Part shown: piece after piece, positions 1 to 64,000 of the stretch
Numbering within the stretch: the stretch's first letter is position 1
Layout: the number at the start of each line of letters is the position of its first letter
From: Eledone cirrhosa
Lineage: Eukaryota
Assembly: GCA_964016885.1 (NCBI GenBank)
Contig: OZ024745.1
Location: 114,204,001 to 114,268,000 of the forward strand
Length of the DNA stretch: 64,000 bases
Direction of reading: 5' to 3'
Made by a program: the position numbers and the translations under genes
The notes under the pieces: generated by a model
The model's input: the letters and a program-made list of their open reading frames with translations, nothing else
What the model was told of the DNA's origin: nothing
The model's database searches: none

Positions 1-172
1 AAGGGGAGAGTTTGGTTTTAGTAGATACAGAGAGTTGGGTTAAAAGAGAGTTCTCAGTGAGAGACATACAGAGAAGATTTTGGTGGATCATCATACAAGA
101 CTGGTGATCCTGTGAGAGCGATGGTGAAACTTTAGAGTAAAAGAGTTCACCAATAACCATAATAAATGAATG

Positions 173-217
<45 letters not shown>

Positions 218-309
218 CAATTTCGTATTTCGAAAGCCGTAGCTATGCGAACACCGGGGGGGGGGGGCTAACGCCCTCTGGTGTTGTCCAGCAGAAGCAA
301 GTGAGACAA

Positions 310-351
310 CCGTCTATGCATTTCAGGCTTAACTGGCCTTCGTCAGGACGA
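310..351 (-). ncRNA. type I minimal hammerhead ribozyme
   Basis: Minus strand: tcgtc CTGACGA aggc-cagttaa-gcct GAAA t-gc-a TA gacgg. Intact core, 4-bp stem II, palindromic ATGCAT stem III, AUA triplet. Confidence 0.85.
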
Positions 352-585
352 CCCCCACACTGCTCTGCGACTGCTGGACTTGAAAACAGCCGAGAACATA
401 TAGTTGTCTCGTCTGTGTAAATAAGGAGATTAATCTCATTTGCATATGAAGCTGCATAAGTTGGCTCAACTTATAATAGAAAAAATAGGATTTCGCTTCA
501 AGCATAGCTTTATACAATATGTATAGAAATTTCGTATTTCGAAAGAAATACAATTTTAGGAAGCCGTCGCAAAGCAGTGGGAGGG

Positions 586-629
586 ATCGTCCTGACGATG
601 GCCAGTCAAGCCTGAAATGCATAGACGGT
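586..629 (+). ncRNA. type I minimal hammerhead ribozyme (inverted copy)
   Basis: atcgtc CTGACGA tggc-cagtcaa-gcct GAAA tgca TA gacggt. U-U mismatch at the base of stem II. Confidence 0.75.
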
Positions 630-781
630 TGTCCCCCTTGCTTCTGCTGGACAACACCAGAGGGCGTTAGCACCCCGGTGTTCGCATAGCTACGGCTTCC
701 TAAAATCGTTTTTCTTTCGAAATACGAAATTTCTATACATATTGTATAAAGCTATGCTTGAAGCCAAATCCTATTTCTTTC

Positions 782-905
<124 letters not shown>

Positions 906-1294
906 GTGTGTATATACATATATCTCATACATATCTCATGCCACACATATATGTATATTTATATATATTAGGATTGGTGCTCTGAAATATACATGTATAG
1001 TATACATGTATAGTATATGTATACATGCATAGTATACATGTATACATGGTGCTCTGAAGTATACATGTATAGTATATTTGGTACATTAATATTAGATTAT
1101 TAATACAGTATATTAATAATCTAATGTAGATTATTAGATACGGTATATTATCAAAGATACTATACATTCATTCATGTATACATCGCTATTTCAGACCACC
1201 AATCCTAATACCTAATTTTTGCTGGACAGGCAATCGCTCTGTATAATCAGCTCCTCATTATTACTGGAATTCTATAATAATCCAGCTTCTAAAT

Positions 1295-1385
1295 TTTTCG
1301 GCGGAAGTAGGGGAGTATGTGGCTCTGATGAACGCCAACTAGCGTGAAACAGACTGTCAGCTTCTCTCCCTTCTTTCGCCGAAAA
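1295..1385 (+). ncRNA. full-size type I hammerhead ribozyme with GUC cleavage site
   Basis: ggct CTGATGA(1325-1331) acgc-caacta-gcgt GAAA cag-a-ctg TC(1358) agct. Stem I extends beyond an internal loop: ttttcggcggaagtaggggag pairs with ctcccttctttcgccgaaaa. Confidence 0.9.
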
Positions 1386-1667
1386 TAAGTAAGTGACATA
1401 GTCACTACTTTAAAACTGATAGCGTATGATCTTCTAAATGTTTTAAATTAAACATACGGTATATTTCAAAATATACTATACATACATTCATATATATGTA
1501 TAGAGAGAGAGAGAGAGAGATTTTGAGTTTATGTTGGTTGTATACCAACACCTCAGTATGCAGGCTGGAGCACTCGACGAAGTGCGCAGGTTGGTTTGGT
1601 TACTCCGGAGTAATGTAAAATAAAGTTAAATAAAAAGTCAAATGATTAAAATTTAGCTTCGTTTATT

Positions 1668-1722
1668 ACTGCTATATATATTTCAGTGACAGCCATCTTT
1701 GGCTGTGACCTCTTCAGGCAGT
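1668..1722 (-). ncRNA. type I minimal hammerhead ribozyme, copy 1
   Basis: Minus: actgc CTGAAGA ggtcacagcca-aaga-tggctgtcact GAAA t-atat-a TA gcagt. Confidence 0.85.
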
Positions 1723-1889
1723 TTGATTATATGATTCCAGTTCCTCAGTGAAATAACAACCCAACCAGGAACTGGGCATATCAGAGTATTGACAATATTA
1801 TACACCTCAACAACATATGTACTTGTCTATACCACACTAATTCAAACTGCCTGAAGAGGTCAGATGATTAAAATTTAGCTTCGTTTATT

Positions 1890-1944
1890 ACTGCTATATA
1901 TATTTCAGTGACAGCCATCTTTGGCTGTGACCTCTTCAGGCAGT
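1890..1944 (-). ncRNA. type I minimal hammerhead ribozyme, copy 2
   Basis: Same sequence as 1668-1722, offset by 222 nt. Confidence 0.85.
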
Positions 1945-2069
1945 TTGAATTAGTATGGTATAGACAAGTACATATGTTGTTGAGGTGTATAATATTGTCA
2001 ATACTCTGATATGCCCAGTTCCTTGTTGGGTTGTTATTTCACTGAGGAACTGGATATATATATATATAT

Positions 2070-2141
<72 letters not shown>

Positions 2142-2569
2142 AGATATGTATGTATACACTTGCGTGTGACTGGGTATGTCTACATGTATGTTAAGATAGA
2201 AAAAGAAAGAGTTTGAATGTAAGAATGTGATATATGTGCTATTTGTTAATGATATATCAGGACGCTCTTGTCAACAACACAGTTTTGCTCTTGGCCAAAT
2301 GACTTTCCTAACAGCAAAGTTATTATAATTTTCATCCCTGGCCTCTTGCTATGGTTTTATGACCTGACCTGTTGCTATGGTTTCAACTCCTGACCTATTA
2401 CTAATTGAATAGGCGGTTATTAGATTTTTTTTATAAAGGACACAACTCTTTTAATTAACATGAGACAGTGTTTCGGAAGTAGGTAAATATCTGTGTGTCT
2501 TGTTGTATTTGTATCTGCTTATACGTGTAAAATGTTGATCTATATGTACGTTTGCATTTATGTATTGAT

Positions 2570-2720
2570 ATGTGTGCGCTTGTATGTGCGTGTTTGTGCG
2601 CGAGCGCGCGCGTGTGTGTGTGTGTGTGTGTATTTGTCTCTGTGTGTGCGCTTGTATGTGTGTGTTTGTGCGCGAGCGCGCGCGTGTGTGTGTATTTGTC
2701 TCTGTGTGTGTGTGTGTATT

Positions 2721-2817
<97 letters not shown>
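2570..2817. repeat. (TG)n-rich compound microsatellite
   Basis: Directly visible. It explains the CVCV/THTH ORFs. Confidence 0.95.
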
Positions 2818-2819
<2 letters not shown>

Positions 2820-4082
2820 TATTACAAGTATACTTGTAAGTTTGTGAATGTTGTTTTTTTTGTCTGTGTTTTTCCTGCTTTTGTGTCCATCTTATTGCGG
2901 TAGTATAGTTGACTCCGTTTAATTGCATAATCTCGGTGATCGAAATTCTCATGCAATTAATAGTGATATTCAATTAATCGAAATCTCATAGTAACTGCTT
3001 GATATATCGGGGGGGGGGGGGGGAGTAACTCCCGAGGGAGCTGTAGGGGCTCCATATTGGCATACACCGTTTCTTAGGGCATTTTAAAACCTGGCGGAGC
3101 ATATTTCCTCTCAGGCCTAAGTACAGCAGATTTCTTCCAGAGAAAGATAGAGAGTAAGATAAAGGATAAAAGAAGCGAGAAAAAGATATAGAGAAAGAAT
3201 CGATCCTAGTACTGGACTGGTACTTTTTTATCGACCTACAATGGATGAAAGACAATGTTGACCTCGGCGAGATATGATCTGAGAGAGCAGAGATCTGGAA
3301 CGAATACCGCAAAGCACTCTATCCAACGTTATAACGACTCTGTCAATTTGCCGCCCAGGTGTATAACTAGGAGATTTCAATTTATTGTCAGTCGTCTGTA
3401 AGATATTGTAGCTATGTTACACATATAAGAATTATATAATTATTCATGAATAAACCATTGTTTTATACACATACAATTAATTTATGTTCCTTCCCAGTCC
3501 AAGCCATGTCTTTTATTGATGTGCATTTTGTCATAAAAATCTCTTGACGTAACTACGATAAAGTTTTTCAAATTCCTATGATATTCTTCAGATACCTAGG
3601 CTTAACCAGATGTATTCTGGCTATGACATTCACGCATTTCGAATTATTCAATGATAACATCTAGATCATGAAGATAAAGAAAAATGTTATATATGAAAAA
3701 ATATTTACAGCTTAATTTCAATTTTTCTTCTTATAAATTTTATCTACAACGAAGTTTCATTTATTAAAGAATTTTATTGCATAATTAACCCTTTCCTGAC
3801 CAGATTTCTAATGAATAAACTACATCTGATGTTCAAATAATTTTGAAAATATTTAAGAATTTGGATCTACTTAGTAATATAATTTACTTCCTCATTACTC
3901 AAGTAGTCTGGGGGACATAACTTAACGAAGTTTCTTACACAAAGTTATGATGAATGGTTCTTAGATAAATATAAATATTTGAAAAGTTTTGAACAGTAGA
4001 ATCAGGCATGAAAAATGTTAAAGATAATTTTTTTTTTAATCCCTTTATCTCATTTCAATAACTTTTAATTCAGTAAAATTGC

Positions 4083-4290
4083 ATGGACCACATCTGGGAC
4101 GCTACATGTTGTGACACGTTCTCCGCCTTCACCCTAGTCGCGTCGGCCACAAATCCCGGCACTGCGGGACGCAATGCAGAGGAAAGGTGGCTGTTACAGT
4201 GGGTGTCGCTGGCCATTGTCCACGGGAATGCTTTTGCCGTCTTGTCCTCGGGGCGCAGCTCCAATACCACCGCGCCCTACGCCCAGAGCC
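4083..4290 (+). mobile_element. internally deleted fragment of a restriction-like endonuclease (RLE) non-LTR retrotransposon (CRE-like C-terminus)
   Basis: WDATCCDTF...AEERWLLQWVSLAIVHGNAFAV matches the recalled WDAT..DT / QR.SLAI.RGNA tail of such elements. Confidence 0.6.
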
Positions 4291-5625
4291 CATCACTCTC
4301 CCCCTCCCATTCTTCTATGACTCTAGAGCCCTTGCCTAACCCTTTCTTTTCCGTTTTCATAATCACAAAAGACACTTGTATCTTTTTACAATAAATGATA
4401 TAATTATGCCATTTAGCGAAGCGAGATTTTATTTGTTTGACATGGATTGTTTATAAACATGAAGGACTGACTTATTATTTTAATCCGTTATGGAAAAAAA
4501 GCTTCCAGGCACCTTTTATTCATATCAAATCAAATAAATTCTCAATTTTTATGTTAGATTTCAGTAAGTAATTTAGTACAAATCGGGAAACATTGTAGGA
4601 AGTAAGCAGAAATTCAGCTCATTTACATATACAATTAACCGAAACATTTAGATAGAATTACTGCGATATTTTGAAAGTTATGAAATTATCCGGCTAGCAA
4701 TCAAGTGGAACCGACTGTATCGGTTTTAGTTTATTCAATTGTGTGTATTTGGATGTGTGTGTGCGTGTATGAATCATTATGTGTGTTTGTAATGTGTGTG
4801 TGCTTTTGTGTGTGCTTGTGTGTGCACATGCATGTTTGTTTAGTCATGGGAATATATAAGACAATCAGTTTTCTACTTATCTCAATACGTTGGGTTATAT
4901 ATATATGTCTGTATTTATGTTTATATAGTAAGTAATAGATTCAATTTATTTTTGTCCATCTACGTATGTATGTACCTGCTTACAGTTATGATAAATATGT
5001 TTTCTTTGTGTGTGCGCTTGCATATGTCTGTGCATAAATGTGTGTGCATACATGTGTGTGTGCATGTATGTGTGTATAAATATCTGTATGTGTGTGTGTG
5101 CGTGTATGTATGTGTGTATTTTTAGTGGGCGTATCAATTCCCTCTACTACGTTTTAATTTCCATTTAATAATATCTTCTGTTAGTACTTAGTAAAGCGTG
5201 ATGATAAAACCAGAGCCGGATTTAGATATGATAATGCCCTAAGTGCCCGTTTTTGCAATTGCTCACATAGAATAAGGCTATGTAACAACAGAATTCAAAT
5301 AAATTATACATACAAGTACGTTTAAATATTATCAAATGCATGCATACATTAATAAAATTTCAAAACTTAGAGCAAATATTATGAAAATGCAGCAAGCCAT
5401 ATTATCATAATTAGAAACAAAAACCCCACCTAAGTGACAAAACAAGAATAATTAAATATAATACAAATTTATATTTAAATACAACGGAACCCTAAAAACT
5501 TATGTACGAAATTATATTTTCAAATAAATGCACATCATTTGTTAACGTGAATTGTTGTTAATCAAGATAATTGCTTCAAATTACCGTATTTCCCGGCAAG
5601 TTTGACAACCAAAAATTTGAATAAA

Positions 5626-6140
5626 AATAATTGTTTCTACATTTGGCACAAAGCCAGCAATTGTCCAGTGCATTACTGGTACTTTATTTTATCGACCCCG
5701 TAAGGATGAAAGGCAAAGTTAACCTCTGTGGGATTTGAACTCAGACCGTAAAGGGATGTAACTCTATGCTGCAAAGAATGGCGTCCGACCCTCCAACGAT
5801 ACTGCCACGATAATTGTTTCTACTTTTGGCACAAGGCCAGCAATTATCCCAGTGCATTACTGGTACTTTATTTTATCGACCCCGTAAGGATGAAAGGCAA
5901 AGTTAACCTCGGTGGGATTTAAACTCAGACCGTAAAGGGCTGTAACTCTATGCTGTAAAAAATGGCGTCCGACCCTCCAACGATACTGCCACTATAATTA
6001 TTTCTACTTTTGGCACAAGGCCAGCAATTATCTCAATGTATTACTGGTACTTTATTTTATCGACCCGGTAAGGATGAAAGGCAAAGTTAACCTCGGCGGG
6101 ATTTGAACTCAGATCATAAAGGGCCGTAACTGTGTGCTGC
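5626..6140 (-). mobile_element. three head-to-tail copies of the dominant tRNA-derived SINE (family A)
   Basis: About 185-bp unit ATAATTGTTTCTAC...GGATTTGAACTCAG...GATACTGCC repeated three times. B-box GAGTTCAAATCC on the minus strand. Confidence 0.85.
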
Positions 6141-6819
6141 AATGTCATTATGTAATGCATGAACGTCACGTCATCTCATGTCTTGTTTTTTTTTATTTAA
6201 AAAAATATTTTTTTATATATAACTTCAAAATGAACCAAAATAATATTTATTTTACATTTTTAATAAAAGACATTATTCTTTTTCAAATCATTGAAATATT
6301 CTCCACCCCCTCACTCAAACTCGACGTTTCTATTTTATTCCACAAGTTCACCATCTTGACGGTTGTCTGTACAATAAACAGATTTTATAGCGTCCGTTTC
6401 GTTCGCAATTACTTTCACGCCATTTGCTTTTAACGTATGGTCGGCCGGTCGGTTGTCATCTTAAAACAAACAACCTTGAATCATCCATCTTAAAACTTAA
6501 CGGAATATATTCCATTGTGTCGTTTTTAATGCTTCCAGGTCTGAGTTGAGAAAACAAAAGGGACTTTGTTGCATTGTTGTTTCTGAATGATCTAGACATT
6601 GTTTAAAACTCATTATTTTCTGAACTGTTTTCAAAAAGACATTGCCATTGTAACACATAGACTCCGTGCAGCGATCAAAGTTGCAGACATCGTCTGTAGG
6701 TTAAGAAGAGAACGACTAAGAAAGATAAAACGAATTCTCTGCTACAGAATGTTTTATCTTTAAATTTGCATTTGGATGAAGTATATTTAATCGATTAAAC
6801 TGCACACATGTACTTACAT

Positions 6820-6956
6820 ATCTACATACATACATATATACATACATATATACATACGTACATACATACATACATACATACATACATACATACATACATA
6901 CATACATACATACATACATACATACATACACAATTGCATACATACATACATACATA
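6820..6956. repeat. (TACA)n microsatellite
   Basis: Directly visible. Confidence 0.95.
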
Positions 6957-7284
6957 TATGGTGGCTGCCAACTCGTTTTCGAGTACGGCCACTACTTTAT
7001 ATCCATGTAGGAGAACCCTACCGATGCGCTGAACGAGTGTGACTTTTTAGTCCAGCCAGCAACTTGAAAACTCTGGTACAAACACTACACTTGTGACAAT
7101 TATTGACACATAGTGCTGGGCCCATGGTACCATGTGTCGACAAGTACAGAGAGATCTCCAGATATAAAGCAATGCCTGTGCTGTGAAGCTTTTATAGTGA
7201 GCAAAGGCACTGCACAAAGCCAGTCCCACTCTCTTAACCAAGATGATATTTACCATATACATACATGCATACATACATACATAC

Positions 7285-8210
7285 ATGATGGCTGCCCCCT
7301 CGTTATCGATTATGGCCATTGCACGATATACCATTATTAATAATTATTAATTAATTCTATCGTGCAATGCCTGTGCGTGAAGATATTTTTTAAAGTGAGG
7401 AAAGACTGTGCACTGAGCCAATCCCACTCTCTGAGCGACAGTAGCTATAACCCGAAAAGAAGGAAAGATCAACATCATCGGTAACTACTGAGCCGCAGGT
7501 TTTATGTCGGAGTTATCCCAGTTTCTTGAGTTGCCTTCTCCTAGAAGAATACCCCGACAAAGGCTAGGGGTCTTTCACTTCCAGTGGTTTAACCACACGA
7601 CCGGGTATCCAGCCCAATTATTTCTATGTCCCCGCGCATATACATACACATGCATACATATATATGCATATATATATATACATATATACACATGCATACA
7701 TGTATATACATATTTACACATTTTTGGATGGCCGTTGACTCTTTTGAGTTCTTCCACCTTTTATCAGGTTTTGTTTTTTGACCCGCACGGTGTCCAAAAT
7801 CACCCTCCTTACCAATTAAACTTGGTGGGGTTGCCGGTTTAGTCGCCGACGACATGACCATGCGGCAGGTTGTACTGGGTTACATGTTACCAGTAGCACT
7901 CGAGAGTGACCCGACATAAACAATTAAACATACATACATGACGATGGCTGCCCCCTCGTTATCTAGTATGACCATTGCACGATATACCATTATTAATAAT
8001 TATTAATTAATTCTATCGCGCAATGCCTGTGAGTGAAGATATTTTTTAAAGTGAGGAAAGACTGTGCACTGAGCCAATCCCACTCTCTGAGCGACAGTAG
8101 CTATAACCCGAAAAGAAGAAAAGATCAACATCATCGGTAACTACTGAGCCGCAGATTTTATATCGGAGTTATCCCAGTTTCTTGAGATACCTTCTCCTAG
8201 AAGAATGCCC
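7285..8210 (-). mobile_element. two copies (7285-7636 and 7943-8210) of a non-autonomous retroelement with RTE-like 3' tail, plus a second repeat at 7722-7920
   Basis: About 270-bp near-identical direct repeat ending on minus in ...gataacgagggggcagccatc + (ATGT)n. 7722-7890 recurs inverted at about 58773-58932. Confidence 0.6.
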
Positions 8211-8989
8211 TACACACACATATATATATATACATATATACATACTTATGTGTGTGTGTATACATGATTAGTATTGAGTGTTGCGAGAATGAGTACTAAA
8301 TTCAATAGGTGATTAATTTATTATTTTACCATATAAACCCATACTCCAAGCACCGTATATATTCTTGTCAATAACCACGAATTATCATATAGTTGAAGAC
8401 TTCATCAGCAGGTAATAATATCCTTGCCTGTCGTGTACTGTTGCGTATGTCCAGCAAGAATCAACATTACTAAATGAGAAAATTCAGAAAGAGTCGTATA
8501 TTCATTAAAAAGACGTTTACAAAGGAATGACGATTACTGGGGAGTTCAAACTAAAATACTTGAATAAAGAACAAACAAATATTTCACACTTATATTGAGA
8601 ATTATTTTGTTATGTAATCGAATTAGTAAGTGTACTCAATAAGAAAGAAAAGTATAATTCTTAACGTATTTCATTTACGAAAGTGTGGAGATATTCCCAA
8701 ACAAAATCTAGCTAAGAAATAAAATAGTATTTGAGCAACGTTATTGTTTCTTTCAGTCAACAGACATGAGAATGTAGTTAAATACAAAATGGTGACGACA
8801 AAAACAACACTGTAGCAAAGATGGAATAGCAAACGTTTACTTTTAATACAGCTATGTGCCGCTGTTGTTGTTAGTGGTTATGGTGGTTATTGATTAAGAA
8901 CGGTTATTGCTATTGTTAGTTTATGTGACAGTTTTATTTCTCTTTAAAACAAATAGGTAAGCGAAAATAATGACTTTTATTTGTTTAAA

Positions 8990-10690
8990 GTGTAAACTAT
9001 CTTTTCTAAGGGTCCTAAATATATAAATCCACACTTGTATCTGTTCTTTTATAATTGTTTAAATGAAGCAAATAACAAGTATTGTATTTCAATTTTTGTA
9101 GTCTCTGACTTTCCTCAGACCTTAATCATTTCAATCAATTATTAACTTTAAGCAGAAATTAGTATTTTGCTTCTTTCTTAGTATTGTTAGTATAGGATCC
9201 CCTATTAGTATAATCCCCACCAACCAAATATAATATTAACTGAAAGTTTCTGTGTAGGTATTGGGTAGGTTCATTGAATTTTAAATTGAATTTTTTCCTC
9301 GATGGTTTTTGCATACCTTTATTCTTGTGATCAAGCTAGTTCATATTTTCATTAGTTTTCATGTACACATTTCTCAATTAATTTTTCTTCACTCGAAATC
9401 CGAACTGAGATTTGAGGAAAATGTTTTTTGTCTCCGTTAAATAGGATAGTCTATTATCCATAATTTTTATAACATTTTAGATAGATTACTTAGTAAAACT
9501 ATAAGACAATATAATCAGGTAGAATGTTAGTTGTCTTTATTTCATTTTGGTATTATTAACGTATGAGTAAATTTCCATATATCTGGACGTTATTGAATTT
9601 TAATTATATCATTAAATACATTTAGCACTATTTCTCGTATCATCGATGATTAAATTAGATATTTCATCTGGACCTGCGGCCGTTTCTTCTTTTAACTCAT
9701 CTTTAACTGATAGTAGCTCTTTTTTAATAAGAGAGCAGTCAATATTTGAAGTGAGAGGGGTAAATTCTTTGTTTTTAAGATTTGTTTTCGCAAATAAAAA
9801 ATACCGCAAATAGCGAAAAGAGTTTAGAGGTATCTGAGATTACTTCACTATTGTAACTATGTATTAATTGTTTCTACTTTAGGCACAAGGCCAGCAATTA
9901 CCCAGTGCATTACTGGTACTTTATTTTATCGACCCCGTAAGGATGAAAGACAAAGTCAACCTCGGCGGGATTTGAACTCAGATCGTAAGGGGACATAACT
10001 ATGCTGGAAAGCATGGCGTCCGACCCTCTACCGATACTGCCAATCCACATAGCCCTTGATTTGTTTTGAGGGATTTGGGTTTGATCATTGAGTTGTATAT
10101 ATTCCTTATATTGCTGATGGACACTAGGCTAGACTTACTAGACCAAAAACCATTTTTGACTAGTTTTATTTGCCTTTAACTTTTTGTTACTCTTTTATAC
10201 GTTTGATAATTGGAATCGTTTGGGTAGTATTTCCATTTTTTCATGATGGAGTCTTCTGTTTTCTGAATTGTTTTGATACTTCATAGGTACTTTCTCAGTC
10301 ACTTTATTTTGTATTTTATCAATAAATATGTGTAGACTTAGTTTAGCTCTTCAACTGATTGGATATTGATAAATTTATTGTGAAATGATAGTTATACTTC
10401 TAAATAATTGATAAACCCTATCCAGTTAGTCTTGTGAAATTGATGTTTTCTTGCTTTAGAATTTGTTTGATATGTTTGGCTATTATTAGTATTCTTATTG
10501 GTTAAAGGAAGAGTAACATTAAATGTACTGACGTCATTATCCGTACCTAGATCCCTTCTATGTTTTAATTTCCTGTTTTCTATTAAAAGAGAGGCTATAG
10601 TCAAGATCATAAATGGGATGAGGTGTTTGGTATTGTATGTAAAATAAGTTATATGCATTCATAGTCGCTAAGAGATATTTTCCTTCTTTT
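8990..10690 (-). mobile_element. highly decayed LINE ORF2 remnant interrupted by a family A SINE (9864-10050)
   Basis: LKEETAAGPDEISNLI resembles the pre-RT K.xGPD.I motif. Other RT motifs are only faint. Confidence 0.45.
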
Positions 10691-11829
10691 ATAGTAGTTT
10701 TTCTGATGCTGGTATTCCAAAATGAGCGATATGCATTAAAATCACACGAAATTAAACTTTTTCTTTTGGAATTTTTTCTTCTATATCTAGTTACATCCTT
10801 TTATGTTCTGATACAAAATTCCACCAAGGTCGGCTTTGTCTTTTATCCTTTCAAGGATAAAGTACCTGGGTTGATATTTTCGACTATAACGTCCAAAAAT
10901 GTGTAGTTCTGTATCTATGTTAGAAAACATAACAAAATACCCAAAACACAGTTTGAGGTTGGTAATAGTGTCTAGATCACTTAAACTATTTTCATTTCAA
11001 AGAAACGATTTGACGAAACTTATACAAGAAAATTGAACACCAATCCTTTGTCATACGGCTATGTATGTTTGATAGTAAGCTGCAATCCAAGGTGTACTTA
11101 AAGCAGGAATTCGACACTGAGGTAGCTTGCTTGATTTCAATATCTCAGCTTATTTCATAGTATATAATAAAAGTATATAACTTACATTTTTCATCTATGA
11201 AGTACAATTTAATTGATAAATTATTCGTACTTTCGATTATAGAATAACAATTCTCTTCACGAGACAAGCGAGTTGCAGCCTTTACGTTCTAATTCACATC
11301 CCGCCACGGTTAGCTTTGCCTTTCATCCTTACGAGGTCGATAAAATAAAGTACCAGTAACACACTGGGCTCGATTTAATCGACTTTCCCCCTCCCTCAAA
11401 TTGCTGGTCCTGTGCCTATAGTAGAAACCATTATTGAATAACTATATCCTTAAGTTATTACAGGAAAACATGAACACACGATAATTCTCCATTATAGTTA
11501 TCAATTGATAACTAACAAACTGAAAAGAGGAATCGTTTGTCGGACACTCCATCTAAAATTTGAGGACTTTTTATTTTCATAAACAACTTTTATTCTGGCA
11601 TTACAGATATCTACAACAGTTTATTGTGGTTTTAACAACCTCAAAATATCAAAATATATTTTGCTGTCTGAAACTAATTACCCTTTAAAAATTACTTTGT
11701 GAGCATATTCAAACATAAAATTGAGTTCATTGAAGTAAAAAATTTTTAGACGAAACATCAGCTCATGTTTTTATAAAAGCATATAAAAACGAATCCATTT
11801 AGGAATAGTTGGCTGTTTAGTCTTTCTTT

Positions 11830-12199
<370 letters not shown>

Positions 12200-13253
12200 G
12201 TGTTTGTTTCATTTCTCTTGACTGCATTGTTAGAGTCCAAAGTAATGTTTAATTTAATGCCCAAGGAGATATGTATCGGTAGGAAATTATGTTCAAAGCA
12301 AGACAGGGCGCTTCGTTGGAGACCGACTGATTTAGGCAACTTTACGAATTGACAGAAATCCTTTGGTGTTAGACATTGAGAACGAATCGCAGAGCAAACG
12401 CTGGAAAAGCACGTCTCATACTATTTACATCATTACATCTTCATGTGTTCTGTCATTCATTGTAACAGTGGCTAAAGGGTTTTAGCTTTAGATCAGTAAT
12501 AAGGTATTTGTCTTTTGTTAGATATTGTATTTCAGCTTACTTTATCATTGAAAGAACAAAGCTAATTAATGGAGGGATACAGAAGTAGCTAATTTGTCTC
12601 AATTAATAATTCCTTTTAACATTAGCACACAGCCAGCATTTTGGGGTGATGGAAAAATGTTGATTATATCGACCTCAGTACTTGACTGGTACTATATTTT
12701 ATCGCTCTCGGAATGCTGAATGACAAAGTTCCTCTTGGTGTGATTTTAACTTAGAAAGCAAAGAGCCAGACTGGCTCTTAAGACTCTAAGTAGAGTCTTA
12801 ATATGTTTAACCTCTTGGTGTATGTGTGTACGTGTATATATGTGTATTTGTGTGTGTGTGAAGAAGAGAGAGAAATATACTCCGAGTGTATATTTGTCAT
12901 TGTAGTTGAAACTAGCGTTCTTTAAAATGTAAAGTATCAAAATTCAGACATTTTACATTGTTTTGTAAGTGTTCCAAAAACGAGAGCTTTTCTACCTAAA
13001 AACGTTACAGTCACGTGAGAGAACGAATGTAATCCATACATTGATGAAGATCCATGGGGCTTTCCGTGTGTCTTACAAAGATCAATTGGAAGCTGCTTTG
13101 CCTGAAGTATGGAGTGAGATCTATGTTGGCTGAGAGGGGTATACAGAGCTGTCAACTCTCCCCGTCCGACGGAGTCATCTCCCACCCACTTCAGTGTGGG
13201 TGAGAGATGTCTTCTCTTGTGAAAATACACAGACATACATCCATCCTCAGTTT

Positions 13254-13297
<44 letters not shown>

Positions 13298-13342
13298 GAC
13301 ATACATCCTCAGTTATATATATATATATATATACACACACAC

Positions 13343-13520
13343 GGGAGTATCGGTAGAGGGTCGGACGCCATGCTTTCCAGCATAGTTACGTCCCTTTATG
13401 ATCTGAGTTCAAATCCCGTCGAGGTTGACTTTGCCTTTCATCCTTACGGGGTCGATAAAATAAAGTACCAGTAATGCACTGGGTGATTGCTGGCCTTGTG
13501 CCAAAAGTAGAAACAATTAT
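13343..13520 (+). mobile_element. family A SINE
   Basis: GAGTTCAAATCCCGTCGAGGTTGACTTTGCCTTTCATCC...GTAGAAACAATTAT. Other copies near 11265, 15657, 17802, 20865, 45280, 48743, 56340 and 62460. Confidence 0.85.
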
Positions 13521-15791
13521 GTGCAATTCCCCATTTTGCCTCATTTATCCCCGTTTTGAGGCACTTTCTTTCAAGGTACTCCCCGCTTGGGTTTTTAGAG
13601 GTTGGCAGATCTGGGTATATGGCACCATATGTGATTTTTGTTTTATTGTTGAAAAGACAAGTGATGTAATTGCATCACACGCCTGTCCGTAGACTAATCG
13701 CACAATCTTTTAAACAAGTAAACGTAAAAATTGCGTAAAAGACATTGAAGATAGCGTTGGCCCTGGTTTGTATTTAAGTTTGTAGTGAAATAATGGAAGA
13801 TAGGTGGCGTGACTTTTGGAATTATGTGGACGGGTGGGGTCTCTATAGACATATAAGTCCTAAGGACCTCACAAAACAATCTCGGAGCTTTGGGTGGTAG
13901 TAAATGCCGAGAGAAAGGGTTTAAAACTGGTCGTTCAAGGCTAAGGCCTCGCTGCAACACAAGTGACAGTAATGATAATTTAAAAGCTTTCTGTCCAGTA
14001 GACCTGGAAAATCTAATGAATAAAAAAGAAAAACAGCAACTGCAATTCTTTTATGATTTTTTTTTTGTTTTGTTTTTTCCAAAGCGCGTGGATTTTATTT
14101 GTGAGAAATTTGGCAGCTAATTTTAGTTAAGATTAAAAGATAATTAAGTTACAACCTAGACAGTGAAAATGTAGAGTCGTTAGAAGGTCGGATAGAATGC
14201 TTTGCGATATTCGCTTTGGCTCTCTGCTTTCTGAGTTCAAGTCGCGCCGAGGTTAACTTCTATATATCTTCCTCACTTCCATTCTCTCACTCTGGAAGAA
14301 ATCTGCTGTATTCCGACCTGGGAAGGAGATGTGCTCCGCCTGGTTTAAAATAATGCCCTAGAAAGGTTGTATGTCAATATGGCAACCCTACAGCTCCCTC
14401 GGAAGTTACGAGTTAGAGATGAAAGAAGAGATGAAGCTACATCCTATTGGGCAGGTTTATCTTTATTCAGTAAACCTTTACATGAAATAATTAAATTCTA
14501 AAATAAATAAATAATTTCTATAGTCATTGAATTATTAATTAGGTATACACTGACCAATATAATGTATGTGATGGGAACTCACCATTCAGAAACATCTAGG
14601 CACATTCCGGGCCCATTAACAAGATAATTCACATCAAAGTACTGATGGCATATTGTGACGGCGCTGGTATTAAACCTACAAACAAACAAAAATAACAATT
14701 TGGTTACCAACACAATGATTTTCTGACTAACCACAGTCTTACAGACATTTGTTTTTTCTGCTTCTTCTACTACAACTAAAATGTCTTTGGTCAATGGAAC
14801 TTAATCCATTTCCCGGTTTGATACGTCCAGTACCTTTAGTGGTATCCACGTTGATGTTAGTATTCAGATCAGGTCTCTGGTTTGAGAATGGTTGTCCCCA
14901 TTTACCCCCACCAGTTTTAGACATCCTGAAAAGAGCCATGGACACTACCCCGCTCCACTCGCTGATAAAAAACTGTAAATACAATTACTAACAAATTGTG
15001 AACATTTTCTGCCTAGGAAATGAGCCTGCACTTCAGTTTCTCATCATCCCCACTGTCTACTCTGTTTAATATGTTGTAAATACATACCTCATACAATCCT
15101 TCCTTCCTATGAACTCCTCACTCTGGAATTCATTCCCAGCCCATGCTGCTTTTTTTTTTTTTGTCGTAGGTATATAAAATTATGATTAAAGACAGTCTAT
15201 GCATAACGACCCCATCATATTTTCAAACATTGTATATCTAAGACTACATTATTCAATGTCTCCTTCAGTTTTTCAGATTAAAGGTATGATTTGGCTGCTG
15301 TTTCTAGTAAGTCTAGCGACGAGGTAGAAACACCCTCTTTGTTCCCGCCCATATTTGTCCAGCAGACGTTAATTTACAAACATTCAACGTTGAGAACGTG
15401 CATTATCCCAGCCAGGGTGCTCTCCCTTATCTCCCGACTTTTTAATTACGCAAAGCAATTATTTATTGTTGGACTATACCTTCGTTAGGCTATAGAAACA
15501 CTCCAGATAAGTACCAACGCTATTATTGATCCTAACTATTAGAAAAAGGAAGCAGGCGTCTGTTGTTATTTTTTGTTATCACATATCCACTCAGTGATCG
15601 CAATAGATACATAAATATAAGCATTGAAAATATTGTCAACAATTGATACTAACTCCCCCGCCGAGTTAACTTTGCCTTTCATCCTTACGGGGTCAATAAA
15701 ATAAAGTACCAGTAATGTACTGGGTAATTGCTGGCCTTGTGCCAAAAGTAGAAACAGTTATTAACTACCTTTTTTTTTAAATTGATCTACA

Positions 15792-15836
<45 letters not shown>

Positions 15837-17527
15837 AGTCAGTTTGCGTGTGTGTATATGTGAGTCAGTTTGCGTGTGTGTATGTGTGAGTCAGTTTGCG
15901 TGTGTGTATGTGTATGTGTGAGTTGTAGTTGTTGTTTAGCTTCCTGTCAGTCCCGATCAAGAAGACCTATGATAGGCTAGGACGTAGTCTCTACTACAAC
16001 AATCATGTTGGCAGAGATTTGCCTACCAGTCGATTTTATTGATCCCAGAATGGTGAAGTTGACCTCGGTCAGATTCGAAATCCAAATGTTAAGCCCCGAC
16101 ACAAATACCATAAAGCATTTTTTTGGTGCTTTCATTATTCAGTCAACCTACCCATTAAAATAATGATAAAGACACGTGTGTCTAACATCATGTGAAATTA
16201 TCGACCTGGCTGGTTGGGACACGTCACCCGACTCCTAACTCAGAGGCATGCTAATCAGGTCCTGTATTGGTACTCCCATGGAAAGAAGCCAAGAGGAACT
16301 GGCGACAGACAAGCGGCAGAGATCTGAAACCCGTCAACAAAAGCTAGAACGATATATTAATAGATGCAACTGGCCATGGTCATTGGAACACTTTGGTTAC
16401 CTAATGTGTCACAATATACGGGAGCTTCTAAGTCTAAGTAAGAGATAGAACTATATAGAGTTCTTCGTACAGGTTATAATTCCCTATAAATCAGAGATCT
16501 TTAAGGACTATGTGTATATTCGAATCAGAAACAAATTATAAACATAATGTTTGATAAATTGTGTGTTATTAAACTTGTGTGTTATTTACTTGAAATAAAT
16601 TGAATGAGCCAATAACAGACCACACATCCATGTTGTCGCTTGACTTGCTAGAAATAGCAGCCAAATCTATCTCAAAATAGGATACATTGGATAAAATATT
16701 CCGAGAAAAATTAGAATGATTGTGGATTGGATTCCTTTAGTTGTGTTTTCGGCCAGGGCTAAACAACAACAACAACAGCAATAGATAATTTTACTTACTC
16801 TCATTTCTTTGTTGTTCTTTATTTTATTTTTAATTTTTTTTTTTTTTTTTTTTTGGAGGGGAGTGCTATGAAGTGGAATGTCACTGTTTTGCGATTTTTA
16901 TATTTTATGGTCTAACAATTGTTAAAGGGTCGATAAAAAGAACCATCTGTAAAGCACTGGTACCGATTACCCCCTCACCACCACCACCACCCTCACCACT
17001 AACATGACCACCACCGCCACAACCATGACCAACACCGCCACTACCCCTACCCCCCTTAAAAAAAAGACGCGTGGCATTGGACCAATGTTAGAAAATCAAT
17101 ATAATCAGTAACATTTAAAATATCTTAAATTTTAAGTTAAAAGATGCGGTTACTACAAACTACTTGTTTAGTGTAAGGGGTATAACTCTTTAAAATTTGT
17201 TTCATATCTGCTTTTCTGAGGGAGCGAACAGAATCTGTCACCTAGATGACATTTCACTTATACTATTAATGCTCGACAAAAACCACAAATATTTCAAATA
17301 TGACCATCATCATATAAAATTCAAGTATTTAAAAAATTACTGTGTTTGTTGTTTTTGCGTTTATTATTGAACTGGGCACAAATAATTGTGTATACTGGTT
17401 TCGATTTACAGTTAAGAAGTCTTCGTTAAATAATATTTGTTTCATTCTAACTGGGTGCAAAGCAAGCTTTTTAGCATATAAAGAAAATAAACATGCAATA
17501 TATTACAGTTATTTATTAATTGCAATA

Positions 17528-17625
<98 letters not shown>

Positions 17626-17733
17626 TTACACAACAGTTAGTTCACCATATTAACTGTTGTGTAACCACTTCTACCTAACTCGTCCCATGGACTGAGTGCT
17701 CTACCACTACGGATATACCTTCCAGTGTTCCAC

Positions 17734-17782
<49 letters not shown>

Positions 17783-17967
17783 CTGGGTTTTGGGAATATT
17801 AATAATTGTTTCTACTTTAGGCACAAGGCCAGCAATTACACAGTACATTACTGGTACTTTATTTATCGACTCCGTAAGGATGAAAGGCAAAGTTAACCTC
17901 GGCGGGATTTGAACTCAGACTGTAAAGGGACGTAACTATGCTAGAAACCATGGCGTCCAACCCTCTC

Positions 17968-19940
17968 TTTCACTTATTAGTAATATCCCTAAATTATATT
18001 TTAGGGCGTTAGATAATTGCTTCCCTCCTTCACATATTTATAGTAAGATTTTTAATAAGCATACCATTAAATTCTCATATTCCACCACTTCCAACATTTC
18101 TAACATTATCTCAAAACATAATACTAAAATATTAAATAATAACTCATATGCATCCAACCTTGAGAGTCATAATAATAACACTATAAGACCCGGCGTCGAT
18201 GTAAACTCTAGACAAGATAACTTAAATATAAATACGACGTCAAACGTAACTTTGATGAATGCTTCAAATAGTAATATAAATCAAGAAACATTAGCACCTC
18301 CTTTAGCTAATTCCACCACTACAATTCCTATTATAATTAATCCTGGACCACTTACAAATAACTCTGTTAATAATATTAATCGTAAATGCAACTGCCCTAA
18401 TAGAACTAAATGTCCTCTTAATAATTTCTGTCTCGATAAAAATCTAGTATACGAATGTAAAGTGCTAACTAGTGCCAATACTTATACCTACATTGGCTCT
18501 ACTTCTACTTCTTTTAAGGCAAGTCTATATAACCATTCTTCCTCATTTAAATATCCACTTAAAAGGACAAGCACTGCACTCTCAGAACTTATCTGGTCCT
18601 TAAAAGACAAAAACATTAATTACAAAATTTCTTGGCGTAAAATATGCAATGCTTCTCCATATTCTAATGCTTCCATATCTAGGGCTTGTAATTTATGTCT
18701 AGCTGAAAAATTTACCATTATCTCGAATTTCAACTCTATAATAAATAGACGCGCTGATTTATTTGGTCTCTGCATCCATAAATCTATTAGGTTATTTCAC
18801 AAAGTATACAGCTAATACCCTATATCTTATTCCACGAATAAAGGTTAAAATGTTTTACACATATTTTTTTTACACAAATATCTCTTCAATCATTTTTCTC
18901 GCATATTTCAGTACATTCTACAAAGTTTTAAACAAACTTTGACGTTATATGGTTTTCTACGCTTTAAATCACTCTAGCAATTTCCTTTATCTACTTATTG
19001 ATACAAAATAATATTTAAATAGTTCATATACAATATTTCATTATATTCTTTTTCTCAATATTTTTTAGCCGCTAAATTTTCCTCCTTTATCACATCAAAT
19101 TTTTCAGGATAAACCTTCGTTGATTTTGTAAACAAACTATGACGTCATATGTTTTTTTCTATGTTTTTTTTCTACGCTTTTTTCTTCGCTTAAATCATTG
19201 TCACATTTTTCTTTATTTACTTGTTGATTAAAATAATATTTAAATATTTAAATAGTTTTCCCCACATATATAATTTTTTTATATATAATTTATAATTTTT
19301 AATAGTAAATTTTTTATTTTTGACATGGTTTGACTATTCTTATTTTTTTTACACAAATATCTTTTTTCTCACATTTCTCTGTTTAAACAAACTATGACGT
19401 TATATGGTCTTCTACGCTTATAAATCATTTAATCTTATTTTACTTTATTAATACATTTTCACACCTCTTAATCAATTTTTTTTAGTATATAAACCCAAAA
19501 TAAATAATATACCTAGTTTCTATATTTGTAATCTAAGCACATGAACCTCATCAATTTGTTTATTTATTTTTTTTTTTTTAGCCGTTATTCACAGCTGTTT
19601 TTCATTTTTGACAGCGTTTCCCGATCAAAAGTCTCTCTCTCTCTCTCTCCTTTCTTTTTCTCTCTCCTCCTTCCTTCTTAATTTTTCCTCCGTTATTTTC
19701 TCCTTCTCTCTTATGTCTTTTTCCTTTTCCCTCTTCCTTCTTTTTTCAAATCTTCTCTCTCCTTTTATATTTTTTTGTCATATGTTGACTGGACACTTTC
19801 TTGTCCACAAGTGTTTTTAGGCATCATATTATGTTACCTTATTTTATCTGATGAGAACGCAATTATCTTCCCAGGATGATATTTGCTTTTGAAATGCGCA
19901 TAATAAAATATATGGAACTTTTTTAACCATCCTTTAATTT

Positions 19941-19942
<2 letters not shown>
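17968..19942 (+). mobile_element. 5'-truncated Penelope-like element: GIY-YIG endonuclease, 3' UTR and terminal HHR
   Basis: ORF 18252-18815 has CNC..CPL..CLDKNLVY...TYIGST.TSFK..LYNH...CNLCLAEK. Upstream peptide KIFNKHTIKFSYSTTSNI matches the element at 32524. Ends in (TA)n. Confidence 0.85.
19840..19910 (+). ncRNA. type I hammerhead ribozyme in PLE 3' repeat
   Basis: tattttat CTGATGA [extended stem II] GAAA t-gcgc-a TA ataaaata. 8-bp stem I, palindromic loop 3. Confidence 0.85.
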
Positions 19943-20036
<94 letters not shown>

Positions 20037-20044
20037 AACATAAA

Positions 20045-20290
20045 ACCACCCGATATCTCTGGCCATTCTCCGCGGTAACGATTTTGCCATTTAGTCGCCG
20101 GGGCCCGGCTGTGACACCGCTCAAACTGGGGTGTAGCGACTGTTCCTCCCTTTCTTCCTTTCTTTCGCTGCTTGATCCTTCTTTCTTTTTCTCCTTTTCA
20201 TTTTCTTTTTTTCTCTTCTTGCTTTTCCGTTCCCTTTAGTAGTGTATTTTATTTTTATTAAATACTGCTCAATTATTTTTATATAATGTC
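20045..20290 (+). mobile_element. 3' end of an RLE-type (CRE-like) retrotransposon
   Basis: Reads PISLAILRGNDFAI*. A related reverse copy lies at about 49250-49415. Confidence 0.55.
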
Positions 20291-20475
20291 AATGGCCTTT
20301 CATGATATTGCTAGATAGCATGAATAGAATAGTATCAACTGTGACCTAGTGACGCGTGATACATAGGAATATACGTACAGGGTAGCACAGACAGATTTAA
20401 AGGTAAGCGTATAAATATGAATAAGTGTATATACATATGCACATAGATAGGTAAATAAAGACATACATGCGCACG

Positions 20476-20572
<97 letters not shown>

Positions 20573-20669
20573 GCATTGGTACATACATCTAGACAGATGC
20601 ACATACACCCACCACAGAAAAATAAGATATAGCTAACAGAACAGAATCGAAACGAAGATGAGATACAGA

Positions 20670-20856
20670 AGGCAAAAATAGTCTTTGAGAAGGGCACAAA
20701 CTGTGTTATGAAAGAACTTTAACAATTTAGTAACCACCCTGTTACTTAACCAACCGATGAATGGATTAGTTATCTGGTTTATAATAAAACTGTAGGAAAA
20801 TATCAACTGATGCGTGTGTTTTTCTTGGCAGCATGGCCATATCAAAGTACAACAAT
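20670..20856 (+). mobile_element. decayed solo pLTR related to 25250-25465
   Basis: Shared blocks GAAAGAACTTT.ACAAT, TTATAATAAA, CAACTG.TGCGTGTGTTT and AAAGTA.AACAAT. The HHR core has decayed. Confidence 0.6.
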
Positions 20857-21136
20857 CAATAAATTATAATTGTTTCTTCTTTTGGCATAAGGCCAGATAT
20901 TACCCCAGTACATTACTGGTGCTTTATTTTATCGACCTCGTAAGGACGAAAGGCGGGATTTGAACTCAGAACGTAAAGTGCCATGACTCTATGCTGCAAA
21001 GCATGGTGTCTGACGCTCTACCGATACTGCCAATCCATCGCCTTATAAATCATAATGAAAATAAAAAGTGCGTGTAAGTATATGTGTGTGCATGTGTGCA
21101 TGTGTGTGTCTGTGTGCTCACATGCGTGTATGTGCA

Positions 21137-21206
<70 letters not shown>

Positions 21207-21418
21207 GGAGAATGAGGAATTTCATGAATTTCTATTAATATAATTTTGATGCATTAATATTATTTTCAATAGTTGTTGTTAGTAATGGAGAAGAAAGTAT
21301 ATCCTAAGAAAATATTTATTCAGTATCATTAAAGATATTATTAGCATTAGATTATTTATATTTAACGAAAGTACTAAATATAAGACCATAAGAGCAAGAA
21401 AGTCTTATATGGTTTAAT

Positions 21419-21568
21419 TACCGTATTTTTCAGCTTTTTTCCTCGTCTGTTTTGGGGGTGCCTGGTATACATCATAACTATTAATAACTAGGTTTCTCCA
21501 GACATTTTCTGGTCATAAAGTGGTACGTGTTATACACGAATGTGCGCAATACACGGAAGTATACGGTA
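21419..21568. mobile_element. Tc1/mariner-pogo-type MITE
   Basis: Termini TA-CCGTAT ... ATACGG-TA, giving a TA target duplication and short TIRs. Confidence 0.55.
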
Positions 21569-23153
21569 AATGACTCAAGTGCTTCACTAGTAGGTTTTTA
21601 TTAATTACATAAAGAAAAATGTAAATCTATCCTCACTGGGATTCGAACTTAGAACGTCAAGGATTGAAACTATATACCGCCAGGTATTTTAACGTGCTTC
21701 GCCGCTTAACTTATCCATCGGTCTTCACAAAAATCTGTTGTTTTGAACTTCTGGTCCTGGTGGGAGATAATTCAGCATAATATTAAGAAGTTGTCTCCCC
21801 TGACGATTAATTTTAGTCCAGTTTGTCTTATGTATGGTATTATTGTTTTATACGGTATTTATAAATATATACAGATGTTTATGTTACGGGTTTACTGTAC
21901 AAGAAACAGCTTGTAGACCCGTTCTCTCTTATATACACATATATACACCAGGTCCGAACACAAAAGAACCAAACTCCCACTGTCACTGCCTCCATCTCTC
22001 TCGCTCTCCCTATTTCTCACTATCATGAGCAAATGGGGGCCCACGCGTTGACCGCCCATGCACAGGACAGGAAAGTTTTATTTAAATAAGTGGTGTAGTC
22101 CTAGCTATACTATACTAGTATAACACATGGGACAGTCATAAGTGGATATATTTAATCATAAGTCTTGCTCCATCTGTGCTGACTTAGCGCTAAACAATAA
22201 CAATTATTATTTTTTTTTATCTTTTTTTAAAGTTTTTGTTTTGGGTTTCTTCTTTCGATAAAACAATATAAACGATAACTATAGAAAGTGTTTGTATTAA
22301 TGATTCTAGTAAATATTGTAGAAGGCTGGATAATTTTCACTGGACACTGATGGGAAGGAGTGAGAGAGAGAGAGGGGGATAGGGGGAGACGCGGAGAGAA
22401 GTTCTGTCATCAATTAAATTTCTTGGAAGTTGGCCATTGTTGATCCTGTGGCTTAACCCCAGGTCAACATTCATCAAGTAGACATGTGGTTAAAGGCGTT
22501 CTAATTATGACCTTCACTCCTCTGATGAATATCTGAGACTACATTGTCTAATGCGTCTATCCATTTTGTTTTGTTATATTTATAAATGCTAGAGACTGAT
22601 TTGAGGGAAATGTTTGCTTTTACTGTCAAATCCTTAGCTCGTTTCATAAATGTAGTTGATGCTGTTGCTGTTGTTGATGTTTAGCTCCAAGCCAGCGCTG
22701 TTTAAACAAACCTATGATCAAGGACAGTTCTAGAAAAATCACAACCACATTATCTGATGTACCCTTTTTCAAGTCGGTGGTGTTTGATTTGAGGGAGAAC
22801 TAGTTGCACTTTTTAGCAGGCCGATCAACGCACTAAGGCACCTTCTTAGACTCGTTTCTTGAAAAGGAAATAATACATAGAGGCAATTATAGCTATGATG
22901 AATTTGTGTATCCTCAATTTCCACTTTTACTCTGAAATCAAGAGGGGGTAACTCTCACTTTGAAATAATACCTTCTTCATCCCACTTTAGTTACATATTT
23001 ATTTATTTCACTATCGCTTTATTATTTATTTTTCGGGTAATTTAAAATACTTTGTTATTAAAAGTATGCTATTGATAACTATCATAGATTGGTTTATAAT
23101 ATTGTGTGCCCGGTTGACCACAGCCGGTAAACTGAAACTCTTAAAAAGAGTAA

Positions 23154-23251
<98 letters not shown>

Positions 23252-23399
23252 CACTGACGTCTGCCTGGACATCTGTAGGGCAATATCCAATAGAAAATGT
23301 AACAGATGAATCTGTAACTCTCAGTATAGAATGTATCGAACACAAATCACCCCAATTAAGATACACAAAGACCAGATGGTGGTGATAAACTAGGTCTTG

Positions 23400-25465
23400 T
23401 GTTATGACAAGACTGTATAATAGGTAGTATGGATGTTGTGTCCCTATATCCATCCATTGACGTGGATTTTGCTGTGGAGAAATGCGTAAAAATGATCAGG
23501 GAGAACAATGTTGAATTCCGTGGGATTGATACCAGTGAGCTGGGACTCCTACTTAAACTTACTTATAGTAATGATTATCTAGATACGTATGACCTTAGCA
23601 ACCTCTGCACCACAAGACCAGCAAGAGGCAGACCACCTACCATTACCTCAATGGCCAAGAAAACCCACACAGAAAGATGGAACGGGTGGACCAGAGCCAT
23701 ACGAACCCCCTAAAACCACGCTGAACTGAAGAAAATGATTGCACATGCGGTGGGGGCCAGTATAAAACTAACCCTTAAGGAACATATGTTCAAATTTAAT
23801 GGAAAAACATATGCCCAAGAGGAGGGAGCAGTAATTGGTGTTAGCATTGCAGGTGACATAGCTAACCTATTTATGGTATGGTGGGACAATAAACTTAAAG
23901 AACAATTAGAAGACAGCAACCTCTTAACCCTGATAATGTACTCTCGCTACGTTGATGATATAAACATAGTAAAAACACCCCCACTAGAGAACAGTCAGGA
24001 ATTAGAGAAAAACACCATGGAAAGCATCCAGCAAATAGCTAACTCCATCCACCAGAGTATTAGAGTTACTATAGACTACCCAAGCAAACACCCCAACCAT
24101 CGATTACCTGTACTAGACACAGAGCTATGGTTAGAAACCATTAATAACAAAAAACAAATCCTCCATTCCCATTATGCCAAACCCATGACTTCCAAATATC
24201 TGATCCACCGAAACTCAGCTGTTTCGGATCACACCAAAATCAACATACTGATTGCGGATTTAGTACGGGTGATGAGGAACGTGTCCCGCATGTGCAATCC
24301 CGAAGAACTAGAGAGACACATATAACACTTCATCCACCGTATGCAGTTCTCTGGTTACAATCAGAGAGATAAAATCAGAGTATATAGAGGAGCCAGAACC
24401 AAACGGGAAAAAATGGTAAATAATGATACAAATGGGACCTGCCGCTTGTATAGGAGCAAATTTTGGAATAGAATAGAAAGAACTAGGAATAAGGTTAATA
24501 GAATAAACTCATGGTATGATAGCAATAAATACCAGAGTGAAATGTTCATCAATACAACCACTAAAGGTGAATTAGCTTACAAATTTAGAAAGGCCCTAGA
24601 TAAACTTAAACTTAATATTAAGATAGTAGAAAGACCAGGTACCTCCATAAATACATACCCTTTTCAAAGACCTCCCTGTATAGATAAGAAATGCATAATC
24701 TATAAACTAAGCCCCCATATTAACTGTAAAACTAGAAACATAGTATATAGCATAAGATGTACTGAAGGACAATGTAAAGATAAGAATATAGTGTACATAG
24801 GTGAGACAGCTCGTAGTATAGGAGAACGGTTAAATGAACACTGGCGAGAGCTTCAAGATAGAAAAGAATCATCAACACTCCACCAACATGCTAAAATAGA
24901 ACATAAGGGCAAATTAGAGAACATAGAAATAAAAATAGAATCTACACACTGAAAAGATGCAATGTTTAGACAAATCACAGAGGCAATAAGCATAAATGAA
25001 CTCCAACCAAAATTAAATAGAAAATATGAATGGAATAGCAACATCACAACTTAAAATTAAGGACAAAATGAAAACACACACACACATAGAACAAACAACC
25101 AACCAGTAACATGTAAATAAACAAATAAACAAATAAAAACACACACAGACACCCGGATGTAACACATGCGCAAACTAAGCACACAACACACGCAAAAACA
25201 AGATGGCGTAGGACAGAACAAAGGAGAGGCACAAAACAAAGAAAAGAATCCCCAGTCACTGAAGAGGTCACAGAATGTGTGACGAAAGAACTTTGACAAT
25301 ATATGAACAACCGTCCGGTTGTAGAACCAACCAACCAAACGGAAATTTATAAATTAATTTGAAAAAATAAAATTAAAATGTTCTTTTAATTTATAATAAA
25401 TTGGAGTGAAAGCAACTGGTGCGTGTGTTTCTTATTGCCAACATGACCCTCCAAAAGTATAACAA
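23400..25465 (+). mobile_element. Penelope-like retroelement (RT + GIY-YIG), pseudogenised by in-frame stops, with 3' pLTR
   Basis: ORFs 23429, 23735 and 24341 share one frame. Motifs DVVSLYPSI, GAVIGVSIAGDIANLFM, YSRYVDD, LPVLD, NIVYSIRC...VYIGETARSIGERLNEH. Stops at about 23711, 24323 and 24950. Confidence 0.92.
25255..25297 (+). ncRNA. minimal hammerhead-like motif in PLE pLTR
   Basis: gtca CTGAAGAG gtcaca-gaatg-tgtgac GAAA gaac TT tgac. Weak stem III and one extra G before stem II. Confidence 0.65.
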
Positions 25466-25731
25466 TATATATATATATATATTGTTTTGTGTCAAACAGA
25501 ATACCAAAGCCAATGTTTACACTTTCGTTTTGTCATTGTGTTTGACATAAAAATAAGAATTCACTTCGGAACTGAAAGCTAATTATTTTGATTAAGAAAT
25601 GTCAAAGAAACCTGGGAAATTGGATGTTTACACTGTAACATTTAACATACATATATGAGCAAACTTACATATATTACATCCGTTCATATACAAGTAGTCG
25701 ACTTACACACACACATACACACACACGCACG

Positions 25732-25848
<117 letters not shown>

Positions 25849-26030
25849 GCGCACACACACATATATATTATCAATGATATTAATAAATGGAAACTATATT
25901 TATAAAACCATATTTATTTTATTAATGTCATTGATATTATACTCCAGGATCCAGGTAACCTGTTGAGGGCTTCGAATCTGTTACAAATAAATTTGTTGAA
26001 TTACCAACAAATTAAATATCTCTTTGCTTA

Positions 26031-26096
<66 letters not shown>

Positions 26097-27858
26097 GACA
26101 GAGAGACATATAAGTCTACTTGTTAGTCTACTTACGTATGAAACTTGACTTATATGTGTATGTGACATTGTAATATAAGTAAGTCTGCTTACATATTTAT
26201 AAAAAGAAAGTATGTATCAAGTCTAGAAGCTCATCTAAACAGAGTCCGAATGGAAATGAGATTCTTTATTTGCTATCATATCAACACAAAATGACATTCC
26301 GAATTAGGAAATTACTTAATCAAATCTGGAAGTTAAACAAAGATTCTGTTACTGAGTCAGAATGATCTTAGGTAATTCACACACTTAAGCTGAGATTTTC
26401 ATACTTCCAAATCAGTTTACAGTTCATACATTATTCTTAAGAAGATATCTGCAGATTTTCAAATAACATCAAATGTTTCAAGTGTTAAAACCAAAAGTTA
26501 TAACCAATTATGCTATTGTACTACTGATCAATAACTAAAGTCATTAAAAAAGAAAGAAAAGTCTACTTTTGTGTTGCTGCAAGTGCAATAGAAAGGGTTC
26601 CTCTAACAGGTCTTCACCCTTGTTTCTGTTACTTTGGTGGACTTGCATGCAACGAAGACGGAAAGAATGTTTGCATAATTGATTAAACTGATGAGTAGAC
26701 AGTTAATTAGTATTGGTCTCCCCAGCGTTTTGAAGCACTTTATATATTATAAGACAGAAAGAAACGACATTCATTTTGAAAACAATGTCTTTAAATTCAC
26801 CAGTATTTTCGCACCCACACTCTTTGAACAGAACCTTTGAAGAAATACTGTGAATTTATTCAAATTAAATACAGATCTCTGCTCTCTCACATCCAAGTAT
26901 GATGGCTGTCACTGTATCTTGGAAATGTAAGATTGCTATAGATGCTTTTAGCCTTAGAGTCATTTTTTTTCTATCACATACGAATCCACCTACTGTGATT
27001 AATAGGTCTTTTGACAGGGAATTGAGAAAGTTATATTGTTGGTAATGTCTATTTGCTACACAAACATTGGAAAATTCGAAAGAGAAGACAATTCTGTTTC
27101 TGAACTATTAATAATGCTGAATAAGCGAAAGGTCAATACTTCCAGATCTTACAAGAGAAAGGTCTTTTGAACCATATGTTAGCAATGGACATCACGAATT
27201 TATATAACACATTTTCTATTGAAATGGATAAACTGCATGGTGATTGCATTAAACATTTGGAGAAACACGCTGAATCTTAGAAAAATGTTTCTTGTTTTCA
27301 TGATATGTATAAAACACGTCATTGACAAAAATATTTAATTCAAGTATATTAAATATTCTTAACCAAACAGCTTAGCAACGTCAGAAACTTTTTTCTAGAA
27401 ATGAAAAAAGGAAATGAAAACAGCTCTACTCTGCCAGAACATCGAGAAATATTGATTGTCATTCAGAAAATTACCTGGCCAGTTTATAATTACAATAGTT
27501 TTCGTAATACGAACGTGAAAAACACTTTTTTGTATTGAAAGGTCAGAGAAGAAATGAGAGAGGTAACGTGACTGCTCTACTTCTATTTTTTTTTACTTGA
27601 CTAAATATCAACAGCCACGAATAAGAAACATATTCTATCGTCAGATAAACATAGATGACTGCTCGCTAAAATATGTCTGAGTGCAAAACTCTAGAAAACC
27701 ACTGAAGTGTATCAGAGAAAACCTTGATAATTCTATTATTTGCCTAAATATATTATTATTTGTAAGCATATAACAATAGACACAAGAAAACCTTACCCTT
27801 TTTGTGTCCTTCTATAGTAGGATGACATTTATAGTACGCAACTTTATCATAATCCTCA

Positions 27859-28402
27859 ATTATAATAGTTTCTTATATAGGCACAAGGCCAGCAATTTGG
27901 GAGGAGGGGAAAGTCGATTAAATCGACCCAGTGCGTGGCTGGTACTTTATTTTATCGACCCCGTAAGGATGAAAGGCAAAGTTAACCTCGGCGGGATTTG
28001 AACTCAGGTAATAAAGGGCCGTAACTCTATGCTACAAAGCATAACGTCCGACCCTCTATCGATACTGCCAATCCATCGCCCTATAATCTTCAATTATAAT
28101 TGTTTCTATTATTGGCACAAGGCCAGCAATTTCCCAGTACATTACTGGTACTTTATTTTATCGACCCCGTCAGGATGAAAGGCAAAGTGAACTTCGGCGG
28201 GATTTGAACTCACACCATAAAGGGGCGTAACTCTATGCTGCAAAGCATGGCGTCCGACCTTCTACTGATACTCCCAATCCCCCGCCCTATTAATCTTCAA
28301 TTATAATTGTTTCTACTTTAGGCACAAGGCCAGCAATTACCCAGTGCATTACTGGTACTTTATTTTATCGACCCCGTAAGGATGAAAAGCAAAGTCAACC
28401 TC
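27859..28402 (-). mobile_element. three tandem family A SINE copies
   Basis: Repeated SINE body with a shared junction AATC(C/T)TCAATTATAAT. Confidence 0.85.
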
Positions 28403-31209
28403 AATGATACTGAATCTTTTTCATTACTGTTTTTCTTTGTCTGTGTTTGTTTGTCTTCTGTCAAATGTCTGTTCGTTTCCTTCAACATACAAAAGTGTTT
28501 AAACAGAAGCCATGTCAACTGGGCTTTCTTAAAGCCATGGCCTATTTTCTTTTTCAGTAAAAAATATTTCAAAACCTTCTTTTAAAGAAATATCTATAAT
28601 TATAAATACGGTGAGTGCCATAAACGGTAGATTGTAATATTTGTTAGGTTCTCCCACCCTTATATTTAAGGTTAAAATTCTGCCCAAGTTGATTTTTATG
28701 CTTCGGAAATCGATAAACAAGTACCACTCAAAGTTTAATCGGCTATACTTTTGAACGCAGTGCCCTAACATGGTTACAAATTAATTCTACCAGGCTGTGC
28801 TTGTTCTTAGATGGTAGACTTTATCTATCGTCTGGTTTAATATCACCACTTGAGTCTTGGGTGTTTTTAGCGCAGTCTGGTCTGAAGATAAGTTATAAGG
28901 TGTGATTTCTTCCTCACCTTTTTCCAGCAATCACGTAAGCCATGAAAAGGGACATTTCCCTTCCTCCTCTGACTAACCTATGGAAAATGATTTAGACAAA
29001 TCAAGACTGAAATTAGGTTTCTATTCTCCGTTGAAGCAAGTGTTCACATATACTTCTAATATTTTTTGTGGTAGGCATAAACGTTACAGTATTTCATTCC
29101 CCGCTCTTATAAATACAGGACCTCATGTGTGGCATAGAGAAACCAATAATTATGCCTAAAGCTGCATCCCGGCTCACAATACGAACGTTTTCCCATGTAT
29201 ATTTTCTCGCGTTTTCTTTCATTTCTGTTTTTTTTTTACCATTTTTCTGTTCTTGATGTCCAAAAATGCTAAACATATTGCTGCGTGCAATGTGACACTA
29301 TCATTGCTTTCTTGATGTTTTCCACCCCTAGAAAGGTGCATGTTATGCCTCTTCGAGAAAATGGACATACATACATATATATATAAAGAGGTCTTCAACA
29401 TAGGTTGTTTTTTTAATAACGCGGTGTGTTGAGTACCAACTGACCGCTTAAAATGCGAGTTCACAGTACAGTACAATAATGCAAAACATTTTTCTTCACC
29501 GTCTCCCCCACCACCTCACTCTCTCTCTCTCTCTACTTCTTTATTTTAATCCCCTCTCTCCTTCTTCTTTCCCACCCCTTCAGGTTTCTCTTAAAACTTC
29601 CTACCTATCCTTTATTAATTAACAATGACCTCCCAATGAGCTCTTTAGAATAAAAGGCAAATGTCCCGCCTATTTTTATCAAACTTCATGTATCTCGAGC
29701 TGCATGATCGTTTTTACCCTTTCGTTTTAATACAGTAAGCTGTGATGTGATTTGAGGAAGATTTGGTTGTTATTTTTAGCATGCTGTGTGACAACAAGGA
29801 GGTTCTCTTCGTTTCTGTGTGTATCATTTACATTTACTGTAGAATCTTTGAATTAAATGGTGTTAATCAGATATAGCCACCGGATATATTTCGTAATTGG
29901 AACAAATCATTAACTCGTACTCTCACACTCTAGTAATCACTTGGACACTTTTCAGTGGCGATTCGATTGAAATTAAGGCGTAGATTAAATTGTCTCCATT
30001 TTCTGTTCTTTCTTGTCATCTCCACATGGTGATGGTGAAAATATTGATGGGTCTGCGATGAAAACGCTCCTTTGTTAGCTATTTCACGTAGTTCATTGCA
30101 ACTTTATGTATCGACCCTGAATAAAACACAAAGTTAGCATTGATGGAATTTAAACTCGGAAAACAGAAAGCCGGAAAAAATGCAGATATCTAACGCTCTA
30201 ACGACTGCCAAGTCGCTGCCTTGTTGGCTAGAGTATATCCGCGGCGGGATTTGAACTCAGAACGTAAAGGGCCATAACTCTATGCTGCAAAGCATGGTGT
30301 CTGACGTTCTACCGATACTTGACCTAAATATAATCTCAAACAATTTCCTCACAAATCACACCCACTCGTTTAAAAAAAAGAAGGAAAGACACGTTAGACA
30401 TACTGTTTATGATGAAATATAGGGTAGTGACGGTTGGGGTGCTTGATCAAGGTTTACCTGGGGTTGAAAAGCAACAACTATTATATATTTTATCGACCGT
30501 GAAGAAAATAAGTCAAAGTCGCCTACAACAATATTTAAAGGCTGGGATACATCTTTCAAAAGGCTAAAAAAATACATAACAATATCTTTTTAATTATACT
30601 TTCTCTTCTTTTTTTAGTTTCTTAAAATTAAATTCCATCAGATAAGCAAAAAAGAATAATTATAAGGAAAAAATAAATAAAAACGAAATTGAATAATTGA
30701 ATTGGAATAAATCAAAGAACACCAAAACTAAGTTAAATCATTAATTTTGTGCATGTTTAATCACTAGAGCTTGATAATTTCCACAAGACTTCCGATAACT
30801 GTCAAAACAACACAATTAATAGCTAAAATTAGTTGAAAATAATTGTTATTTCATTATATATTCCAAATAAACAACACATGTTCCTAATTCCTATTTAAAA
30901 TTTAAATAATGTCAAATACTCTGAATGTTATTCAATTTTAATTTCAAACATCCAAATATGATACAATCATTTTAACGAAAAATCCAAGTTTGCAATGCTT
31001 AGTTAGTTAGTCGCTGGTTTTAAACAGTTCGTTTAATGTCTAAATTTATGACCTCTCTATATTATCTCAGGCGATATCTCACTGAACTTTATATAACCAT
31101 ACAATAAACGGTAATAAAATCACATAAAGAAAAGAAATAGAAGAAATGATTCACTTTTGGCTAAGAAAAAGTCACATTTTATTTAAATACCATAAAGATG
31201 GATAATATA

Positions 31210-31370
31210 TCTATATATCTAAAACAGAGCCTGTTTGTCTGTCTGACTCCCTAAAACTCGAGAACTACCGAACCGATTGTTTTCAAACTTTACACATGTA
31301 ATACTTATGGTCGTGTGAGTGTTTTGAGCAAAAGAAATTTCCAAGGATTCTGGAGGCTAAGTGTGTATAT
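31210..31370 (+). mobile_element. Helitron-like 5' terminus (non-autonomous)
   Basis: A|TCTATATATCTAAAA...GTCTGTCTG...AACTACCGAACCGATT resembles typical Helitron 5' ends. No 3' end found. Confidence 0.5.
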
Positions 31371-31604
31371 ATGTGGGGGTACGCACGTGTGTGTTTGTGC
31401 GTATACGTTTTGTGGTTGTAGGTGGCGTGGTTCGAAAAAAAATGTTGTGAGTGTATGTCCGTGGGTAAGATCCTAAGGTAGTTCCGTAGAGGGTGTGAAG
31501 AGATGCCGTATATATATATATATAATATATATATAATTTGTATAAATATATATATATAATATATATAAAATATATATATTCAATATATATATATATATAA
31601 TATA

Positions 31605-31642
<38 letters not shown>

Positions 31643-32329
31643 TATATAATATATATACATAATATATATATATAATTGTACGTTACTGGTACTTTATTTT
31701 ATCGACCCCGTAAGGATGAAAGGCAAAGTTAACCTGGGCATATAATACATATATATAATATATATATATATAATATATATATATAATATATATATATATA
31801 TACAATATATATTCTATTTAGGAAACCGAATGATTCTCGGCTTCAAAGTTAAGAATAACGTAAATAAATTAGTAGAACGAAAATGACAGAGGTTATTGAA
31901 ATCAACAATAATTAAATATATACATACACGCATCCACGCATGTGTGTATACATATAATTATATAAATGTATATAAATATACACACATAAATACGTAAATA
32001 ACGCACACACACACACACACACACATACCTACAGATAAATACACATATGTTCACTAAACGTACGTCAGCCAAAACACAAAGTACACATATACACACCTTA
32101 CATACGTGCAAACACGCATACACACACAAACACAAAATACACATATACACATGTACCAGTATGTATAATATAATATATACACCTATAACAAATACAAGCA
32201 AATATACGCACAAGAAAGTATACGTACCTTCACAAAACATATGGGTAAAGTATACTTACCTATACAAATAAGTAATGTTATAAACATAAAATATACTTAG
32301 CTACCACATCAAGACATAAATTATCCGCG

Positions 32330-33234
32330 TATTGTTCTTACTATCCATAAGGGTATAATGTGGGGCTGTAATACAGGAAAGTTTTATGCAATTTATGTTT
32401 ACAAGCCGAAATTGCCTCAGATTTTTGGCGTAGAGTATTTCCAGGGCTTCAGCGGCGCAAAGATCGCATGGTCTTTTATTTCCGTTATACGATCTAGCTT
32501 TAGCTAGGATCTCCCAGTGTGACCTATATTGGGTGTGGTTGTTTTTTTAGACTCCAGATATAGGCTGAAAGTGACGTCATATTCCTTCTTAAAGGGTTAA
32601 GAAAAGAATGGGTGTGCATGTAAAGACGCTGTTTGAATCTAGCAGTGATGTTATGTGCAACGTTAGGAGTCGTAGAGTAAGATATTTTAATGGTATTTCT
32701 ATTAAAAATGTTATTATATTTATGTGCTGAAGGGAAATGCTTCTTAATAAGGGAGAGAAAGATCTTAGCTAATGGTGTGGCCACCTCCATATTATATGGT
32801 GGGTTATACCATATAATGCATCGAGATCTATTTTTCCTTGGTCTATGCTCATACTTAGAATATGCTACCTTATCGACAAATCCACTCCGAGCAAGAGTTT
32901 CATTGTAATATGTGGAATGGTCGGTGAAAATATGCTCGTTTGTAGATAGAAGGAAAAGTCTCAAAGAAACGTTACTTACCAGGTTATTGGTTATGCTGGC
33001 AGGATGGTTAGAATGTTTACTTATGTAATTAAGCATATCATTCGGCTTTCTATACGGGTAGTGCAAGCCATTCGACAAATTGAGGGTAACGTCGAGGTAA
33101 TTAACAACCGAGAGGTTGGCCTCAACTTGTATGGAGAGGTTGAAGCCTTTAAAGAAAGCTGTGAGTTCTTTTCTGAACCTGTCGCAAGCGCGTGAACCGC
33201 ACTTTGTCATGGTCATCTTGTCTCTTCCCACCAA
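32330..33234 (-). mobile_element. Penelope-like fragment (RT C-terminus plus internally deleted GIY-YIG region)
   Basis: VVNYLDVTLNL...PYRKPND.LNYISKHSNHP...IIWYNPPY...TSLSAYIWSLK, then WEILAKARSY...PCDLCAAE in another frame. Confidence 0.85.
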
Positions 33235-33869
33235 TTCTGGATAATCCAGCCACCCCCAGAACTGAAGGGATATTTACCTGAGCTAGGCCCTAATTAGTGA
33301 TCAGGATTAGCTTGGTGTGGCATGTGATATGACACTGCTGCTATCTGGGGCTTGTCTAAATTGAAGCTCATCAACTGGTTCCCAAAGGAAGCTCGGATTT
33401 GTTTTGCCCATGCTCTCTCCAAGCTGTTGAAGAATGTTTGCTCATCCAACAATACCTGTACCAGAAAGGGTTAATTGTATTTATTATATGTGTTTATATT
33501 TTCATTCTGCACATAAACTGAACAAAGACTGTGTTACACTTACTTCTGTAATCAGTAAAGTAATCCATGATACATTTTAAAAAAAGGCGATAATGGAGAT
33601 GGAAAAGCGATGAAACTGTTGACGGAAAACATTCATGAATCTTCACTTGAGAATATCGATGGGAAGCTTCAAGCAGCGAATTTGAAAATAGATGCTGCTA
33701 GTATGAATGAATGAATTACATTTACCAATATGAAGAGTTGACCTTCGCTTTATTGTTGTTTTACTGTATTCACATATAGACTTCTTAAGTTTTTGTCGTG
33801 TCCCTTTTCTAGCAGTTAAAAAGAAACTGAAATGCATTTCAACTAAAAGAGAGTGATAGCTGTTTCATA

Positions 33870-36471
33870 TCACTCTAGAATTTCTTTGTAGACACAGTTG
33901 TCAGCAAATAGACCCCTTTCATTTAATATTTTTATATTTTCTTTTTTTTAACTCGTGATAATGCAACATACATCTGACCATGTGAGAAGAATTGTGTTGG
34001 TAGATATACACCTATCTTGTCAAATGTCTGCCTGTGTGCCTTGTTGTATATAAGGGCAAAGGCTGGTTTGACAGGAAATTGCTTGCAAGTAAAGGTGAAA
34101 GGGAACTGAAGCTCTTGAGATACATGCGGTATCCTTGGGATTAGCAACCTCGTTCCAGCATTAGGACCCAATGCCACTTCAGCTTCAATTACATGATTAT
34201 GTAAACTGATGATGATGTAGCGTGTACCATTGCAATACCTGTTTAGAGGATCCAGATTTCTCAGAAGCACGATGCAACTGTCTTTCTTCAATTTAAGTAT
34301 GTGTGTTGGGAAGTTGATGAACTCAATTGGATATTGCAGTTCATTATCTACTGTATCAGAGCTTCTGTAGATTATTTCATGACCAGGGAACTTGTTGACC
34401 ATGAACTCATTCACCAATCTTGCTGCATCATTTGTTGGAGTGATAATGGCTCTATTTGCAAGCCATAGTGGGTTTGTGTAGTTTCCTGGAAGATTTGTAT
34501 ACCCAAAATCACACAGTCCAGATACATTACCACATTCCAGACAAAGTTCATTTGGCAGAAGAATTGTGAATGCACCTACAGTTGGAATGTTACCATTTCC
34601 CACATCAAGAAAGTAGTTTTCAAACTGTCTTTCATCAGAATCCTCTGTATTAATTAACCGTTGATTGGTTGTCATCTCCATGGTTTCCACATAGTCCCAG
34701 AGATAGGATCTCTTCATGGTTGCCTCAACTATTTGTAGTCTAGCACCATGACATACAACTGGAAGAATTTGCTTCCAGTCACCAGATAGTAATACTGTTA
34801 GACACCTAATGGCTTTTTGCAATCTCGAACATCTTTGAAGCTCCTGACAAGGAATTCAAAGATATGCTTATGTCCCATACCTATCTCATCAATGATTAGC
34901 AGGTCAGCTTGCTGCATAAGTTTACCTGTGTCATCCCTCTTTGTGAAGAAGCAAGTTGATTCAGCAGTCACATTTGGAAGGAATCTTGCACTTGGAATGA
35001 AGAGTTCTACCTTTGTGAAGCAAAGTGGCTGCTATTCTAGATATGGCAGTGGCAAGTGCAATTTTATTTTTAGATTGGAGGTAATCCAATAGGATGTTTA
35101 TGACATAGACCTTTCCTGTACCTGCACTTGCATTCAAGCAGAAAACTCTGCCTTTATTTCCATTTACAGAGGTGATTACTTTGTGAAAATTAACCAGTTG
35201 CTCAGGATTCAATGTTGGCAGAAGTTCATTTATGTTTGCTTGCAGTTGGTGTGTATTGAAATCAGTTTCTGCCATAAGAACCCTGTTGATTTCTGGTATG
35301 GCAACAATAGTTGGGTCTGGTCGAGGAAGTCCAGTTGGCATGAATGTCCAAGCCATCATGTTGAAGTCTTTGTTGGATCTTCTGTAAAACAATCTGCACG
35401 GTTTGCATGGACATGACTTGCTCATGACGTTCATGCATGATATCCTCTGCAAGACAATTCTTCCATTTCTCCCAGAACTGCAGAGGGTCATTTGGCATGC
35501 AGTACAATAAAATGGTGCAGAAGATCTCTCACAGCTGAGTACCAAGCGTAATGGATGAGGCCTCTTCCATAGCTTTGTCTTTTTCTCCATCTTCATCTTA
35601 CAGACCAAGTTTCCTGCATGCTTCTTGGAATGTTGGAAATTCAACTCCTTCAATTGTCCTTAAATCTTTGTATGAAGTTGACCCAGCCTTGTGATGTAGG
35701 ATCATTTTGAGGTAATATAATTCAGATTGATGTCTACTGAAAGATACTGTTGGAATGCGTCCAAAAGATTCACTCATAAATTATTGATCACCATCCAGAT
35801 GTCCCTTTTTTCTTCTTTGCCACTTTTTGTTTGCCCAAGTGAAATATTTAGGAATATCAATATACAATATGTTTTGTGCCAGTGGGTCTCTAATATTCAG
35901 TTGAAAATATTCCGTCAACTTAGTCATTGGCTGTCCCCTAGAAACCACACTTTCTTCCTGCCCTCGCTCATACACGACCATTTGTTCCCCAGGTAAATGG
36001 TAAGGCAACTTTTCAACTGGCGGTTTTTGATGATGTAATGGAAATTTATAGATTCTCCAGAATGCTTCACTCGCTGAGATGTACCATGCATTGATATATG
36101 TCTCAATCTCATTTTGGGCATGAACACAATTTCCTTGATCATCCTTAATAGTGAAAGTGATCTTGTCTGATCCTTTTGTGATATACTCTGGCGGTGGATT
36201 GGCAGTATCGGTAGAGGGTCGGACGCCATGCTTTGACGTATAGAGTTACGGCCCTTGCCATTCTGAGTTCAAATCCCGCTGAGGTTAACTTTGCCTTTCA
36301 TCCTTATGGGGTTGATAAAATAAAGTACCAGTAATACACTGGGTAATTGCTGGCCTTGTGCCAAAAGTAGAAACAATTATTTATTCAAAGTAATCCACCT
36401 TATTTTACAAACGGGATAAAAAAATTATATTCTGGACGCAGTCCCGCGCTCCTTGCTTTATATAGTTTAGA
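33870..36471 (-). mobile_element. decayed Helitron (end of Rep region + PIF1 helicase)
   Basis: YITKGSD, HLPGEQ..KLTEYF..YIDIPKYFTW, LNASAGTGK (Walker A), GDWKQILPV, LLRNLDP..CNGTR, QFPVKPAFA, FSHGQMYVALSRV and a CVYKEILE* end, with many frameshifts. Candidate 5' end A|TCTAAACTATATAAAG at 36471. Confidence 0.9.
36189..36381 (+). mobile_element. full-length family A SINE inside the Helitron
   Basis: A-box TGGCAGTATCGG, B-box GAGTTCAAATCC and tail GTAGAAACAATTAT. Confidence 0.9.
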
Positions 36472-37530
36472 TAGAAAAGTAATAATGATGATATTTTTTT
36501 AATGATATTAAATAGAACCGCCATAACTTCGAAAATGGAGCAACTCGAAACGACGTAAACCGAGGTTTACTTGCAGTTCTTTTAGTTACTGGTGTGTTTG
36601 AATGTAACAAATGATTAGAGGAATGTCTTTATCTCAATTCTCTAAAATATCATTCAAACTGCATGATCGCCACAAATATATATACTGATAGGGTAGGGTC
36701 TCATATATATAATATAGTGAGTTCTAGTCTAAAGTCTGCCTCGCGCCTGGTTCTTATCCCGGTTTCCATGGCGTTAAACAACCGAGGAGAGTACAAGACT
36801 TCCCTCCTCCCTGGACAGGAAGCCAGTCCATCGCAGGGTTAAACAACTAGTTATTACAGGTACTCATTTTCAACCACACTATAGTGAGCTGAAGAGTTTC
36901 AATTATCTGAGATTATGTACGCAATTAGTAAACAAAAGCTTTCTCTCCCTCGGTGTGTTTAAAATCTAAAGAGGCAATCAAGGGGGATAACTCTAATAAA
37001 ATCATCGGCATTTTGGGAGAATAGAGAAAATCCACAATTTGGAGTCGATCCGGCCCTCAACCCAACCAGTGAAAGTAACCGACATGGTTCGGTATTATTG
37101 GTTCTCCTCAGCAAAATATATTCAACTTGGTTGGCAAAACTTAAAGTGAGCATTGAAAGAAGAGCGTTCCGCAAACTAAATGCAAATAGATCTCGTATGT
37201 GAAATATAGTGGATTGAAAAACTTACATGAAAATAGATATAAATAAACTTATTTAGCAGTGCTAAATTTTTAGTTATGAAGCATGAGTAATTACAAACTT
37301 ATTCTCAACAAAGGCCTTATAATGAAATTAATACATGATTTGGGAAAATTCCAACGCATAAATAAATTTCTGAAATAGAGGAAAATTGTGAAAAGACTTT
37401 TTAAAAAAAATACATATTCAGTGTTTACCTAAGAAAAAAGAAAGAAAGAAAAGAAGGAATAACCAATCGCTGCAAAGTGAAAATATTTTGTCGATTTGTC
37501 TACCCTGTTAAGTTAAACAACTTCTCTGCA

Positions 37531-37628
37531 ATGGACACGTACCACTTTATAAATGAATTGGCGAAGAAAAAGTACCCGAAGACGTGTGACAAGTACCTAA
37601 ATTATGGCACTGCAGGATTTAGAACTAA
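37531..37628 (+). CDS. PGM3: phosphoacetylglucosamine mutase, coding exon 1
   Basis: MDTYHFINELAKKKYPKTCDKYLNYGTAGFRT(K). YGTAGFR motif, donor GTACGT. Confidence 0.9.
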
Positions 37629-38699
37629 GTACGTGTAAAGATTTAAAAAAAATTAAATTAATCACGTCATTTTTTGTTTTGGTTGAAATGGAAAAAAATC
37701 TATTTTATAATTCTTTTTTAGTTTTGTTTTTACTACCCTTGTTAAGTGTTAGTAAGCAAGCTACGCACACATACTACAATTCTATACGTAAACACACTTA
37801 TTTGCATACAATTTATAGTGTGATAAAGTTAGTTCGTTTTTTTTTTTCTAGTACACAAACCGACATTTAAAAAAATATAAATTGAATTGACTCCTTACTG
37901 GTATATACCACTATTCTTCTTGAACTTGTGATTATCTTGGTTTATTTTATTTACAGGCAATTCCCACCTATGTTAACTTTGCCTTTCATCCTTTCCGAGT
38001 TTATAAAATAAAGTACCAAGTCAAGTACTTGTGTTGATTTAATGAACTTTGCTCTTCTCTCAGATTTCTATCCCTATGCCTAAATTAAAAAGAAATTTAT
38101 TATTTCGATATAATTAATTCTTATATCCTGCTCAATTTACTGTGATAGACTGTCGAAAAGGCGGTGGTTAATTCTTTGTGGCCTTTTAATTCTAATCTTG
38201 AGGTCTATTCTGCCTTTTATACACCCGGTGTCGATAAAATAAAGTTCCAGTCAAATGCTGGGAATGATTAATATTCCTGTAAATGTATCCTAAATGTAAA
38301 TCAGATTATAGTAGAAATGTTAAACATTTTGAAACGATTAATCAACTCTTATTTTTATTTCTTTTCATTGTTTAGTTATTACTTCTAACGGCAAAACTGC
38401 GATTTATAAAATCATATTTGGAAAGTCATGTGTTTTAATTCTACATAAAAATCTTCGTTTAGTAATTATGCTTTACATCCGTTTGACATTTTTTATTTAA
38501 TCAATTTAATGTTTACAAATGTTGTCCAGTTGCTAAAATGTAACTCTGTTAAGTATAATCGTCTCTACATCTATATCGCTAAGAAATCCGTTTTCCTTAG
38601 GAAGAAAAAAAATGTGTTTTGTTTAAATCATGAGAGTTAAATCATGCGTTAGATGTACAGGAGTCAACAAAAAAGAACAACTACAAAGTAAAGTTACAT

Positions 38700-38830
38700 C
38701 ATATGCTCAGACTGTACCATGGAAAGTAGTTGATAGCTTGCTACCTCGGTGATCCAGCGAGAATAAGAATAAGGTATACACAATTCATGGAGATGTTACC
38801 TCTGCTGGCGACAAAAAATGTTCTCCACAC
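38700..38830 (+). mobile_element. short RTE LINE fragment
   Basis: VVDS..YLGD...ARIRI..QFMEMLPLLATK, homologous to the 41579-41809 peptide. Confidence 0.55.
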
Positions 38831-40359
38831 CTGACTGAGGCGGGCTGCAGAAAAAATGTGTCTAACAAAAAGCACCTCCATGAGTTCGCCATCATCGTCC
38901 CGGGAGTTGAGGAATTTCTGCGCATCCATTCTCTTTGGTTATTTCTTTACTAAATCTAACTCTTATTTTCTCTTTAGTGGTTGCTGTTAGGAAGGGTATC
39001 CAGCTGTAGAAAGCTTGTAAAGCAAGGGATGAGGAGGGCCCTTTCAGTTTGTGTCAAAAGACATGACAACTTCTCCTCTGCTCTTGATATGACTGTATGT
39101 AAGCAGGATACAGGCTCCTTGGTTTGTCTGGGAGGTCAATAGCCTTGCTTCAGTACTGACTTGGTCTATGTAGATCTGTCCAACCCTTGCTAGCAACTTA
39201 ACTAGTTTGCTGAAATGTGTCCATACTAGGGGAAAGAACACATTAAGCTTCCATTAACCAGGTCTCTGTCTATTGGTCTGTTCTAAGTTGACTGTATTAG
39301 TCACAAATTTGTGATCAGTGTAGCCAATTATCAAATATTGTAGTCAACCTATACTATGTCTATCTACAAAACTCTATTTAAATATGGCTTGGATGGGCCA
39401 ATGTGATTTATTTTAAGTTCATATTAGTGCATCTGGAAAATTGGTGTAACTTATCAGGCAGTTAGAAATGTTTGAGAAAGTTGACTAGACTTTTGCATGG
39501 CCATCTCCTGGTTAATCCACACAGACCATGTACATGTCCAGAATGCTGTTTCAGTTGCTTTCCCAGAAAGGTCACTAAGCCTCTAAAGAGATCTGGATGT
39601 TTTGTTACTATTGTGGCTTACATGACTATTTGTGTGAAGGTACCACCTACCTACTATCCAAATCCCAAATCCAAGGCCTTTTCACTCCTGTTGTAGTAAC
39701 ACCTCCCTTATTACCTGATTAACCCCCACTGCTTCTTATCTATGACCATATTGGGCCATGTGGGGTCAAGGTATCAGGTCAAATCGATGCTCCATCTTGC
39801 TTTTGACTGCCCTCTGGTTCTTTACACTGTCTTGGTGTTGACTCTGTCACTCTAATAGTCTACCATTTATGTTTGCCCTTCTTGGTGGTCTCGATTTTGT
39901 CCTTCACTCCACTCTTCTGTCGAATCCAGGTGTTGTTTTTCCTGTTACATAAGGTGATGCTGAGCATGATTCACTCCATTTTACATTAGGCCACTGCAAG
40001 AGTGTCTGCAGTGGTGGTGTTGGGTGCCCATGTCTCACTTCCATAAGTCATCACCGGCAGAACGTATTCATTCAACAGCTTTCTTTTGGTTTTGATTGTT
40101 GACTTGGGACTTCTACATTCAAGCCTTTCAAAATAGCACCACTATACCACACGATTTGATACAATCAAATGTATACATACACCTTGTAGTTGTTCAGAAA
40201 AGTGAATGAGTGTGCCTAGGAGACCCTAGTTTTGCTGATGGCTACTACATCCAGACTTAGTGACCTGAGATTGTTGAGCAAATATCTGTTTCATTGCCAA
40301 CTGCAGGATACATGCATTTATACAGTATGTCTTGAGTAACATACATTATTATTTTTCAG

Positions 40360-40430
40360 AGCCACTGACCTGAATCATGTGATGTTTCGAATGGGTGTCC
40401 TTGCTGTATTAAGATCTAAATGCATGAAAG
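40360..40430 (+). CDS. PGM3: PGM3 exon 2
   Basis: ATDLNHVMFRMGVLAVLRSKCMK. ttttcag/gtaagt boundaries, phase consistent. Confidence 0.95.
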
Positions 40431-41194
40431 GTAAGTGTTATTGCATTTAGTCTTTTCTTTTCTACACTATGACCTCGCCAAAGAAGTGTGTTAATTGGTA
40501 GTTTAGGTACTGGCCTTGTAACTGTTTACCTCAAGTAAGGCTCAACAATCTAATAGACAAACAGATATCATGCTTGGTTCAATGTTTATTATGTGGTTGT
40601 GTATTCAACTGGCTTGCTGGATATATTGGTTATTCTTCATAAGCATTCACACTACTACTGCCATGCCATAATAATTAGAGCACTGTTATTTCATATGCAA
40701 TGTATCCCATTTGCTAAACAACTTATATAAATAAGTTAACTTCAGCCAAGTATTTTTCTTGTTTTAGTTTCAATCTTATATCCTTTTAAAAATATTTATT
40801 ACTTCAGAATTATTTAATCAAGGGCAGAACATGCCAAAGATAGCTGAGTGCTATCATTAAGGTATTTAGTTATATTCCTCTCTGGTTTAATGAATTAACT
40901 TTGGTTTTTATTCTTTTGATGTTGGTAAAATGAATACTAAACATGAACTAGAGGATGGTGGGGTTATTCAATTGTCTTTACCTCCTCTTTTATAATAATT
41001 GTTTCTACTTTTTGGCACAAGGCCAGCAATTACCCAGTACATTACTGTTTAGTTTATCGACCCTGTAAGGATGAAAGGCGAAGTTAACCTCGGCGGGATT
41101 AACTTTGCCTTTCATCCATACGGGGTCGATGGTGATAAGAAATCAATAATTACTTAATCTATTTAATCACCTTACAGCAGTTATTATATTATAC

Positions 41195-42215
41195 ATCATC
41201 ATCATATGTCTGCTGTTCTTCACTTATATGGGTTGGACAGGTTCTTTTCAATACAACAGCTCAACACTTTTCATGTTCCTTTGTCATTTTCTCCATGAGC
41301 ATCAGCAATCTAAGATTAGCTCTCACCACTTCCATCCATGTCATCTTTGGTCTTCCTCTGCTGCGGATTCCCTTCACTGGGATTACTTGGCACTTCTTCA
41401 CCCAGTGATCATAATCCGTGTGCATCACATGTCCAAACCATCACTGCCTCTTCTCTTGCATACTTCATCTGATTCCTCTTATACCCAGTTTCTCTTTCAG
41501 TTCATCCTTGCTTTGTAGTTCTCACACATTAACATTGCACATCCATCGAAACATACTCATTTCATTTCTCCCCAGCCTTCACATGTTCTCTGCATTCAAT
41601 GCCCATGACTCACTACCATGCACCATTGTACTTTGTACACAGGCCTCATACAGCCAACCTTTTGTTGAAAGGGGAAAGTCTTTTGTTGTCAACAGAGATA
41701 GTAGCTTCCTAAACTTCTTCCATCCTGTCCTTATTCTAGCTACTATGTTCTTGCAGCATCCTCCTCCACTGCTAATTGTATTACCTAGGTAGCAGAAGCT
41801 ATCAACCACTTCTATGGATCCTCCCTAGCATTGGAAAAGGTTTATATCATTGGCACTCTTACTATCAATTGACCCTATACATCTACATACAAAGTCTTCC
41901 TTTCCTGCCTGTTATCCCACTATACCGCTTGTGTACTCAAGATTTGCATTGTGTACATCATATAGAGTTTATGCCTACTCCATTTCTACATATCTAGCAA
42001 AGCCACTTCCCTAATGAGATCTTCTTTCCTACTTATTGACACTTTGGTTTTTGCTAAATTTACTCTCAACCTTCTTGATTCTAAGTTCTGTTTCCATAGC
42101 TGGAATTTATTCTTTAGTTCTTCTACAGATTCGGCTATGAGGACCAGATCATCGGCATACAAAACTTCCCATGGATAACCAATATTAAACTCCGCTGTTA
42201 TGACCTGGAGGACAG
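41195..42215 (-). mobile_element. RTE-clade LINE 3' fragment
   Basis: LYADDLVL, VDSFCYLG..ISSGGGC...RIRTGWKKFRKLL...MVHGSESW, followed by a (GAT)n tail. Confidence 0.85.
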
Positions 42216-42377
42216 ATAAACATAAATGTTATGAAAAAAATATGTACAATTGTCATTTCTTAACCTATCATCTTTTTCTAGCTTATTTTCTACTTATAAT
42301 TTCATTGCTGTCTAAAATATCACACAGAGGTCTTGTCTAACCTCATATTCTATAAAGATATCTGCATCTTATTTCAG

Positions 42378-42507
42378 CTACAATTGGAGCAATGATAACT
42401 GCTTCTCATAACCCTGTTGAAGATAATGGCATTAAAATTGTGGATCCTATGGGGGATATGTTAGTAGCAAGTTGGGAGAGATATGCAGCAGAATTGGCAA
42501 ATGTTTT
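42378..42507 (+). CDS. PGM3: PGM3 exon 3 (catalytic phosphoserine loop)
   Basis: [42 protein letters not shown]. Confidence 0.97.
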
Positions 42508-42629
42508 GTGAGTTTTCACTTTTTAAAATCTAATCAATCTTTTTATTAGTTTACTTTTTGACTATTTTTTTCTTTAACTGCAATAAATTGTGTAGTAATT
42601 TGTTGTACATCTTCCTGGTTGAATTCATA

Positions 42630-43690
42630 TTGTCTGTAGTGCTGGGCCACAATAAAAAAAAAACACCCAGTCCTCCCTGTAAGGTGGTAGTGCTGGTGCC
42701 ACAATAAAAACACCCAATCCACCCTGTAAGGTGGTAGTGCTATTCCACAATAAAACAAAACACCCAGACCACCCTGGAATGTGGTAGTGCTGGTACCACA
42801 ATAAAAAACACCTAATCCACTCTGTAAGGTGGTAGTGCTGGTGCCACAATAAAATGCTCCCAATATATGGATGTAAAGCAGTTGGCATTAGGAAGGGCAT
42901 TCAGTTGTAGAAACCAAACCAAAAAATGGAACATATGAGCAATATATGGTCCACTGACCGGTCTAGCCTCAGAACATACAACTTGTCTAACTCATGCAAG
43001 CTTAGAAAATAAATGTTAAACAGTAATGATGATGATGATATGGCCACTTACCTGGAGCATGATAATGTGGCAAATATAAAAATGTTTGCCCTCCCCAAGA
43101 ATAAAGGTAAAATAACTTACTGAATCCATCATCATCATCATCATCATTTAATATCTATTTTCCTTGCAAGCAAGGGTTGGACGGGTCTACATAGACCAAG
43201 TCAGTACTGAAGTGGGGCTACTGACCTTCCAGACAGGCCAAGGAGTCTGTATCCTGCTTACATATGGTCATTTATTCTAGCAAGTTCAGAGAAGTTGTGT
43301 CTTGTCTTTAACACAAACTAAAGGGCCTTCCCAACCCCTTGTTTGGAAAGCTTTCTACAGCTGGATACCTTTCCTAACATCAACCACTTTACAGCATGTA
43401 CTGGGTGTAGTTATCATGCAGATCATCAACACTAGGAAGGCTGTCACATCGTTAACACAACTAAAGGGTCTTCTCAACCCTTTGTTTAGCAAGCTTTCTA
43501 CAGCTAGATACCCTTCCTAAACCCAACCACTTTACAGCGTGTACTGAGTGCATTTATTGTGCGGATCACCAACACTTAGGAGGCTGTCACATCCTTAACA
43601 CAACTAAAGGGTCTTCCCAACCTTTTGTTTGGCAAACTTTCTATGGCTGGATACTCTTCCTATCACTAACCACTTTACAGCATGTTGAAT
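42630..43690. mobile_element. RTE-tailed SINE-like repeats with internal tandem subrepeats (+ copy 42630-43040, - copy 43125-43690)
   Basis: GTAGTGCTGGTGCCACAATAAAA-type units, GGCATTAGGAAGGGCAT block and (GAT)n tails. Relatives near 45530, 46680, 49755, 51505, 53520, 60985 and 61495. Confidence 0.7.
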
Positions 43691-43813
43691 ATGTTAGATA
43701 TATCCCTATTAATGTATTATTACTTAATATCAGGAAGTATTGCTAAAATATCTATCTAAAATACCAGAAAAGAATTATTCCTGAATCTGTTTTGTTTATC
43801 GATTTATTTTCAG

Positions 43814-43909
43814 AGATTCTGAAATAAGCTCTGAAATGATGAAAATTATCAAATCTGAAGCTATTGATATGAGTGTGAAAGGTTGTGTTTATCTTGCTAA
43901 AGATACTAG
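43814..43909 (+). CDS. PGM3: PGM3 exon 4
   Basis: DSEISSEMMKIIKSEAIDMSVKGCVYLAKDT(R). Canonical splice sites. Confidence 0.9.
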
Positions 43910-45911
43910 GTAAGTTTTGGGAAGTATTTCTTCGTAGTAGTTTGCTACTAGAATATCTAAGCAAGTCTTTTCATTCAGTTTTGTTGTTTTCAAAATACAA
44001 TGACAACTTTGTGGTTAAGCAATCAAATTGCAATAAAATTATTAATATTATTTTTACATTTGTCACAAAACCTGCAATTTGAAAATCAGCAAGATTTGAA
44101 TTATATGTTGCAAAGCATTTTGTCTGATGCTCTACCAATACTGCCAGATACTCATAATATCTAATATTATCCACTTGTGAAATAGTGAGAAAAACTTTTT
44201 TGCTGCTAACAGAAGTAGCATTTTTTAAAATAACTTTTATTCTGCTAAAGCTGTGGTCCTTATCCTGTTACTAGGATCACTTTTAGTACTAAGTATTTCA
44301 CTTAACTCTTTAGTATTTACATTACTCTACTATTATATTTTCACGGTAAAGGGTTTATTTTACATAATTATCTCACATAATATCAAATATATGAGATTTT
44401 GATATTCATTTTGAGAACAATACCTTAATATCAGTATGAGCAGCTGGTTACAGCCAGTTTGAACAGAAAGAGGTGAGAGAATTCTGACCAGATACGGCCG
44501 ATTTAGGAAGGGGGTAAACTTTAACCAAACTGAATACATATGTTTCAACCAAAACATATGTATTCAGTTTTCTATCTCCTGCACTATCCTTGCTTGTGTA
44601 GAGCTGTAAGTAAACAGGATTTTGTTTGAAAATTTACAGTTTGCTATTTGATATTTTCTTATATAGGTATACTTCACTCTATGTCATTAATTGGTTCCAG
44701 AAGTCAAGACTTCAGTCGACAAATGTCAAATTATCACTAATAGGCATTACCCAGTACTGTACTTTAATGTACATACAGTATATAGTATGTTTTTGATTTG
44801 TTTTTTTTTAGTGTTTTTTATGGTTTAATATTTTTGGCAGACCGATGTAAAATTGAGTCAGCCAACATAACAGGATGTTTTTTTGCCATATAATATTAAG
44901 AAAAACTGCCATAACTTTGAAAATGACAAAACTTGAAATGACGTAAGCTGAGGTATGCGTGTATAGTGAATGATGGAGGGGAATTGGAAGAGTGGTTAGA
45001 ACATTAGATAAAATGCTAGAATGCTTTGCAGTATTTGTTCCAATTCTCCTGAGGTTTAAATTAGTTGATTTATTTGGTTCTATCCATACATATACATATG
45101 TTGTCTTATATCGCTATTAGAAACCATCATTATGTATGGCATGGATAAAGTTTAATAAATTTAAATTTCCTCTGTTTACAATTTGATATCAAAACCTATT
45201 AGATTCAACTTTGCCTTAATAAAATATAGACTAAATTTTTCAGGCTGGATTTCATTGTCTATATATCTCTATAAATAGGCAGGCAATTGGCAGAATTGTC
45301 AGAACGCTTGATAGATGTTTTGCAGTATTCTTTCCAGCTCTCTGCTCTCTTCGTTCAAATCTCACCAAAGTCAACTTTGCCTTTCATCATCTCGGGGTCA
45401 ATAAAAAGTATCAGTCCAATACTGGTGTTGATTCTTTTTCTATATCTCTTTCTCACTTCCTGTTTCATTTTTTCTCTCTCCCTCTCCGGAACAAAGAGAT
45501 GTTCAGAGCTGGAGAGGAGATGGGCTCTGCCAGATTTAAAATACCCAAAGCACCCAGCCCATACTGTAAAGTGGTTATGTAGGTGTCACAACAAAAAGCA
45601 TCCAGTACACACTCTAAATGTGGTTGGCATCAGGAAGGACTAAACCCAAATCAGTTCTGTATGAGCAAGATGTAGTCATCTGACCTGGCTTATCTCACAA
45701 CAGGATAACTCGTTTAACCCATGCTAGCATGGAAAAAAATGAACGTTATATGATGATGATGATAATGTTGATGCTGTATGTCTCTACAATGCCAGCATGA
45801 CTCCACCAGGAGTTAAAGAGGTAGAGAGAGAGTAAGAATGAGGATTAATTTCTCACTACATATTTTTAATTAAGAATTAGATATCAACTTGTAGTTTACG
45901 AGGTTCATACA

Positions 45912-46106
45912 TTAACCCTTTAGCATTTAAACCAGCCAGAATTCTCTCACCTCTTTCTATTCAAACTGGTCATAACCGGCTGCTTATACAAACAATAAGG
46001 TATTGTTCTCAAAATAAATAACATCATCATGAAAATCTCATAGATTCAATATTATGTAAAGCCTTTACCATGAAAATACAATAGTATTGTAAAGGCTAAA
46101 GAGTCA
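45912..46106. mobile_element. piggyBac-type MITE
   Basis: TTAA-CCCTTTAGCATTTA terminus. Same family as 44302-44518, 48975-49190 and 62002-62229. Confidence 0.7.
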
Positions 46107-46163
46107 ATGAACTTTCAATAAACTATTAGATTTATTTTGATATCATGCTCTATTTTATTTCAG

Positions 46164-46237
46164 ACCTTCATGTGTAACCTTAGCTACTGGATTTCTTAAA
46201 GCGGTTGAAGCTCTCAATTCTGACTTCCATGATTTTG
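46164..46237 (+). CDS. PGM3: PGM3 exon 5
   Basis: PSCVTLATGFLKAVEALNSDFHDF(G). Confidence 0.92.
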
Positions 46238-47085
46238 GTACGTATAGCAATGACAATTCTCCATGTTATTTTTTTCACTTTGGCAAATTATTTATTTATC
46301 AGCAGCATTTATTTTATTGCCACATCAACATTTATTGGCCTTTATTTTTTCTTCTAAATGTCTTTAATAATTTATTTTATATATGATTAAAACAATGTTG
46401 TCTCTGATCAAGACGAAGCGAGAGTGTATTTGAATATATATAAAAATGAGAAAACGCATCACTAGAACTGCCATTAAAACAGCTAAATGCTGTCAAAGAC
46501 AGCTATGGACAAAAATGTATTTTATATTTCATCTGCCTGTTGTGAATTGTCTCTCTGTTGACCACTGGCCACTGGTCTCTGTCCTCTGAGGCATTTTTAC
46601 TCATCACTGTCTTTGACAGCATTTAGCTATTTCAAAGGCTGTTCTAGCAATGAGTTTTCTCATTTTTATATCATCATTTCATCATCATCTTCGTTTAACA
46701 TCCATCTTCCATGCTAGCATGGGTTAGACAGGAGTTGTCCCACTTGAGGCAAGGTTGGTCGGGTGACCGTGTCTCGCTCATATAGGACTATCTGGCAGGT
46801 TTTCTATGGCTGGATGCCCTTCCTAACACCAACCACATTTACAGTGTGGACTGGGATCTTTTTACCATGTTACCTACATGGCCACATTACAGCATGGACT
46901 GTTTTTTTGTCATGACATCTACACAATCACGATCTCGTTTATATTTATAATTTTTTATAGAAGTGTATTTACAATTCATCAATGTTTGCATATTAAGAAA
47001 AAAGAAAGAGAACAAAAATTAGATAGCAAAAATAAAGAAAAGGGAGAAAGGAGTGGCAGACTAACCCCAATCTAAGAAGTATATC

Positions 47086-47460
47086 TCAGCTGTTTCCTGT
47101 GAACAACACAGCAAAGGCATTGTCTCGGAGAAAAGCCAGTGACACCTGCTGCATCAGCCACTCTACCTCATGAAACTCCTTCCTCATGTGGAATGCACTC
47201 CTGCATTTGTGGATGAAAATGGCAGTTTCATGACCGAGGACACCAGATGTCTCAATAATGACCAGCATGTATGTATGGACTGAGGACACCAGAGCTCTCA
47301 ATGGCAACTGGCACAAAAAAGAAACAGTCAATCAATGCCTGGTATTTAGTTGTCTTCTGCTCCTCTGTGTTGTGTGTAGCAGCACCTAAGTTTGTGGATG
47401 GCACTAAAGAATGTGATGCAACATATGGTTTCCCAGATGAGTAACTTACTCTCCTTGAAC
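47086..47460 (-). mobile_element. RLE-type (CRE-like) retrotransposon C-terminal fragment
   Basis: IETSGVLG...EVEWLMQQVSLAFLRDNAFAVL. Confidence 0.6.
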
Positions 47461-47572
47461 CTTAAAGGTGGAATGCAATCTGTGGTCAGTCATTTTAACT
47501 GATAACAGTAGAATTATGTGCTTTGCCCAAACACATTTGACAGTGGCTGACATAATTTTTGTATTTTTGTAG

Positions 47573-47700
47573 GCCAGATGACAACTCCTATGTTACATTA
47601 TGTTGTTCGTTGTCAAAATACTCAGATGAGATATGGTAAACCAACAGAGAATGGTTATTACGAGAAGTTATCTACTGCTTTTCTTAAACTTAGAGGATCA
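47573..47700 (+). CDS. PGM3: PGM3 exon 6
   Basis: QMTTPMLHYVVRCQNTQMRYGKPTENGYYEKLSTAFLKLRGS. Confidence 0.96.
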
Positions 47701-48545
47701 GTAAGTATGAATCTTCATATGTATGACTGTCATCAGTGACTTTAAAGTTTGTTTTACTGTAATATTGTACTGTAATTCATTGGAGCACTTTTGAAAGCTT
47801 TGTTAATCATGTGGATCAAAGGTTGATATACTGAAATAGTTATGTTGTTGCTTTCTTCTGGCCTATGGGATCATTTGTTTCAGCAGACTAGATAAACACT
47901 CAGTTATAATGTCCTAGTGCCTGCAGAAGAGAATTGTATCTTCCTATAGTATTTATTAACCATTTCTCAAGACCAAAGTACTAAATCAGTGATAGATATG
48001 AATTGTTGGTGTATTCATTAACAGTTAAGCAACAATGTCTCCTCTAGTTTTTAGTAATATATGTATGCAAAAAAATCTCATGTTATGCAAAGATTTTTCT
48101 ATGACAAAAGTAAGTACACAGTGAATGCATAATTATATTCATTAAATACTATATTATTTTAAGCAACTAACCTTTGTGTGCACATAAATTTATTTTGTGT
48201 GCTGGTTGTAAAAATGTCTATGACAGTTTGGGAGTTTCAAATTTAACTTACATTAGGTATGCCAGCATATTAACATTCCTCAAAATTAGCTGAATGTTTT
48301 CTTTATCTTTACATGGTGTGTAAAGAAATAATTAACTGCTGATTATAAATTAATCATCTGCAAATTTCAGGGTTAGAAACATGAATTAGCTGGTTTAAAC
48401 TGAAAACTAAAAGATTTCTTTAGCTTTACAGAAAAACGTTTAGAAAATAAGAATGGATTGTGTTGTTTCAGCAATTTGTATGCAATATAGATATGATAGC
48501 AATGATTACATTCTGTTTTTGTTTTGTGTTAATTGCTTTAAATAG

Positions 48546-48701
48546 GCCTGCTCTTGTCCAGGACTGTATAAGCCTAAATTGGTACTAGATGCTGCAAATG
48601 GTGTTGGAGCTGCTAAAGTAGAATTATTAAAGCACCATTTAAATGATGCATTAGACATAGAAGTGTATAATGATGGCAGTGATGGCATATTAAATTATCA
48701 G
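48546..48701 (+). CDS. PGM3: PGM3 exon 7
   Basis: ACSCPGLYKPKLVLDAANGVGAAKVELLKHHLNDALDIEVYNDGSDGILNYQ. Confidence 0.95.
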
Positions 48702-48974
48702 GTAAGCTTTGAATAACTTTTTATTTTTTATTTTAAAAAAAATAATTGCTTCTACTTTAGGCACAAGGCCAGCAAATACCCAGTGCATTACTGGTACTTT
48801 ATTTTGTCGACCCCGTAAGGATGAAAGGCAAAGTCAACCTCGGCGGGATTTGAACTCAGATCGTAAAGGGACGTAACTATGCTGGAAAGCATAGCGTCCG
48901 ACTCTCTACCAATACTGCCAAAAAAATAATATTCAATATTTAGTTTTATTAGGAAAGAGAGGATGTATTCTTGT

Positions 48975-49190
48975 TTAACCCTTTAGAATTTAGACTGGCT
49001 ATATCCAGCCAGAATTCTCTCACCTCTTTCTGTTCAAACCGGCCATAACTGACTGCTCATACTTATGTTAAGGTATTGTTCTCAAAATATATAATATCAA
49101 AATCTCGTATATTGAATATTATGTGAGATAAAGTGTTTAACGTGAAAATACAATAGTAAATATAGAGTAATGTAAATGCTAAAGGATTAA
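48975..49190. mobile_element. piggyBac-type MITE
   Basis: TTAACCCTTTAG ... CTAAAGGATTAA. Confidence 0.75.
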
Positions 49191-50139
49191 AGTATCATTT
49201 CATTTAGTTAATAAATATTTATACAAAAACAAAACACTATTAAATAGAACAAAAAAAAGAGGAAAGGAAAAGAAGGAAGAAGAAAAAAAGAATTAAGCAA
49301 TGAAAGAAATGGAGAAAGGGTGGGTCAAACACTACACCCCAATCAGAGCGGTGTTTCAGCTGTGCCCTGCAGACAAAATAGCAAAGGCATACTGCAGAGA
49401 ATGGCTAGGGATACTTCTTATTTTAAATTTTGACTTCTTTCAAATGTGCACATATTTTGATAATTAGATTACTGTAGCCACTATATGATACATTTGAACT
49501 TAGAACTAATTCTTTCTAATTTAATGATTATCTTTTTTCTACATTTTAGATTAACTATTACATTAGACTTGGATTTTTGGACTCTTAAATTTTATTTTAA
49601 ATATATCAGTGTGTAATCTAATTATTTAATTTGGTGTTTTTATATGATGTTCTTTTCTATTATGTTGGAATAGAGAGTATTCTATTAAGTGTTGGTATAT
49701 ATATATTGTTTGGTTCTTGTGTGTCTCTGTATGTCTTTATCTTGTCCTATATATCATCATCATTTTACGTCCGCTTTTCCCTGCTTGCAAGGGTGGGGTG
49801 GGAACTGATTCTGGCTTGATTTCTACAGCTGGATGCCCTTCCTAACACCAACCTCATTTACAGTGAGTGCTGGGTGCTTTTTTTTCCGTGGCACCCACAC
49901 GTCCACTTTACAGTGTGGGCTGGGTGCTTTTTTGCCATGGCACCTCCACGACCACTTTGCAGTGAAATGATATGGACCCCAGTCCCTATCATCTCATTTC
50001 TACAGCTGAGTAAACTGGAACAATGTGAAATAAAGTGTCTTGCTCAAGGAAACAACACATCACCCGGTCTGAGAATTGAACTCACAACCTTTCGATTGCA
50101 AGGCCAATGCTCTAACCACTAAGCCATGTGCCTCCATGG

Positions 50140-50203
<64 letters not shown>

Positions 50204-51099
50204 ACAACGCGCACATATATATATTCACTAGATTCTGATAAATGTTTGAGTTGTCAACCAATACAATAGAATAGACAACTTGTGAAATTAGCATGAATTA
50301 GTGATGATATTGATATGTGTGTATATATATATACACACACACACATCAATATCATCACTGTTTAACATACATTTTGATATGTGTGTGTAACCGATGCTAG
50401 CATGGAAAAATGTATGTTAAACAGTGATGATATTGATATGTGTGTGTGTGTATATATATATATATATCTATATATATATATATATACATACACACACACA
50501 TATCAATATCATCACTGTTTAACATACATTTTCCCATGCTAGCATCGGTTACACACACACAGACACACACATATATTTTGGATGACCCCTCAGCTATGTC
50601 AGAGACAAGACAACCTACGTAGTGCTGGTGCTCTGATAAAATGCACTTGATTTAGTGCATTTTATAGCAGCAAAATTGGGGTCTCTAGCCTGTCTGAATA
50701 CTCGGTGAAGTGGAGGGGGGGGGGGGTCATATGTAAGCAAGATGCAAGCCCCTCGCCCACCTGAAGGATTGGTAGCTCCACTTAAGAATTGACTTGGTTT
50801 GTGACCAATTCAATCCTTGCTAGTAAGACAATCAGATGTTAAATGATGATGATGATGATGATGATGATATATGATATATATATCATTCATTAGGCTTGGT
50901 TTGACAAAAACTCTTTAAAAACCAATCAAATAGTATTACTAATTCAAGCCTTGTCGTATTGTGTCATTCTGAATCTCCCTGAGAAATGTGTTAAGTATAC
51001 ACATTCTTGTGGCATATTCAGACATTTACATGCTAATTTCACAAGTTGACTATTCTATTATATTGGTTGACAACTCAAACATTTATCAGAATCTAGTGA

Positions 51100-51148
<49 letters not shown>

Positions 51149-51448
51149 GGACAAGATAAAGACATACAGAGACACACAAGAAACAAACTAATAAAACAAA
51201 CAGATAGTACAAGCAGCCTGCTTGTGACAAGTAAATAAACGTATAAATAAATAAATAAAAACACACACACACACACACCCAGCTTCACAGAGAATCCTAG
51301 GCAGAATAAGAGTTATAAATAGTTGCACACCAATTAAGATTATCTAAATTTAGTATTTATTTCATTTTTCAATATATTCATGTGTTTATAAGTCATGTTT
51401 TTCTCAAACTAACAAGATTCACAATTTAAAATATTTTTCTTTTAACAG

Positions 51449-51491
51449 TGTGGTGCAGATTATGTCAAGACGCAGCATAAATTTCCTATAG
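51449..51491 (+). CDS. PGM3: PGM3 exon 8
   Basis: CGADYVKTQHKFPI(G). Confidence 0.95.
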
Positions 51492-52770
51492 GTATATTTA
51501 TATATATCATCATCATCATCATCGTTTAACGTCTATCCTCCACACTAGCATGGTGGGTTTAGATGGGAATTGTCCTACTTGAGGCAAGATTGGTCGGGTG
51601 ACCATGTCTCGCTCGTATAGGACTGTTTGGCAGGTTTTCTATGGCTGGATGCCCTTCCTAACACCAACCACGTTTACAGTGTGGACTGGGAGGTTTTTAC
51701 TGTTACCTACACGGCCACATTACAGCGTCGACTGTGTGTTTTTTTTGTCGTGACACCTACACGACCTCGTTTATTTTGGACTAGATGTTGTGGTACCAAC
51801 ATAACTTTACGGAGAAAGGGTGGTGGTGTGGGGGGGGTATATTTGGTTAAGAGGTGCCTACTGACTATGTATGTATATGTTTCAAAAAAACAAAATTATC
51901 TTTATTTTATATTTTATGAGGATAAGACTTTCATTATTCTGGAATATCTTCCATTGCTATATTCCAGACTGATCATTTGTCAGGTTCTCCGGATATATTC
52001 CTCCATAATTTTCTTGTTATCCCTTAGTCAGAAAGACAATAGCCAGTACCCTGTTTAGGCTCACCCCAGGTTAGTGAGAGTGGTGTGTTTGATGTTCTGT
52101 TCGAGCATCTGTAAATCAATGTCTGCCAGAAAAAACTGGTAAAAATTTCAGAACCATCTTAGATATGCGAGTCTTATTTAAACTTCATAGAGTCAGAGTG
52201 AAGTGTGCACTTTGAAGACTAGGTTTCCCTTTCTGGCCTTGGAAGAAGTAGTCTAGTTTTTGGGATGTAGATTTTGGCAATCTTACAGGAATGGAGATTC
52301 AGAATGATGCAGTTTTCGAGAAGAATTGGGCAAAATATGTCATCCAGGATTTGTCAGATCTCAAAAGAAAAGAGGGTAGATTGAAGTTCAATAGTATATG
52401 ATTATGAAATTGCGAGGTGTCAGCATTGATGTAGTTGTTATCAAAAAGACGGAGGAAGAATACTGTTATACAATAGTAGTAGTGATTGCAGCTTTGTAGC
52501 TGCTATAGAAAAGACAGGAATGATACAGTTCTACAGTAGTTGGTAGATTGAAGTTCATTAGTATATAGTTATCAAATTGAGAGATACCAACATTGATGTA
52601 CTTGCTATAGCTAAGACAGAGGAAGGATACAATTGTACAGTAGTAGTAGTAGTAGTGATTGCAGCTTTGTTTATCAGATGAATAATTTTGACTGTTGTAG
52701 TCCCTAGCATTTATTGAGTGTCTATTTCTTTTTAAAACAGTTTACTGATTTAATTATTTCTCTGTTATAG

Positions 52771-52851
52771 GTATATCATCTGAACCTGATCGCTGCTGTG
52801 TATCATTTGATGGAGATGCTGATCGAATTGTTTATTACTTTATTGATAAAA
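52771..52851 (+). CDS. PGM3: PGM3 exon 9 (metal-binding loop)
   Basis: ISSEPDRCCVSFDGDADRIVYYFIDK. Confidence 0.97.
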
Positions 52852-53024
52852 GTAAGATGTTATTTTACTGGTTTCAGTTATTGGAATGCAGCCATGCTAA
52901 ATTAAAGAGTTGTATTCCTCATATATACTTGGCATGTATTTCAAAATAGACTTGGCTATATGATTAAAAAGTTCTCTTCGTAACCACTTTCAAAGTGATT
53001 ATATCAATCCCAGTAATTTCACAT

Positions 53025-53310
53025 GGAGGTGCATGGCCTTGTGGTAATAGTGTTGGACTTATAATCATGTCATGGGTTTTAATTCCTGGACTGGGTTGTG
53101 TGTCATGTTCTTGAGCAAAACACTTCATTTCATGTTGCTCCAGTATACTCAGCTGAAAATGAGTACCAGCAATAGCTTGAGGTTTAACTCTGATTGAACT
53201 GACGTCCTGTCAGGAAGGAAGTCTTGTACACTCAGTCGCTTCACACCACAGAAACTGTGATAAACACCAGCTTGATGAGCCTTCAAGCTCGAGACAGACT
53301 TTATACTTTT
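53025..53310 (+). mobile_element. tRNA-headed SINE, family B
   Basis: tRNA-like head, GTTCTTGAGCAAAACACTT domain and tail GATGAGCC..CAAGCTCGAGA.AGACTTT. Copies at 54225-54485 (+) and 36722-36875 (-), related heads at 49985-50138 (-) and 54775. Confidence 0.75.
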
Positions 53311-54119
53311 AGAGTAATTTCTCTAGTATTTATTTTATCTTTTTTCTAAGATCTAAAATACAAAGTGAACAATATGAAAGACAAACATACCACCTTAAAA
53401 ACGAGGTTGCCCGCTACAAGTAACTGATAAATGGAATAGTTGTTTTTTTGACATACCCTCCATTTGAATTTTATGTGTATTCTAGTTTTTAGAATAGGTA
53501 CACCACAAACCTATATGGTGCAAGTGGTAATCAAAAGGGTGGGTGTCAGGAAGGGTATCTGGCTGTAAAACATTGCCTCAAAACATCCTATCCAACCCAT
53601 GTCAGCATGGAAAAGTGGACATAAAAATGATGATATATATATATATATCATTTTAAAAATGTTGGGCAAAGACAATGGAAAAATGAACAAATAACAGGAC
53701 AATCCCGTCTCATCAGTCGACCTCAGGAAGTTCTTTTGATTTCAGTGCCTTAAGGTCGATATCATTAACTCCAGCACACAGGATAATAACAAATGGACAC
53801 AAGATGATTGGTTTGCTGACTATTTACAAAGGAAATTAAATAAAATTCACTATAAACCAATATGCTACAACTGAAAAGAGATGGGGAAAAAGGCCCAACA
53901 TATTAGCCAAGAAGAGAAAGTATGCACAGAATGTGAAGTGGAAGAGACAGTTTGGCTTACCCCATTACACAGGAAGGTTGGTTAAGTAAATAGGATAGAG
54001 GGTAATGAATAAAGCAGTAGATGGTGGTTTTTGTTATTACAAAATCTTAATCAAATTACTTATTGATTATGTTAATCAAATATTTTTAAAATATATTTTT
54101 ATTTTTCATCTCTTTTCAG

Positions 54120-54163
54120 ATAATACATTCCATTTATTAGATGGTGACAAAATTGCATGCCTG
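54120..54163 (+). CDS. PGM3: PGM3 exon 10
   Basis: NTFHLLDGDKIACL. Confidence 0.95.
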
Positions 54164-55339
54164 GTATGTTTTTGTCTATTTTTCTTATCTCTTATTTAAA
54201 TTCTATATTTTTTCATTGGGTTTGCTCATTGGTTATGAGTTTAAATCTACCGTAAACCAATATATTGGGCTGTGTGTCATGTTCTTGAGCAAAGCACTTC
54301 ATTTCATGTTGCTCCAGTATACTCAGATGAAAAAGAGTACCAGCAATAGCTGGGGGTTTAACTCTGCGATGGACTGATGTCCTGTCAGGGAGGAAGTCTT
54401 GTACTCTCAGTCGCTTCACAGCACAGAAACTTGGATAAGCACCGGCCTGATGAGCCTCCAAGCTCGAGATAGACTTTAGACTTTTTTCTCTAGTATTTAT
54501 TTTATCTGTAGGACATTATATACTACATGCCTTATTTCTTAAATAGGAAAACTGGCAATAGGATTTCTGAACACTGAAATATTAGACTAATGTTTTCCTC
54601 TGATTAGATTCTTTATGGGAATTATTTGGTATTGTCAATCATTTAGTTTAGTCATTTACTTTTTTTATTATGCAGTAATACATAACTTATAATTTTATAT
54701 TATATTACTTAGAATTATATATTAATGCATAATTTATACTGATTTTCTAATACTTATAATTATAAACTAGTGTATGACTTAGTGGTTAGAGCATTGGATT
54801 CACAATCATCAGGTTGTGAGTTTGATTTCCAGACCAAGCAATACATTGTGTCCTTAAGCAAGACACTTTATTTCATGTTGCTTCAGTTCAATCAGTTGTA
54901 AAAATAAGTTGCGATGTCATTGGTGCCAAGCTGTATCTGTCTCAGCCATTCCCTTGGATGACATTGGTCATATGGAGAGGAGAGACTGGTATGTATGGGC
55001 GACTACTGGTCTTCCACAAAAACACCTTGCCTGAGCTTATGTCCTGGAGGGGAGCTTTCTTGGTGCAAAACCTGTGGTCTTCACTCTTTTACTTATTATT
55101 CAATTTTAGTATATGTTCTTCACCAAACTAAAAATGCAATGTTTCTGGATTAAATAAATATGTGTGTATGTGTGTGTGTTGAGCAAATGAAGAAATTGGT
55201 TATATTTTAAAATTTTATATTTACATTCAATAATGAAAGTATTTACATTCTCAGTTATATCTTTGATATCCTTTCATGTTTAAGTTTGATGACAGTCAAT
55301 TGATAAGGTCAGTTGTACCAGAACCAGACTTTAAAATAT

Positions 55340-56000
55340 CTACTCTGGTTGATATAATTGACTAAACTCTTCAAGACCGCAATCCAGTAAATGAAACTGG
55401 TAAAAGCTCCCTGAACTTCTTCAATTTTATTCTCACTCTGGCGACAACACTTTTGGTATATCCACCTCCATCGAGGAGCAAGACACAGATTAGTCACTCA
55501 TATAGTAAACCAGATAGTTCAGGAATGTGTCGTACCCAACAACTGGTGTAGTAGCATCTTTGTTAACTGCTACAAGGATAATGGAGGTGCACTAGAGAAA
55601 GGCAGTTACAGAGGTATCAAACTGTTGGATTAAGTTATGAAGGTTTCAGAAAGAGTAATAGCAAAGTTGATAAGGGATAGAATTAATTTTGATGTAATCT
55701 TCCTAGTGACACACATAGGAAGCTAGGGGTAGATGGATGGCATATGGAAACTGTACAGGGATGCTGTCAGCAAAGTGAGGGTTAACAATGAGTAGTGATA
55801 AATTTAACATGTGGGTAGAAGTCCACCAAGGATCATTTCTCAGCCTCTTTCTCTTCATTATAGTCCTCTAGGCCATAACAGAGGAATTCAAGACTGTTTG
55901 TTCATGGGAACTTCTGTTTGCTGATGCTGTTGCTGTTAGCCCTAATAGCAGAAACTGTAGAAGAACTAGAACAGAAGTCTTAGACATGGAAACAAAATCT
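55340..56000 (+). mobile_element. RTE LINE reverse-transcriptase fragment
   Basis: GSYRGIKLLD*VMKV.ERVI...VHQGSFLSLFLFIIVL...WELLFAD. Confidence 0.8.
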
Positions 56001-56119
56001 TAACAGAGTGCAACTATTTGCTCCACAGTTCTGCCTACTTAACAGCTATTGCCTTAGTCCTGTTCATATTTAACTCCCTTTGCTGTTACCAATTTTATTT
56101 CCCATACATCTCTCCATCA

Positions 56120-56156
<37 letters not shown>

Positions 56157-56561
56157 TGTTTGCTATCACTCCCTCTCACCAAAATCATTTCTTATTGACA
56201 TACAAATCTTTCTGCTGTGCTCTCTGTTCTCATTTCTCATACTCTTCTATTACTCTCTCCAACTCTCTCTCTCTCACACTCTCCCTCTCTCTCTCTCAAA
56301 CTCTCTCGCATTCCTCTCTCGCATTCCTCTCTCACTCTCTCGTTTATATCGACCTCAGAAGAATAAAATGCAAAGTTGACCATGGCAGGATTTGAACTCA
56401 GCGATTAAAGGTCCATAACAAATACTGCTGAGCATTTGTTTGATGTTCTAACAACTCTGTCAATCTTGTTAGAATGTAATAATTGCTTCTACATTTGGCA
56501 CAAGGCTAGCAATTTGAAGAGTAGGGGAAAGTTGATTCAATCAACTCTCATAACTCTAGCC

Positions 56562-58236
56562 ATGTGCTACCACTACAGCCGTGAAGCATGGTGTTTGATG
56601 TGCTACCACTACAGCCGTGAACCATGGTGTTTGATGTGCTACCAATATAGCCATGAACCATGGTGTTTGATGTGCTACCAATATAGCCGTGAACCATGGT
56701 GTTTGATGTGCTACCAATATAGCCGTGAAGCATGGTGTTTGATGTGCTACCAATATAGCCGTGAAGCATGGTGTTTGATGTGCTACCAATACAGCCGTGA
56801 AGCATGGTGTTTGATGTGCTACCACTACAGCCGTGAAGCATGGTGTTTGATGTGCTACCAATACAGCCGTGAAGCATGGTGTTTGATGTGCTACCACTAC
56901 AGCCGTGAACCATGGTGTTTGATGTGCTACCAATACAGCCGTGAAGCATGGTGTTTGATGTGCTACCAATATAGCCGTGAACCATGGTGTTTGATGTGCT
57001 ACCACTACAGCCGTGAAGCATGGTGTTTGATGTGCTATCAATATAGCCGTGAAGCATGGTGTTCGATGTGCTATCAATATAGCCGTGAAGCATGGTGTTT
57101 GATGTGCTACCAATATAGCCGTGAAGCATGGTGTTTGATGTGCTACCAATACAGCCGTGAAGCATGGTGTTTGATGTGCTACCAATACAGCCGTGAAGCA
57201 TGGTGTTTGATGTGCTACCAATATAGCCGTGAAGCATGGTGTTCGATGTGCTATCAATATAGCCGTGAAGCATGGTGTTTGATGTGCTACCAATACAGCC
57301 GTGAAGCATGGTGTTTGATGTGCTACCAATATAGCCGTGAAGCATGGTGTTCGATGTGCTATCAATATAGCCGTGAAGCATGGTGTTTGATGTGCTACCA
57401 ATACAGCCGTGAAGCATGGTGTTTGATGTGCTACCAATATAGCCGTGAAGCATGGTGTTTGATGTGCTACCAATACAGCCGTGAAGCATGGTGTTTGATG
57501 TGCTACCAATACAGCCGTGAAGCATGGTGTTTGATGTGCTACCACTACAGCCGTGAAGCATGGTGTTTGATGTGCTACCAATATAGCCGTGAAGCATGGT
57601 GTTTGATGTGCTACCAATATAGCCGTGAAGCATGGTGTTCGATGTGCTATCAATATAGCCGTGAAGCATGGTGTTTGATGTGCTACCAATACAGCCGTGA
57701 AGCATGGTGTTTGATGTGCTACCAATATAGCCGTGAAGCATGGTGTTCGATGTGCTATCAATATAGCCGTGAAGCATGGTGTTTGATGTGCTACCAATAC
57801 AGCCGTGAAGCATGGTGTTTGATGTGCTACCAATATAGCCGTGAAGCATGGTGTTCGATGTGCTATCAATATAGCCGTGAAGCATGGTGTTTGATGTGCT
57901 ACCAATACAGCCGTGAAGCATGGTGTTTGATGTGCTACCAATATAGCCGTGAAGCATGGTGTTCGATGTGCTATCAATATAGCCGTGAAGCATGGTGTTT
58001 GATGTGCTACCAATACAGCCGTGAAGCATGGTGTTCAATGTGCTATCAATATAGCCGTGAAGCATGGTGTTCAATGTGCTACCACTACAGCCGTGAAGCA
58101 TGGTGTTCGATGTGCTACCAATATAGCCGTGAACCATGGTGTTTGATGTGCTACCAATACAGCCGTGAAGCATGGTGTTCGATGTGCTACCAATATAGCC
58201 GTGAACCATGGTGTTCGATGTGCTACCAATATAGCC
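56562..58236. repeat. 36-bp minisatellite, about 46 copies
   Basis: Unit ATGTGCTACCAATATAGCCGTGAAGCATGGTGTTTG. It explains the three long repetitive ORFs. Confidence 0.97.
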
Positions 58237-58353
58237 AATCAATCGCCCTCTGATACTATATGATAATGATAAGTAATTTTGAACTCTAAGATAGATCACA
58301 ACAATTATCAGGAATTAGGGTTTTTTTTTAAATTTTCCCTTTCATATTTCCAG

Positions 58354-58467
58354 GTGAGTACTTACTTAAAGCAACTTCTTAATACTTCTGAACTTGAGTT
58401 GAAGATTGGCAATGTCTTAACTGCTTATTCCAATGGCAGTGCTATGGACTATATACGGAAAACTTTG
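58354..58467 (+). CDS. PGM3: PGM3 exon 11
   Basis: VSTYLKQLLNTSELELKIGNVLTAYSNGSAMDYIRKTL. Confidence 0.95.
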
Positions 58468-59697
58468 GTAAGTTCATGTTATTCTGTATCTAGTAAAATT
58501 TCTTGAATACATCTTGTTAGCTCAGTTTTAGCTAATCAGTAGATCATGGGTACCCAATCAAATGCAGAAAAGCAATATTCCTGTCCAATTCCCTATATTT
58601 TCAGTTATGACTATATATTTTGGTTGACAGTTCTAAAATTCATCATTCTATCTTTATTGTAGAATATTCTCTTCTAAAATTTTGAGACATAAAACAAAAA
58701 ACAAGTGGTATATATTCTAAAGATGATAAATTTATTAAGGAATGTAGTTTTGACTATTATATTGAGCAAGTGCATGTAACCCAGTACAACCTGTCTTATG
58801 GTCGGGTCGTAAGCAACTAAACCGGCAACTCCACCAAGTTTGCTTGGTGAGGAGGGTGATTTTGGACACCCTGCAGGACAAAAAACAAAACCTGACAAAG
58901 TGCAGAAGAACTCATGAGTCAATGGCCATCTAAGAATTAAAAAAAAAAAAAATCCTGCCAAATAGATGGGTGCCAGTAGTTCCAGCTGCGCACATCGAAA
59001 GACTGGTGTAGTGGTTCTGAGAACAATGTGGCTTTGCAGATGATCAATGCAAATTGACTACGGAAAGGCGCTCCTGCTCGAGCTAGAAGAGAACTATTGA
59101 CCTTCAGTGATCCTAGTGATTAGTATTTAAAAATTTGATAAAATTTTGCACCCATGGACATCTCATCTTAATTGTAGGTATGTTGTCCTAAGATCTGAAA
59201 CTTAATACATCTGGTCCATTTGTGAGGAAAATTTAGTTGCTGTATTTAATGAGTTGATGACTATAAAAGTTCTTTTGCTGAGAGCTTGTTTTGTTGTCCT
59301 TGTGTGTGTGTGTATATATATATATATATTTAAAAGTTAAACAAGGTTCAATGAATACATCAAAGAATGAGTTTTACAATAGATTGGAAGCACTCAACAA
59401 AAAGGTTTGCCAGAGTTATTAATATTAATTCAAAATATTAACAAAATAGATATTCTTGTGATCAAGTATATTTTATTATACATATTTCAGCAGTTTTTAA
59501 AAAAAAATTTTTAACTGTTATATTGATGCCATGTATTTTTTTAAGCTGTATTACATGCACCCTCTCTATTGTATGTATTATATATTTTTCTCATGTTCTC
59601 AATATTAGGGTATAAATATTGAGTTTTGTCATATATTACTCACTACCATGACTGAATCTTAACCATCTACTATGTCAGGGTATGTCATGCATCATCT

Positions 59698-59760
59698 TAT
59701 TTTATCTGATGAGGACGTACTGTTGAACTTAACTCAGTACTTCTGAAATATAATAAAATA
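59698..59760 (+). ncRNA. degenerate hammerhead motif of a solo PLE pLTR in PGM3 intron 11
   Basis: tattttat CTGATGA [gtactg/cagtac stem II] GAAA ta TA ataaaata. Loop 3 is deleted. Partial inverted copy at 59422-59490. Confidence 0.65.
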
Positions 59761-59902
59761 TACTTGATCACAAGAATATCTATTTTGTTAATATTTTGAA
59801 TTAATATATATATATGTAAAAGGTAAACAGAAATAACAAAACAAAAGGCACATTATATGAAAGGAATATATTAGTTTAATGCTTGAAATAGCAAGAAGAG
59901 GG

Positions 59903-59938
59903 TCTTAACGTTTCAGACACTAGTCCTTCATCAGAAGA
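59903..59938 (-). ncRNA. minimal hammerhead motif
   Basis: Minus: tctt CTGATGAA ggac-tagt-gtct GAAA cg TT aaga. Palindrome AACGTT. Confidence 0.65.
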
Positions 59939-60082
59939 ATGAATGGGAAATTAGAAAGATTGAGGCGATGGGATGGGCAGGGCGGAATTGGAGAAAAAAC
60001 TTTTAGAGAAAAATTAACAAGTCCATTCTCTGTATAATGAAAAATAAATTCTTTAATTATTTTTATTATATATATTTTCTAG

Positions 60083-60184
60083 AAAGTTGATGCTGCATGT
60101 ACACCAACTGGTGTTAAACATTTGCACCACAAAGCCCAAGAATATGATATTGGGATATATTTCGAAGCCAATGGTCATGGAACT
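60083..60184 (+). CDS. PGM3: PGM3 exon 12 (sugar-binding loop)
   Basis: [34 protein letters not shown]. Confidence 0.97.
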
Positions 60185-62001
60185 GTAAGTTATCTTGATA
60201 AATTTGTCCTTTTTTTAAAACAAATTTCACCATAAATTTTGTGTCCACTTTTTCATGCTTGCATAGATTACATGAGTTCTCTCTAATACAGAATCCCTCT
60301 GTTATAATGGTGTGACACATCTGTTTAGTATATCTGTACAAAACAAGGGTAAAACCAAAGCATTCACCAGGAGTAATTCCGAACTACTGACGAGACACTA
60401 CAATGAGAATAAATACATACAGTCTACCTGACAGTTCACTGCAGTTATTATTTATAGACATTTCGCCTAGTCCAATTTTAGTTATGCAGGGGTGTTCAGG
60501 GTTTTTTCCCTACAACACTCTCCTGTTGTCTTTTTTCTTTATCATTTCTTTGTGATTGTTTTCTTTGGTACACTTCTTCTGTGGCTTTATTTCACTTGGA
60601 ACTTCTGGCACTTCTTTACCTATTTGTATCTCCTTATGCCCAATTTAACTCTCAACTAACCTGTTTTGTCATTTATACACAGTAACATAATACACTATCA
60701 AAATCAATTATCACTGTGATTTTTTAAAATTCATACATCTTCCAATTCATTTTTTTTTGTACCCCTGTTACTAGCATTTGGACCAGGCTTTTATTTTTAC
60801 TGAGGATGTTTAAGGCTGGGTATCAACCACATCGATCTCACTAGTCCAAGAGAGTCTGCAAAATTCATGGTCATTGTCCCTCTTCTTTTAATCAAATTAG
60901 GATTATTAACACCTTACTTTATACTAGCTCAGTTTTTTTCTATCCCTGCTTATTATCCCTCGTATTACCATTTTGCCAGGAGTTGTAAGGTGGTCATACT
61001 GGTGACATGATTAAAAAGCACTCAGTCCACTCTGTATGGTAGTTGTGCTGGTGATATGACAAAACGTGCTCAGTCCATCCTGTAAGGTAGTCATGCTGGT
61101 TCCACAATAAAAAGCACCCAATCCATACTGTAACATGGTTGGCATTAGGAAGGGCATCCAGCCATAGGAACTAAGCCAAAATACATATCTGTATGAGCAA
61201 GACTTGGTAACCTGACTTGTCTCATAAAATGGCTAACCCATTCAAGCATAGAAAATGGTGGACGTTAAACAATGATGATGATACTAAAGAATTCATCTAT
61301 CTTTGTCTCTACCACTTTTACCACATAGATAATATTGTCCATATTGCAGTCTTCCATATTTGTTGACTGGCTAGAAATATAGTATAACATACCAGTTCTG
61401 TAATCAAAAGGAACTTGTTGACTCTTGAAAAAAAAGAAGAAAAATAACAGAATTGATTACAAACATCTCTTATTCTTTTTCTAGAGACATTGCACCATCA
61501 TCATCATCAAATATCCATTTTCCACTTTACATGGGTTAGACAGGTTATGTTATGAGACAAGTCAGGTCTGAAGACCACATTATACTTTTATGGATCTGTA
61601 TTTTGGCTTGGTTTCTAGAGCTGGATGCCCTTCCTAATGTCAACCCTGTTACATTGTGAACTGGGTACTTTTTATCCTGTCATCATCACAACTACTTTAC
61701 AGGACGGACTGGGTTCTTTTAATGCACCACAATTCTTTTTATCAGTAAAACTTTGTTGTTAGCAAGTTATACATCTTGTGAATTTAATTTAAAATCAATA
61801 CCACCTTCAACCAGTGAAGGGCCTGGATTGGATTGGAAAGGAAATATCTGTTAATGCAGTATTTCCTGTCATAGTCTGTTGAATGAAATATCTGGATAAC
61901 AGGATAGTTTAGATGGTTGAAACACATCAAAATCAAACCAAGTCCCTGTCTTATAGGGAGTTTACAGCAGGAAGAGTTTCAAGCATTAAAACAGTAATAC
62001 T

Positions 62002-62229
62002 TTAACCCTTTAGCATTTACATTACTCTAAATTTACTACTGTATTTTCATGGTAAAGGCTTTACCTCACATAATATCTCACATAATATCGAATCTATGAG
62101 ATTTTGATGTTATTTATTTTGAGAACAATATCTTAACATAAGTATAAATGGCTGGTTACAGCTGGTTTGAACAGAAAGAGGTAAGAGAATTCTGGCCGGA
62201 TATGGCCAGTTTAAATGCTAAAGGGTTAA
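62002..62229. mobile_element. piggyBac-type MITE, best-preserved copy
   Basis: Perfect termini TTAA-CCCTTTAGCATTTA / TAAATGCTAAAGGG-TTAA. Confidence 0.85.
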
Positions 62230-62304
62230 TAAAATGGTATAGTATAATTATTTTGATGTTTAGATTTTCATAGAAATTCATCTGATTTCTCTTTTGAATT
62301 TCAG

Positions 62305-62360
62305 GTTTTGTTTAGTGCTCATGCTGAAGATGTTATTCTAAACACTGCTGGAAACACTAG
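62305..62360 (+). CDS. PGM3: PGM3 exon 13
   Basis: VLFSAHAEDVILNTAGNT(S). Phase consistent. Confidence 0.9.
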
Positions 62361-62689
62361 GTAAGTATTAATAATTAATTATTTTCACATTTTTTATGTT
62401 AGGAATAGGAATGACAAGGGATACAGGAAACAAATACTAAAGGCTTCATTTTTGTTGTAGGTGATGGATTGACAGTATCGGTAAAGTGTCAGACAATATG
62501 CATAGAGTTACGTCCCTTTACGTCCTGAGTTCAAATCCAGCCAAAGTTAACTTTGCCTGTCGTCCTTACGAGGGTCATAAAATAAAGTTCCAATAATGTT
62601 GATTTAATTGACTTTCTCCTCCCTCAAATTTGTTGACCTTGTGCCTAAATCAGAAATCATTATTTTGTTAGAGGAGAAATGGTATCACC

Positions 62690-63400
62690 CAAGAGCTTTG
62701 CAAGCCCAGCCAGACTAGTGATATCAATGCAGTTAATGTCCAGGTTAAACATTTGTAGGTTGAAGTCTCTATCCAAAATATCTGCAGGAAGGGATTTCCA
62801 GTGATTGGTTTTTCTGGTGAGAAAGGATTGAACTAAATGTTTAGTGCAAGGTTTGATAGATAAGATTTTGTAGAGCTGGAGCCTTGCTCGAAGTATAAGG
62901 GCCAGTGACATCATGGGGCCAGAGGGATGGCAGGAAGCAGGAGCAGCATTGCTGGCTTTTTAGCCCTCTTTAGTCTATACATAGAGGATACGTGGAGATA
63001 TTTTCTGGCGATATGGTAGAATTGGGCTGGACGCTTAAGGACCACAGATATATGGCATTCTGGAGAAGATCAGCCAGTCTTGTGAGGTAGGCAAACTATG
63101 TCTCCCTGCTTCCTTGTACTATAGATTCATTATAGATGAAGAAATAAATAAATACAAGTATGGGGTTGGCTATGGTAAAGGTTTGCTAGTTCACAGGAAC
63201 AGAAATAGCAGAAGAGGGTCATCTGTGATTTAGTGCTTATAGCATGTTAGTATGGTAATCATTTCTAATCAGCCAGATGGTCTGGTTTTAGATGCAATTT
63301 AAAAGGTTTGTGAGTATAGCAACAACTCCATCTCAGATATGGGAACAATATTTTAAAGAGCATCACACTTTGTAGAAAGTCAGGAATATTAATGCAACAC
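62690..63400 (-). mobile_element. decayed CR1/L2-like LINE 3' region
   Basis: SFLTRKTNHWKSLPADIL resembles the F..R....WN.LP..V C-terminal motif. Similar remnant near 52000-52380. Confidence 0.5.
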
Positions 63401-63740
63401 CATCTATATTATATAATTGTTTATAAATATTGCATTGAAATATTGCTGCAAGAGTCAAACTAAAGGTTTAACATCATCATTAACAGTATATAATATTCAG
63501 TGCCATTAGGGACTATAATTTTGGTACCTTGAAATATTAGAAAAGGTTTCATTGGACAAGTCTGCAAACTACATAAATCTGTCATATTTATATATATATA
63601 TTTGGATGTTTGTGTAAAAACCTGTATTATCTCAAATTGTCTAACTCTGAGATTCACTCACTATATTCAAACAACCAGTTACTTAAAAAAAATAAATGAT
63701 ATTTACTTTTATTTATTTTTTATGTATTTTTTTTTTTTAG

Positions 63741-63804
63741 TTTGTCTAATGAAAAGCGATCTGCTGCTCAGAGACTGTGTGTTCTTATTGATTTGATAAA
63801 TCAG
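63741..63804 (+). CDS. PGM3: PGM3 exon 14 (gene continues beyond the window)
   Basis: LSNEKRSAAQRLCVLIDLINQ. The C-terminal RPSGTED domain is not in the window. Confidence 0.92.
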
Positions 63805-64000
63805 GTATAATATAATATTATATGTCATATTCTATGATATTGTACAATATCACATTTTGAAATCATCTTCATTTCATTCAAACAAATTTAGGTCATACCT
63901 CTTAAAATGTGCAAATGTGGATATTTTCTTCTTATTTTTCTTTAAATTGAAAAAAAAAAAATTATTTGTTTGCTACTGTATTAATATTTAAAGGTATATA

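Follow-up and report, generated by a model that had tools for sequence, protein, structure and literature searches.

A dispersed non-coding hammerhead repeat in the genome of Eledone cirrhosa and its Penelope-like insertion footprints

Organization of the locus

The material analyzed was a stretch of 64,000 nt from Eledone cirrhosa (GCA_964016885.1, OZ024745.1, positions 114,204,001-114,268,000 of the forward strand), which we refer to as the window. All coordinates given below are window positions, and positions in the repeat unit are named by the numbering of its right arm in the window. The following features were recognized at the locus:

800-905, no strand: (AT)n microsatellite to the left of the insertion, its likely target tract (read from the sequence)
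966-1084, minus strand: left arm, an inverted, 5'-truncated and internally duplicated copy of unit ~1149-1210 (inverted repeats)
1085-1137, no strand: AT-rich spacer of 53 nt between the arms, partly palindromic
1138-1502, plus strand: right arm, spanning the 316-nt repeat 1.15 times (homology to other loci and direct repeat)
1264-1285, plus strand: short hairpin (CTGGAATTC...GAATCCAG type) that precedes the hammerhead and recurs in most of the subfamily segments listed
1295-1324, plus strand: 5' strand of helix I, with a distal helix, an internal loop (1316-1319) and a proximal helix of 4 bp (1321-1324) (fold, repeats and covariation)
1325-1331, plus strand: core C3-A9, CUGAUGA (sequence; aligns to the HH9 core)
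1332-1345, plus strand: helix II, ACGC/GCGU (strands 1332-1335 and 1342-1345), with the 6-nt loop CAACUA (sequence)
1346-1358, plus strand: core G12-A14, helix III with the near-palindrome ACAG-A-CUGU, and C17 (sequence)
1359-1385, plus strand: 3' strand of helix I (fold, covariation and repeats)
1387-1411, plus strand: hairpin AAGTAAGTGAC-ATA-GTCACTACTT, kept in the sampled copies, its first 19 nt serving as the family anchor
1503-1521, no strand: (GA)n microsatellite on the right flank of the insertion (read from the sequence)

The right arm is delimited by its homology to 19 other loci, among which the earliest start falls at 1138 and the ends at 1488-1502. A repeat search recovered the direct repeat 1138-1180/1454-1496 with a spacing of 316 nt and an identity of 86%, and thus upheld the preliminary description of this DNA, which had reported a 316-bp unit bracketed by imperfect direct copies starting at 1138 and 1454. 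The same description had seen no ORF here, and indeed no stop-to-stop frame of at least 90 aa overlaps 1138-1490. The GC content of the unit is 36.7%.

Repeat searches of the window also delineated the left arm through two inverted repeats, one pairing 966-999 with 1177-1210 (34 nt, 88%) and the other 1065-1083 with 1149-1167, and through an internal duplication relating 975-1004 to 1047-1076 with 97% identity. An inverted fragment had been noted before as a match of 966-989 to 1187-1210; it is present, and its extent had been underestimated, the segment 966-1084 being the second arm of a two-armed insertion rather than a stray piece. The left arm has its 3' end at 966, which equals unit position 1210, and the right arm at ~1496-1502, which equals unit positions 1180-1186; these correspond respectively to site 2 (the tail end) and site 1 of the two 3' sites described below. 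The spacer at 1085-1137 had no counterpart in other loci among the matches listed, and the head-to-head arrangement of the arms is also present at other loci of the family.

A type I hammerhead motif in the unit

On the plus strand the right arm carries GAAA at 1346-1349, ACAG-A-CTGT at 1349-1357 and GTC at 1356-1358, which, together with CUGAUGA, supply the entire core of a type I hammerhead, namely C3 U4 G5 A6 N7 G8 A9...G12 A13 A14, the pair A15.1-U16.1 (A1349-U1357) and H17 (C1358). Three helices surround this core, with the 5' and 3' ends of the motif in the open helix I, as in the type I layout. The perfect core, the GUC at 1356-1358, the near-palindromic helix III and the long stem I with an internal loop were all found where they had first been recorded. 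Cleavage is predicted 3' of C1358, the C17 of the motif. Helix III can be drawn either with 4 bp around a single-nucleotide loop or with 3 bp and a triloop; weak palindromic helices III are associated with cleavage as dimers in the available excerpts of PMC7229834 and PMC4209133.

Helix I is far more extensive, with 1295-1312 complementary to 1368-1385 over 18 nt at 89% (repeat search) and its internal loop sitting four bp from the core. The 93-nt hairpin 1294-1386 has a predicted folding energy of -43.9 kcal/mol versus -23.2 +/- 3.1 in 200 dinucleotide shuffles, none of which equaled it (z -6.76). The 316-nt unit folded as a circle is likewise more stable than its shuffles (-80.3 versus -52.9 +/- 3.8 kcal/mol; z -7.2), with 54% of its positions paired, including the hairpin at 1264-1285, and much of this stability comes from the hammerhead hairpin. 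At gathering scores, no Rfam family matched anywhere in the 64-kb window; at permissive thresholds, the best hammerhead model was HH9 (RF02275), with 23.9 bits versus a cut-off of 52 and e-values of 0.002 in 801 nt and 0.00028 in 111 nt.

At three positions, all of them unpaired in the hammerhead, the window copy carries a minority letter: 1308, which is mismatched in the distal part of helix I, 1318 in the internal loop, and 1340 in loop II, which reads CAACUA here and CAACCA in most copies. With these letters and a helix III of only 3-4 bp, the proposal of the preliminary description that this would be the most likely active ribozyme in the window is not borne out. Furthermore, the locus has one hammerhead only, so that a 316-nt RNA could not be released from it by two cuts, and the window copy could at most cut its own transcript once.

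Family size, subfamilies and covariation

The genome searched comprises 3.0 Gb in 1,796 contigs. The hammerhead stretch drew 2,013 first-look candidates, 40 of which were scored; those among the 40 that match other places over nearly the full length are 94-97% identical. The exact 34-nt core of the window copy occurs at 5 places and the majority version with loop II CAACCA at 156, whereas the anchor 19-mer (1387-1405), with up to one mismatch allowed, occurs genome-wide at 5,340 places and its reversed controls at none. Places of the family are scattered singly across all large contigs. For comparison with window 1138-1502 we assembled 46 non-redundant loci, to which the hammerhead search contributed 18 and the anchor search 28, after dropping three duplicates.

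Sampling the first 30 anchor places by coordinate revealed subfamilies, several of which have common flanks and differ in the hammerheads between them. Type A, to which the window copy belongs, combines CUGAUGA with helix II ACGC/GCGU and helix III ACAG-A-CUGU; type B has CUGAGGA, AUAC/GUAU, ACAGA-GA-UCUGU and a proximal helix I of 6 bp; and types C, D and E have UUGAUAA with other helices. Cover of the unit by the thousands of short family contigs in three runs of unknown kind was far deeper over 1164-1277 and 1392-1467 than over 1297-1334, which fits shared flanks with exchangeable hammerheads. In 40 distinct hammerhead segments from other loci of the 46-locus set, the core pair is C3/G8 in 29, U3/A8 in 10 and U3/G8 in 1, with no case of C3/A8. 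The U3-A8 covariation is already known from Schistosoma PLE (Penelope-like element) hammerheads, as given in excerpts of PMC4209133.

With the window copy included, 41 segments were available, and to quantify pairing across the types, 18 of these were hand-picked so that each type was represented. The fraction of paired cells in these 18 sequences was 86.3%, versus 41-52% with slid partners, and both sides had changed in 19 of 34 pairs, versus 4-10 with slid partners, values reached by none of 500 shuffles; these figures come from related, hand-picked rows and from a structure derived from the window copy, itself one of the rows. By this measure 97.5% of helix III cells are paired in the 18 sequences, and in helix II both sides changed in three of the four pairs across subfamilies. 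The subfamilies thereby differ in all three helices through compensatory changes. Given these changes and the near-full-length genome matches of 94-97% identity, a chance match to the hammerhead motif is excluded.

It might be argued that the hammerhead is inert, kept merely by the youth of the copies, and that the element is a PLE-dependent repeat spreading without self-cleavage. At a divergence of only 3-6% among type A copies, the intactness of their cores proves little, and PLE families devoid of canonical hammerheads are described as proliferating very well in the excerpted text of PMC8557442. Nevertheless, fold and core are kept across subfamilies that differ in all three helices, and the core pair changes in a linked fashion, with 10 segments showing both changes and 1 segment a single one, which makes an inert motif very unlikely. 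The compensatory changes and the linked change from C3-G8 to U3-A8 argue for longer-term selection on the putative ribozyme. Subfamilies with common flanks, variable helices and both C3-G8 and U3-A8 pairs also constitute a natural covariation series for hammerhead features in vivo.

Insertion footprints in 46 loci

The ends of the family copies show a pronounced asymmetry. In 68 blocks of at least 80 nt, 36 of the 3' ends fall at unit ~1176-1192 (equal to 1479-1502), 26 at ~1200-1221 and 6 elsewhere, so that two fixed 3' sites about 30 nt apart take 62 of the 68 block ends. By comparison, the 5' ends are scattered, indicating variable 5' truncation, with the proviso that some of those at ~1313-1382 are artefacts arising where the type A query fails to align to the hammerheads of other subfamilies. 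Nine copies were seen by eye to start 5-24 nt after C17, none of them at +1. This pile-up was considered as a footprint of self-cleavage and dropped as evidence, given that the sample was anchored just downstream and that the long helix I could equally stall a polymerase.

Block lengths range from 82 to 737 nt, with 22 of the 68 being longer than one unit and one longer than two. Tandem arrays of the unit, which the preliminary description had proposed looking for in the genome, turned up as partial tandems and a few dimers; the longest copy among the 46 loci has 2.3 units (737 nt), and arrays of three or more units do not occur among them. Same-strand pairs 314-318 nt apart numbered four among the 100 anchor places listed, and the 100 core places listed contained no pair at the unit spacing. 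One locus (L013) is a tandem with two type A hammerheads 316 nt apart.

We also noted a strong association of the insertions with (TA)n sequence. A (TA)n tract of at least 16 nt lies within 40 nt of 31 of the 46 insertions, and on both sides in 11, as against a background of 7% for 40-nt stretches drawn at random from these loci and of 1.5% for the remainder of the window. Defining a head-to-head pair as two arms, minus then plus, no more than 60 nt apart, we counted 23 such pairs, in 16 of which both arms end at a fixed site. One arm stops at each of the two sites in 15 of these 16 classifiable pairs (P 0.00026 under independence of the arms), and the window locus obeys this one-site-per-arm pattern, with its left arm ending at site 2 and its right arm at site 1. 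Both sites are TA-like in the element, reading ...CATTCAT/GTATA... and ...CCTAATA/CC... with the end at the slash, and hence microhomology priming with (TA)n DNA would be plausible at either of them.

The periodicity of 316 nt, the partial tandems and the few dimers would at first sight also suit a satellite or other tandem repeat that unequal crossing-over or segmental duplication had spread, with the hammerhead as a passenger, as was first thought for the newt satellite 2. The copies are, however, scattered singly over all large contigs and reach at most 2.3 units, and their dispersal, fixed 3' sites with variable 5' ends, (TA)n neighbors and one-site-per-arm pattern are unexpected from unequal crossing-over. 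We therefore regard a satellite origin as exceedingly improbable.

Another way in which a short, non-coding, 5'-truncated element could attain a high copy number is as a SINE-like element with an internal Pol III promoter copied by a LINE. The Schistosoma Sm-alpha is an element of this kind, and LINE-type zf-RVT ORFs are present in the flanks of 2 of the 46 loci. Against this, the repeat has no tRNA-like head (ARAGORN found 0 genes in 900-2100), the Rfam scans contain no tRNA, 5S or 7SL match, a poly(A) tail is lacking and the copies terminate on their 3' side at TA-like sites internal to the unit. LINE-type insertion, moreover, is described in the available portions of PMC8557442 as free of partial tandems, of inverted arms and of a one-end tail of about 30 nt, and we hold descent from a SINE to be highly improbable.

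The footprints are instead those of PLEs. As described by Craig et al. 2021 (PMC8557442, in excerpt), PLE insertions are strongly 5'-truncated, form partial tandems and often have an adjacent inverted 5'-truncated copy; they possess a tail of 30-40 bp, often at one end only, and are biased towards microsatellites including (TA)n, and the same excerpts set the tandem and inverted structures and the tail apart from LINE-type insertion, where they are not seen. All five features named there are present in the family across the 46 loci. In this family the published PLE tail is constituted by the pair of 3' sites, which are spaced by about 30 nt and used one per arm. The assignment to retrozymes that had been made from the window alone was thus borne out, in that the insertion footprints match the published PLE ones and the family is non-coding and dispersed.

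Penelope-like elements in the genome and a candidate helper

We scanned 65 frames of at least 110 aa from the flanks of the loci against Pfam, leaving out those with over half of their sequence contributed by just three residues, which represent microsatellite read-through. These yielded one GIY-YIG domain (L030), the two LINE-type zf-RVT domains in 2 of 46 loci mentioned above, and three pieces of DDE transposase, all in one locus. A GIY-YIG ORF thus lies within 1.5 kb of the insertion in 1 of 46 loci, and there the ORF and the piece of the repeat entered a shared (TA)n tract separately, with about 55 nt of it between them and nothing else in common. A further region (C2:70300300-70306600), which lies between inverted core matches 4.7 kb apart, was checked as a possible PLE pair and contained no RT or GIY-YIG ORF.

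The GIY-YIG ORF at L030 encodes 273 aa (Pfam E 3.5e-5) and has 72,127 first-look candidates in the genome; the 141 that were scored all have e-values of 1.3e-143 or better and are 87-92% identical outside the query's own place. The PLE-like copies include open frames of up to 834 aa, one of which reads 759 aa without a stop, although such lengths may be inflated, as the 834-aa frame partly crosses a TA microsatellite. The copies examined adjoin TA-rich tracts, the kind of microsatellite in which the repeat is also inserted. Pfam assigned no family to the 759-aa and 834-aa frames and detected no RT domain in the former, and a search of PDB sequences with the PLE ORF returned chance-level matches only. 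In a large protein collection, relatives of the 759-aa protein carry GIY-YIG, HTH_animal and DUF8422, the best named one being a bivalve hypothetical protein with 39% identity, and its look-alike clusters carry RVT_1. The reverse transcriptase nature of this ORF accordingly rests on the RVT_1 of these clusters and on a YRDD motif read in the sequence. PLE-like elements hence coexist with the repeat in the same genome, and the GIY-YIG-encoding family is plausible as a candidate helper that would supply the enzymes.

The abundance of PLE copies in this genome raises the question of whether the locus might be a pseudo-LTR (pLTR) remnant of an autonomous PLE that has lost its ORF here. According to excerpts of PMC4209133 and PMC8557442, PLE pLTRs bear hammerheads and form partial tandems and inverted copies, and the single GIY-YIG ORF within 1.5 kb could be read in the same direction. 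Yet every copy in the 46 loci is accounted for by the 316-nt unit repeating on itself, with no homology running into coding sequence, and the GIY-YIG ORF at L030 is set off from the family fragment by the ~55-nt (TA)n tract. Three 8-kb PLE loci, when compared with the unit, match it only at the TA-like 3' tail, over at most 54 nt, and bear a different hammerhead-like motif, which in L064 lies about 40 nt upstream of the long frame. The preliminary description had reserved the case of an ordinary pLTR for copies that all abut PLE ORFs; continuity of a family copy with such an ORF was found in 0 of 46 loci, and the pLTR remnant is an improbable account of the locus. As a whole, the initial observation was confirmed and the reading placed on it is partly supported.

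A proposed mechanism of spread

Taking these lines of evidence together, it is highly probable that 966-1502 is a two-armed insertion of a non-coding hammerhead repeat of about 316 nt, whose RNA was likely copied by PLE enzymes into a (TA)n microsatellite. The four alternatives considered above, namely the inert hammerhead, the satellite, the SINE and the pLTR remnant, are each less likely than this two-armed insertion. On the evidence of its sequence, the family is a new member of the animal non-LTR retrozymes, a known class.

The cycle that we envisage would begin with the transcription of copies having two tandem hammerheads, such as L013, in whose RNA the hammerheads would cut after C17; as helix III is short and nearly palindromic, the two hammerheads may pair for cutting. 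The resulting unit-length RNA would be circularized by a host RNA ligase, and RtcB is recorded as circularizing axolotl and mussel retrozymes in vitro (PMC7229834, excerpted). Cut (TA)n DNA would then serve a PLE reverse transcriptase/endonuclease as primer for cDNA synthesis, starting at the two TA-like sites of the RNA, and reverse transcription may sometimes run for more than one round of the circular template. Template switching or linear multimeric RNAs could, however, also account for arms that exceed one unit. As a tentative proposal, in which we have considerably less confidence, the footprints may record retrozyme integration directly: both ends of a PLE-cut (TA)n tract would prime cDNA on one circular RNA, each at its own TA-like site, and multi-round copying would yield the variable head-to-head arms and the one-sided tail. 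If this proposal were true, the insertions would offer a genomic read-out of two-ended rolling-circle reverse transcription and an explanation for the long-puzzling tandem, inverted and tail structures of Penelope-like insertions.

Retrozymes and PLE-associated hammerheads have already been well described, and the element is in itself ordinary for an invertebrate-type genome. What the family adds is a clean, countable footprint, consisting of two 3' start sites about 30 nt apart that are used one per arm (15 of 16), a (TA)n neighborhood and arms exceeding one unit. This footprint links a hammerhead repeat that encodes no protein to the machinery of Penelope integration far more specifically than co-occurrence does, and it yields a definite expectation for PLE retrotransposition reconstituted in vitro.

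Comparison with known systems

Animal non-LTR retrozymes are described in the available text of Cervera and de la Pena 2020 (PMC7229834) as non-coding, low-GC repeats of 150-450 bp that contain a type I hammerhead, lack LTR, PBS and PPT and coexist with PLEs. A recent preprint, as excerpted (Li, Clavereau and Pollet 2026, 10.64898/2026.07.22.740005), adds dispersed monomers beside multimers and, in Xenopus, a kinship of retrozymes with PLE pLTRs. The present family resembles these elements in its 316-nt unit, GC content of 36.7%, absence of an ORF, thousands of copies, co-resident PLEs and dispersed monomers with short multimers, and it presumably likewise lacks LTR, PBS and PPT. It differs from them in that long arrays are stressed for animal retrozymes, while the copies here reach at most 2.3 units in 46 loci. 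The two fixed 3' sites, one per arm, and the (TA)n neighborhood do not figure in the excerpts of these two retrozyme accounts.

The repeats of the newt and axolotl satellite 2 type (~330-350 bp in the extracts of PMC7229834) are similar in unit length, type I hammerhead and weak helix III, and their hammerhead is stated there to cut better as a dimer. The likeness is one of description only, and, unlike the salamander satellite 2 in that account, the Eledone family gives no sign of very long arrays or 10^5 copies. The motif agrees with Rfam HH9 (RF02275) in its core, in a helix II of 4 bp capped by a CAA-rich loop, and in a helix I in which an internal loop is followed by a distal helix; HH9 has a longer helix III and a longer proximal helix I, and the score is 23.9 bits against a cut-off of 52.

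The comparison with PLEs themselves reveals both resemblances and differences. The unit lacks an ORF and, beyond the TA-like tail, has nothing in common with the abundant PLE family of this genome; its helix I spans about 25 bp with an internal loop, as opposed to the 4-5 bp of minimal PLE hammerheads (Cervera and de la Pena 2014, PMC4209133, in excerpt). At the same time, the short, nearly palindromic helix III and the U3-A8 core variant recall the PLE hammerheads, including those of Schistosoma, in the same source. The insertions, for their part, are like those of PLEs, as far as these are set out in the excerpts of PMC8557442, in their 5' truncation, partial tandems, adjacent inverted copy, one-end tail of 30-40 bp and bias towards (TA)n.

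5' ends near the predicted cleavage site

Nine 5'-truncated copies of the retrozyme (at the sampled loci L023, L026, L027, L029, L030, L035, L043, L044 and L051) begin, as judged by eye, 5–24 nt downstream of the predicted hammerhead cleavage site, although the excess of 5' ends past this site is unreliable because the sample was anchored just downstream. The start points fall within the helix I 3' strand; inspection by eye found none of the nine with its 5' end exactly at +1. Starts at +5 to +24 could stem from the trimming of cut templates, or they could reflect stalling of the polymerase at the long hairpin.

Subfamilies and distribution of the retrozyme

Some subfamilies display the core UUGAUAA, in which U3-A8 replaces C3-G8, and their helices are unlike those of type A, the hammerhead type of the window copy. 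Both changes were seen together in 10 of the 40 distinct hammerhead-bearing segments from other loci, as against a single change in only one. Segments with this core were recorded at:

L004, 2247–2344, minus strand
L019, 1182–1279, minus strand
L032, L036, L037, L039, L044 and L050

Two short contigs of the family, one 95–99% and the other 90–95% alike to window 1050–1600, were recovered from a sequencing run of unspecified kind bearing a different organism label (run X4, label B). The family may thus occur in a second species, a reading to be set beside the small share of words in X4.

Neighboring repeats with hammerhead-like motifs

Two further repeats flank the insertion:

222–345 (minus) and 560–700 (plus), inverted pair of another repeat with a hammerhead-like motif
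1523–2050 (minus), third repeat with two hammerhead-like motifs, cores at 1717 and 1939

The motif of the inverted pair reads CUGACGA / CUGAUGA ... GAAA-UGCAU-A, with a palindromic, loop-less helix III. A genome search with 560–690 returned 1,838 first-look candidates; among the 40 scored, near-full-length matches were mostly 91–98% identical. The third repeat, which directly adjoins the right arm (1138–1502) of the retrozyme insertion, also contains an inverted partial copy, and its two motifs (CUGAAGA, a 10-bp helix II, GAAA-UAUAUAU-A and helix I GCAG) are spaced 222 nt apart; window 1640–1760 has 369 first-look candidates in the genome.

Elsewhere, window 56409–58314 carries long, mutually overlapping open frames on both strands (614, 588 and 492 aa), a pattern suggestive of repetitive or low-complexity sequence.

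Relationship to Penelope-like elements

A Penelope-like family is very abundant in the 3.0-Gb assembly, with 72,127 first-look candidates, of which 141 places were scored. Its members include:

L064, 2978–5254, minus strand
L030, 533–1351, minus strand

Copies are 87–92% identical to the query. The family shows long open frames, a C-terminal GIY-YIG block and insertions that adjoin (TA)n, and about 40 nt ahead of the frame, on its upstream side, lies a hammerhead-like motif particular to these elements. Helix III of the retrozyme hammerhead, ACAG/CUGU, is also present in this motif. The motif of the 222–345 / 560–700 pair has the same layout as the minimal hammerhead of the Penelope-like type.
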